Shown: positions 1 through 64,000 of the stretch, in pieces
How the letters are laid out: each line of letters begins with the position of its first letter
Numbering within the stretch: the stretch's first letter is position 1
Assembly (NCBI RefSeq): GCF_036365525.1
Contig: NC_090377.1
Location: 101,908,923 to 101,972,922, forward strand
DNA length: 64,000 nucleotides
Direction: 5' to 3'
DNA from: Heterodontus francisci
Lineage: Eukaryota
Program-made: the position numbers and the translations under genes
The notes under the pieces: generated by a model
The model's input: only the letters and a program-made list of their open reading frames with translations
Database searches by the model: none
Told to the model about the DNA's origin: nothing

Positions 1-1494
1 AAATTAGGCAGTCTGGCAATAATTAAAAGAAGCAATCTCATGTGATTCCATTTCAAAGATAAAAGAGTCAAAAATAATTGGCTTTGTTAAAAAATAACCC
101 ACTTGACAGTGAAAATATTTTTTTTTTTTTTAAATCCTTGAAATTTTAAATGTCTTATGTTTAATTTTGTCCAAGATGAGAGTATATTAGGTGGATTTGA
201 CAGTAATTGAACCCAAATCAGGGACTGAAGGTGGTACTTCTGTAATGTGCACGATTGTGTTCTGAACAGGGTATTGCATTGAGTCATTGAGATTCTAAAC
301 AAGGCAATGCTACAGCATTTAGTTAACAGCAAATTAAACACACTTAATTTGCTGTTTCTATTTGGTATTTTCTTAATCATCTTTATGTCAGGCAGATAGT
401 TCCAACAAATTGTCATCCATTTTATAATGGCTTTATTTCTATAAAATCAATCAGACTATACATAATGCATCAGTTATCGGCAAAAATTGGAAGGCAAATC
501 TTAATGCGCCTGTTAGTGGGTCAAAGTTAATCAATATCACTTCCAGGTCATTGAAACTTCTGTCAAGTGGATGTTAATGAATGGATGGAACAGACACAGT
601 GACTGGAGAGATCCTTCCAGTCTATTGTACATCTGACTGATGTCTCTCATTACCATAAGACCACAAATTAATAAAAGATCAGGAAGTTTTGAAACAATTT
701 TATTTGTTCCCTTCCTTTCGAAGATGCTGACTCCTGATCGAGAACTGTTTCATGGGCACACTTTGGTACCTGACCCATGTAGTTATAAATGGAGACAGTG
801 AATGAAAAGTAGGCTATTTGTCAATGGAAGGTATCATAGCAAAGCCCAGTCCTGATCTCACCAACTTCTCCACAAACACTTTTCAGCAAGGAGGTACTGG
901 ATAGCATATTCTGCTTAATTTTTCCCTTCCTTAGGCCAAGGACACTGAGGTCAATTGTACTATCCCAATCGCTCCCGGAGCTGAAATCAGCCGATTTAGC
1001 AGATTGAACTTGAAATCTTGTGCGTGCAGGATTAGGGGGAGAATATCTGCCAATCTCACAATGCAACTTCACTGGAAACCCTGAAGAAATAGTGCAAACA
1101 GCTGCTTTTAGCCTGTTACACCATTTCTCATTGAGTTCTCTCAATCTTTCATTGGAGAACCCTTGTGGAAATTCCAGGCATTATATACAGCATATGTACA
1201 AATGAGCATTATGAATAGGAGCACGCAGGTGAATCATTTAATCCAGTTATTAGGGAGCAAGAAGAAAATCTCATTAGGTTTATCAGTTTCTGAAGGTTAA
1301 ATAGTAGGAACCAACTAGAAGTGCTATATGTGGATTTATTTTTATCCTTCAGGTTACTGACACATGCAGAAACTTATACTCAACATCCTCCAAACCCAAA
1401 CTACTTAGAAATCCATATAGTTTTCATCTACCTACCAAGGAGAGCATATTCTTTTCTGTATGAAAACACATCCACATAGCCAAGCCCAGAAAAT

Positions 1495-2257
1495 GTATAT
1501 TGGTTGGCAAGAGCTGAATATTATTTAAATGGAGACTGCAGAATGCTGCAGTACAAAAGGATCTGGGTCTTCTCATATACAAATCACAAGGTAACATGCA
1601 GGTACAGCAAATAATTGGGAAGGCAAATTGAATATTGGCCTTCATTGCAAGGGGGATGGAATATAAAAATATTGAAGTCTTGCTACAATTGTACAGGACA
1701 ATGTTGAGACCGCACTTAGAGTACTGCATAGAGTTTTGATCTTATTTAAAGAGGGATATACTTGAATTGGAGACAGTTCAGAGAAGGTTCACTAAGTTGA
1801 TTCCTGGGATGAAGGTGTCGTCTATTGAGGAAAGGTTGAGCAGGTTGAGCCTATGCCCACTGGAGTTTAGAAGGAGGTGGTGATCGTATTGAAACATGTA
1901 AAATTGTGAGGAGGCTTGACAGGATAGAAGCTGACAGGATGTTTCCCCACATAGGGGAATCTAGAAATATGGGGCAGAGTTTAAAAATAAGGGGTCTCCC
2001 ATTTGAAACTGAGATGAGGAGGAATTTCTTCTTAGTGCCATTAATCTTTGGAATTTTCTACACTAGAGAGCAGTGGAGGCTGGGTCATTGAATATATTCA
2101 AGGCTGAGTTTGACAGATTTTTGAACTACAAGGGAATCAAGGATTATGGGGTGCCAGCAGGAAAGGAGAGTTAAGGCCACAATCAGATCAGCTATGATCT
2201 TATTGAATGCAGAGCAGTTTCTCGGGGCCAAATGGCCTACTCCTGCTTCTATTTCTT
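1495..2257 (+). mobile_element. CR1 LINE 3' fragment (degraded RT C-terminus plus 3' UTR)
   Basis: ORF ...LDRIEADRMFP..GESRNMGQSLKIRG..FETEMRRNFF; CR1 tail ggccaaatggcctactcctgct. Confidence 0.85.
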
Positions 2258-2394
2258 CAGAAAGTTTAGGGATCCTTAATTTGAACAGGGGTACTACTGT
2301 GTTTTAATTGGCAAGCAGAGTCAGCTTAGCTCAGTTGGCAACTCACCTGAATCAAAAGGTTGTACATTCAAGGGCCAAACAGTTTACCTTGTAT

Positions 2395-2600
2395 AAAAGC
2401 AAAATACTGCAGATGCTGGAAATCTGAAATAAAAACAAGAAATGCTGGAACCACTCAGCAGGTCTGGCAGCAGAGTTAACGTTTCGGGTCAGTAACCCTT
2501 CTTTGGAACTGGCAAATATCAGAAATGTAAAAGGTTATAAGCAAGTGAGGCAGGGGTGGGACAAGAGATAACAAAGGAGAAGGTGTAGATTGGACAAGGC
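2395..2600 (-). mobile_element. Penelope-like terminal repeat fragment (degenerate hammerhead core)
   Basis: aaaagcaaaatactgcagatgctggaaatctgaaataaaa family motif; core reads CCAAAGA...GAAACGTT on the minus strand. Confidence 0.75.
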
Positions 2601-2699
2601 GGAGCAATCCAGTCAGTCCCACTCCACCGCTCAATCCCTGTAGCCTGAGAATTGTAAAAGTAGTTGCTCTCTTCCTCCCTTCTCGTTGTACATTTATTC

Positions 2700-2925
2700 A
2701 GTACAAATCATGGATAATCTTCTCATCCGCATGTTCAAATCCACTCACGACTACATAGTCCCTTGGCTCTGTAATCTTCTCCAGCCCTACATCCCTCCTA
2801 GAACTCTGTTCCTTCAACTCTGGCTTCTTGAGCATTCCAAAATCCCTTCACCCCACCATTGCCTTCAGCCGTCTAGGCCCTATGTTTTGGAATTCCCTCC
2901 CTAGTTGTCTCTGCCTCTCTCTCCA
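2700..2925 (+). mobile_element. L2 LINE 3' fragment
   Basis: Remnant translation ...LCNLLQPYIPPRTL...AFSRLGP.FWNSLP typical of L2 ORF2 end. Confidence 0.65.
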
Positions 2926-3489
2926 GAGTCCAAGGGGAATGCAAACTATTGCACCAGTGTCTGGGAGCAGCTGTGTTGTGCAGCCCACACCAGAAGCAGG
3001 CATGTTGTGAATGCCATTTTGGAATCAAAATAGGGGCCATCGTGCCAACAAAAAAAAAAAATGGGCATGACAACTGACTTTTGCAACCATTACGTTCCCA
3101 ATCTTCCCCTTCTTTGAGCTAGATTTCAGATATTGCCAGTACATCATAATCCCATGATAATTTCAGCCTGCAGCTTACCAACCTTATTTACCATGCTCTA
3201 TGCATACGCACTCCAAACCTATCCTACCTGCCTTGCATTTCCCCTGCCAGATCCCTATTTCTGAACTAGTTTCCTCCAAAATCAGCAGCATCGCTGTGTG
3301 TACCCAAGTAATTAAAAGGCTTGTACGTTTACTTGTACTTGAGCTCAAGAGGAACACCAGCATGTAACAGTGATGACTGGTTAAGAAGACACTGAATAAC
3401 AATCAAGCCTGGAACTCTAGCTGAGTTTCCTACTCCTTAGGTCAAGAACAAAAGCCAGCTGTCATACCCTTACGGCTTGACAAAGACAC

Positions 3490-3570
3490 AAGTACAAATG
3501 AGTGCAAGGCAAAAAACAAAAACTTTATTGTACACAGTAGAGATGAAACATTTATTTGGTGTACAAGACA
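3490..3570 (-). terminator. Polyadenylation signals of ETV5
   Basis: Two AATAAA on the minus strand (3551-3556, 3524-3529), each preceded by TGTA (CFIm-type) and followed by a GT/T-rich tract. Confidence 0.7.
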
Positions 3571-5135
3571 GGATTTCCCTTAAATGCACAACATGTTTTG
3601 AAAAGAAAAGTTGCGAAATCTCCACGATTAATGCATCTAAGAGTCATTAAAATGGACTTTGCAGCACATGAGTTAAAAGTAGAAGCAAAAAAAATTAATT
3701 GCTAAAATAAAATACAATTGAGATCTGGTGTAAAAATAATTTTGTTTCCAATAATATAAACCCTGGGGACTTTATACATAAAATATAAAGCACTGAAAGC
3801 TTGTGGATATGCTGCAATTATACAATTGCAATATGCCATTGCAAGATACAATGTGCAGAAACAGTCATACCTATATTTAGATTTCCAAACATTAAATTGT
3901 AAAAGGTGTTCGGTGCAAAGCTTGAAGCAGGCATGTACAACCTGCAGCAGAATTAACTGTGTTACACAGTAAAAGCCCTAACCCCCTGATTGAAGCTGTA
4001 ACATTACCAAAATATTGGAACTCTATACTTCAGAGTGCAGTGCCATTAACAAAAAAAAAAATTGCCTTAAATAGAAAGACAAAAACAAAACAAACAAAAC
4101 ATTTTTTTGAAAAATTCCTGTCAACTGCTTCCCTTTTCCCAACCCCACCTTCTGCCCTCTCAAAGACAGTGACAGAGATTTACCTCATTAGAGCTGCTTA
4201 TGGGGAACAATTTATACACAAATGATACTGAATAGAACTACCTTTCCTACAGCTGGCTCGCACTATTAAAGAATTGATTCCAGCCTTTTCTTTTGCAGAA
4301 AGATTAGATAACAGAATAGGAGGGGGTGGGGCAAAAGAGAAGGGCAGGAAAATCAAGTGGCAGCGGTAAACCTGAATAAAGCTCTTCGTTCATTTGAGAA
4401 AGGAGGAATTAAAACATTTGAAAAATGCTACATATACAAGTGTAGTTTAGAAAAGGCGCAAGAGGAAAATAATGTGTCCAGGTATCAAAGAACTTCAGAG
4501 TTTGAAGGGTTAAAACATTTTGAAGCTTTTTTTTAAAAAACAAAAACAAAATAGACTACAAGCTGTACTGTATTGAAGTCTCAGCTAGACAGGACTCATC
4601 TTTAGCTACTTATACAGCACCAGTTCGTATCCAGTCCGGGGAACAGATCTACATGCTATAGTGCATACTATTTTTTTCCGAGTCTGACCCATGATACGAC
4701 TGTGGGATTGTGCAAGTTGAAGCCCTTTAACATTAGAAAGGCAGCTGAAAGAACTGTGTTCAACACAAAGCAGATTGTCAATACAAACGCTACAGTCACA
4801 CGGTCTATCCAAGCTCTGTGAATGCCATACTGAACAATCACAAATGCCACACCTGAACGCATTTCTGATAGTAACACACAACCTAGTCATTGGGCTTTCT
4901 CCCCATCCCATAACTATCAAAGTGGAGGACAAAGCCATATTAAGTCACGCTTGTTAGTGCATCGTCAGTGAAGCACGTGGCAGCTTCTTCAGTAGTGATG
5001 CTACTGTACAACTTTTAGGCTCTTGCATGTTCTGAAGAGCTGTATTCTCAACAGCTGAGTGCAACAGTACCACATAAGATGCTCTTTTTCAGCTGGACAG
5101 TGATGCATTCAGTCACATGGGCAGCTGTGAATAAG
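3500..5135 (-). other. ETV5 3' UTR (~1.6 kb)
   Basis: AU-rich stretch without recognisable repeats between the stop codon and the polyA signals. Confidence 0.7.
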
Positions 5136-5357
5136 TCAATATGCAAAGCCCTCTGGATATTGAAGATTGTTGCAGTGATCCATTTTCAACAAGTAGGCCG
5201 AATTATCATCAAAATGCGTGAGAGGAACAGTTTCGTCCTTGTTAATATGACAATCGATTTCAGTCTTCAGGAAGGGGCGTTGATTGTCTGGGAAGGCCAT
5301 AGAGAAAAGTGCCTCAGGGTCACACACAAACTTGTACACGTACCGTTCCCCTGCGAC
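5136..5357 (-). CDS. ETV5: ETV5 last coding exon ([28 protein letters not shown]...EGFAY*)
   Basis: ctcttTAG acceptor, TGA at 5136-5138, 222 nt. Confidence 0.96.
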   Translation of the reverse strand, partial: VAGERYVYKFVCDPEALFSMAFPDNQRPFLKTEIDCHINKDETVPLTHFDDNSAYLLKMDHCNNLQYPEGFAY

Positions 5358-8300
5358 CTAAAGAGCGGAAAAACCAATAGATAAACCCGACTATACTTCT
5401 CTAATCTGAAATACTCCAGATGATTGAGAACAGATTTCAAAGTTATAATTGTATGTTAAAATAGAATACACAATGCAGGGAGAGTGTTAAAACAATTAAC
5501 CAATGGACAAGACAGTAATAGGATATGGGATGGGCACAATTGACAGAAACCCAACTGCAAATCAATGTTTGAACACGTCATTTTGAAAGACAAACAACCT
5601 AACATTTTACTTAAAGTGGAATTCTGTTTTTTTTTGTTTTAAAAGGTTAAATCGTAATGGGTTAAAATATTAAGAGTTGGATATTTAGGGCTGTGCTGCT
5701 TAGATAGCAAGTGAGCAGATTTCACAGGTGCTGCCGCTTTAAGACAGACTGTTACAGGGCAGTAGGGTTTGACACTGTGGAAGCCCCCTTTTTTAAAAAA
5801 AAACCTTGACTTTCCCACCTTTTGCATGATCCCCTTTTCATAGTAATAGCGAAGCGAGCGGCTCAATTTGTCATAGTTCATCGCGGGGCGGTTTTTCTGG
5901 ATGCCCCAGCGCCGAGCAACCTGTAGCAGAAGAGGAAAAGAAAATCTGTGTTTATATATTTGTAGATATGGAGACCGCACAAATGAGCTCTGAAAATGGA
6001 CGCAAAGATGAAATAACCACAGACTGTGTTTGTGCGCTATTGATCTATATCCCATTAGCGGCATTTCAGTAAATGCAAGAGCATGAATTTAGAAATCAAT
6101 AGAAAGTAATAGCAAGGCCCATAGGTCACCATTGTAACAGAATAGCACATCAGCCGCTTGCTAATGGGGCTGTTGATTTGGCAAGCACAATTTTAATGAG
6201 ATTTTGGAAAGGGTTTAGTCCTTATCGGCCAGTGCATCTTAAATAAAAGAGGGTGAAAATGGCAGTCCTTCTGCTCCCAAGGGCACCCACTCCAGTAATT
6301 TAACATCGTACTCGAAACTGCAAATATGAACTTGTAGGACATGGTTGAACAGAAATAAAAGAACATAATGTTCATTCAAAAAAAAAGTTCTCTAAATCGA
6401 AACCGGCTAGTATGTCTTGTGATCTTCCTAAAATTAGCTTGCTGGCCTGTAAATGTTGCAACATAATGCGTCCTTCAAATCCCTTGGAGGTCTCCAAGTG
6501 ATCAGATGAACAAGGTGCGTGTACCAGGCATTCGTCATAAATGGATGAGCAACCAAAGCTAGTTCCATTGCTGCATCCTTCATGTCTAACGAAAGACCTT
6601 ATAATTAGGGCTTAAAAGAAACAGCTTGCACTCTGAAAAATAATGAGTTGTATTATCATCTTGACCATTGACATACAAATCAGAGCGCTTTTGATTCAAA
6701 TCAAACTTGATTCGGTTGGCAAGTAATTAAAGATCTTCCATTTTATGCATTTTCAAAGCCACAAGCAGGCTTCTCAGGTCTGTAAAGCTGCTGCAATTTC
6801 AGTCACAATTTGTTAAACATGCATCTCTCAAATATGCATAACCCTCACATCAAAAGCACTGCACAGATTCATTTAACACAAGTTTCACTGTTGCCATAGC
6901 AGCATAATCCAGTTCTTGAAGTGGAGTTTTTCCATCCACTGTTATCCCAACCATAACGAGGGCCACTTTTACAGGTCACGGCCTCTTTACTTTCCTAACC
7001 ATTCTTGCTGATGCAGCAAATCCGAATACATTGACAAAACATACTGATATTGCACTTTCCTGTATTCATTTCTAAAGAGAAATGCACCAGCTAAAGAGTT
7101 GAACAAAAGAAATATATTGTGGCCTATCCAAAATAACACCATCTACTTCACTGAACAGTCAGGGCAAACACTTATGCAATTTCGTAGTTAATACCATGCA
7201 TCAGTCTCTATCGGGAAACAAGAGGCGAGGAAGACGACCGTATCCAAAGGTGTCCATGAATCACGAGAGCCTCAGTTGTGACCTGTGATCTCCCTTCCCC
7301 AGGTTCTGGAAAATAGCCCTGCGTTTGGATTTCTTTTCAGCTGGTTTGTTCTGTTTGAATATTGTGGGACTGGAGGTTCTTTGTTATTACTCAGTGGTAA
7401 ATTATTCCAAAACAACAGCAAAATTTGCTAGTATCAACAAATGGAGATACATGCAGATTAATGGGAACATTACAAAAGTTCAGAAAACCCTGCCCATATC
7501 TTCATCCAATAACTGATCATTGAAATAGCAGGAATTAGGTACACATGATAGTTAATTGCTGTATTGGGAGTTTCACTTCCATGCAAATTTTATATGAACT
7601 ACCCTAGACTGGATTTGTAGCTGTCTACGTTAAGCAGGGTGATTCTGCCTACCTCCAAGTTTCACTCAGATCTGGATCTATTTACTAGCAGTGCCAGTTT
7701 CCAGTAATTCCATCCCATGCACAGCTGTCTGAACAAGTCTGAAAAATACTGTGTGGTTTCAACTAAAACCTTTCCTGGCCCCAGTGGGAGCCTGTATCTT
7801 GTTTGTTCCATGGGTCCTTTCCAGTTATCTGAGCAAACCCGAGGCAGCCGGTTATCTATACCCTTGGGTATACAATACCGTTGAGCAAATATTTTCCTAA
7901 TGGAATGGAATGGAACACTGATATTTTGTAAGTAATTTGTGGGGGACATAGACTTTTTGGACTGTGTAGCTGTGGAATACTAGAAAATTAGGATGGTTGA
8001 TGCTTTCATCTAATCCCCCCACCCCCCGCCGCACCACACACAAAATTTAAAAATACAGACAGTAGCTTCAGGCAAGCAAAGGATTTAACAAGTTACTGGA
8101 GACATGGCTGCACATAGTTACTGCTCCTTATGAATGGAAGACTTGTGACCACACCCTGGCAGTACAGATTAATAGCCCCATTAAAACCTTGGGGCACAGC
8201 GGAAATCTTAATATGCAAAAACAAGTAAAAGGCCCGGTCTCCATGGAAATGGGGCTTCAGATCATACTCTTGAACTTATTTGAACTCCAGGAATATGCTC

Positions 8301-11300
8301 TATGTTCCAGACCACCATTGAATGAGTCCCAGCTATTATGTACTATTTCTAGGTAAATCAGAAATAAATGTGGGACAGTCGCAGTTTTATCTTCCCGCAT
8401 CACAATGGAAAGTTAAATCTGATACAAGTTTATAAAAAGAGTACACAGTAGTTTAAAAAAAAATGGTAGTGTTCCTTAAATGGTTACTTTGTCTTGGTAT
8501 ATCATATCGCTGAACGTTACAAGATAAAGACACTGAATTATTAACAGAAAAAAAAAAGTTGTTTCTTATTCAAATAATTCTGCTGAACTAAACAAATGCA
8601 AAGTTCAGATAAGCCATTCTAATTTCCATTTCTTTAAAAATAGATCTGGCTCTGTTCTTTTAGCCTTTGCTTTGCCACAGCATCTCAAATACATAAATCT
8701 ACAATGTTCTGGGTGATCTGTTTACACATATGGTAAAGTCTGGGGAACCAACCTAGAAACGGCTACCACTACTACCAGCTGAGGGCCCAGACAGCTGAAG
8801 GCACAGCCACATGGAGCAATGAAAATTAGAGAAGCGCAACAGGCCAGAACTGAAGGAGCACAGAGATCAATTCAACAAAATACTGACAGGGAAAAAAGGT
8901 CCTGACATAACATACCTCTTCGGGTTCAATCAACTTGAATTCCATGCCTCGCCCTGTCCATGCAATGAAGTGGGAATTAGATGGATCATCCAGGAGTGTC
9001 ACTAGGAACTGCCACAGCTGTAAAGACCCACGACGCTGGTATGGCAGATTTTCCCGGTACACAGGGGATTCCTGTTTAACTTTATCTGTTGGAAAATTAA
9101 GTCAAAAATGAGAAGTTGGTTTCATTTTTCATATGGACTCTTTCCATCTCAATAAACATCTATCCTCACAGAATTAAATCCAACACTTACAACAAAAAAA
9201 AAAATCCTGCTTTGCATAACTCTGCTCAGAGGAGATGAGTGTTTTGTATATTTTATATTGATCTGAAGAATGTGTAGAGAGATTTTCCTTTTCCACAGGG
9301 TCAGTTCCTTTAGGAACTGACAAAAATTCCATTGATGACCGTGAATGACTTGAACAAACATGCGAGAGGAAAAAGGCTCACATTAGATGTTGTTGGCTAA
9401 ACCTCTCGGTCTCAACCTCAACAGCTGGCACACTGTAAGCAATAATGAATAGTTCAATTTTATCCCTTTCAATAAAAACACACATGCACACACACCAGCC
9501 TCGTTCCTCAACCACCATAAAGGGTTAGAATACAAGGTTCTAATTCTTCTATTGTATATTTTTTGTTTGACGTGGAAAAATTAGTGTTTACATAATTATT
9601 GCATCAATACTGTTGGCCCGAAAGTGAATCACCAACTGAACTGACTCACCCCATTCTAACAACGATTGCATCATTGGGAACACTTCAAGTTTTAGCAACA
9701 TATTAAATTGAATTTTAAAAACATCTTAATTTATTAGCAATGGACTTTTATTTGGAATAGGCTTTGCCTCGACCCCACCCCAAATATTTCTCTTCTAGCA
9801 AAGTTATGGCTCTTGCTCTAGCACATGATCCCCACAGGTGACTTGCCTTACAGTAATACCCCAAGTGGCCATTTTCATGCGTGAATTCAGGTAAAAGGAC
9901 TTGACCACAGTGATGGTGGTTTGGTGGGTAGGGCAGGTACATAAGGGCTCCCAATCCAGTTCTTACCATACAATCACGAATTTGATTGAGTTTTTTTTGA
10001 GGTGACCAAGAGGATTGACGAGGGCAGGGCGATGGACGTTATCTACATTGACTTTAGCAAGGCCTTTGACAAGGTCCTGTGTAGTAGGCTGGTCCAGAAG
10101 GTTTGAACACATGGGATCCAGGGTGAGCTCGCAAAGTGGATACAAAATTGGCTTGGTGATAGGAGGCAGAGGGTGGTAGTGGATTTTCAGATTGGAGGCT
10201 GGTGACCAGTGGTATGCTGCAGGGATCAGTGCTGGGCCCTCTGTTTGTCATATATATTAATGACTCCAATGTGAATGTAAGGGGCATGATTAGTAAGTTT
10301 GCAGATGACACCAAAATTGGTGGTATAATGGACAGTGAAGAAGGTTGTCTAAGGTTTCAACAGGATATCGATCAACTGGGAAAGTGGGCAAGGGAGTGGC
10401 AAATGGAATTTAATGCAGACAAGTGTGAAGTTATGCATTTTGGGAAGTTAAACCAGGGCAGGACATATACAGTGAATGGCAGGGCCCTGGGGAGTGTTGT
10501 TGAGCAGAGAGACCTTGGGGTGCAAGTACATAGTTCCCTGAAAGTGGCCACACAGGTAGACAGGGTGGTGAAGGCGGCGTATGGCATGCTTGCCTTCATC
10601 GGCCGAGGCATTGAGTACAAGAGTTGGGACGTCATGTTACAGTTGTCCACAACATTGGTTAGGCTGCATTTGGAGCACTGTGTGCAGTTCTGGTCGCCGC
10701 GCTACAGGAAAGATGTGATAAGCTAGAGAGGGTGCAGAAAAGATTCACGAGCATGTTGCCTGGTTTGGAGGGCTTGAGTTATAAAGAGGGATTGGATAGG
10801 CTGGGTGTGTTTTCCCTGGAGCGAAGGAGGCTGAGAGGGGACATGATAGAGGTATATAAAATTATGAGAGGGATAGATAGGGTAGATAGCCAGAGTCTGT
10901 TTCCCATGGTAGGGGTGACTAAAACTAGAGGGCATAGATTTAAGGTGAGAGGGAGGAGGTTTAAAGGGGATCAAAGGAGTAAATTTTTCACACAAAGAAT
11001 ATTGGGTATCTGGAATGAGCTGCCTGAGGAAGTGGTGGAGGCAGGAACAGTAGCAACATTTAAGAGGCATCTGGACAGGTACCTGAATGAGCAAGGCGTA
11101 GAGGGATATGGAATTAATGCAGACAGGTGGGATTAGTATAGACAGGCATTATGGTCGGCATGGACGCGGTGGGCCGAAGGGTCTGTTTCTATGCTGTACG
11201 ACTATGACTAATTACATGTACATTTTGCAGCAAGGGTCACTAGATGGTGATAAGCAGCAACCCTGGTTGATAACTCTCAACCTCCAATTGTCATGATCCT

Positions 11301-14300
11301 ACTAATCGCTCAGCTTAGATCAACTAATTTAACAGACTGGTGAACAAAACTGATTCCCTTGGTTCATGGAATTTCTTTGGAACTAAAATGAAACAGAATT
11401 TTAAAAAAGTAAACAAACATCACTTACGGTCAATCCTATCTGGTACGACACATGTATCATCATAGTACAGTCGTGGATCTCTCTCATAAGTAAAACCTGG
11501 GAAAAAGGATAAAAATGGATATTTTCAATTGACTAATCAATTAGCAATAGACTTATTTCCATTGCCAACCTACTCAGATTCAGTCAGAAAATTCTTTATG
11601 TTGAATGTGAGCTTGTTCATTTAAAAAAAAAAATTTCTTAAGTTGACATTGGCATGACATAAATCCAATAATTCCTAATGTGTTAGAGGAGATTTAGTGA
11701 ATTACAGGCAGATACAGATTATATATCAGTCCTGGAACATTTGACAAGTTTGCAGTGGGGCTGATAAGTGGCAAATGCAGTTCAACGCAAAGAGGTGCAA
11801 AATAGTAGAATTTGTTGAAGGAAATAGGTTAAGTGAGTGGGCAAAAATTTGGCAAATGGAGTATAATGTGGGAAAATGTGAAATTATCCATTTTGGCTGG
11901 AAGAATAAAAAAGCAGTATATTATCAAAATGGAGAGAGATTGCAGAGTTCTGAGATGCAGTGGGATCTGGGTGTCCTAATACATGAATCGCATAAGGTTA
12001 GTATGCGGGTTCAGCATGTAATTGGTAAAGCTCGTAGAATATCATTTACTGCAAGGGGAATTGAATACAAAAGTAGGAAGGTTATGCTTCAGTTATACAG
12101 GGCATTGGTGAGATCACATCTGGAGTACTATGTACAGTATTGGTCTCCTTATTTAAGGAAGGATGTAAATGTGTTGGAAGCAGTTCAGAGAAGGTTTACT
12201 AGACTAATACCTGGAATGGACAGGTTGTCTTAGGTGGAAAGGTTGGACAGGCTAGGCTTGTATCCACTGGAGTTTAGATGAGCAAGAGGCGACTTGATTG
12301 AAATATATAAGATCCTGAGGGGTCTTGACAGAGTGGATGTGGAAAGGCGGTTTCCTCTAGTGGGAGAATCTAGAACTAGGAATCGCCATTTCAAAATAAG
12401 GGGTTGCCCGTTTAAGACAGATGAGGAGAATTTTTTTTCTCAGAGGGTTGAGTGTCTTTGGAACTCTCTTCCTCCAAAGGTGGTGGAAGCAGAGTCTTTG
12501 AATATTTTAAAGGCAAAGGTGGATAGATTCTTGATAAGCAGGAATTTGGAGTAATCAGTTCAGCCATGAACATATTGAATGGCAGAGCGGGCTCAAGGGG
12601 CCTACACCTGCTCCTAATTTGTACGTTCATATATATGTTGGACATATACCCTAAATGACAAGATCCTTAACAGAGTAGAAGAGCAAAAAGATCTAGAAGC
12701 ACAAATTTGTAGACTTTTTTTTTTAAAAAAAGCTAATACTGTCGGTAGAAAAGGCCTTAACAATGGAATTCAAATTGTGGAATATTGGAATACAAAAGGA
12801 GGCGATATTTAGAGTTACACTGACTTCCTGCATTAGTGTAAAATGGGTGTTAGGGAATTGCCAGCCCGTTTTACATCCCTCGATTTTTATTTCTATAATT
12901 ACTGAACAACTAGCACCAGCACGGAGATTATGTTCCAAATGGCCTCCTGTTGTGCTGTGGTTTCTTTTGATTACATTCTATGATCTACTAACACTGAATA
13001 AATTTTAAACATTGCTTAGCATTCTAAATTGGACAGCCTAAAGATAAAGAGCAATAATACAGAGCAAAATACCGGGAAGCTGGAAGCAATCTGAAATAAA
13101 CAAAGTAAACGCTAGAACTACTCAGAAGGTCTGGCAGCATCTGCAGACAGAGAAGCAGAGTTAATGTTTCAGGTCTTTCATCAGAACAGGTCAAAGTTAT
13201 AAATGTAATAGGTTTTTAAGCAGGTGATATGGGGAGGGAGGGACAAAGAACAAAAAAAGAAAGGCCTTTGATAGGGTGGAAGACAGCCGAGAGTTGGGCA
13301 GGGCCTATAGGAGTGGCAATGAGGCAAGAAACAAAAACAAAAAGATGCGCCAAAAGCAGATGTGCCGAAACATGCAATGAAAAGGAAACGAAATGGGGTA
13401 GAGATTGAATTTGATATTGCCTGAAATTGTTGAACTCAATATTAAGTCCAGAAAGCTGTAAAGTTTCCATTTGAAAAATGAGGTGTTATTCCTTGAGCTT
13501 GTGTTGAGCTTCACTGGAACACTGCAGTAGGCAGAGGTCAGAGAGGTCAATGTGAAAGCAAAGTGGAAGATTAAAATAAGGGACCTAAAGCTAGTGTTCA
13601 CACTTGTGGACTGAATGGAGGTATTCTGCAAAGCGGTCACCCAATCTGCTTTTGGCTTCGACAGTGCAGAACAGATCACATTATAAACAGCGAATACAGT
13701 ATAGTAAATTGAAAGAAGTCCACGTAAATCACTGTTTCACCTGGAAGGAGTGTTTGGGGCTTTGAATGGTGAGGTGATGCCTTGGAAAGGTGACGTAGGA
13801 AAGGGAGGGGGTGATTGAAGAGTGGACCAGAGTATTGCAGAGGGAACAGACTCTACAGAATGCTGAAAGGGGAGGGGAAGATGTGTTCGGTATTGCCGCT
13901 CCCACAGGCCCAGAAAAACTTTTTCCTGTCTTCCACCCTATCACAGACCTTCCCTTTTGTTCTTTTCTCTAACTCCCCCTTTCCCTGCCTCTGTATTTGC
14001 AAAACCTCAACTTTTTCCAGTTTTGATGAAAGGTCATCGACATGAAACATTCAACTCTGCCTCTCACCACAGATCCTGCCAGACCTGCCGAGTATTTCCA
14101 GCATTTTCTGCCTTTATTTCAGGTGGCACAGTGGTTAGCACCGCAGCCTCACAGCTCCAGGGACCCGGGTTCGATTCTGGGTACTGTCTGTGCGGAGTTT
14201 GCAAGTTCTCCCTGTGTCTGCGTGGGTTTTGCGCCGGGTGCTCCGGTTTCCTCCCACATCCAAAGACTTGCAGGTGATAGGTAAATTGGCCGTTGTAAAT

Positions 14301-17300
14301 TGCCCCTAGTGTAGGGAGGTGATAGGGAATATGGGATTACTGTAGGGTTAGTATAAATGGGTGGTTGTTGGTCAGCACAGACTCGGTGGGCCGAAGGGCC
14401 TGTTTCAGTGCTGTATCTCTAAATCAAAATTAAATCTAAAGATAAATCCTGGTGACAGGCTGACATGCTTGTACAACATTTACATAAACCTACATTCAGT
14501 AACAAAAGGAGAAACCAAACTGCGTTGTTCCCAGACTGAAATTTTTTATTGATTAGTGATTTTTCCCTTATGATATTGGGCATGGGGAAAGAGAGGGGGG
14601 TGGGGGGGGGGGGGGGGGGGGGGAAGAAGAGAGATGAAAACTGCCCCCAATGGCAGTTCTAGTGAAAAGTAATGTTATTTTTTTTTTAAATAAATGTTCT
14701 AGTCTTAAAGTTTAAAGGAGTTAGAGATTATATAGGCCAGAAAAGCTGTTGTGACTCAGTTTTAAGTAGGACAACAGCTGATTTAAAAAAAAAAATCAGA
14801 TTGCAGCACCTGAATTTTGGGGTGAAATTTTCAGTAATCTAGCCTTTTCCTAAATATATAGCAAGCAATGCTTCTTCAGAAGTTTTGAGGTACATTTGCA
14901 GATGCATTAACTGCAGCAGATAACACAGTTACCCAGAAAACTTACAACAAGCAACACAGCAAGCAGTTAAAACCCACAGCTGTCTGAGACCACAGTAGGT
15001 GAGAATGTAACGGTTCCGTTAAACCCTCAGAATGCCAAAATAGATTTATTTTTACACCTGCAGCTTGGAATCAGATGATAAGCAGATATCTTAGCAAATT
15101 CAAAAGAAAAAACAACATTTGTAATGTATGGTGGTTAATTTGTGAACTCTTCTTTCACTTATTATGCAACCTTTCTAAAATAAATTTACAGGTTTAGGTT
15201 TTAACACCATTGTAAAGAAATGGGTCATATTTAGGGCTGTCAATTTCTTCCAAGCTGCTCCTGCGCTGCTTCCAGAAGAATGACAAAAATGCTGGGAACA
15301 GGGTTTCCGCGGCAAAGTGATGGAGGCAGAGTGGGAACAGTGCAAAGGAAATTCTGGCCTGTGCACGTATTTGCAATAGCACCTCAGTTGTGGTGTGCGT
15401 AATCGAAGATAAAATCTTTGCTCAAGTGTCTTGCCCCTTCTGAAGGGATCATATCTCACGGAAGTAGTTCAACAGATGCAGATAGCCAGCTAACACCTGG
15501 CCCAAATAGCCATGCTCCATGCAGAAACTTCAGTGCCTCTCAAGGTGAACATATAATACGATTTATTTGCCAAGCTCATGTTGTATCTAAACCAATGGTC
15601 TTAGTAACCCGCTTTGCACAGGTTCTAAATTCTGCCACATACCTCAGCCATTAAAATCAGACTATTGTAGGACAACTGCACTCCAGGGTTATTAGAGTAG
15701 CTATGCCCAGATGGGACTAGGATTCCATACTCTTCAACAAACACTATCACAATAAACAATACAATAAAGAAATGGTGCGGTTTACCTTCCTGGTTGTTGG
15801 GACCAGTGTAATAGTTTCCTCCAGTCATGTAAGAGGATTGGCAATTAGGCACTTCTGTACAGAAAGATTTAAAACAAAAAAAAGGATTTTACAGATGGAG
15901 AACAGAGCAAATTATAATAACTGTTTATTTAAGTAAGTGACAAATAATATGGGAATTGCAACCCACTGAAATGTCACAGGAGCATCTCTGGGCAACTCAG
16001 CAAGCAAAGCAAGACAAACAGGTGTGCATTAATAATTCACATACCAAGGAGGAGTGAAAATTTAAATCTTAAAACAACCTGTTGCTATTTAAAACATGAA
16101 AACACAATTTAAGCGTTGGCCTTTACAGGAAGAGAATGTAATTTTAAAATAAAGCTCATGTTTAGGCCCTAAAATTGAGAGACTCTGTCCCTGGAGTAGA
16201 ATCTTGCTTAACAGGAGGCAGCTGGGAGAACTAGGCACCTAGGTCAGCTGTCCTGTTCTTCAGGCTGTTGTTTCTTGCCTTTGTCTACAATGAAGTTCAA
16301 AAGTCTCAAGATTCTGCACTGGGAGCAAAGAGTCAGAATATTGGGGCCTCAGTGTAGACAGACACACCACCTACATCAGAAACTGAATTATATCGAGTTT
16401 ATAGCAGAGACACAAGCCATTCAGCCCAACTGAACTATACCAACATTTATGTTCCTCACGAGCATCCTCCCATCCCTCATTAATAATTTGGACCACATGG
16501 GATTCCTCATGGAGGAGCGATCTAGTTAAACAAATATTTCTTTAAGTTTTAAAATCTGGTCACTTAATAGGGCATTATGGGATCCAAATACTTCACTTTT
16601 TGCAGTGAACTCTTTCTCTCTCTCTGTTCCCACCTCCCTTCCCTGGAAGTAACTTTCCCCCCCTCTTTTTTTCTTGGATCATGTTTCCACTGTGACCAGA
16701 ACATTTACAAGGCCCCCAGACCTCTACCAATTTCATTTCGAAATCGTTCAGTAGAGAACGAATGAACTTATGCATTTCAACAGTGCCTTTCAAGACCTCA
16801 GGGCACCCCAAACCACGAAAGCCAATGAAGTCCTTTTGAAGCGTAGTCACTAGTGGTAGAGGGACATTTATATTCTTGCTATGGCTTCTGGGTGGGTTGA
16901 GGATGATGACAGTCAGAGCCTTGTGATTTCTCTCCCCCCACCCTACTTCCTTTAGCTGGTTTGATGTTCCTAATCAAAGTCCCTAGGAAGCTGGCGACCT
17001 ATTTATACAGCTAAAAACCCCACTCTGGGATGTAGCTCAAAGATCATAGAAAATATGAGAGTCTGGAAGTCAGATTCTTTGGACTACAGAATGTTGACGG
17101 TACCACATACCTGTTCTTGACAATAGCTTGCAGTGTAAAACTGCCTCAAAAGCTTCTTGCAAGTGGCCCAGAGGTGTGGGGTCCCAGAACTCAACTTAAT
17201 GACACTGCTCATTGATGCTCCAGTATGTGGTCTCAACATGTTCCGAATTTGCCTTAGCAGCAGCAGGCACTCCCATGATTTAACGGTGCCCATGAAATTA

Positions 17301-20300
17301 CACTGCTTTAATCTTGCAACTATGCAGCTCTTGACCTCTAGAGACAACAGAGCTGGCCTTTACAAAAAGAATTGGGAGGACTTTAAACCAGATGCAGCCA
17401 GCTTCACCAAGTGTATGACTCATATGGAACGGACTGACATAGATCAGAAAGGGCCTTGGGTTCAATCTGCTACGTGTGGGGAGTTAGTCAATTTTAAAAT
17501 GGGGTTAGCAGTTAAAGGTGCAACAAATGCCACACGGGGGAACGTGAAGGGGACTAATCACCAAATGTTCCATTGCTGATTGCAGCACAAGTCACCAATT
17601 AGCACAGCGCACCGATGCGGACACCGTGTGATGATGGGACTCCGTTGCAGTGAAACCCCCACCACCGCTGGTCAAATAGTCTACAAATGTGAAGAATGCC
17701 ACTTGGGCAATGTATTAAAATGTCTTGGGGAAGAATGCTGGGGAAGAGGGGAGAAAAGTCAGATTAGTGAAGCAATTTGTGCCAATATGCTGGATGTTCA
17801 AAAATCAGGCTGAATCCACAGCAATGATGCAGGTCCTTCCATGGATTTACGAGAGATCAGTTTAACATTTTTTACTTTCAAATGCACTTTCTAATCAAAT
17901 TCCAAACTGCCTTCTTCTAGCCAGTCACGCTCCATTAGTAGAACAGGCTGATCAATTATACAGAACTGTGATGTGTTTGACCATTTAGGAAAAACTACAC
18001 TGGAAAACCAGACAACTATAGAATCTGTAACACAACCATTTTAGTGAACTGACATTTTATATCTAGTGCCTTCCTGAATTGTGCTATTGCAAATGGAAAA
18101 GGGAATTTTTTTTTTTTTTTTGGAGGGGAGAGTAGAGGAGTCTAGCTATTAAGATAAATTCTCCAATCCAACTCACCTCCAGCCAGCATGAAAAAAGCTT
18201 GGTCAGCCATGTTAAACCAAAACAGTAGATGGTCACTACCCTTGGACTGACAGGTGACTGCAATAAGTGCAAAGAAAGCAGTTGTTTCTTGGCTGTCATC
18301 TAACTAAATTAGATTTCTCTGCCTGTAAACCAGCCCCTCCTGGATTTTTATTTATTTAGAGATATAGCACTGAAACCCTAACCCTAACCCTTTGGCCCGA
18401 GTCTGTGCCGACCATCAACCACCCATTTATACTAATCCGACAATAATCCCATATTCCTACCACATCCCCACCTTCCCTCAATTCCCCTACCACCTACCTA
18501 TATAAGGGGCAATTTACAACGGCCAATTTATCTGAGGGAGGAAACCGGAGCACCCGGCGAAAACCCACGTGGTCACAAGGAGAACTTGCAAACTCCGCAC
18601 AGGTAGTACCCAGAATCGAACCCGGGTCGCTGGAGCTGTGAGGCTGCGGTGCTAACCACTGCACCGCCCCTTATATCTGATGGACGGACCAATAACATGT
18701 TTTGGTAGTGAATATTGAACAGGGGAAGGGATTTTATTTTTATAAAAAAGTACATGAAACCATGACCTAAATTTTAAAAATCTGCTCTCCTAAAGCCTTG
18801 GATGCCATTAAATGTTGTCCTTTAGCTTTAAATCTTTACCATCTGCTTAGCTTTACTGCAGATCGCCTCTCACAGCCTCCTATAGGTTATGGTATTTTTA
18901 GGCCTAAGCTGATTAGAAGAGTTTACAGTTACATCACAGAGTATCAAATTAATAACACCCTTGAAGAAACGGTCATACAAACTACTTAAAACAATGTGAT
19001 TCTTTAAATACCAAAGCCTAGTTATAGGCTCTTTTTTTGTTTTCAAGTATGCAGAATAAAAAAGGATCTGTCACCTAACATAGAACAATACATTTCCATT
19101 AGAAATTAATACCAGAAGGGAATTATTCCAAAAGCTGGGATTTGTGGATTTCTCCCTCCCCTGCAATGCAAGATTGACATAAGTGAAAGGTCACTTTGTA
19201 GAATGTGCTCATCTATGTTTGTCCAGCAACCACCATAAAGTAAATGTGTGAAATGCCAATCAAGCCCATCACTGTGGTAACAAATCTCTCAGCTTGCTGA
19301 TGTCAAAGATAATAAAAGGGATGCAGAATACCCAAGGGCAGGAAGAGGGGCCAGACTCATTCCTTAAAACTATCAACATCTCGTTAGGAAAGACTGCATT
19401 TTACACTGACCTAAGTAACAGATCAATACGATCTATTGGGAACCAACCTGAGTCATAGCAGTAGTCCCTTGGCTCCTGCTTAATCCCTAGGGGGGGCTGG
19501 AAATTCTGTCTGCTGGTACCACTGACACCTGTAGCAATGTGATCGTAACACGAATCATGGTATTCCTGCTTGAAGCCCTGAGGAGACGGCGAAGGCATCG
19601 GTTCTGACATTTGCCGTTGGTAAACTTGCCGACTGTCTCTGGGGACTCCTGACTGGGGTGGGTATGGGTGGCATGGTTCAGACATCTGCCGCTGGAACCT
19701 TTGAGGATACAACAAAGCCAGGAACAGTCACTTCTCAAAACACAGCACACTGGGATAGAATGACTCTTATTAGGCTGCTTATTAGACATTAACATTGAAT
19801 AGAAGTCTTCTGCGCATGTAAAACATCTGACCACACCGCTCTTAGTGTTTTCGCACTTCCCTCTGCCCCCATTTCTATATATTGTTGTTCAAACTGCCTG
19901 CAATAGTTGTCATTTGGCACAAATGCAGGATGTTTGAATACTAGACCCAAGAGGTAGATTACGAAGCACCAGAAACAGCTAAAAGTTTTATAGATCATAC
20001 AAACACACTTACAAAGTTAAAGACTATTATTTAGAAGGTCAACCATACAAAGTCATCAATCTGCACTGTATGTGCCTGGTTAGACACATAGATGTGGCAC
20101 TAAGTGGGTAGGACAGGAGTGAATATTTTGGAAAGCATTTATTTGCTAACAGACTGTGCATTAACCAGTTGCTCAATTGGCACCTGGAGTCCTCAGAACA
20201 GAACATACAGGTTACAGTATTGCAATAGAATAGCATTGTTTTGGCCTCATCACAACTTTCCCTTCAGGGGGCAAGTCAGTATATCTCTAAAATAGACCAA

Positions 20301-23300
20301 TTGAGAATCCTTTAGCACCTTGAAAAGTGATCCCACACAAATCAGCTCTTTGCAAATCATCTGGGTCTCTGGCACTGCTTTCTATGTAAAACGATCCTTC
20401 ACAGCTGACTGCAGTCGGATTAGTCCCATTTCCACTTCGTATCAACCTGCCTGCCAAGCTGAAATCCATAGCACCCCTGGTATGTCTCCATCGGAACAAA
20501 CACTTCCAGATGGTCCTGAGCCAGCATCCCATGCATACCACTTGGCAGAAGAGAAAACCAAGAGTTGTGGGAAGCAAAAGCTGCCACGGAAGCAAGTGCC
20601 ATCCAGGGAACTACTGCTGCCCAAAATACCGTGCTCTTAACACGTCTTCCTGCACTCCTTTGGGAGTTTAGCATTAACGGGCTTTTTATTCTGATGATCC
20701 CAAAATAACTCCAGTAAGACTCCATTTGTGCATAGTAATATGGAGATAAAGGACTTGACCTTAGGAATAAAATTCCTCCTCTCCACTGCAAGGGAACATC
20801 AGAAAGACTAGGAGCCCTGTGCTTTCAGCTGTATTCTATTTCTGCTGATAGCTCATCCAGTTGGTGTTTTAAACAAAAATTAATTTAGTATTTTGAAAGC
20901 GCAGCATGTACTGTATCTAATAATTGAAAAAGTGGTATCTTGAACAAGAGTGTTTCCTCCCTCATGCATAATGCAACTTCAAGTGAAGTAAAACACACCA
21001 AGATCAGTCAACCCTGACTGATTTACTTTTCGCCCTAGTTCAGAGGTACCAACATCAATTGTGACATTCTTCCCTCATTCCATGATCTCGTGGAATGCAG
21101 CAGAGACCAGGAAACAAACTTGCTTGGCCAAACAAAATTGATTGGAAAGAATTCGACAACATGCACAGATCGGTGTGCGTCAGAGAGAGATTAGGAATTG
21201 GGGCCACAATGTGTACTTCCCTGCAAATTGAAAGTCTTCATTCATGAAGCATTATTAAGCTGATTTTAAGGGACCACTAGAAGCCAGAAGCAGGGATTTT
21301 TCTTGCACTCCTACCTGTGCTCTGGTGCATACTGGGACTCAGTCAGGGTCTGTGACATCTGAAGTGGGGGCTGGGGAGCTCGAGGTACTGCAAAGGTTTG
21401 TTGCTGCTGTTGTTGTGGAGCTGATGCAGGAACTGCAGTCTGTACTGGGGATGATGTAGGGCCGTGGGCCGAAGCTGGCACTGGAAGGGGAGGAAGAGGG
21501 GAATTCTGATGGACTGGAGACACAGGGGTGGCCGGTGGAGTTAATGGCTTGAACCCAGCGGGGGGCTTCCTATCATAGGCACTGCAAATAGAAATGAAAC
21601 CACAAAGATTAGATACCTTGCTGGCACTTCACTTAGCACATCTTTTGCTTTGCATTTTAGGTTAGCATTGGTGAATAGTTGGTGTAAATTCAACACTCAG
21701 TGCCATAAACCTGCTACAATTAACAGCTCTTTATGTAAAACGATGGGTGTCCCTAGGGTATTTCTGCATCACTTTCGATTATAGCTCAAATGCTACAACA
21801 TCTATTAAAAGGATCACAGCAGTTTCTTTACCAGCCCCCATTCTCCAGGCCAGAATTTCCTGACCATTTCTCAATGAGTCATGATCTTCACCCAAGTGAA
21901 GCCTTAGTTTGTAAGCCTAGATGCTGATAATCAGACTGTTGGACTGTGAAGGGCATCACACCTGAAGCCACCTCAGGTCTGTTCCGGTACACTTTCTAAC
22001 AGAATGCAGAGTGATATTTTTCCTCCCTAACCCAGGGCCACTGAGAAAGGTTACCTCCGGCTAAAATAAAAATCAGCAATCAACACATACCAATGATTAA
22101 ATCTGAAGCCTACCTCGTTCTTAAACCGCTCAGTACTGCACCAACCTGCCAAGCATTCACACACCAAGCTCTTTGGCGTCAGCTGTGGCTCAGTTGGTAC
22201 ACCTCAGTCACAAGGTGCTGGGTTCAAGTCCCACTCCAGGACTTGAGCACAAAAATCAAGACTGACATCCAGTGCAGTATTGATGGATTGCCATTTTGTT
22301 GGAGGTGCTACCTTTTGGATGAGACATTACACCGACACCCCACCTGCCTGCTTGGATGGATGCAAGAGATCCCACAGCACTATTTTGAAGAGGAGCAGGG
22401 GAATTATCCCAGGGGTTCGGAGCAATATTTAACCCTCAAATCAACTTCACAAAAAGAGATTATCTGGTCATTATCACATAGCTGGCTGTGGGAGTTTGCC
22501 GTGTCAAATTGGCTGCTGCGTTTCCTACATTGCAACAGTGACTACACTTCAAAAGTACTTCATTGGCTGTAAAGCACTTTGGAGATGTCTGGTTGTTGAG
22601 AAAGGTGCTATATAAATGCAAGTTTTTTTTTAAAAAGAGCTTTTAACAAGCACTGCAATCCTTAATTACTTGTCCACCCAAGATCTGTCTTTCAGAATAT
22701 GGGGTTGCTTCAAAAATTAGCCCACATACAAAAAAAATAATAGGTTGGGCTGAATTTTAATACGTATAGCAATCGATCATCTTTCTGTAATTTTTCTTTT
22801 ACCACTTCAAAATTCACTCTTTAGTTCACTTTACATCCAAGTATATGTGCAAATCATTACACTGCATGGAATAGGTTACAGTCAGCCTGAGCAGTTTAAC
22901 TGCAAGCCTCGAGATGAAATCACGTGTACCCTGTGCTATAGTGTGGTTATCAGAAGAATGCAAAAACTGCAAGAAATAAAATTGTATGAACACATGCACC
23001 AGGATAGATAATCATGGGGCTTTCACTTGATTGAATATTTGCCTCAAAACCAGAGTGTATCAGCAGGTTTGACAAGAATCATGTGAAATAAGTGTGTTTT
23101 ATCAGTTGCTAATAAAAGTGCAATCATCGGAAGAACACAAAAGCAAATTTGGAGGGGGAAGAATGGCGGTGGGAGGGTTGGCTTGGCCAGAACCAAGAGT
23201 ACTCTGCGTCAAGTCACAGGATGAGGGGTGCGGAAGGTAGTAAAGAACTTGTATGTTAATAAAGTCCTCGACGTCTGAAGCGCTTCCTAGCCAGCGAATT

Positions 23301-26300
23301 GACCGTTGCAGTGTCGGTAAAATAGGAAGCACGTATACAGTTGATGATTGCCCAAGTCTAAGAATAATTCATTGCGCACCTGTAACTGTAGAGGCAGTTT
23401 TCGCCATAGCTAGAATTGAGACTCTGCTTGTGACGGCAGGACACATCCGTATTAGGACTGTGAGATTCTCGCTTGATCTTTGCCGGGGGAGGTCCATGAA
23501 ATACCACTGAAATCAAATAAGTTCACATTGTAACTCTAGCTGCAGAAAGTGACAGATGCGACACGAAGATAGACAATGATGAATACGTACTAATTAAGAG
23601 TCTGATTGGACATTAAAGGGACATCCATAATTGTCCAGATGAAAGTACATGGGTGGTGAGGGCTGGCGGGCTATAAACAGAACCATGTTAATTACATGCA
23701 AGTGTTATTGTAGGATTTTTGTGGGGGATTGAAACGAAATGTAGAACAAAAAGATAATGGATGCCTAGATATGCGTATGTTTAAACTTGGAATAAAAGAG
23801 GATGAGTTGGGTTTGCAGTCAAATTTCTCCTAATTTATAACAGTTCATAAACTACTGTTGTGAAATAAGTACACATCCTTAACTATTAATGTTCATTGAG
23901 AATATGCATTTGTACTATCAGATTTCACTGATTTCAAACATATCAAATGACCCTCCACAAAATTCAGTGCCTGCGTACAGATATGAATTCTCTTACTGTA
24001 GTACATCAGCATTACTAAACAAGGCAGATCTAACTGTTGTGCACCAAAGCTCAAGGTTTACTGTGAGGAAACATTCTCACAGGGAGAGTGAATGGTTTAC
24101 AGATGGAAGCCACTCAAAAAGGCCAGACATTGACCCTTACACCTTCTGGGAAAGCTAATGATCTTTCCAAGTTTGAATTTCACTCCACAGAGAGAGATTC
24201 CAACCCTTCCCAGGGAATGTAAGTTTTTCTTTTAAATCACCTGCAACTCCAGGATTACCACTCAAGTCTGAAGACCAGGGCATACAATTTATTTCCTAGA
24301 TATTACTAAATGCATTAAAAAATTTTAATAACGCCCAAGATTAAAAATGTAAGCATCAATACATCTGTGGCCAATGTGCTTTATTCCAGTTGGTGTCCCT
24401 GTAAAGATGCTTCCTGAAGATGGAATTGTAACCACTGTATTCAGCAGGCACCCATGTGGCAGAAAAGCATATCCTGGGTAAAGTCAATATTCAAGTCACA
24501 TATACACACACTAAATTAGATATTTAGTAGTTATTTCCCAAGATGACCTATATTTATCTCCCCTTACCATTAGCATTCCCATCATTTTGCTAAGTCACCA
24601 CTCAGCACTGAACAGGAGTCAATTATTCCCATAGCTTTACCGGCACTCAGTCCTGGACAAGAATGGTACACAGCTGAAACTCACCAGAATGGGCGAGCAA
24701 TAGTTATGCATTTTGTAAACAAATGATATTTCAGAACAGTTGCAAAATGGAGGTTAGTATTTTCATTATATCTAATGGGATTCTATGGGTTTAAAAAAAA
24801 AAGTGAATTTCATCACAATGATTAAATGGATCCACAAAGAATTGCAGACTGGGACCAGCCCAGGACCATCTGTATGATCACCTGAATAGAAGCATGGAAA
24901 AATTTAATATTGTTGCTTGAAATTATTCAGCCATGTTACCTTTGGCAGCTTGATATCTGAAGATGCCTATCTGCAAAAGGCTACAGACAGCTTTCAAAAA
25001 TTTCTGGTACAAAATAAAATGGGCTCCCCAGCCAAAACGTCACAGGACAGCTACCAAACTTCAGAGCATGTTGACACTGGCTGAATTGTGGGGCAGTACC
25101 AATGAGATGCAATCAGTACAAAACTCGAATCACAGCTGAGGATCACCCGAGCACTTCCAGCTGGACCCAGAGAACAAACCACACTCTAGGTGATGGCCCT
25201 GGGCTAATTGCTTCCATCCATCTTTTCTAAGCAGATGATGCAACAATGCACTAAGGGATGACATCCCTGCGGACGAATAAGCCGATAAGCTTCACAAACA
25301 CAGCTGGTGGCTGACTGCAGGAATTTAACTGTGCAAATAAAAACTGCTTACAGTAACCAGAGGGAAAATGATAATCCTCCTTGTAATTATATACAACCGT
25401 GTCTGTTAAAATATATATTTTTTTTTTAAGTCTGCAAGTTGAAGAAAATTACAACATACATTTTTAACAAACTGGACCCACTCACAGCATATGATGGAAA
25501 TGAAACCAGATTTTGTTTCACCTTACACACCCCTCTCCCCCCCACCCCCTTTCTATGCATTTTACTATTCAAAATCATTTTTCTGCCAGTGAGCGGGTTA
25601 CAGGTAACTAAATGAATAGGTTGAGTTATTGGGTCATTTAATGTGCTCTCTAACCTGCAGAGACTGACCGACTGCTATATTTTCTCAAGTGCTTTATGTT
25701 TTTCTGTCTTTTCATCATTGTGGTTAACTTGTGTCAATTTTGGGCCTTTATTTTGCAGCTCACGTGGGTAGAATTTGATATTTATAGTATGCTCTGTCAT
25801 TAGGTGACATCAGCAGCAAAGAAAAGTCAAAAGATTATCTTTCAATTATTGTGCTCTAGATTTTTCCAACACCTGCTAAAGAATCACACTTAAAAAAATT
25901 AAAGATCACTAGCTTATACTTCACAAGCTAGGTTTTCATGCCAAGCCCAATACTTGCTCTTAATTAACAATGACTGTGATGAGGGACAAACATAGCATCT
26001 ATGGATTCTTAACTGACAACTTAAAACCATCAAATTCACTCGTCCCAAACCACAATTTTCAAGATGAGAGTCTTTATTTTTACAGCATGCAATATAAAAA
26101 AAATTAAGGGACAGCTATTTAAGCAATAACTACTTGCATTTATGACACCTTCAAAACATCCCAAGGTGCTTCTCTTGAATGTAATCAGACAAAAAATTAA
26201 CACAAAGATAAAGAAGGAGGCATGAAGACAGATGGCCAAACGCTTGGTTAAAGAGGTAGGTATTAAGGGTGGGGAGAGGAGGGGGGTCTCAAAGGAGCAG

Positions 26301-29300
26301 GATAGAGAGGAGAGGGGTTCAGGGAGGCAATTCTAGAGCTTAGGCCCTTAACAACTAAAGGCACAACCACCAATGGTGGGAAGGAAAGAGGCAGAAGGAC
26401 CAGAGGCCAGAATTGGAGTTCTTCGAGGTTTGGAGGAGAATACAGAGGTAAGGAGAGGGAGGCCACAGACTGTTTTGAACAAAAGGATAAAAGGTTTTAA
26501 AATGGAAGCATTTGGGGACTGGGAGCCATTGTAGGTCAGCAAGCACAGGGATGAAGAGCGAGCAGGACTTGGTGCGAGTCAGGATACGGGCAGCAGAGTT
26601 TTAAGTTTATGGGAGACTGGCTAGGAAAGTATTAGAATAGTTGAGTCTCGAGGTAACCAGAGCAAGGCCGACAGTTTCCACAGCACGTGGGCTGAGGCAG
26701 GGGCAGGCAGTGTTACAGAGGTGGAACTAAGGGGTCAATATTAAGCCAGAGCTCCTATCCCGTTTGGAATAGATTAATCTCGGAACACAAACAAAAAAGA
26801 TTTTGCATTTAATTCTGCATTCAGTTTTGTCGCTGTATGATTACCATGCAATTAAATTACTAAATCAGCATAACTTCTGAATCACTTACATTGGACAGCA
26901 GCTCAGAATGGAAACCCCTTGCAGTTTCTGGTTGAAGATATGCTTTAAAAGGGTACTCAACTTTTTGATACCACTGTGCTCACAGGCAATTACATAACTG
27001 ATATGTTCACTGTAACTCAAGTTTCTATTGATTTCAGAAACCAAGTGCTGGATTTTAAGTAGGTGGCAGGGGCCCCACTCCTGGAGTTGAAAGAGGGAGC
27101 CAGTGGGACCTAGGGCTGCCATCCCTAGTAAGGCCCAGAGGGCCGGCAGCTCAGCACTGCCACTGCTAGCAGTGGCCACTGCTGGGACTGCATCTTGAGG
27201 ATGAGAGCACATCTATGGCCGTGCGCCCTCAAAGTCAGGTAAGAGGGCTCTGGGGGTGCCAGGGCCAGGCAGGCCCTAGTAGGGGTGGGGTGGGCCATTA
27301 AGCACAGACAACATCGCTGCCACGGGGTGGCCATTGCCATCAAGGGATCTCCTCTGTGGGCCAGAGTGCCCAAAAAGGAAGGCCCCTCCCCCAGGGGCTG
27401 CTGGGAGGCCAGAGGTAACATGGTAGCGAGCCTCCCATGCTATCTGCCACCTTCCCTGCCTCTGGCAAAATGGCACAGAGGTGGGATGATGACAGGTGTG
27501 TCACCCGACGCCTTCCTGCACCATTTTGCCAGCCTTCCCGGCTGTCCCCAAAGGGCTGGTAAAATTCAGCTCCAAGTGTTTGTAGCCAAGCCAAGGTTCT
27601 GAAGAAGGGTCACTGACCCGAAACGTTAACTCTGCTTCTCTTTCCACAGATGCTGCCAGACCTGCTGAGTGAATCCAGCATTTCTTGTTTTTGTTTCAGA
27701 TTTCCAGCATCCGCAGTATTTTGCTTTTATAAAACTAGACTTATTGCATGCACCAAAATCCCATTTTTACACCACAAAAAACATGAAGGTTTGTTAAGAC
27801 ATGACCTTGTATAATTTCATTTTTCTCCAGTGCTCCCTCTGCCCACTATAATGCACACACACACAAATTTATGTTCCGTTGACTGGCTAGGCAATAGCTG
27901 GAGTAAAGGGCTCTTCAGGAGGTTACAAGTGATATGTAGATAATGAGCTGAAGTGGCAAAAAATAAGTCTTCAAAAGCAAAAAAAAAACTTCAAAAGGCA
28001 GGGAGAAAATTATAAAATTCCATTCTTTAGTTGAGGAAAAAAAAAAAAAAAAAAAAAAAAAATCGCTCCTACTTTAGAAAGATTAACACAGCAGGAATAT
28101 GCTACCAGTGCATGACTTGAGCTGCACAGCATGAAAAATTAGTTTGTTAATAGTTTCGACAATGGTTTATTTTCAAGATTATATATATTACTGTCATTTT
28201 CTCACACTTTACTATTTCTTACACAGTTATACATATAGTATACAATTGCTGCGTTGAGGAAGTGTCAGATAACAACTAGAATATGTGAATCATATGGCTT
28301 GGTTCAAAAGAAAATGTATACCTCCCCTAGCCCAGGCTGTGCCTCCAGCCATATCAAATTATCAATAAAGCAGTGAACTAGACAGAGATGGCTATCACCC
28401 AAACCACAACAATGCTTTATCTGAAAGCTACAAGCTGGGTGGAATTTTTCTCCTCCTGCTTAAATATTGGCACAGTTCCAAGGCAATAACCTTAACTCTT
28501 CACCTACATTAACGATTAGCACAACCAAGAAGTGGCCATACACACACACCAGTACAAACATAAAAATCAGGACAGCTCTGGTGAGTCTGTGCATTCGATC
28601 AGCCTTTTGTTTTTCTACTGTTTAAACCAATGTTATCTGGCACCCAGAGGCTTCATAAAGAGCGCGGATGCATTAAACAAAATACTCCTCTCATACCAGT
28701 ATAAAGCAGGCTCTCCTGTCACACTACTAAACTCCTCAGTGCCACCATTCATGTATAATAAACATCTGTACTCTTTGTCTGGTCTCACTCACTGAAGCCC
28801 ATTTACCAGCACAAGCTTACTAGAGATATTGAGGGTGCAGAAAGATAGATAGGTTTCTATGAACATAAGAACATGATAGACATCAATTTCTAGAATACTG
28901 TGCAGCTGCTACCATTATAAATGGAGCTGGTATTGCACCATAAAAATCCTACAAGCTAATTAAAGCAGGTCTAGCTGCACTGAATTTGAACTTGGCACAG
29001 TTATACCAAAGGATCACTGAAGTCACATTTGGATGAACTGTAAAATATGTTCCAAGTGCATCCCGCAGCTCCTGAGGGATTGGAGGACTGTAAAGAGCAG
29101 TTTGACCTGCCACACCACTGCGGCAACAGGGAACAACTTTGGGAAACTGAATTATGACACATTAAGCTAATTTCATTGCAATCTGCTTTGTTACATGCTG
29201 CATTCAAACATATTTGGATAGCATCCAAAAGGAATCTATTTTAGCAATAAATGATTCCGCAGAACAGAATTCAGCCTCGCTAAGAATGTAACCTTCTCCT

Positions 29301-32300
29301 GCATTTTTTCAATATAAGGCTTTCTGGTAAATTTCTGCAAAATTTCATACTGTATCTCAAAAAAAATCATGGTTTACATGACAATTAGAGAACCTTTAAT
29401 AATCTCAATGCCTTGGCTGTTGAGTGGCAGCTTCCAGGGTGATCACCTAGTCTGATCAAAAAGCCCGGTTTACAATGCAAACACAATTGCCAATTCCAGT
29501 AGGAAGTGAAGCCAAAGCCAAGGCTGGCTATGTTTCACTAAAACTAATTAAACCGGAGAGCCACATGATGAATCAGAGCCAGACTCTCAAGGCGATGAGC
29601 TCTGGTTCAAATTGATGTTCAAACTTCCAAGTAGTCCTCAAGCAATGGGAATGAAATTTTGAGGGTCGGGACAGGAGGAGAGAAAAAAAACATTCTACAA
29701 AAGAGGAGAGCATTATACATAAAATTAAGCTTCAACTTAATTTCTGAAGAGGACATTTATGAAGATAACATTGTTACTTAGGTAAAATTTGCTTCAACGG
29801 CATATTATTCTGGAAGAATGCCATTTTATTTCAAGAAGTACTATCTATTGTTATACAGTATTTTGAATGACTTGGCCTCTGGGGTGGCAGTATTACTCCC
29901 TTGCTTATACAGGTTTTAGAAGGAAACTGAAGCGACGTCAAGGTACATCTCACCTAGTAGCGGCTGGGGAAGACAAGACATTTGCATCCCTGTTATTTTC
30001 GACAAAAGTGCATAGACATGCATATCCTCTACCATTGCTTTACTTGACAAATTTAAAATAGACTGAAAGAACAAATGTTCTCTGTGAAAGTCACTATTTA
30101 TAAGCAATCAGGGCTATTATTGCACTGTACAGGGTTTCTAGATTTCCCACAAAGGGACTGTGTTACATCAGTTCTTGGATCTGCTTTTAGACAAGGAACA
30201 CATGGACCACATTGATCAATACCACCTTCTCTAATCCCCACTCTGATGTTCAGCTTTCATCAGGTTATTTTACAAGACAGGAATTATTCTGCCAGGTGAT
30301 TTTCCTGGAGTACCACTTCCTCCTCCCTCCCTCCAGCAGTTCTCTCCTCATCCTTTATTCCCTGACACAGCAGGCAAGTCACCTTTTCAATTGTCTTCCC
30401 ACATGGCTGTGCAACTGTCGATTAGAAATTACACAGGAGAAATCATAGGCAATACCTGACAGCACAGCAGAGATCAGAAATTCTAACAGGGTCAAATCTA
30501 CTGCGCAGCGTCAGACCATAGCTCCATTCTACAATGCAGTTCCTATAAATAGCATGCTCACAAGTTCTCCAAGTGGTTGCAATATTAAGCAAGGATAATG
30601 GGTTAGGGTTAGGAAGCAAGTTCACCTGCAGTAATTTCTCATTCAGTGCACAAGTTTATATTTAAAAGGCAAAAAAAGCACATGTTCTGGATTTAAAGCA
30701 TTTAATGTTTGGGTTAATATAAACCAAAGCAAGATCCAGGTAGTTAAATGTTATACTTAAATTATTGTTAATTATGACAAGACAAAGTCAATAAGGAAAC
30801 ACGTTTGTCACAAAAATATTCTGCATTCACAATTAAGCAAAAATAGTAGAAAAAAAGCCCAATATTACTGCACAAAGTAGTAACTGCATTTCTCATCACA
30901 ACAGTGACTACACGTCATGAAGTACTTCATTGTAAAGTGATTTGGATGTTGCAAGGATGCGAAAGAAGCTATTTAAATGCAAGTCTTTTATCTTTTCATT
31001 TACTATTATGACTGGCCCATTGTGGTAAATGTCACCACAACAAAAGGAAACAAAAAATACATAGGAAGCTATCCAAAACCAGAGATGATCAGAATGACTA
31101 ATACCTAAAGCTGCCATCAGATAGTCAAGTTTCAGTCACTGTACTTGATCAGCCAGAGACATAAAGGTATCCAAAAACATTAGAGAACCACCTTTTTAGA
31201 AAAATGTTTAGGGTCCCCAGGGGGTTGATAAAATGAAGGTGGATTAAGTTGACATTTGTGGTCAGTTCAGGTCAGTAAGCCAAGAAAGAGTTAACCACCA
31301 CTCAGGGGGAACCATCATTAATCTGAACGGACATGACTGAAGGCCCCTGGCTTTGTACCAACCCCTCCTCCCAGCACCCAAAATATGAAGCTGGTCACGA
31401 GTCTACAATTTCCCAAGTAGCCAAAAATGAAAGGGCTAAAAGGAAAACAAATCCTATCCTCATTTTCCATCCAGTCTACTTATAGAAACATAGTCATTGA
31501 AACAGTTCATGGATCCCAGATAAATCTGCTGTCACCTTCTGATCGTATTATCCAACAGCAATTAAAAGGGAAAACAATTAAATGTAAATGTTGATAAACT
31601 GGTATGTCAGGATAGCAAGATGTGTAGAGAGAGAAAACGTTGGTACGTTTATAAAACACAGCTAAAATCAACGTGATGTTCTCCTCCTCAATCAAAAAGT
31701 TTATCTTAGTCATCCACACCAATATTCCTTCTGCTAGACACATGAATTTTGATTACCTGCTTTAGCAGTCAGGTGGCACAAAGATTCACCTGTTAGCACT
31801 ACTTTAAATCTACTCTCAAGACTCACCTTCTGATGGCAAACTGTAATGCCCAATGGCCCAGAAAGTCTGGAATTAACCAAGCTGCTCCCACCTACCCAGG
31901 AATAGCCACTCCGATCATGCTCCATTTTTGAACACTTCCCCTTCCAGGAGATGAAGACTTGCAAAATGTTTGGGCCTTTTTGCACAGGTGCAAACAGTTC
32001 CAAACTGTCATTACATATTAATATATTCAGAAGGATTTAGTGAAAAACATTAAGAAAAGGGATCAAATCAGAAATGTAAACTTTTAGAAATCGTCAATGT
32101 CCTATAATTATCATCTGACCAAATGCTTCTAGATGTGCAGTGTAAAGCTGGATTATCTCTAACTCTGCAAATAATTTGCATCTCACCAGTATCCGCAACA
32201 CACCAGGGATACTGCTATAACCTGATATAAAAGCAAAATACTGCTGATGCTGGAAAGCTGAAATAAAATCAAAAAGTGTTGGAAATACTCAGCAGGTCTG

Positions 32301-33480
32301 GCAGCATCTGTGGAGAGAGAAGCAAAGTTAACGTTTCAGGTCAGTGACCTTTCCTGAAATGTTAACTCTCCTTCTCTCTCCACAGATGCTACCAGACCTG
32401 CTGAGTATTTCTAGCACTTTTTGGTTTTATTACAGATATAACCAGTGCTTATAATACTCCAATGAAAAAAAAAAGTGAAAATAATTTAGTAACTGATGTT
32501 AAGAGAAGAGTGTCACATATTGTAATTTCAAATACAGCACTGCACCACAATTTTTCCAGGCCTGGGTTAGATATGATTACACTTTCGCTGAATGTTTAAA
32601 ATTAACACTGGCAAAATCCTAGCAAATTAACAGCAACCCTGAAAATAGGGGCTAAAATCAGAAAATTAAAGCTTCTAGTCAGCAAGGAAAAGGTTACCCC
32701 AGCACAGTATTTGCGCTAAGGTAGCCACCACATAAAATGAAATCATCAACCACCCACCCCCGTAAAAGGTACTTACAATTAACAGATTGGAAGTCTGGTA
32801 CAAACTGTTCATCATCTTCGGGAACCTGGGCTGCAGAAAAAAAAAGAGAAAAAAAATTATAATAATTAAAAACACCCCACTGTGCGCCCAGGTCAATCGC
32901 TTTTACATGAGTACATTTCAGCTCTGCGATTAAATATAAATATATAATTACAGTAAACGCTTCATAAGTGAAGAGGATGTTTAAAAAAAACAGAATGCAC
33001 TTACCCTCTGCTAGCCACGTTTCTTGCAACAGGCTTAAATCTTGAAAAAGTTCTGGAAAAGTGAAATAGATCATAAGTATGAACGAGACGGGTCACTGCA
33101 ACACGGGTGTGGGATTCTGAAAAGAGACGATTGAATCTGCACAGAGAACCTCAGTCATTTACCTTCCGAATCATGGGCAAGGTCCGTCTCCACAAATTTC
33201 CTTTTCCTGTCGTTCATTTGTCGGCCGCGCAGTTCTTCCACACGTGTTTTCTGAGAAAACCAAAATAAATCCACATCGAAAATTAGGTAAGAATTTTTGT
33301 GCAAAGAAGCTACTGCATTAAAACCTACCCCCCGTCCAAAACACAAATCGGTGCATTTTTCTTAATACACAAGAATGAATTCTAAATGTCATTTTTTTTT
33401 TAAAAAAGGAAAACGTTTGTTTTGCTCACCGATACATTGGGCACCATAAAAGGAACTTGCTGGTCGTAAAATCCGTCCAT
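5136..33480 (-). CDS. ETV5: ETS translocation variant 5 (ERM, PEA3 subfamily); spliced CDS of 12 coding exons, 1518 nt / ~505 aa
   Basis: Joined exons read [14 protein letters not shown]...[23 protein letters not shown]...QTFAVPR...IKQEPRDYC...[18 protein letters not shown]...[21 protein letters not shown]...EGFAY*. DLAHDSE, QTFAVPR, EPRDYC and the GFAY terminus match ETV5 as recalled, rather than ETV1/ETV4. Exon lengths 51,88,48,54,127,267,251,69,69,170,102,222 keep frame. Confidence 0.93.
5819..5920 (-). CDS. ETV5: ETV5 coding exon 11 ([34 protein letters not shown]; ETS recognition helix)
   Basis: ctacAG acceptor, AAG|GTGGG donor, 102 nt. Confidence 0.97.
8916..9085 (-). CDS. ETV5: ETV5 coding exon 10 (KVKQE...[11 protein letters not shown]...KLIEPEE; start of ETS domain)
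   Basis: ccaacAG acceptor, GAG|GTATG donor, 170 nt. Confidence 0.96.
9970..11210 (+). mobile_element. Young CR1 LINE, 5'-truncated (RT domain to 3' tail)
   Basis: ORFs 10202-10726 and 10732-11136: [31 protein letters not shown]; one frameshift near 10720; short tandem tail gactatgacta. Confidence 0.95.
11428..11496 (-). CDS. ETV5: ETV5 coding exon 9 ([23 protein letters not shown])
   Basis: Translated by hand; ttcccAG acceptor, GTAAGT donor, 69 nt. Confidence 0.92.
11735..12625 (+). mobile_element. CR1 LINE 3' fragment
   Basis: ORFs 11775-12233 and 12294-12554 ([29 protein letters not shown]). Confidence 0.92.
13060..14121 (-). mobile_element. Penelope-like retroelement remnant: GIY-YIG endonuclease fragment between inverted terminal repeats
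   Basis: Minus strand 13400-13770 translates [36 protein letters not shown]...GLNIEFNNF; terminal repeat present in opposite orientations at ~13060-13260 and ~13930-14121. Confidence 0.82.
14122..14425 (+). mobile_element. tRNA-derived V-SINE (HE1-like) with CR1-type tail
   Basis: A box TGGCACAGTGG, B box GGTTCGATTC, V-domain-like gtgcggagtttgc..gggtgctccggtttcctcccac, tail gggccgaagggcctgtttcagtgctgta. Confidence 0.88.
14595..14623 (+). repeat. Poly-G run (G6-T-G22)
   Basis: Direct reading. Confidence 0.95.
15786..15854 (-). CDS. ETV5: ETV5 coding exon 8 ([23 protein letters not shown])
   Basis: ctgtacAG acceptor, G|GTAAA donor, 69 nt. Confidence 0.92.
18346..18670 (-). mobile_element. 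Second HE1-like V-SINE copy with internal deletion and telomeric insertion
   Basis: Reverse complement closely matches 14122-14425. Confidence 0.88.
19448..19698 (-). CDS. ETV5: ETV5 coding exon 7 ([11 protein letters not shown]...FKQEYHD...[12 protein letters not shown])
   Basis: cctcaaAG acceptor, AG|GTTGG donor, 251 nt; ORF 19401-19715. Confidence 0.92.
21315..21581 (-). CDS. ETV5: ETV5 coding exon 6 ([16 protein letters not shown]...[13 protein letters not shown]...EHR)
   Basis: ttgcAG acceptor, AG|GTAGG donor, 267 nt; overlaps ORF 21311-21523. Confidence 0.92.
22175..22625 (+). mobile_element. tRNA-derived Deu-domain SINE (SacSINE1-like) with L2-type tail
   Basis: Head gtggctcagttggta...gggttcaagtccc; tail aaagcactttggagatgtc...gtgctatataaatgcaagt. 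Confidence 0.8.
23380..23506 (-). CDS. ETV5: ETV5 coding exon 5 ([18 protein letters not shown]...YGENCLYSY)
   Basis: Translated by hand (not in ORF track); atttcAG acceptor, AG|GTGCGC donor, 127 nt; IKRE SUMO-type motif. Confidence 0.92.
26120..26730 (-). mobile_element. L2 LINE 3' fragment
   Basis: Minus [13 protein letters not shown]...FK (LHWLP-like L2 motif) and L2 tail acttgcatttatgacacc. Confidence 0.8.
27045..27572. mobile_element. PIF/Harbinger-type MITE
   Basis: Imperfect TIRs GTGCTGGATTTTA / TAAAATTCAGCTC, 3-bp direct repeat CAA on both flanks, GC-rich interior related to 39153-39674. Confidence 0.7.
27595..27730 (+). mobile_element. Penelope-like terminal repeat with intact minimal hammerhead core
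   Basis: gtt-CTGAAGA-a-GGGTC-act-GACCC-GAAA-CGTT-aac followed by the family tail. Confidence 0.8.
27596..27630 (+). ncRNA. Minimal type I hammerhead ribozyme motif
   Basis: Conserved CUGANGA and GAAA boxes, 5-bp stem II, palindromic AACGTT in place of stem III, stem I GTT/AAC. Confidence 0.65.
28037..28062 (+). repeat. Poly-A run (A26)
   Basis: Direct reading. Confidence 0.95.
32228..32431. repeat. Fold-back (inverted) Penelope-derived repeat
   Basis: 79-bp arms 32262-32340 and 32353-32431, 72/79 complementary by manual comparison. Confidence 0.9.
32777..32830 (-). CDS. ETV5: ETV5 coding exon 4 ([21 protein letters not shown]1-degron-type EQFVPD)
   Basis: ttctgcAG acceptor, GTAAGT donor, 54 nt. 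Confidence 0.93.
33005..33052 (-). CDS. ETV5: ETV5 coding exon 3 ([16 protein letters not shown], acidic activation domain)
   Basis: ttttccAG acceptor, GTAAGT donor, 48 nt. Confidence 0.94.
33163..33250 (-). CDS. ETV5: ETV5 coding exon 2 ([29 protein letters not shown])
   Basis: tctcAG acceptor, G|GTAAAT donor, 88 nt. Confidence 0.93.
33430..33480 (-). CDS. ETV5: ETV5 coding exon 1 ([17 protein letters not shown]); exon extends 5' as UTR to an acceptor at 33595
   Basis: ATG at 33480 in strong context (acaaaATGG); donor G|GTGAGC at 33429 (alternative GTATCG donor at 33435); upstream acceptor ttctctcgcctctcttAG at 33596-33597. Confidence 0.9.
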
Positions 33481-34033
33481 TTTGTAGCTGGTCTTGTCTT
33501 AAAAGTCCTGCTACAAACCATTAACATGGACTCGCTGGAGCGCAGATGAGACTTTTCTTTTGGTTGTTTTGTTTCGCTTTGCTCTGCAGCTCCTCCTAAG
33601 AGAGGCGAGAGAAAATTATGAATGGGAGAGGCAGGCTGGCTGGCGACAGGTAGGAACGTAACGGGATCCGAGCGCTCCATTCACAAAAAAATCACACAGC
33701 TGAACCCCGCCGCCCACCGCCTCCCACACAGCAAACAACAACTCGCTTCTTCAGCGGCCTTTAAACTCAATGTAACCACCCCAAGCTCACAGTGAAAACC
33801 CTTCACTTACAGGCACGAAATCACATCGACGGGCGGCACTTCATTTCTCCCGATAGCAAAGACGTGTTGAAGAAAATGGCGAACATTTGCAACACAAGCT
33901 CTCATTAACATCTATGTTTAGCTTTTAAATGCAACACTTAAACCACCCCCCCCCCTTTCCTTCCACCCATTAAAAAGAATATAGAAACTTTATTCAAGAC
34001 AACCCTGCACCATCAGATATTATTTCTGCTTAC

Positions 34034-34200
34034 CTGTGAAATGGTCTGTATTGTATTTATAAAAGAATTTTTAATTTCTAAAAATTAAAGAAACCCCACG
34101 CACTTGGACTCCCGAATCGCAGCTCAGAAAAAAGTTGAATGGGATTTTTTGCTCAGTTGAAGCGAACGCGACTTCTTTTCCCCAGAGGCAACTCGGGTTC
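34034..34200 (-). other. Probable non-coding first exon of ETV5
   Basis: Strong donor CAG|GTAAGC at 34033 just downstream of the CCAAT cluster; TSS position is inferred. Confidence 0.5.
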
Positions 34201-34460
34201 GCGCACCTCACCGGCACTGCGATTGGCCAATTCACATGTCAATCATCGTGTGAACCATTTCATTAGTCATTGTTGAAAGAGCAAGCGAACCAATTGACTA
34301 ACCGTAATAGAGAATCAATGAATCCTATTGGTCAAAACCTGATTGTGTTCCAGCACGAAGCGCCATACCCAGGCACCCGCCAATCAGAATGCCTGATGTG
34401 CCCTTGATTGATAACTAGCCTGATGACGGGTTTCATTCACGAAAAATTGGTCAGGGCTGA
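34200..34460 (-). promoter_or_regulatory. ETV5 promoter with clustered CCAAT (NF-Y) boxes
   Basis: CCAAT/ATTGG at 34222, 34227, 34290, 34327, 34380, 34446; CpG-enriched 33.1-34.5 kb; YY1-like AAAATGGCG at 33873. Confidence 0.65.
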
Positions 34461-35529
34461 GTAAGTGCGCCATTGAAGGACGAGAGATCACAATAGAGCT
34501 GCTTGATGCAGCCTGATCCCATGCAAGGTCACAAACAGCATGAAAAACACCACACATGCAGAACAATCCCAAAGGATTGTCAAAACCTGATCAGTTGCAC
34601 TGTAAAATTAACCAACACATCTTTCCTACTTTCTCAAGTAGGAAGGTCTGTTAGTGACACGTTTTAAAATGCGCAGCTGGAAGCAACCGCACTTTGCATT
34701 GCTAACATGTCAACACAAATAAATCGATCCTTTTAAAGTAAAAATAAGCAGATGAACATAAATAAAATGCTGATGCTTTCTGCTTTTGGTAACGATGAAA
34801 AGGATCTATTTGATTTTAAAAAAATTATAAGGATCTTGCCATAACTATCAAATGGCCAGTAGATGCGTTATTTATTTTTAAGGTCTACCGATTTAACAAT
34901 TTACATTTTCGTTTGTATACGCTTACTCCATTTATACACATAAACCGTTTGAAAGTAATACGATATCCTTTGCATGTAAAATATATTTTCAGGAGCTGGG
35001 CAAGGCAGGACTTCTATACACGGATCAGGCAGCCTCAGGCTCTAACCAGGCGCACACTTGTAGCTGATGTGAAGGGAGAATGGGAGGAACGCAAACAACA
35101 TCAGAAATGGCAAAATCTCAGGACACACTCCATCATGCTATCCAGCGAGCGAAGGAAAGAGGATTCTCAAATCCCACGTGTTTCATTCATTCCCAACACT
35201 AAAAGATCTTCTCATTTCCACTCTCCCCTCCCTTTCCATTGTTGCTCTGTTCCCCTGTGGAAGGTTCGTCAACAACGAAAACAAACACCTATCCTAGTCC
35301 TAATCTGCCAGCTCTCTGTTCGCATCTCTGTATCGCATATCTATTACTATAATTACATCGGTATCAATTCAATTCATGACCTTATTAGTGGTATAATCCC
35401 GCTGCATACCGGTTTTATGAGTTCCGTAGAGCTAGACTCTCAAAACATGGAGGTCTGATTGTGGACTGATGCTGCTTCAATTCCACTGTAACAGCTGAAG
35501 CCCATACAGTATAAACAAAAGGGCCTGCA

Positions 35530-35720
35530 ACTGCCGGAGACCCGAAACAAAAACAGAAAATACTGGAGACAATCTGCAGATCAGCCCGCATCCGCAGAGA
35601 GGGCAGACACATTGCCATTTCAGGAATGGGCCTTTCATGAATTCTCTTATCAACTTGTCTGTTCTCCCCACAAATGTTGACTGACCTGCTGAATGTTTCC
35701 AGCTTTTTCTGTTTTTGTTT
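35530..35720. repeat. Older fold-back Penelope-derived repeat
   Basis: aaacaaaaacagaaaatactggag ... ccagctttttctgtttttgttt inverted arms. Confidence 0.6.
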
Positions 35721-35754
35721 GACGCCCATACAGCGATCAAAATGTAAGGAAGAA

Positions 35755-36190
35755 AAGAAAGAACCTGCATTTATAAAAAGCGTTATATAAACGTCAGGAC
35801 GACACAAAGCGCGTTGATGCCAATGAAGTTCTTATTTCAAGTGCAGACACTGTTGTAAATGTAGGAAATATGATAGCCACTTGCACACAGAAAAGTCCCA
35901 CTTATAGTAATGAAATAATGAACAGATAATCTGTTTTAGCAATGTTGGTTGAGGGTTAAACGTTGGCTAGGACACCAGGGAAAACTCCCCTGCTATCCTT
36001 CAAATAGTGCCAGGTGATCTTAATGCCCACCTGATAGTGTAGGCAAACCCTCAGTTTAATATCACATCTGAAGACAGCTCTCCCTCAGTCCTGCGCTGAA
36101 ATATCAGCCTAGATTCTGAGCTCAAATCTCCAGGATGGGACGTGAATCCACAACCTTTTCACTCATGGCGACAGCGCGACCACTGAGCAA
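35755..36190 (-). mobile_element. Deu-domain SINE (SacSINE1-like), second copy
   Basis: Reverse complement resembles 22175-22625 (head gctcagtggtcgc..gtggattcacgtccc; tail ttataaatgcagg). Confidence 0.75.
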
Positions 36191-36659
36191 AGGACACACA
36201 GGAGAGTTAGAGTGGACCAGAGTTACTTTGTCACAAGTCACTTGATGGTATAAATCAAGCAACTCAGGCTTGTCAACATCAGATTGTAAATTATCCCCCA
36301 TACAAAATTCACCCGTCAGGATGTAGGTTGGATACCAGTAATAGTGTACTGTCAATGGGAAGGCTGATACTTTGATCTCTTTGTGTATCTACAGGTAACA
36401 AGTAATATCACTGTGATCGCTTGTAGTTAATCAACTGTCACGGCTGACACCTAAAGTGAAAACCCTCCATGGTGAATTTCACTCCTTTGCCTCCAACCAA
36501 TCCACAACAAACGTGAATAAATTCTCCAGCAGTACACACCATTGATTCTGTTAGTTTTGGATAGGTCCGCAGCACGTGCTGGCAGGCTATACCACCATGA
36601 GTTGTCACAGCTGAGCCCAGTGCTGAAATTACAATAAAAGCTGGAAATGCTTCTGATGA

Positions 36660-39152
36660 ACAGACAGGTGTTTCTGTGGCCACACATCTGAATCCAGGAT
36701 AGTATGTTGCCTCCCTGGTGCCAGGGTCAAGGAAGTCACTGAACAGCTGCAGAGCACCCCGAGTGGGGAGGGTGAACAGTGATCCACATTGGGACAAACG
36801 ACCAATAGACAGAAAGAGAGATGTGGTCTTACAGTCAGAATTTAGGAAGCTAAGTAGGAAATTAGCAAGCAGGGACTCAAATGTAGTAATTCCGGATTAC
36901 TCCCAGTACCATGCGCAAGTGAGTATAATGATAGGAGGATAAAGCAGATGAATGGGTGGCTGGACAGATGGTGCAGGAGGGAGGGATTTAGATTCTTGGG
37001 ACATTGGGACCGGCGCTAGGGGAAATGGGACCTGTACAGGCCAGACAGGTTCTTTGTGGGGCGATTCGCTAGTGCTGTTGGAGAGGGTTTAAACTAGCTT
37101 GGCAGGGGTGTGGAAACCAGGAGGTAATATTAGAGAGGAATACCAAAATGCACAGAATACTGGGAGAGATAGATAGCACTAGAGTAGGGACTAGTAAGTT
37201 TTTAAGTGGGGTCAGAGTAAGGGAAAAGGTAATAAAGTCTGAATTAGGGTTACTGTGCATATATGTGAATGCTGGAGTGTGGTAAATAAGAGTGGTGTGT
37301 TACAGGCACAGATTGGCATGTGGAAATATGATGTTGTGGTGATAACTCAAAGAAGAGCAGGACTGGTATTAAATATTCCTGGATACAAGATGTTCAGATA
37401 TAGGAAAGGAAGAAAAAGGGAAGGGGTGGCAGTATTGATAAAGGAGAGCATTGCAGTGCTGGAGAGAGAGGATGTCCCAGAAGGGCGAAAGACAGTATCT
37501 ATTTGGATAGAGCTAAGGAACAAAAAAGGTGCAATTACATTGCTCGGTGTAGTCTATAGGCCACCAGCTAGTGGGAAAGATGTAGAGGAACAAATTTTCA
37601 AGGAAATTACAGAGAGGTGCAAGAGATATAGAGTAGTTATAATGAGGGACTTTAATTATCTGAATATAGACAAGGATAGGCAGAGAGGGGCAAGAGTTCC
37701 TAGAGTGGGTTCAGGAAAATCTTCTACTGCAGTATATTTCCAGTCCAACGACAAAGGAGGCACTGCTAGACCTGGTTCTTGGGAATGAGGTGGGCCAAGT
37801 GGATAAAGTATCAATGGAACATTTAAGGGACAGTGATCATTGTATCATAAGGTTTTGGGTGGCTATGGAAAAGGACAAAGAACAATCCAGAGTAAGAATA
37901 ATTAACTGGGAGAAAGAGAACTTCAATGGGGTAAAAATAGATCTGGGCCAGATAAATTGGAATCAAAAGGTTGGTAGGAAAAACGGTACCTGAATAATGG
38001 GCTGCCTTTAAAGAAGAGATAGTTCAGACACAGTCATGGGATATTCCCACGAAAGGGAAGGGTGCAGCAAACAAATCCAGGACTCCCTATATGACAAAAG
38101 AGATAGAGATAGAGATAAAGATAAAGAAGAAATGTGCTTATGACAGATGTCAGATGGATAATAGGTGGAGACCCAGGCTGAATATAGAAAGTTCAGAGGG
38201 GAGGTGAAAAAGCAAATAAGAGAAGCAAAGAGAGAGTATGAGAAGAGACTGGCAGCTAACATAAAAGGGAATCCTGAAGTCTTTTATAGGCATATAAATA
38301 GTAAAAGGGTGGTAAAAGGAGGAGTGGGGCCAATTAGGAACCAAGAAGGGGACTTACGCATGGAGGCAGGAAGCATAGCTGGAGTATTAAATGAATACTT
38401 TACACCTGTCTTTACCAAGGAAGAACTTGCTACCCAGGTCAAGTGAAAGAGGAGGTAATTAGTACTCTAGAAGGATTTAAAATTGATAAGGAGGAGGTAT
38501 TGGATAGGCTGTCTGTACTTAAAGTTGGTAAGGCACCAGGACTGGGTGAGATGCATCCAAAGATACTGAGGAAAGTGAGAGTGGAAATTGTGGAGGCACT
38601 GGCCATAATTTTTCACTCTTCCTTAGACTCAGGGATGGTGCCAGAGGAATGTAGAATTGCAACTGTTACACCCTTGTTCAAAAAAGTGGGTGTAAATATA
38701 AGCCCAGCAAATACAGGCCAGTCAGTTTAACTTCAGTGGTCGGGAAACTTCTAGAAACAATAATTCAGGACAAAATTAATAGTCACTTGGACAAATATGT
38801 GTTAATTAAGGAAAGCTAGCATGGATTTGTTATGGGAAAATCGTGTTTGACTAACCTGCTGGTGATTTTTGAAGAGGTGACAGAGAAGGTTGAAGATGGT
38901 AATGCTATTGATGTGGTGTACATGGACTTCCAGAAGGCATTTAATACAGTGCCACACAACAGACTTATAAGAAAAGTTATAGCTCTTGAACTAAAAGGGA
39001 CAGTAGCAACATGCATACAAAATTGGATGAGTGATAGGAAATAGATAGTAGTGGTTAATGGATGTTTTTTGGACTTGAGGAAGGCTTGCAGTGGAGTTCC
39101 TCGGGATCAGTGTTGGGACCCTTGCTTTTTCTGATATATATTAATGACCTAG
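36660..39152 (+). mobile_element. Long degenerate CR1 LINE: ORF1 esterase (SGNH) remnant, ORF2 APE endonuclease and RT
   Basis: tgttgcctccctggtgccagggtc (CCLPGARV); YDVVVIT, LLGVVYRPP, DFNY, SDH; KSCLTNL, DVVYMDFQKAF, GSVLGPLLFLIYINDL. Confidence 0.92.
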
Positions 39153-39674
39153 AGCGGTGGCCACTGCTGGGACTGGAGCCCAGCCAAGGACATGGAGCCA
39201 GTTTGGTTTTCTCACCAGGTGTAATCAGTCGAGCCCCGGTGAGGCAAGGGTAGTCATTGGGGGGGGAGGGGGGAGGGACGTCTTGGGTCCCAGGGGTAGT
39301 TGAGGAAGTGGGGGAGGCCCTCAATTGGGCACCCTGTGCCTGATCGTCAGGCACCACCACCCCCCCCTCCCCCACCAGGTGCATCGAGAGGCCGCCACGT
39401 TTCACCAGGCGGCCTTTCACATCTCCAGGACGCCTACTTGCCACGGGTAAAATCCCCGTGGAGGCAGGCGAAGGCCCTTAAGTGGCCACTTAAGGGCTTT
39501 GATTGGCCTAGGGCGGGCAGCCTGTTTTTCACTCCTCCCCCCCCCCCCCACTGCTGTACGTAAAGTGGGGCGGAGGCAGGAGCAGGTTGGGAAGGTCTTC
39601 CAGAGCCTCCCGCTCAATTTTACGCCACCTCCTCCCCACCATCCGGCTTGCTGAGGTGGCATACAATTCCGGCC
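39153..39674. mobile_element. GC-rich Harbinger-type MITE fragment truncating the CR1
   Basis: Shares gtggccactgctgggactg with 27045-27572; TIR-like right end. Confidence 0.6.
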
Positions 39675-39689
39675 GATGTCCTAGCATGG

Positions 39690-41098
39690 TCAAGGACAAA
39701 ATCTATTTGGTTGGAATTTAGAAACAATTGAGGTAACATTACAATATTGAGTGTATTCTACAGGCCAACAACCCATGACAAAGATAAAGAGGAGCATATT
39801 TGCAGGGAAATTACAGACAGCAGCAAAAACTATAGAGTAGTGATAATGGGGGACTTGAATTATCCTTAAATATATAAAATGGGATAGTAAAAGTGTAAAG
39901 GGCCGAGAGGGGTAAGAGTTTCTGAAGTGTGCTCAGGAGAATTGCTAGATCTGATTCTGAGGAATGAGGTGCATCAAGTGGATCAGTAGGGGAATATTTA
40001 TTAAATAGTGATCATAGTATCATAATGTTTAGGTTAGTTATGGAAAAGAACAAGGAGCAATCCAGGATAAAAATACTTAATTGGAGGATGGCTAATTTCA
40101 ATGGAGTGAGAACCGATCTGTCCCAGGTAAATTGGAATAAAATTATTCCAGTAATGGAATAATGGTCTGCATTTAAAGAGGAGATGGTTCAGGTACAGTC
40201 AAGGTACATTCCCATGAGATGGAAAGGTAGGACAACCAAAGCAAGAGCTCCCTGATGATGGAAGAGATAGGTAGTAAGTTGAAGCAGAAAAAGGGTGCGT
40301 TTGACAAATGCCAGGTACATAGAACGTACAGAGGGGAAGTGAAAAAGGAAATAAGAGAGACAAAGAGAGTGTGTGAGAGGAAACTGGTAGCAAACATAAA
40401 AGGGAATCCAAAAGTCTTCTAAAGGCATATAAATAGTACAAGGGTAGTTACAGGAGGAGTGGCGCCAATTAGAGACTGAAAAAGGGGAGCTACGAATGGA
40501 GGCAGAGGGCATGGCTGAGGTACTAAATAAATATTTTGCATCTGTCTTTACCAAGGAAGAAGATGCTCCCGAAGTCATAGTGAAAGAGGAGGTAGCTAAG
40601 ATACTGGTTGGGCTAAAAATTAATATGGAGGAGGTATTAGAAAGGCTGGCTGAACTTAAAGTTGATAGGATACTGAGGGAAATACAGGTAGAAATAGTGG
40701 AGGCACTAATTCAGGTGTGGTGCCAGAGGACTGGAAAATTGCAAATGTTACACCCTTGTTCAAAAAAGGGTGTAAGGATGAACACAGCAACACCCAGCCA
40801 GTCAGTTTAGCCTCATTGGAAAGCTTTTAGAAACAATAATCCAGGACAAAATTAACAGTCGCTTGGACAAGTTCAGGTTAATTAAGGAAAGTCAGCACGG
40901 ATTTGTTAAAGGCAAATCATGTTTAACGAACTTGATTGAGTTTATTGATGGGTAAGTACCTGAAGAGAAAAATATTGCAGGGCTACAGAGAAAGGGCACG
41001 GGAGTGGGACTAGCTGATTTATTCTTGCAGGGAGTCAGCACAGACATGACGGGCTGAATGGCCTCCATCTGTGCACTAAACATTCTATGATTCTATGA
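39690..41098 (+). mobile_element. Second CR1 LINE (APE to early RT, then jump to 3' UTR)
   Basis: Paralogous to 37490-38870; ends with ATTCTATGATTCTATGA tail. Confidence 0.88.
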
Positions 41099-41205
41099 AA
41101 GGTCGCCAACCTGACATGTTAACCTTTCCCACAGATGCTGCCTGACGAGCTGAGTGCTTCCAACATTTTCTGTTTTTATTTCAAATTTCCAGCATCCTCT
41201 GTACT
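41095..41205 (+). mobile_element. Penelope-like terminal repeat fragment
   Basis: cacagatgctgcctgac...ttttatttcaaatttccagcatc family motif. Confidence 0.7.
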
Positions 41206-41804
41206 TTTGAGTCCAATGCTGTACTCACTACACAGCCACACATGCGCACTTTCCAGGGTTCACTGTACAGTAATTGGGAACAGAACTTTGGCCAATTATT
41301 CTGTCTTAAATCCAGTGGAGATTAGGCCAGCTGTAGCTTCACTGCCTCTACCCCTAGCTCATTCTGAATGGGTCAAGACTCACATCTGGGATCTCTGGTT
41401 TTTATGGTTTTGTTACACATTACTTTTACCGAGCTATTGGGCGCATGAAACAGTTTCATTGAAGACTAATAGATTTCCCATTGGATTGCTCAGGGACAAT
41501 AAATGGCTTGCAGTGAGGCCTCTTATGTTTACTGTGGATGGACTGCATCTTAAACGAAATAGCTGTTTTCCTATTACTGTGATACAATTTTTCGAAAGAA
41601 ATACATCAATAATTGTAAAAATATTGCATAGTTTAGTGATGTGGAAACATCTGGGTCTGACAGTCATATGTTTGTTCTAATATTTGTCCAGCACTTTACA
41701 AAACCTGAAGATACAAATACATGTATTCTCCCTTCCAAAATCCTTTTCATTCTCAGTTACTTGCATCATGATTTTATTGTTGTACTAGTCACAATCAATT
41801 TAAA

Positions 41805-42580
41805 GGGCTGGATTTTAAAGGCTCTCTGACGTCAGGAACAGTGGTGGTGTGGGGTGGGGGGAATGAAGATAGCAACGGCGGAGGCCCGCCACTGATCCCG
41901 ATGCTGGCAGGCCCCAGACTGATCTCGGCGACGGCGGCAAGGCCTCGTGGCGGCCGCCCTGCCGCTCGGTGACGGGACCACGATTCCCATATTGAAATTA
42001 ATTTACCTACCTGAATTAATGAAGGTCTTGTCGCCTCCTTATTCGCCGCACCAATCTTCGTTCGGGCGGCCGACAATGCCGCGCCTTTGAATCCCCGTTC
42101 GGGGAAACAAGGCACAACACCTGCGAGGGGGTGGGGGAGGTGATTTTCTCTGTGTGGGAGAGGGGAAGTGGGGTTAAAAGGCTTCGGATTGGTTGGGGAG
42201 GGGTGATGGAAGGGGTCAAGGACAAGGTTCTTAAATCTGGTGGGGGGGGGGGGGATGCTGAGGTCAATTTTGCACGGTAAGTATTCCGGGGAAGGTGGAA
42301 AGGGCAGGAATGATGTGCAATGCCATTTGGGGCGGGGGGGTAGGAGAGGGCATGGAAAGCTTATTTTATTCATTTTTAAAAACCTAAAAGTCACTGTATC
42401 TTTAAAATTTAAATGCTGGTTGAGGGCTGTAAGCCCTTTAAAAATAGCACCGTGCCTGCGCATTGGAGCTGGACGCCCTCTCCACGTCATGACGGCACCG
42501 TGACGTGGGCTCTGTGTGTGTGGGCAGCAAAGTTTTCCGCCTGACGCCTATTTTGGCGGCGGGCTTTTAAAATGCAGCCC
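41805..42580. mobile_element. PIF/Harbinger-type MITE
   Basis: TIRs GGGCTGGATTTTAAAGGCTC / GGGCTTTTAAAATGCAGCCC (17/20 complementary); CpG-rich interior. Confidence 0.8.
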
Positions 42581-43084
42581 ATAGCATTTGTTTAAGATTT
42601 GGGTATTGTAGCAGGCTAAAAACAGCAAATCCCACAGTAAGTTTGGATTGGAAACTGGAACTCCCAAGATCCCAGATTCAAGCTGTGTGACTGAAGCAAA
42701 ACTCAAGTCAGGAGGCAGAGAGAGGTGGTCGGGGCAGGGGGAAGTGGGGAAAGGTGCCTGCAGAGGGGAAGGTCCTTCCTCACATTCCCAAAACAACAGT
42801 TCTAATTTTGTGGGTAAATGTAGTGATTTCCTCCCCCTATAATTATGCAATTGTTTATCTATGTTATAAATGTTATTTTTAGCTGTACAGACTGACCTGA
42901 GGGAAGAAAGAAAATGGAGTCTAGTTTGTAGAAATAATTTCATTTGATTGATAGGTTTTGTGGTAATTAGTTTGTGATTCCTGATTGGAAATGCTAGCCA
43001 TCAGATATTTGAACAACTCTAAATGGTTAACTGAACAGATCGTGGTTACTTAAGCCAAGTATTAAGATATGTGGAAACACTCTT

Positions 43085-43779
43085 CAAGCTGGATTAAATG
43101 ACCGAGGCAGCGCCCCCTCCCCCCACCAAATCACGTGGAGGGGATGGGCCGTCCATTGCTGGCAATGCCATCAGCTGCCTGTGCACAGGTGCTGGCGCCT
43201 TTTTTTTTTAAAGGGCAGCCAGCCCTGCCGGCACATTTAAATTTTTAAATTAGTAAGCCCCCAAAATTAAATAAATAAACTTATAACACCCCTTTCCCAC
43301 CCCTCCAATGACAATTACAGTAACTATTTGCCCTTCCTCCCCCCCCCAAAAAAACACTTACCTTTTACATCTGACTTTCCTCCCCAATCTGCACGAAGTT
43401 TAAAGGTCAACCCTTTCCACCAACCCCGACACCCATTACGTTTATTTGACCCCATCCCCCGACCCTGCACTGAAAATCTGACCTCCTTCTCCCCTCCCCA
43501 CCAGTGTGGCACAGCGTTTCCTCAGATGGGGATTTGAAGGCACAGGCCCTCAAGATTGCAGGTAAGTCTATTTAAATGTATACATTTTATTGATTGGAAT
43601 ACTTTAATTGAGGTCTTGTTGTCCAGCGGCGGGGGTCTGCCACGGAGCCTTGCCACCGCCAGGAGGATCAGGTTGGGCCCTCATGGTGTGGAGGTCTGTG
43701 GGAGGCCTCATCCGGCGCCATTTTCAGGCCCCCGCCCCACCACGGAACCCAACACCTGGGGGAGAACAAAATCCAGCCC
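43085..43779. mobile_element. Related MITE in opposite orientation
   Basis: Right TIR AAAATCCAGCCC; interior tttaaagggcagccagccctg..catttaaattttt resembles the reverse complement of 42400-42445. Confidence 0.65.
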
Positions 43780-44258
43780 TTTGTATCTCTTTGCTCCCAC
43801 AGAATTACAAGATACCCAAGGATGAGGAAGGCCATTCAGTTCATCTTACTTCATCCATTGCTACATATAGTTGTCTTTTGAATGGTTCCTGGGTTCTCAT
43901 CTCCACCACTGAGCCCGGAACTCTATTCCAAGTGTTGATCACTTTCTGCATGAAGAATCTCCTGATATCAATCCCAAAGTTATCTTTTAGTACTTTGAAA
44001 CTGTATCCCCTTGCCTTACTCCCTGAGTATAATTTAAACTAGTATTTCAGATTACCTTTTTACATCATGCACTGAATGTCTCGCTCTATAATGTCACCTC
44101 TCGGAGGCCTCTGTTCCAGGCTGAGAAATTTTAGTTTCCCTAGCCTTTTTTTCCTAACTCAGATCCCCGGAACTGGGGATCAGCATTATGACTTGACTCT
44201 GCACTGCTTCCAGTGACGCATGTGTCCCTTGTTTCTTGGGACAAAACCTGGACACAAT

Positions 44259-45131
44259 GGGGTAGAGTTTCCGCTTTGGGCGCAATCAGCAATCTGGATG
44301 CAAATTGCACTCAAAATTGCATTCGTTTTGAGAAGTTTTTTTTTCTCTCAAGTTTCCACACAAACACATTTGTATATCGTGGAACATAAAATCTGCCATG
44401 TGCCACTGCAATCGGGCAGTGTTTTAGAACTTTTTTTAAAATTTTGCTTTAGAAAATATTTCTTGATATATTTAAGAATGGTAACTTGCTGTGGTTTGAT
44501 TAATACAGCTGAAAATGGGTTTATAACAAAATATAAGCATTATTTAATCAGTGTCTGGGTCCACCACCTGTGAGTAATCCAATTTTAAATAACTGAAAAC
44601 TTAAATAACTGAAACAACTGGAACAGAACAAAAGCAAAATACTGGAGATGCTGGAAATCTGAAATAAAAACAAGAAATACTGGAAATACTCAGCAGGTCC
44701 AGCAGCATCTGTGGAGAGAGAAGCAGAGTTAACGTTTCAGGTCAGTGTCTTGTTTTTATTTGTACAGAACCGTTTGAGTTATATTGGTATACATAAATCA
44801 GACGGTTAGTAAATTTAAAAATATATTCAAAACTTTTAGAACATGCCTATTAGTGTCCTTGTGCCCAAAAGGACAAGCTTAATTTTAGGAGCCTTCTTGA
44901 AGGCCTGCAACTAGCACAATTAGTTGAAATTCGCTATTGTGATTAATTCAATCTGGGGACACGGCCCGTTCTGAGGGCTGGACCTGCTTCCAGCACAATG
45001 TTTTTAAGTTAGCTCAAAAGATTGAAAAAACTCAATTTGCACTAGGCATAACTTTGGTTTGACATTCCACGCTCTTTTGCACGGTTTGGCCAATTTTGAG
45101 CAAAAGTGCGACCTAGCAGAAACTCCAAGCC
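44259..45131. mobile_element. Non-autonomous DNA transposon with imperfect TIRs, containing a Penelope fragment (44627-44763)
   Basis: Ends ggggtagagtttccgct / agcagaaactccaagcc interrupt CR1-like ggacacaat...agtattcaag. Confidence 0.55.
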
Positions 45132-45167
45132 AGTATTCAAGATGCAGTCTGACCAAAGAATGACTGT

Positions 45168-45266
45168 TCCGAAGAAGGGTCGCTGACCCGAAACGTTAAC
45201 TCTGCTTCTCTTTCCACAGATGCTGCCAGACCTGCTGAGTGATTCCAGCATTTCTTGTTTTTGTGT
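45168..45266 (+). mobile_element. 99-bp Penelope-derived hammerhead unit flanked by a 14-bp direct repeat
   Basis: CAAAGAATGACTGT at 45154-45167 and 45267-45280; insert begins at tCCGAAGA-a-GGGTC..GACCC-GAAACGTT. Confidence 0.8.
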
Positions 45267-45725
45267 CAAAGAATGACTGTGCCTGACTTATAGTCTACTA
45301 TTCTGGTTATGTAGTTCAACATTGCTTTGGTTTGTTGACCTTTGCATGTCATTGGCTCGACACGTTGAGTCTACTAAGGCTCCTAGGTGTCTTTCAACTT
45401 ATTTCTTAGCTTTTTCAACACTATTAATAAAGTATGCATGTTACCTATTTTTCCTTCCTATGTGCAATAGTTTCATTATTGGCCAACTCATATTTTGTTT
45501 CTGGGCTTCCTCTTTTTATTTTGTAGCCCCTCCAAGTTTGATATCATCTGGAAATTTAACCAATTTGCATTGAGTTTCTGAATCCAAGTCATCGATGTTA
45601 ATTATAAACAATGGTGGTGCCAAAACTGAGTCCTGCAGCAACCCACTCAGTATTTCTTCTTACCTGACATTAATCCCCCTAACTAGTACCTGTTGTTTGC
45701 TAACCTTTAGCCAGTTTCCATTCCC

Positions 45726-47922
45726 TGATTATTTCAGGGGTAATGCCATCCTCCCCAGGGACTTTTGCACTGGCGAGAGAATCAATGGCATCACTGAGTT
45801 CCGATTTTGTTGGCTGTTTGTCCAGCTTATCCATGACTGGCAGAGACTGGGCTGCATTGAGGGCGGTCTCAGTGACAACATTTTCCCTGGAGTACAGTTC
45901 TAGGTAGTGCTCCACCCAGCGGTCTATTTGCTTGCATTGGTCAGTGATTGTGTCCCTGATTTAGACTTGAGGGGGGCGATCTTCCTGATGGTTGGCCTAA
46001 AAGCTCTCTTAATGCCATCATACATTCCTCTGATGTTTCCTGTGTCGGAGGCCAGCTGAATACGACTGCATAGGTGTTGCCAGTAGTCATTTGCGCAGCG
46101 CCTTGCTGTTCTTTGTGCAGCGCTTCTGGCTACTTTAAGTGCTACAGATGTTAGCTTGCTGGGGTCTTTCTTGTGGTTCAACAAAAGCCCCTGGGAAGGA
46201 CGGCATTACCCCCGAAATAATCAAGAGTGCCAAGCCTGCTATACTCTCAGCACTCTACGAACTGCTTTTCCTGTGCTGGGATGAGGGAGCAGTACCACAG
46301 GACATGCGCGATGCCAATATCATCACCCTCTATAAGAACGAGGGTGACCGCGGTGACCGCAACAACTACCTGTGGAATCTCCCTGCTCAGCATAGTGGGG
46401 AAAGTCTTTGCTCGAGTCACTTTAAACAGGCTCCAGAAGCTGGCTGAGCATGTCGACCCTGAGGCACATTGTGGCTTTCGAGCAGAGAGATCCACCATTG
46501 ACATGTTGTTCTCCCTTCGCGAGCTACAGGAGAAATGCCACGAACAACAGATGCCCCTCTACGTTGCTTTCATAGATCTCACCAAAGCCTTTGACCTCGT
46601 CAGCAGACGTGGTCTCTTCAGACTACTAGCAAAGATCTGATGTCCACCAAAGCTACTAAGTATCATCACCTCATTCCATGAGGATATGAAAGGCACAATT
46701 AAGGATAGCAGTGCCTCATCAGACCCCTTTCCTATCCTGAGTGGCGTGAAACAGGGCTGTGTTCTCGCACCTACACTGTTTGGGATCTTCTTCTCCCTGC
46801 TGCTCTCACACGCATTCAGGTCTTCAGAAGAAGGAATTTTCCTCCACACAAGATCAGGTGGCAGGTTGTTCAACCTTGCCCGTCTAAGAGCGAAGACCAA
46901 AGTACGGAAAGTCCTCATCAGGGAACTCCTCTTTGCTGACGATGCTGCATTAACATCCCACACTGAAGAGTGTCTGCAGAGACTCATCGACAGGATTGTG
47001 GCTGCCTGCAACGAATTTGGCCTAACCATCAGCCTCAAGAAAACAAACATCATGGGACAGGACGTCAGAAATGCTCCATCCATCAATATCGGCAAACATG
47101 GTGGTTCAGGAGTTCACCTACCTAGGCTCAACTATCACCAGTAACCTGTCTCTCGATGCAGAAATCAACAAGCACATGGGAAAGGCGTCCACCGCTATGT
47201 CCAGACTGGCCAAGAGAGCGTGGGAAAATAGCACACTGACACGGAACACAAAAGTCCGAGTGTATCAAGGCTGTGTCCTCAGTACCTTGCTCTACGGCAG
47301 CGAGGCCTGGTCGACGTATGTGAGCCAAGAACGACGTCGCAATTCATTCCATTTTCACTGCCTCCGGAGAATCCTTGGCATCAGGTGGCATGACCGTATT
47401 TCCAACACAGAAGTCCTTGAGGCGGCCAACATCCCCAGCATATACACCCTACTGAGCCAGCAGTGCTTGAGGTGGCTTGGCCATGTGAGCCGCATGGAAG
47501 ATGGCAGGATCCCCAAGGACGCATTGTACAGCGCGCTCGTCACTGGCATCAGACCCACCGGCCGTCCATGTCTTCACTTTAAAGACGTCTGCAAACACGA
47601 CATGAAGTCCTGTGACATTGATCACAAGTCGTGGGAGTCAGTTGCCAGTGATCGTCAGAGCTGGCGGACAGCCATAAAGGTGGCGCTAAAGTGTGGCGAG
47701 TCGAAGAGACTTCGCTGTTGGCAGGAAAAAAGACAGAAGTGCAAGGGGAGAGCCAACTGTGTAACAGCCCCGACAACCAATTTTATCTGCAGCACCTGTG
47801 GAAGAGTCTGTCACTCTAGAATTAGCCTTTATAGCCACTCCAGGCGCTGCTCCACAAACCACTGACCATCTCCAGGCACTTACTCATTGTCTCTCGAGAC
47901 AAGGAGGCCAAAGAAAGAAAGA
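45726..47922 (+). mobile_element. RTE-clade LINE, 5'-truncated with inverted 5' segment (45726-46183 minus; 46184-47922 plus)
   Basis: RT motifs FIDLTKAFD, GVKQGCVLAP, LLFADD; C-terminal CSTCGRVCHSRISLYSH; (GAAA)n tail; both segments match 61090-63243. Confidence 0.93.
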
Positions 47923-48187
47923 ATTCCTGATTCCTCACAACTTTGAGCTTAGTTAGTAATCATTTGTGTGGGCTTTATCAAATGCTTTTTGGAAGTCTGA
48001 GTTCATAATGCTTACTGCAGTTCACTTACATTGTCACTTCAAAGAAATTGAGGAGGCTGGTCAGGGTGTGGTGACTGTTGTTTACAAGCTTGTTATTACA
48101 CAGATAATTCTGATGTTTACTCTTGGTAATCAAATATGTTGTTTTACATTGAATAGAGGTACAATTAATGAGTTTGTGGTTGCCAGT

Positions 48188-48375
48188 AATAAAAACAGAA
48201 AAAGCTTGAAATACTCAGCAGGTCTGGCAACATCTGTGGAGAGGGAAAGTGTTAACATTTCAGGTTGATGATCTTTTTTCAGAACTGGAAAAATGTTATA
48301 GATGTAACAGGTTTTGATCAAGTTAAGAGGCAGGGAAGGGGAGAGGAAGAATGAAAGGGAAGGTCTGTGATAGAG
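48188..48375 (-). mobile_element. Penelope-like terminal repeat fragment
   Basis: aataaaaacagaaaaagcttgaaatactcagcaggtctggc; degenerate core CTGAAAA on the minus strand. Confidence 0.7.
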
Positions 48376-48444
48376 TGAATATCTCCTGCCTCCCACCAGA
48401 GTCATGCATACACACCCAATGTTGAGGTCGTGCATGCACCTAGT

Positions 48445-48870
48445 TGGAGGGGAAAGAGGGAAGATCAGAGAGGAAAGGGGAGATCAGAGAGGAGAGGGGA
48501 GATCAGAGAGGAGAGGGGAGATCAGTGAGGAGAGGGGAGATCAGAGGGAAGAGAGGAGATCGGAGGGAAGAGAGGAGATCGGAGGGAAGAGAGGAGATTG
48601 GAGGGAAGAGAGGAGATCAGAGGGGAGAGGGAGATTGGGAGGAGATGGGGGGTGGTCATAAAGGAACACAGGAGATCGGAGAGAAGAGAGATCGGAGGGA
48701 AGAGAGATCAGAGGGACGAGAGGAGATCAGAGGGATGAGAGGAGATCATATGGAAGGGAGGAGATTGGAGGAGACAGAGGAGATCAGAGGGGAGAAGAGA
48801 GGTGATCGGAGAGGGAAAGGACAGGAGATTGGAGGGGGTAAGAATAGGAGATCAGGGCAAGAGAGCTGAA
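48445..48870 (+). repeat. Purine-rich ~19-bp minisatellite (GAGGAGAGGGGAGATCAGA / GGGAAGAGAGGAGATCGGA)
   Basis: About 20 degenerate units with recurring GAGATC. Confidence 0.9.
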
Positions 48871-50056
48871 GTGAACAGGAGATTGGGGGGTGGGGGGACA
48901 GGAGATTGTGTGTGGGGGGGGGTGTGGGTTGGTGGTGTGGAATAGACGAGATCAGAGGAAAGAAGATCAGTAACTCGGAGGAGTAAAAAGAACAGTAAGG
49001 AGAGGGAGCATGCGATCCAGGTCCAACAAAAGGAGGGTGTGATCCAGATGGGAAGATGGATCACGTTCTCCTTGTTCTGATCACATTCTTCCCCCCTCCG
49101 CTTCCCCTTTACACCTGGTCCACATTGGTCCACGTTCTCCATCTCCTCACCCACTACAGACCTGGATCATGTTCTACCACCACCACCCCCTGTCATCCTC
49201 TTTACACCTGCACCACATTCTCCCTCTGTAGACCCGGATCACACTTTTGACCATGAACAACAGGGAGTTGATTTCTCAGAAAGCCCAGCTCATCCGTGGC
49301 AAGTGACATCATTGGACTGGATGCAGTCCAGAAGGCATCACACTGTCACTAATCACTTCCTAATGTAAAAGCTGACACTTCCCCAACCCCATGCTTTCGA
49401 CACAATAAACCTGTTAATAATCCGTTTCCCATAGACAATACCCCGTCAGTCACCATTGCTTCACCCAGGGTGTTCAATTTGATTGGCTGATTTATGGCAT
49501 TGTGGCTAATTCAGTTTTCGGTCGACCCATGATTTCACCCTATGCATTAGCTGGGCCACTCAATGACGTTCTCAGCGCATGCTAAAAATCTACTGCTCCG
49601 CTAATGATGTCACACTCAACCATTCACATTGAATGAAATGCTTCTCACTAAACCAAGCTGGCTGCTCAAATTATGTAAAATATTCAACGCTGTGGCTTTG
49701 TCAAATTCAGCCTCAGAGAAATGGCTACTGCACCCCGCATGATCTTGCATCACTCATTCAAGGTGCCCACAAGTCATTAGCACTGATGAACAGCTCAGTG
49801 GCTTGCAGTTATTGCCTGATGGGCACTATTGCTGATTCCTACAATCACTCTGCTGATTCAAACATAAAATACTGAAGATGCTGGTAATCTGATATAAAAT
49901 ACCGGAAACACGCAACAGATTTGTAAGCATTTATGAAAAGAGAAACAGAGAAAATAGTGGTCCTGATTTTAACTCACTCAAAACACATTTAATTACAGAG
50001 TGAAAATTAGCCCCAACGTTTCATGTTCTGATGAAAGGTCATCGAGCTGAAACATT

Positions 50057-52937
50057 GGCCCGAATTTTACCAGTTAGGCAGATGACCCAATGTCAGGAGG
50101 GTATCTGGGTTGGCAGCATGCATTTGTGGGCAGCGGAACTTCCTCGCCGATTTTGTGGACGAGCCAATTAAGGGCCGGCAGGCGGAGAAGTTGACCAATT
50201 AAGGATAGTGGGCAGGTCCTAGTGCCAGCAGCTCACCCTGCGGTGCCATTTTTAAAGGCACACATGCAGCAGTCAGGCAGCCTCAGACACAGGCAAAAAG
50301 GAGCAGGTCAACAACAACGGAGGCAGTGGAGGAATAGCTTCTGCATGAGGAAGGTTTGCTCCACAATTCAGCAACCTGCCTGGAGGCGCTTCTACAGGCA
50401 GTCAGAGAAAGGAGAGATGTCCTGTTTCCAGCAGATGAGAGGAGGAGGCCAGTAAGCCTAACAAAGAAGGCATGGCTGGAGGTGGCACAGAAAGTGAGCA
50501 GCTGGGTTGCTGAACCTGGATCTAGTGCAGGAAGAGACTATATGATCTGATGTGGTCTGAAAAGGTTCGTGATGTTTAGAATTGCAAACTGGAAGCCCAG
50601 TATGAATTAAAAGGTGCCCATGAAATGTGAGGCCAGGTGGTAGACCCATGCATGGGGCAATACCAGACACCAACATCCACATTGAGGTCCCCAGTTCAGG
50701 TGCACCCAAACCCCATGGTCAGTGATGGGTAAATGCTACATTGAGATGGCCAAATGGCCGTGTCACCATTGCAGCTGCACAGTGCTGCATATTTACATCG
50801 CCTCAGAGTGACCAGCACAGATGGGCCATGAGATAGAAGTGACACTGCGTATGTCTTTGCTTGCAGGAGAAGTGCATTCAGAATGTCAGGGAGCGTCAGT
50901 GAATGGGAGGTGGAGTGCCTTTCATTGCCGTGGTGACACCAATGGAGGAGAAGGCCATGGACATTAGATGTGTTACGGCAGGGCAGCCTGTCTCTGATGG
51001 CACTCGGTGGAAGCTGTGGGGTGTGAGTAAAGGAATGGTAATAACCATCATCTAGACCACTGGAAGCTCCTTATCAAGGTGAGGCACCAAGAGCTGGTTG
51101 AAGGAGCAGCTGTTTCACTTAAGTCATGTCTTCATCAGGTACAGCAGCAGATGAGAAACAGATCAGGGCTCCTGCTACACTGGAAAGCTCAGAGAATGTA
51201 ATGCCATCTGAAGACACTGCGTCACTTTATTCCAGTGCATCCTCCACCAGTGCAGATATGCTCACATCAGTGGCTTTGTTGCGCATGTAGAATGGGTGGC
51301 ACAATCTGGTGAGCATTGCATAGACATGCAGAAGGAGGTAACAGAGACAGTGACAGCTACAGCCGTTGCCCCTTGGAGAAGTGAGGAGAGGCGCAGCGAT
51401 GCTCAGCTGCATGCAGATGACGAGCCTCAGGTGTCATCAGCAAAGCAGCAGAGGCTTCAGTGTATCCAGAGGCAGTGAAGTCTCATGCTCAAACAATGGA
51501 GGAGTCCATCCATGCCATGAGTGGCTCCATATTTCTGGCATGTGAATGCATGGCATCCTCCATTGAGAGAGTGGCAACCCTCATGGAGAGACACATTTAA
51601 CTTAGCACTGAGTGGATGTAGGGGGTGCACACAGACCTCCATAGCTTGGCCTCCTCCATGAGATTTCTGGAGTGATGGGTGGCAGAGATGGGCCAGCCAT
51701 GCAACTCCTGTCGGGGGCAACTACAGAAGTGCATGTGCTGCCTGAAAGGGCAGAGGAGGGGCAGACTGAAGGCGATGAGGGGTCCTCTCAAGGCGCTTCG
51801 ATAGCTGCAGACAGATCTTTTACCCCTTTGACAGTGATACCAATGCTGCGTGCTGGTCTGATGTCTGAGGTTGTCCGGAACAGATACAGGTGGCCCGGAA
51901 TGTGCCAGGCCCTAGTAGGACTCAGGTACCAGAGGACGCAGGCCACGGCCATCTCATGCACCAGAACATGGAAGTCAGCAGTCTGCCCTACATCAACTCC
52001 AGGTGCAGGTAGAGGACCCTGTAAAAGTGACCATTAGGGAGTGTGTAAATGTGTGGACTAGCACTTAGGGTTTTACTGGGTGCTAATAATTTGTTAAATG
52101 CTTTTTGTGTTTAACGAGAGTTAAAGGTCTTGACATGCAATGTATATTGAGTCGTTTATTTATTTTGTGCACCAGTTGACATTGGCCAGATGTGGAATCA
52201 AATATATGGGTGGTGTGTAAAGGTTAGCGCCTCATGAGCGCCTGTGTTGATAGAAGGCCTTGACATATAGTGCTAATGAGTACAGAGAGATCACAGAATC
52301 ACAGAATAATACAGTGCAGAAGAGGCCCTTCGGCCCATCGAGTCTGCACCAATGCATTAAAAACACCTGACCTGTCTACCTAATCCCATTTGCCAGCACT
52401 TGGCCCATAGCCTTGAATGTTATGACGTGCCAAGTGCTCATCCAGGTACTTTTTAAAGGATGTGAGGCAACCTGCATCTACCACCCTCCCAGGCAGGGCA
52501 TTCCAGACCGTCACCACCCTCTGGGTAAAAAAGTTCTTCCTCAAATCCCCCTTAAACCTCCCGCCCCGCACCTTAAACTTATGACCCCTCGTAACTGACC
52601 CTTCAACTAAGGGGAACAGCTGCTCCCTATCCACCCTGTCCGTGCCCATGGTAAGGGGCTCTTATGAAACGTTAGCAAAGCAGCTGAGCCTCCATGCATC
52701 CTGTGCACCGTTCATAAAATCGGAAAAAGGTAGGAAAATACCTGACAATAGGTTGTCTAACGACCTTAATTAGCTTTGCGTTGCCAATTTGTTTGTCTGA
52801 TCCATCCCATCACCCGCATCTTGTAAAATTAGTCAGTTGCAGGAAGGTGTCAGGGAGCCGGTCTGAAACGGCCCATATTATTTTACCAGGCCTCCCGCCT
52901 CCATTTCCGCTGCCATGGGGCTGGTAAAATTCAACCC
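50057..52937 (+). mobile_element. PIF/Harbinger transposon carrying a decayed Myb/SANT-like gene (no transposase seen)
   Basis: TIRs GGCCCGAATTTTACCAG / CTGGTAAAATTCAACCC (14/17), 3-bp TSD ATT; ORF LEALLQAVRERRDVLFP..KKAWLEVAQKVS; spliced-looking EK.IQN.RER..GGG segment after ttgcAG at ~50866. Confidence 0.8.
52290..52650 (-). mobile_element. Young CR1 3' end nested in the Harbinger
   Basis: ORF DRVDREQLFPLVEGSVTRGHKFKVRGGRFKGDLRKNFFTQRVV; tail (attctgtg)2. Confidence 0.9.
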
Positions 52938-53259
52938 ATTAACTCTGCTTCTCTCTCTACGGACGCTGCCTGACTTGCTCAGCATTCCCAGCACTTTATA
53001 TTATCACACTCAACTGATGATTGGAAAGAGGTTGACAGGGCTGGATTTACATGGCCAGGTTAGAGTTATCTTGCTTTTCTAGGTGAACCTCCGCATTAAC
53101 AGTTAGATGCCATTGTCATGGCTGTACTGAAGCTGCTTGGTTTGGGGAGTGGTAGCTCTGAATCTTTGCATCTTCTCTGGGATATTTGCTGTGTCCAGTG
53201 CACTAGGCCACTTCCCTATTGCATGTGAAGTGAACCAGTAAAAATAAGGTAAGTAGAAT

Positions 53260-53990
53260 GAGGAGATGCAATATAAAGAAAATGATGCAATTTTTAAGGG
53301 GGTGCAGGAAGAGAAACTTTGGGCATGTACACAAATTTTCATAAGTGGCAGGATGAGTTGAGAAAGCTGTTAAAAAGACTTACAGAATCCTTAGCTTTAC
53401 AAATAGAGGCATAGAGTACAAAGGCAAGGTAGTAATGCTCGACCTTTATAAAACAATGGCTAGGGCCTAGCTGGGGTATTGTGGCCAATACTAGGCATCA
53501 CACCAAGAACATGAAGGCCTTGGAGAGGATGCAGAATAAATTCACTGGAATGATACCAGGGATGAAAGACTTCAGTTACATGGAGCGAGTAGAGACACTG
53601 GGGTTGCATTCCTTAAAGCAGAGAAGGTTAAGGGAAAAACTGATAGAGGTGTTCAAAATCATGAATGGTTTCGATAGAGTAAATTGGGAGAAACTGTTGC
53701 CATGACAGAAGGGTCAGTAACACAAATGTAAAATAATTGGCGAAAGAGCAAGAAATAATATGTGGAGAAAAATGATATGCAGCAAATTATATTGATCTGG
53801 AATGCACTGCCTGAAAGGGTGGAGGAAACAGATTTAATAACTTCTGAAAAGCAAATTGGATAAATACTTGAAGGGAAAACATTTGCAGAGCTATGGGGAA
53901 AGGCAGAGGAGTGGGTCTAATTGTATAGCTCTTGCAAAGAGCTAAAATAAAGTACAATAGGCCTCCATCTATGCTGCATCAGTCTATGTG
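53260..53990 (+). mobile_element. CR1 3' fragment
   Basis: ORF ..LERMQNKFTGMIPGMKDFSY..RRLREKLIEVFKIMNGFDRV. Confidence 0.85.
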
Positions 53991-54319
53991 GTCTAACCAA
54001 CAATCAGTATACTCATACTGAGGACAACCTCCATCACGTTCTGTAGCACTACAACAGTGCTAAATGGAATAGATTCAGAACAGATCTAGCAGCTCAACTC
54101 TCGGTGCTGTGAGCAATCAGCAGCAGCAGAATAGTAATTCCAGCATAATCTGTAACTTCATGGCCCAGCAGATCGCTCAATCTACCATTACCTTCAAGCT
54201 AGGGAACCAACCTTGGTTTAATGAGTATAGAAGAGCATGCCAGGAGTAGCACTAGGCTTACTTGAAAATTAGATGCCAACCTGATGAAGCTACAACACAG
54301 GACGGCAGGGGTTTGCTAA

Positions 54320-55440
54320 ATCATTGAATCATAAAATGTTATAAAACAGAAGGAGACCATCCCTATCACACCTGTGCAGCTGTTTGAAAGAGCTGTCCAA
54401 TTTAATCTCACATCTCAGCTTTTCCCCCATAACTCCGTAAATTAGTCTTCCTTAGGTATATGTTCAATTGCCTTTTGAAAGTTCCTATGAGATCTGATTC
54501 CACTACCTTTTCAGATAGTGTGTTCCAGATATGTTAACAACTCTCTATGTGAAGAGATATTTCCTCATTTCCACTCCAGTTATTTACTAATTATGTGAAA
54601 TCTATGACCTCTGGTTACCAACCCACCTGCCAGAGGAAATAGTTTCTCCCTATTTACTCTAACAAATCCCTCATAGTTTTGAATACCTGTATTATGTCTG
54701 TCCTAAGGAGAATAATTCTATTTTCTCCAATCTCTCCACATAACTGAATTCCTCATCCCTAATATCATCCGGGGAAACCTTCTCTGTACCGAGTCCAGGG
54801 CCTTGACATCCTTCTCAAAGTGTGGTGCCCAGAATTGAACACAACACTCCAGTCAAGTCTAACCAAAGATTTGTAAATGTTTAGCATGACTTCCTTACTT
54901 TTGTATTCAATGCCTCTATTTAACAAGTCAAGTATCCCATATGCTTTCTTAACCGCCTTATTGCTCTACCACTTTGAAAGATTTGTGAATATGCATCGCC
55001 AGATTCCTCTGCTCTTGCACCCCCTCAAAACAGTACCATTTAGATTATATTACCGCTGCATACTGTTTCTCCCAAAATGCATCACTTCACACTTAACAGC
55101 ATTAAATTGCATCTTCCATGTGTCTGCCCATTTCACCAGTCTATGTCCCCCTGAGGCTTGCTATTATTCTGCTCACTATTTATTATGTTGGCAAGTCTTA
55201 CATTGTCTACTAACTTCAAAATTGCACTCCCTATATCCAAACCTTAGTTATCTGGGAGGGGTTGGCAGATGGTGGGAAGGAACCCCATTCTGTCCTTCTC
55301 TCCATTCAGAGTTATAAAACCATTCACCACTACTCTCTGCTTCATATCCTTAGTCAATGTCATACTCAAGTTATTACCATCTCTTTAATGCCATACGCGT
55401 CTATTTTCCGAAGAAACCTGCTATGTGGTACTTTATCTGA
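54320..55440 (-). mobile_element. Degenerate CR1 LINE
   Basis: Antisense CR1 ORF2 signature (cccaaaatgcatcacttcacactt) and CR1 3' UTR. Confidence 0.8.
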
Positions 55441-56054
55441 TCACTTTCTTGGGTCGCTCTCCATACACATCCACCTTCCCCCTCCCATCCCTACTTCCTT
55501 CTGTGTCAGCCCCTGGAAATCTCAACTGTCTAGCTATTGGCATTCCGTTCACCACAATATTTCTGCACCTACTGATCTGCTCAGCCATACCCTCAGCTCC
55601 ATATTTAATGTCCTAGTCCCAATTAATTTCATTACTCTTTCTCACCCTGGCCACTTCCCCTGGCTGGCCCTCATCTCTGCACCCTTAAGACTTTAATGGA
55701 TAAGGTGGACAACTGAATTCGCCAGAGCTGGTTGGACTAAATAAAGCACTTTTGGGCCCTCGTCTGTAAAAACAGCTCACTATTCTAGGATCATCCTGGA
55801 AAGCAAAGATAACCCCCATCTTCTTTTCTCTACTGCAAACAGTCTTCTTAAACCCCTCTTATCAAAGTCACAAATGACATCCCATGTGACTACGAAAAAG
55901 GTAAACTATCCCTCCTCATCCTTTTTGATCTGTCTGCAGCCTTTGACACAGAAGACCACACCATCCATCTCCAACACCTCTCTGCCATTGCCCAGCTGTG
56001 TGGGACTGTGCTCGCCTGGTTCCATTTTTATCTATTCAGTCGTAGTCAGAGAAA

Positions 56055-56480
56055 TGTTAATTTTATTTTAGTTTGTTTAGTTTGTTTCTACTGTGTGCCT
56101 ACCCACTTTTTTTTCATGTTTGTGCTTGGGGCCTTGGCTGTTCAATTTTCTGTCTTTTAACACCCTCTCTGAACTAACACTTTGTCTTTCACCATACCAT
56201 TAACATACCGTTTGCCTTTGCTCCATAACCTTCTGGTCAGTTATTCTCTGTGACCTTGTCCTATCGACACCTTCTCTTTTGTTATCTCTTGCCCTACCCC
56301 CGCTTTACTTGCTTAAAACCTATTACATTTCTAGCCTCTGGCAGTTCTGATGAAAGGTCACTGACCTGAAACGTTAACTCTGCTTCTTTCTCCCCAGATG
56401 CTGCCAGACCTGCTGAGTATTTCCAGCATTTCTTGTTTTTATTTCAGATTTCCAGCATCTGCAGTATTTTGCTTTTATCT
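56055..56480 (+). mobile_element. Penelope-like 3' region and terminal repeat with intact hammerhead core
   Basis: Pyrimidine-rich 3' region followed by CTGATGA...GAAACGTT and the family tail. Confidence 0.8.
56343..56379 (+). ncRNA. Minimal type I hammerhead ribozyme motif
   Basis: AGTT-CTGATGA-a-AGGTC-act-GACCT-GAAA-CG-TT-AACT. Confidence 0.7.
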
Positions 56481-57769
56481 TTGACCAAGCTTTTGGCCAC
56501 CTGCCCTAATATATTCTAAGGTGGCTAGGTGGCAAATTTTGCTTTATAATGCATCTGTGAAGTATCTTGGGCCATTTTATTACGTTAAAGGCACTATGCA
56601 AACACAAGTTTTTTTTTAATCAAGTAACTTTTGAATGTCCATATATACATCACCTGCTCACGGATGCTCAGTTTGGTTCTCACCAGGAGCTCAGCTCCAG
56701 ATCGCATTACAGTCTTGGTCTAAACATGAACAAAAGAGTTGAATTCCAGTGGTGGAGTGAGAGTGGTGGTCCTTGGCATTATGTAATTGCAGATGTTGGA
56801 AGCCAATCCTACCAGCCCAAGGACATCGCTGCACGAGTTTCACAGGGTAGTATCCTAGACCCAAACATCTTCAACTGCTTCAATGACCTTCCCTCCATTA
56901 TAAGGTCAGAAGTGGGACTATTCACTGATGATTGCACAATGTTCAGTTCCATTTGCAATTCCTCAGTTAATGAAGTAGTCCATGCCCACATGCAGCAAGA
57001 CCTGAATAACATCCAGGCTTGGCCTGATAAGTGGTAAGTAACATTCACGCCACACAAGTGCCAAGCCATGACCATCTCCAGCAAGACAGGGTCTTAATGC
57101 CCCACCTGTACCAGCCACATAAATACTGTGGTTACAAAAGCAGGTCAGAGGCAGGATATAATCTGAGTAACTCTGTTCCTGACACCCTAAAGCTTTTCCA
57201 CCAGCTATAAGGCTCAAGTCAGGAGTGTAATGAAATTCTCTCCACTTGCCTGGATGAGTGCAACTCTAACAACACTCAAGCTCAACACTATCCAAGACAA
57301 AGCAGCCCGCTTGATTAGCATCTCATCCACCACCTTAAACATTTACTTCCTCCACAAACAGTGAACAATGGCTGCAGTTTGTACCAACTACAAGATGCAC
57401 AGCAGCAACTCACCAAGGCTTCTTCAACAGCACCTCCCAAACCTGTGACTTCTACCATCTAGAAAGGCAAGGCAGCTGGCATATAGGAACTCCACCATCT
57501 CCAAGTCCCTCTCCTAGACAAACCATCCTAACTTGGAAATATATCACAATTCCTTATTGTTGCTGGGTCAAAATCCTGGAATTTCCTACCTAACAGCACT
57601 GTGGGAGCACTTACACTCACACAGACTGCAGCGGTTCAAGAAGGCAGTTCATTACCACCTTCTCAAGGGCAATTAGAGACGGGCAGTAAATGCTGACCTT
57701 GCCTGCATCCTGCAAATGAATAATTTTTTTTTTAAATGAGAGCCTATTTTGTATTGGTCCTACAAACAT

Positions 57770-58395
57770 GCCAATGTTACATTTATGTATTATTGTCCAG
57801 CCCCAATTATTCCAATGTTCTCCTGGCCAGTCTCCCATCTTCTACCCTCAAAGAAGATGAGTTCATGCAAAACTCTGCTGCGTGAAGCAGAACATGAAGA
57901 AAGTCCAGTACATCCATCATCCCTATGCTCATTGACCTACATTGACTCATGGTCCAACAGCACCTTGATTTTAAAATTCTCATCCTCATTTTGAAGTCTC
58001 TCCATGGCCTCACCTCTTTCAAACAGCCCTTCCTATCTGAACTTCAGAGTGTCAGCATTGTGTGTTCTCAAAACTCAGTCCAGCCCACTTGTGTTGCAAA
58101 TAGACACAGCCGATATCTTCTTACCCTGGGAAGCCCTTGCCGCTTGTCAAGGACTTCCATCTCATTGTACCGAAGTCTTGAATTATACTGTGGTACATTT
58201 TTGTCAGGCAGAGGAAAGCATGTTGTTCATGTCTTCCCATTTGATACTTTGATGAAGTAATCATTCAGAATATTTACTATCGCCATGTCAAAAATAATCA
58301 CCTGATTATTTTTTGTCTGATGACGCGCCTGTGAAGTGCCATGAGACATTTTACTCCAGTAAAGGTGCTATATAAATGCAAGCTGTTGTTATTGA
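57770..58395 (+). mobile_element. L2 LINE fragments
   Basis: ..QHLDFKILILILKSLHGL; tail aaggtgctatataaatgcaag. Confidence 0.65.
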
Positions 58396-59471
58396 TTGAA
58401 TAAACCAACATGAAATAAATGCACCCATTCCTGTGTGACTCTAAACTCGAAGAATAATAAAGCAAAACATGGGTGCACAGTCACCTTTAATACAATAAAC
58501 CCAAAAGTGAGCAAAGCCAATCTACATATACCCGATACCACGATTCTCCATTGTATTTAAATATGTTTTTCTTTCTCATAGATGTAAACTGAGGGCCAGC
58601 ATTGAGAGAAATATTTGGCTGCTCATTTGCTACAAGGGGGTCATCAAACTGAGGAAGCCCTCCTTGCATAGTGGTTTGGTCCTGGGAGTAAGCTGCTGCT
58701 GGCTGCAATACTGGACCTTGTGCCTAGGCAGCTTGATGTCATCCCTACATACCACCAGCGTGGTGCTCTGAGGAAGAAAGCCAGATACCCAGCCAGAAGT
58801 TGTCTCGAGAGACGGCAGTCTTAGGTAGCTGTTGCCATTCCATTGGGCCTTGGAGTTGTGCCTTTACTGATTAGCAGTCTGGCAAGTCTAATAACAGCTA
58901 TCACATCTTGAAAGCTCTTAGAGACAGAAACCTGAATGCAGGCCACCATCTTCTGGAAGTCTGCATCCAATGAAGCTTCCTGAAAAGTGAGCCAAATAAT
59001 TTCTTATTTATCTGCTGCTTCCCCACCATGATGCTTTAACAACAATAACTTAAATTTATATAGCACCTTTAAGGTAATGAAACATTCATTGTAATGCATT
59101 TGTATAATATACAAATGATGTGATGGCGTAATGACGTGATGATTTCATGACAGAAATAAACACTTCCTTGAACTGCCCATGCTTGGTGTCCACCTCGTCT
59201 GTTAGCGCCGCCTAAATATATCTCAGAAATCTTTAGCCATTCTTGGCTTTTTAAAGATTGCAAACTAATTTTCAAGCACCCACCAGCACATCACACCCAT
59301 ATTACAGGGAATTTGCACAGGAGATCCTCCAACGAATATAAAATGAGCTGACAGATGGAATTCAGGTAGATTTTGTAGAGTATTGGTAGGTGCAGTTCCT
59401 GACCCATTGGAGCTAATTTGACTTTTCTCATCACATGGAATTCGAGGACCCCAGTCTTTGGGCCAAAAGAA

Positions 59472-62400
59472 TTCAAGGTAAAAATGTCACTGATACTTTT
59501 TCTTGACTTTTATTCACACAATTACCATAACAAAATCCGGAGCGGAACCCCGTAGGCGGTCATGTGTCACCTTTGGCATGTTTCCGGCAGTTCCTGCAGC
59601 CATACTGGTGCCAAACGTCGTGTCCTGCACTCCTTTGGACCCCACCAGAAAGGCCGAGAGGGGGGTTTTGACGACTGGGCAACTCTCAACCTCCATAAAT
59701 TTGCCCAGGCATGCGCCATGGAGAGGTCACTCCATAGTTGCCTCACAGCGACTGAAACAACACGGAAGGCAGCAGTTACGGGTTATAAGTCCAGATAAAT
59801 TGGCGTAGAAACTGGGCGCCACGGGTTGCCTTTGTCGGTGGGAGAGGTCATTGCACCTCACTTGACAGCTACCGCCCGCCTCAAACCGGGCAGCCCCCGG
59901 TCAATAAGGTTCTGTCCCGCCACAGTCTGCCTGCTTCAATGGGTGCTTGGAGCTCAGGGTCATTGCCCGAAAGGTGGACTGATACACCGCACCAAACAAC
60001 ATGAAAAAAGGAAAGAAGGTACCAGCCCTTCGGTTTGCAAGCTGGAACGTCAGAACTATGTGTCCTGGCCTGTCGGAAGACCTTACACAAATCAACGATT
60101 CTCGGAAGACCGCCATCATTAACAACGAGCTCAGTAGACTCAATGTGGACATTGCAGCACTTCAGGAGACTCGCCTCCCCGCGAGTGGCTCTCTAGCAGA
60201 GCAAGACTACACCTTCTTCTGGCAGGGCAGGGATCCTGAAGAACCAAGACAGCATGGAGTGGGCTTCGCCATCAGAAACTCCTTGCTCAGCATGATAGAG
60301 CCTCCCTCAAATGGCTCGGAACGCATACTGTCCATCCGACTGCTCACCACCTCTGGTCCAGTACACCTACTCAGCATCTATGCTCCAACACTCTGTTCCG
60401 CACCTGAAGCTAAAGACCAGTTCTATGAACAACTCCATAACATCATTAGCAGCATCCCCAACACCGAACACCTATTCCTGCTGGGGGACTTTAATGCCAG
60501 GGTTGGGGCCGACCATGACTCATGGCCCTCCTGCCTTGGGCGCTATGGCGTTGGAAGGATGAATGAGAACGGGCAGAGACTGCTTGAGTTGTGTACCTAT
60601 CATAACCTCTGCATCACCAACTCGTTCTTTCACACTAAACCCTGTCACCAGGTTTCATGGAGGCACCCAAGATCACGTCGTTGGCACCAGCTAGACCTCA
60701 TTGTCACAAGGCGAGCCGCCTTAAACAGTGTTCAAATCACACGCAGCTTCCACAGTGCGGACTGCGACACCGACCACTCCCTGGTGTGCAGCAAGGTTAG
60801 ACTCAGACCAAAGAAGTTGCATCATTCCAAGCAGAAGGGCCACCCGCGCATCAACACGAGCAGAATTTCTCACCCACAGCTGTTACAAAAATTTCTAAAT
60901 TCACTTGTAACAGCCCTTCAAAACACTCCCACAGGGGATGCTGAGACCAAGTGGGCCCACATCAGAGACGCCATCTATGAGTCAGCTTTGACCACCTACG
61001 GCAAAAGTGCGAAGAGAAATGCAGACTGGTTTCAATCTCATAATGAAGAGCTGGAACCTGTCATAGCCGCTAAGCGCATTGCACTTTTGAACTACAAGAA
61101 AGCCCCCAGCGATTTAACATCCGCAGCACTTAAAGCAGCCAGAAGTACTGCACAAAGAACAGCTAGGCGTTGCGCAAACGACTACTGGCAACACCTATGC
61201 AGCCATATTCAGCTGGCCTCAGACACCGGAAACATCAGAGGAATGTATGATGGCATGAAGAGAGCTCTTGGGCCAACCATCAAGAAGATCACCCCCCTCA
61301 AATCTAAATCGGGGGACATAATCACTGACCAACGCAAACAGATGGACCGCTGAGTTGAGCACTACCTAGAACTGTACTCCAGGGAGAATGCTGTCACTGA
61401 GACTGCCCTCAATGCAGCCCAGCCTCTACCAGTCATGGATGAGCTGGACATACAGCCAACCAAATCGGAACTCAGTGATGCCATTGATTCCCTAGCCAGC
61501 GGAAAAGCCCCTGGGAAGGACAGCATTACCCCTGAAATAATCAAGAGTGCCAAGCCTGCTATACTCTCAGCACTACATGAACTGCTATGCCTGTGCTGGG
61601 ACGAGGGAGCAGTACCCCAGGACATGCGCGATGCCAACATCATCACCCTCTATAAAAACAAAGGTGACCGCGGTGACTGCAACAACTACCGTGGAATCTC
61701 CCTGCTCAGCATAGTGGGGAAAGTCTTTGCTCGAGTCGCTCTGAACAGGCTCCAGAAGCTGGCCGAGCGCGTCTACCCTGAGGCACAGTGTGGCTTTCGT
61801 GCAGAGAGATCGACTATTGACATGCTGTTCTCCCTTCGTCAGATACAGGAGAAATGCCGTGAACAACAGATGCCCCTCTACATTGCTTTCATTGATCTCA
61901 CCAAAGCCTTTGACCTCGTCAGCAGACGTGGTCTCTTCAGACTACTAGAAAAGATCGGATGTCCACCAAAGCTACTAAGTATCATCACCTCATTCCATGA
62001 CAATATGAAAGGCACAATTCAACATGGTGGCTCCTCATCAGAGCCCTTTCCTATCCTGAGTGGTGTGAAACAGGGCTGTGTTCTCGCACCCACACTTTTT
62101 GGGATTTTCTTCTCCCTGCTGCTTTCACATGCGTTCAAATCCTCTGAAGAAGGAATTTTCCTCCACACAAGATCAGGGGGCAGGTTGTTCAACCTTGCCC
62201 GTCTAAGAGCGAAGTCCAAAGTACGGAAAGTCCTCATCAGAGAACTCCTCTTTGCTGACGATGCTGCTTTAACATCTCACACTGAAGAATGCCTGCAGAG
62301 TCTCATCGACAGGTTTGCGTCTGCCTGCAATGAATTTGGCCTAACCATCAGCCTCAAGAAAACGAACATCATGGGGCAGGATGTCAGAAATGCTCCATCC

Positions 62401-63244
62401 ATCAATATTGGCGACCACGCTCTGGAAGTGGTTCAAGAGTTCACCTACCTAGGCTCAACTATCACCAGTAACCTGTCTCTAGATGCAGAAATCAACAAGC
62501 GCATGGGTAAGGCTTCCACTGCTATGTTCAGACTGGCCAAGAGAGTGTGGGAAAATGGCGCACTGACACGGAACACAAAAGTCCGAGTGTATCAGGCCTG
62601 TGTCCTCAGTACCTTGCTCTACGGCAGCGAGGCCTGGACAACGTATGCCAGCCAAGAGCGACGTCTCAATTCATTCCATCTTCGCTGCCTTCGGAGAATA
62701 CTTGGCATCAGGTGGCAGGACTATATCTCCAACACAGAAGTCCTTGAAGCGGCCAACATCCCCAGCTTATACACACTACTGAGTCAGCGGCGCTTGAGAT
62801 GGCTTGGCCATGTGAGCCGCATGGAAGATGGCAGGATCCCCAAAGACACATTGTACAGCGAGCTCGCCACTGGTATCAGACCCACCGGCCGTCCATGTCT
62901 CCGTTATAAAGACGTCTGCAAACGCGACATGAAATCGTGTGACATTGATCACAAGTCGTGGGAGTCAGTTGCCAGCATTCGCCAGAGCTGGCGGGCAGCC
63001 ATAAAGACAGGGCTAAATTGTGGCGAGTCGAAGAGACTTAGTAGTTGGCAGGAAAAAAGACAGAGGCGCAAGGGGAGAGCCAACTGTGCAACAGCCCCAA
63101 CAAACAAATTTCTCTGCAGCACCTGTGGAGGAGCCTGTCACTCCAGAATTGGCCTTTATAGCCACTCCAGGCGCTGCTTCACAAACCACTGACCACCTCC
63201 AGGCGCGTATCCATTGTCTCTCGAGATAAGGAGGCCCAAAAGAA
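59472..63244 (+). mobile_element. Near full-length RTE-clade non-LTR retrotransposon
   Basis: Single long ORF2-type frame, short 3' UTR ending ggcccaaaagaa; 5' boundary approximate. Confidence 0.93.
60001..63192 (+). pseudogene. RTE polyprotein (APE endonuclease + RT + C-terminal Cys/His finger), 1063 codons with one premature stop at 61351-61353
   Basis: WNVRT, LQETR, LGDFNARVG, TDHSLV; FIDLTKAFD, GVKQGCVLAP, LLFADD, YLGS; CSTCGGACHSRIGLYSH; ORFs 60001-61353 and 61435-63192 share a frame. Confidence 0.93.
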
Positions 63245-64000
63245 CACATTTGTTTCTCATCCCCTAATTTGTCACATGTACTGACACTGTATACTGGGCT
63301 ATGGGTGGGGGTTATAATGAAGTATTATTTTAATTATGTTAATTGCTAGGGAAAGTTACATTAAAATGCCATTAAAAGTTGCATTTGCTGGAGGCAAAGA
63401 GATGGATACCAACAAAAGTAGCACCACTAGCTCTGTACAGATTGCCCTTTTTTGGAATCCTCAGAACAAAATCAATAGCATTCAGCACTTTACAACAGTG
63501 GCTCTTAAAATAATGCCAGATGAATTTGAAGCATTCACCCCAGCTCAAAATAAAACAGCATGTAGGATTTTTCCCTCTCCAGTTTTTTCCTTCGCTTCTA
63601 TTCTGCTGAAGGTGCTGATTCTTCATTTGGGTACAGCTCCATAAGAACTAGTCACTCTCTAGTAACACATCCAAATGCTAGTTATTCAGGTCTGAGCCTT
63701 GGTGGTGAATGTCAGCAAGCTATTTGACTGTGGAGGACATCTTAAGGAAGGAGCAAAAGACAGAGTCAGGAAATCACAAGCTCTATCTGTCCTCTCCTCA
63801 AATTATTTTGGCAATGTGCATGACCCCTGACCTTCCCGATCTCCAAATCCCAGATTGTATTTGATGTTACCCCAACTCTTGATGTGTTTCACTGTTGCAA
63901 ATCATTACTTTCAGGAGTGGAGTAATAACAACAGGTCACTGGCACGACTGCTAGAGACTGACCAGAGAGCCAGGTTCTGGTATAAACTAAAAGCAAATAC

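Follow-up and report, generated by a model that had tools for sequence, protein, structure and literature searches.

Minimal hammerhead ribozymes (min-HHRs) are known from Penelope-like elements (PLEs) of metazoans, where they lie in the pseudo-LTR (pLTR), carry an extra nucleotide after A9, and are palindromic at positions 15.2-16.2 (Cervera and De la Pena 2014, PMC4209133). In the sections of that paper used here, the monomers are described as inactive and the dimers as weak. The Poseidon element PAc of Anolis carolinensis has a ribozyme that is protein-assisted and dispensable for insertion, and the cited part of that study reports no RNA-seq reads ending at the cut; the preferred 3' ends of PAc are start sites of reverse transcription (Frangieh et al. 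2024, PMC11167929). Neptune and Nematis proteins have a CX2-5CxxC linker before the endonuclease (EN), and the same account, as far as its cited sections go, calls the role of the hammerhead in endonuclease-bearing Penelope elements unclear (Craig et al. 2021, PMC8557442). One chondrichthyan genome is reported to contain non-LTR retrozymes, according to the part of the preprint cited here (Li et al. 2026, bioRxiv 10.64898/2026.07.22.740005). Our literature search found no description of the family studied here; Lunse et al. 2017 may contain shark or U4C examples.

The copy studied here lies in Heterodontus francisci, in a 64-kb stretch of DNA that we call the window and whose numbering is used below. 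It represents a known class in a new host group, the cartilaginous fish, and the locus itself is probably inert. Its features are as follows.

56055 to 56478, plus strand: solo pLTR with its tail, from a putative Neptune-type PLE, without an attached open reading frame (ORF); placed by similarity, with boundaries from comparisons
56313 to 56318, plus strand: TATA-like box reading TTAAAA, whose counterpart in the young subfamily is TATAAT; stem I begins 29-30 nt downstream
56341 to 56347, plus strand: initiator-like site, in which A56343 is the first base of stem I and the putative start
56343 to 56379, plus strand: minimal type I hammerhead, with a 4-bp stem I, core CUGAUGA, extra A, 5-bp stem II, GAAA, CG palindrome, and U16.1-U17
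between 56375 and 56376, plus strand: hammerhead cut site predicted from the sequence
56443 to 56478, plus strand: "tail" of ~36 nt between two preferred 3' ends, placed from the 3' ends of 100 young copies

The letters, stems, and palindrome of the motif are as the sequence-only reading had described them: AGTT (56343-56346), CTGATGA (56347-56353), A (56354), AGGTC (56355-56359), ACT, and GACCT (56363-56367), followed by GAAA (56368-56371), CG, TT (56374-56375), and AACT (56376-56379), with the palindrome AACGTT at 56370-56375. Both sequence and descriptor place the core CUGANGA...GAAA...NUH here, and the extra nucleotide between 9 and 10.1 is A56354, in keeping with the class consensus CUGANGAH. 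Helix I has 4 bp (3-5 in the class), helix II has 5 bp, helix III is absent, and the palindromic 15.2-16.2 is CG. The closing pair of stem II, 10.1-11.1, is A-U, and the class consensus is G-C (>80%, a feature outside the published descriptor). This A-U pair had been overlooked earlier, as had a second palindrome, GTTAAC (56373-56378), which straddles the cut site and is predicted to form the stronger duplex (-6.2 vs -4.1 kcal/mol). A minimal-hammerhead descriptor matched twice in the window, at 27599 and 56347. On these grounds the 37-nt motif is a genuine minimal type I hammerhead of the known Penelope class, for which cleavage is predicted. When folded from 56343, stem II is predicted to pair with a probability of 0.97-1.0 and stem I only weakly (0.2-0.4), and in a read-through context the stem II probability of the focal copy is ~0.7. 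Predicted co-folding of two 37-mers prefers cross-pairing of stem II over the hammerhead dimer, and competing pairings are predicted that include the palindrome across the cut site.

The motif shares with the published min-HHRs (PMC4209133) the CUGANGA-H core, stem II, GAAA-N/N-U-H, the palindromic 15.2-16.2, the short helix I, the U-rich upstream flank, the pLTR location, and the occurrence of mostly solitary truncated copies, whereas the 56 representatives in the cited sections include no cartilaginous fish. Scored by eye, the focal A10.1-U11.1 pair is shared with at least 2 of those 56. The GUU triplet and extra A had been considered uncommon, a view that the published motifs do not bear out: by eye, Fig. 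S3 of that paper has U17 in 24/56, the ending C-G-U-U is the commonest (15/56, vs 13 for C-G-U-C), and the extra nucleotide belongs to the consensus.

Across 432 aligned columns the focal sequence (56055-56478) shares 79.6% identity with the pLTR that lies between tandem 924-aa ORFs at genomic locus L042, and over 231 bp it is 94-96% identical to its best genomic copies. Longer genomic copies continue upstream into a same-strand reading frame, and a protein search of the genome found many 924-aa open frames, some of them arrayed at a period of 3.2-3.3 kb. In 20 fetched loci the repeat alternates with successive ORFs, and the hammerhead lies in the pLTR on the ORF strand. The 924-aa protein matches Pfam RVT_1 (E 6e-6) and, C-terminally, a GIY-YIG domain (E 0.002), both under the curated cut-off, has 832 relatives at E<=1e-30, and carries a CX4CX2C linker between reverse transcriptase (RT) and EN, which reads CNRRRCNTC in P0001. 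The setting in the pLTR of an RT/GIY-YIG element supports the earlier placement in a Penelope-type repeat, and its attribution to a shark agrees with the nearest named protein relative, from the bamboo shark Chiloscyllium punctatum (71% identity). The C-terminal GIY-YIG, the linker, the tandem pLTRs, the inverted 5'-truncated partners, and the 30-40-bp tail are all as described for the EN+ Neptune clade in the cited sections of PMC8557442. The element would be a Neptune-type EN+ PLE, an assignment made from the linker motif, which is common to Nematis, and not from a tree.

Like PAc, the Heterodontus element has a tandem pLTR-ORF layout and two internal 3' ends that bound a tail. In PAc, as described in the part of PMC11167929 used here, the ORF begins inside the hammerhead and the tail falls within the ORF, whereas here the first ATG comes ~140-175 nt after the hammerhead, and the two 3' ends also precede this ATG. 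Non-LTR retrozymes are likewise pLTR-derived and carry a type I hammerhead, but they form head-to-tail tandem units, whereas neither the focal copy nor the stubs are so arranged, being dispersed or inverted (bioRxiv 10.64898/2026.07.22.740005, in part). A retrozyme identity was rejected, since it requires at least 2 consecutive tandem hammerhead units and the focal copy is solitary, the closest intact motif on its strand of the window being 28.7 kb away. Because it has neither a nearby partner motif nor an ORF, the focal copy is likely inert. The assembled contigs of 4 runs leave its unique flanks essentially uncovered, which is uninformative on transcription. The copy is flanked by two parts of a LINE-like repeat (55913-56053 and 56478-56562, compared with L076:7540-8604), and this one comparison suggests that it occupies a place where ~850 bp of the host repeat is absent.

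To see where copies begin and end, we used a young-specific 29-mer located 28-56 nt past the cut site, which has 17,404 exact genomic matches. The regions of the first 100 matches on contig C1 gave 108 copies, or 100 after removal of 8 duplicates; two of these have common flanks, and selection was only by the downstream 29-mer. Relative to the cut site, 36 of the 100 copies start at -36 to -29, 11 at -28 to -6, and none at -5 to +5; another 6 start beyond +5, 7 at -99 to -37, and 40 are longer. The commonest single 5' end is -31, the base after AG (11/100). In a second sample of 30 loci, retrieved through a downstream 60-mer, 21 start at -24 to -38 and none at the cut. The 3' ends of the 100 young copies fall at +59 to +79 (53 copies) and +102 to +113 (44 copies) from the cut site, with 3 longer, and the ~36 nt between these two clusters corresponds to the known PLE tail. 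Direct repeats of at least 7 nt flank 19 of 25 solo stubs on both sides, vs 2.9% of 2052 mismatched pairs. Since no ends fall at the cut and many fall at the edge of stem I, the copies were made from RNA that retained the whole hammerhead, and the template of reverse transcription was uncut, probably capped RNA. For PAc, the cited sections of PMC11167929 likewise have uncut RNA used in insertion.

A genome-wide filter returned 4,670 matches, and in the first 100, scored approximately by eye, there was no peak of 5' ends at the cut site: 1 was a clean start at the cut and 2 more had a mismatch, compared with ~12 at -3, 8 at -2, 4 at -1, and 3-5 each at +3 to +7, at least one third of the matches being indels or duplications. 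Cleaved RNA had been entertained as a template when 6 BLAST copies seemed to start near the cut; at least 3 of these abut other inserted repeats, and the idea was rejected, the unbiased samples having 0/100 and 0/30 starts at the cut. Other repeats inserted at TTAA in the 3' half of the hammerhead (window 52939 and L077 near 1870) mimic a start near the cut. Exact loss of the GTT cleavage triplet with intact flanks was seen in 3 of the first 100 filtered matches, including L253, and could reflect slippage, or trimming and rejoining.

Sequence around the 5' ends resembles a promoter. An AT box occurs at the same -29/-30 spacing in aligned long copies of both subfamilies. The initiator consensus is YYANWYY, and position -33 from the cut, the A of a match to it, is the first base of stem I; the focal copy has G at -2 of this site, where most relatives have C or T. 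Because copy 5' ends pile up there, together with TATA-like and initiator-like sequence, A56343 would be the transcription start of a putative pLTR promoter, its function being read from the letters and the copy ends. Extra Gs beside the 5' ends, as a cap might leave, lie mostly within target duplications. In Drosophila Penelope the start is also in the pLTR, but the promoter is TATA-less (PMC2377424, in its cited part). Initiator-like sequence stands just 5' of the core in ~7 of 56 published motifs, e.g., Ciona, Nematostella 2, and Xenopus 1 (PMC4209133, Fig. S3; by eye, with no control).

Our preferred model, to which we give a probability of roughly 0.72, is that of a solo-pLTR hammerhead from a family whose RNA would start at stem I, be cut slowly in a dimer- or protein-dependent manner, and be copied uncut into stubs. 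In intact elements, transcription from the TATA-like/initiator-like pLTR promoter would begin at the first base of stem I, so that the capped RNA would open with the 37-nt hammerhead. Cutting would be slow and would need either dimerisation via the ACGU palindrome or the element protein, and it would probably serve to process tandem read-through RNA. The element protein would prime reverse transcription internally, as in PAc (PMC11167929, cited in part), with RT beginning ~100 or 137 nt past the start and running to the 5' end of uncut RNA. This would explain why many 100-137-bp stubs contain the whole motif; priming near the 5' end would yield these stubs, and priming at the downstream pLTR would yield long or truncated copies like the focal one. 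Of its parts, the motif, its setting in the element, the tandem ORFs, the boundaries of the stubs, their target-site duplications, and the subfamily variants were observed, and to these we add by inference the start site, dimer cleavage, and inertness. Against it weigh a start deduced from sequence, the runs being assembled contigs; stem II covariation confined to ~two inherited changes at one pair; predicted co-folding that prefers stem II cross-pairing; the lack of a G10.1-C11.1 pair in the focal copy; and the U4C core change of the youngest subfamily, which is hard to square with selection on cleavage.

The 5' ends that accumulate at stem I could instead mark splicing at an acceptor formed by the AG of AGUU, some other cut in the RNA, or a stall of RT, which we regard as unlikely but worth weighing. 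The splice acceptor is the main rival among these: the young pLTR carries a U-rich tract ending in CAG at the edge of stem I, the most frequent 5' end directly follows an AG, and the Drosophila virilis Penelope intron stops at helix I according to the cited part of PMC4209133. We found no support for it, however, since by eye no stub carries an upstream exon, the flanks being target duplications or inverted partners, and a mere 10 nt separate the putative branch point and the AG. An intron with a branch-point-like TTAAC at the cut site and two pyrimidine tracts ending in AG was dropped as an idea, GT..AG being present in none of the 15 joints listed, of 38. A stall of RT is disfavoured by the predicted fold, which has no stable hairpin ending at -33.

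The fresher points are that many copies begin at the first bases of the motif and not at the predicted cut, and that the youngest intact family carries U4C. The flagged focal copy is itself ordinary, and the value lies in a natural series that the genome provides, with three or four subfamilies differing at position 4, N7, and pair 10.1-11.1. This series includes intact tandem copies and >17,000 young copies, the ends of which preserve a record of the RNA template, so that the role of the hammerhead is testable. Across 259 copies from all the loci collected, a biased sample, pair 10.1-11.1 is G-C in 153, G.U in 68, A-U in 29, A.C in 1, and other in 8. A degenerate pattern has 62,886 matches genome-wide, and by eye the first 100 gave G-C 61, G.U 28, A-U 8, A.C 2, and G.A 1, with C at position 4 in 59, U in 38, and G in 3. 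Mean mismatches to the class majority over 53 positions were 4.7 for A10.1 (n=30), 2.2 for G10.1 with U7 (n=33), 1.6 for U4 with A7 (n=35), and 0.7 for C4 (n=141), which points to a likely order of subfamilies from A-U through G.U to G-C, the youngest carrying U4C. Covariation of stem II across copies, which had been proposed as a check, was found at pair 10.1-11.1, where the change is compensatory in form yet amounts to ~two inherited events, and not at the other four pairs, which are invariant at the subfamily level. With G10.1 in 15 of the 19 closest relatives of the focal copy, its A-U pair may be a private change.

The core CCGAAGA (U4C) was counted by eye in 44 of 46 full-core young-type motifs of ORF-bearing loci L042-L061, beside intact or near-intact ORFs, and occurs in 74 of 89 motifs of the young sample. 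This C4 departs from the class core and is found in 0/56 motifs of the cited sections of PMC4209133, whose search demanded U4. CpG decay was rejected as the origin of the canonical U4 in older copies: copies with N7=U (n=60) read TG in 47, CA in 0, and CG in 1 at positions 4-5, while the palindrome CpG decays both ways (CA 9, TG 7). Young copies read CG in 132, TG in 35, and CA in 8. These counts indicate that U4 in older copies is inherited and that CpG decay accounts for part of the TG in young copies.

One reading of U4C, which we also judge unlikely, is that catalysis is relaxed and the motif is largely vestigial or non-catalytic, kept through overlap with a promoter or protein-binding 5' leader. 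U4C "considerably decreases activity in vitro" (PMC3088659) and is predicted to weaken cutting in this youngest, ORF-bearing subfamily. In read-through RNA of the young subfamily, moreover, an 11-bp upstream complement (L042:4917-4955) is predicted to bury the core, leaving stem II a probability of 0.01, and Naiad elements spread without hammerheads (PMC8557442, in its cited part). Against this, U4C is compatible with viroid infectivity (PMC3088659), the young subfamily retains the consensus G-C closing pair, and the other recurrent changes are limited to N7 and loop 2. Alternatively, and in our view rather improbably, the hammerhead could be a cap-proximal, dimer-dependent self-decapping brake on the element that the dominant subfamily escaped via U4C and the masking hairpin, driving its expansion.

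The sequence-only proposal was that the repeat family is a genome-wide reservoir of self-cleaving RNA motifs; it is weighed here in the form that dispersed copies would cut host transcripts. BLAST finds 14 copies of the repeat in the window, close to the dozen estimated earlier, among them the following.

27596 to 27730, plus strand: 135-bp stub that begins at stem I, with a canonical core and G-C closing pair; the other descriptor-intact motif of the window
45166 to 45268, plus strand: 103-bp stub of the young subfamily, with a U4C core
2393 to 2600, minus strand: truncated copy of the pLTR that has lost an internal segment and whose core is damaged, with CA at positions 4-5
32227 to 32437, both strands: head-to-head inverted stub pair, with the joint inside the hammerhead
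13063 to 14122, both strands: older copy, consisting of a minus-strand pLTR without stem II, an ORF C-terminal fragment at 13420-13872 (tblastn 58% identity, E 7e-37), and an inverted pLTR

Forty 10-kb stretches at round coordinates held 21 matches in 400 kb, which extrapolates to ~3 x 10^5 copies genome-wide. Contigs from runs presumed to be RNA are rich in family sequence, and by eye 34 of the first 100 of the 62,886 pattern matches combine a canonical core with a paired stem II, which gives an estimated ~2-3 x 10^4 intact-looking motifs, most of them solitary. The descriptor, however, is passed by only 2/14 window copies and 2/21 copies in the sampled 400 kb, and adjacent stubs are often head-to-head and would fold as hairpins. 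Published activity requires dimers or element protein (PMC4209133 and PMC11167929, in their cited parts), cutting is poor even as dimers, with Xenopus dimer constructs cleaved in 1/9, and no pile-up of genomic 5' ends is seen at the cut site. A reservoir that cuts host transcripts is not supported and is highly improbable. That the motif is a chance likeness is already largely refuted: although Rfam matched no hammerhead family (at gathering score over the whole window, or at E<=10 for 56000-56700) and the folding z-score is only -1.4, the descriptor is passed by 0/100 dinucleotide shuffles, and the motif sits in a PLE pLTR with all consensus features except one in agreement with the cited sections of PMC4209133.

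Head-to-head stub pairs (L151, L167, L184, L190, L199, and window 32227-32437) usually join a short (+66) and a long (+104) 3' end and have their joint at or within the hammerhead, where a few additional bases are sometimes present. A stem II deletion that brings the core boxes close is common to window 13167-13184 (minus strand) and L003 near 2037 (plus strand), and may be a minor subfamily or recurrent slippage. A 2.2-kb repeat occurs twice in the window (45726-47915 and 61087-63244) at ~90% identity, one copy with a 5' inversion. Finally, a CTGATGA...GAAA motif of another kind, in which stem II has 2 bp and the palindrome is AGCT, occurs at L043 near 7448 (minus strand) and may belong to a second family that carries hammerheads.
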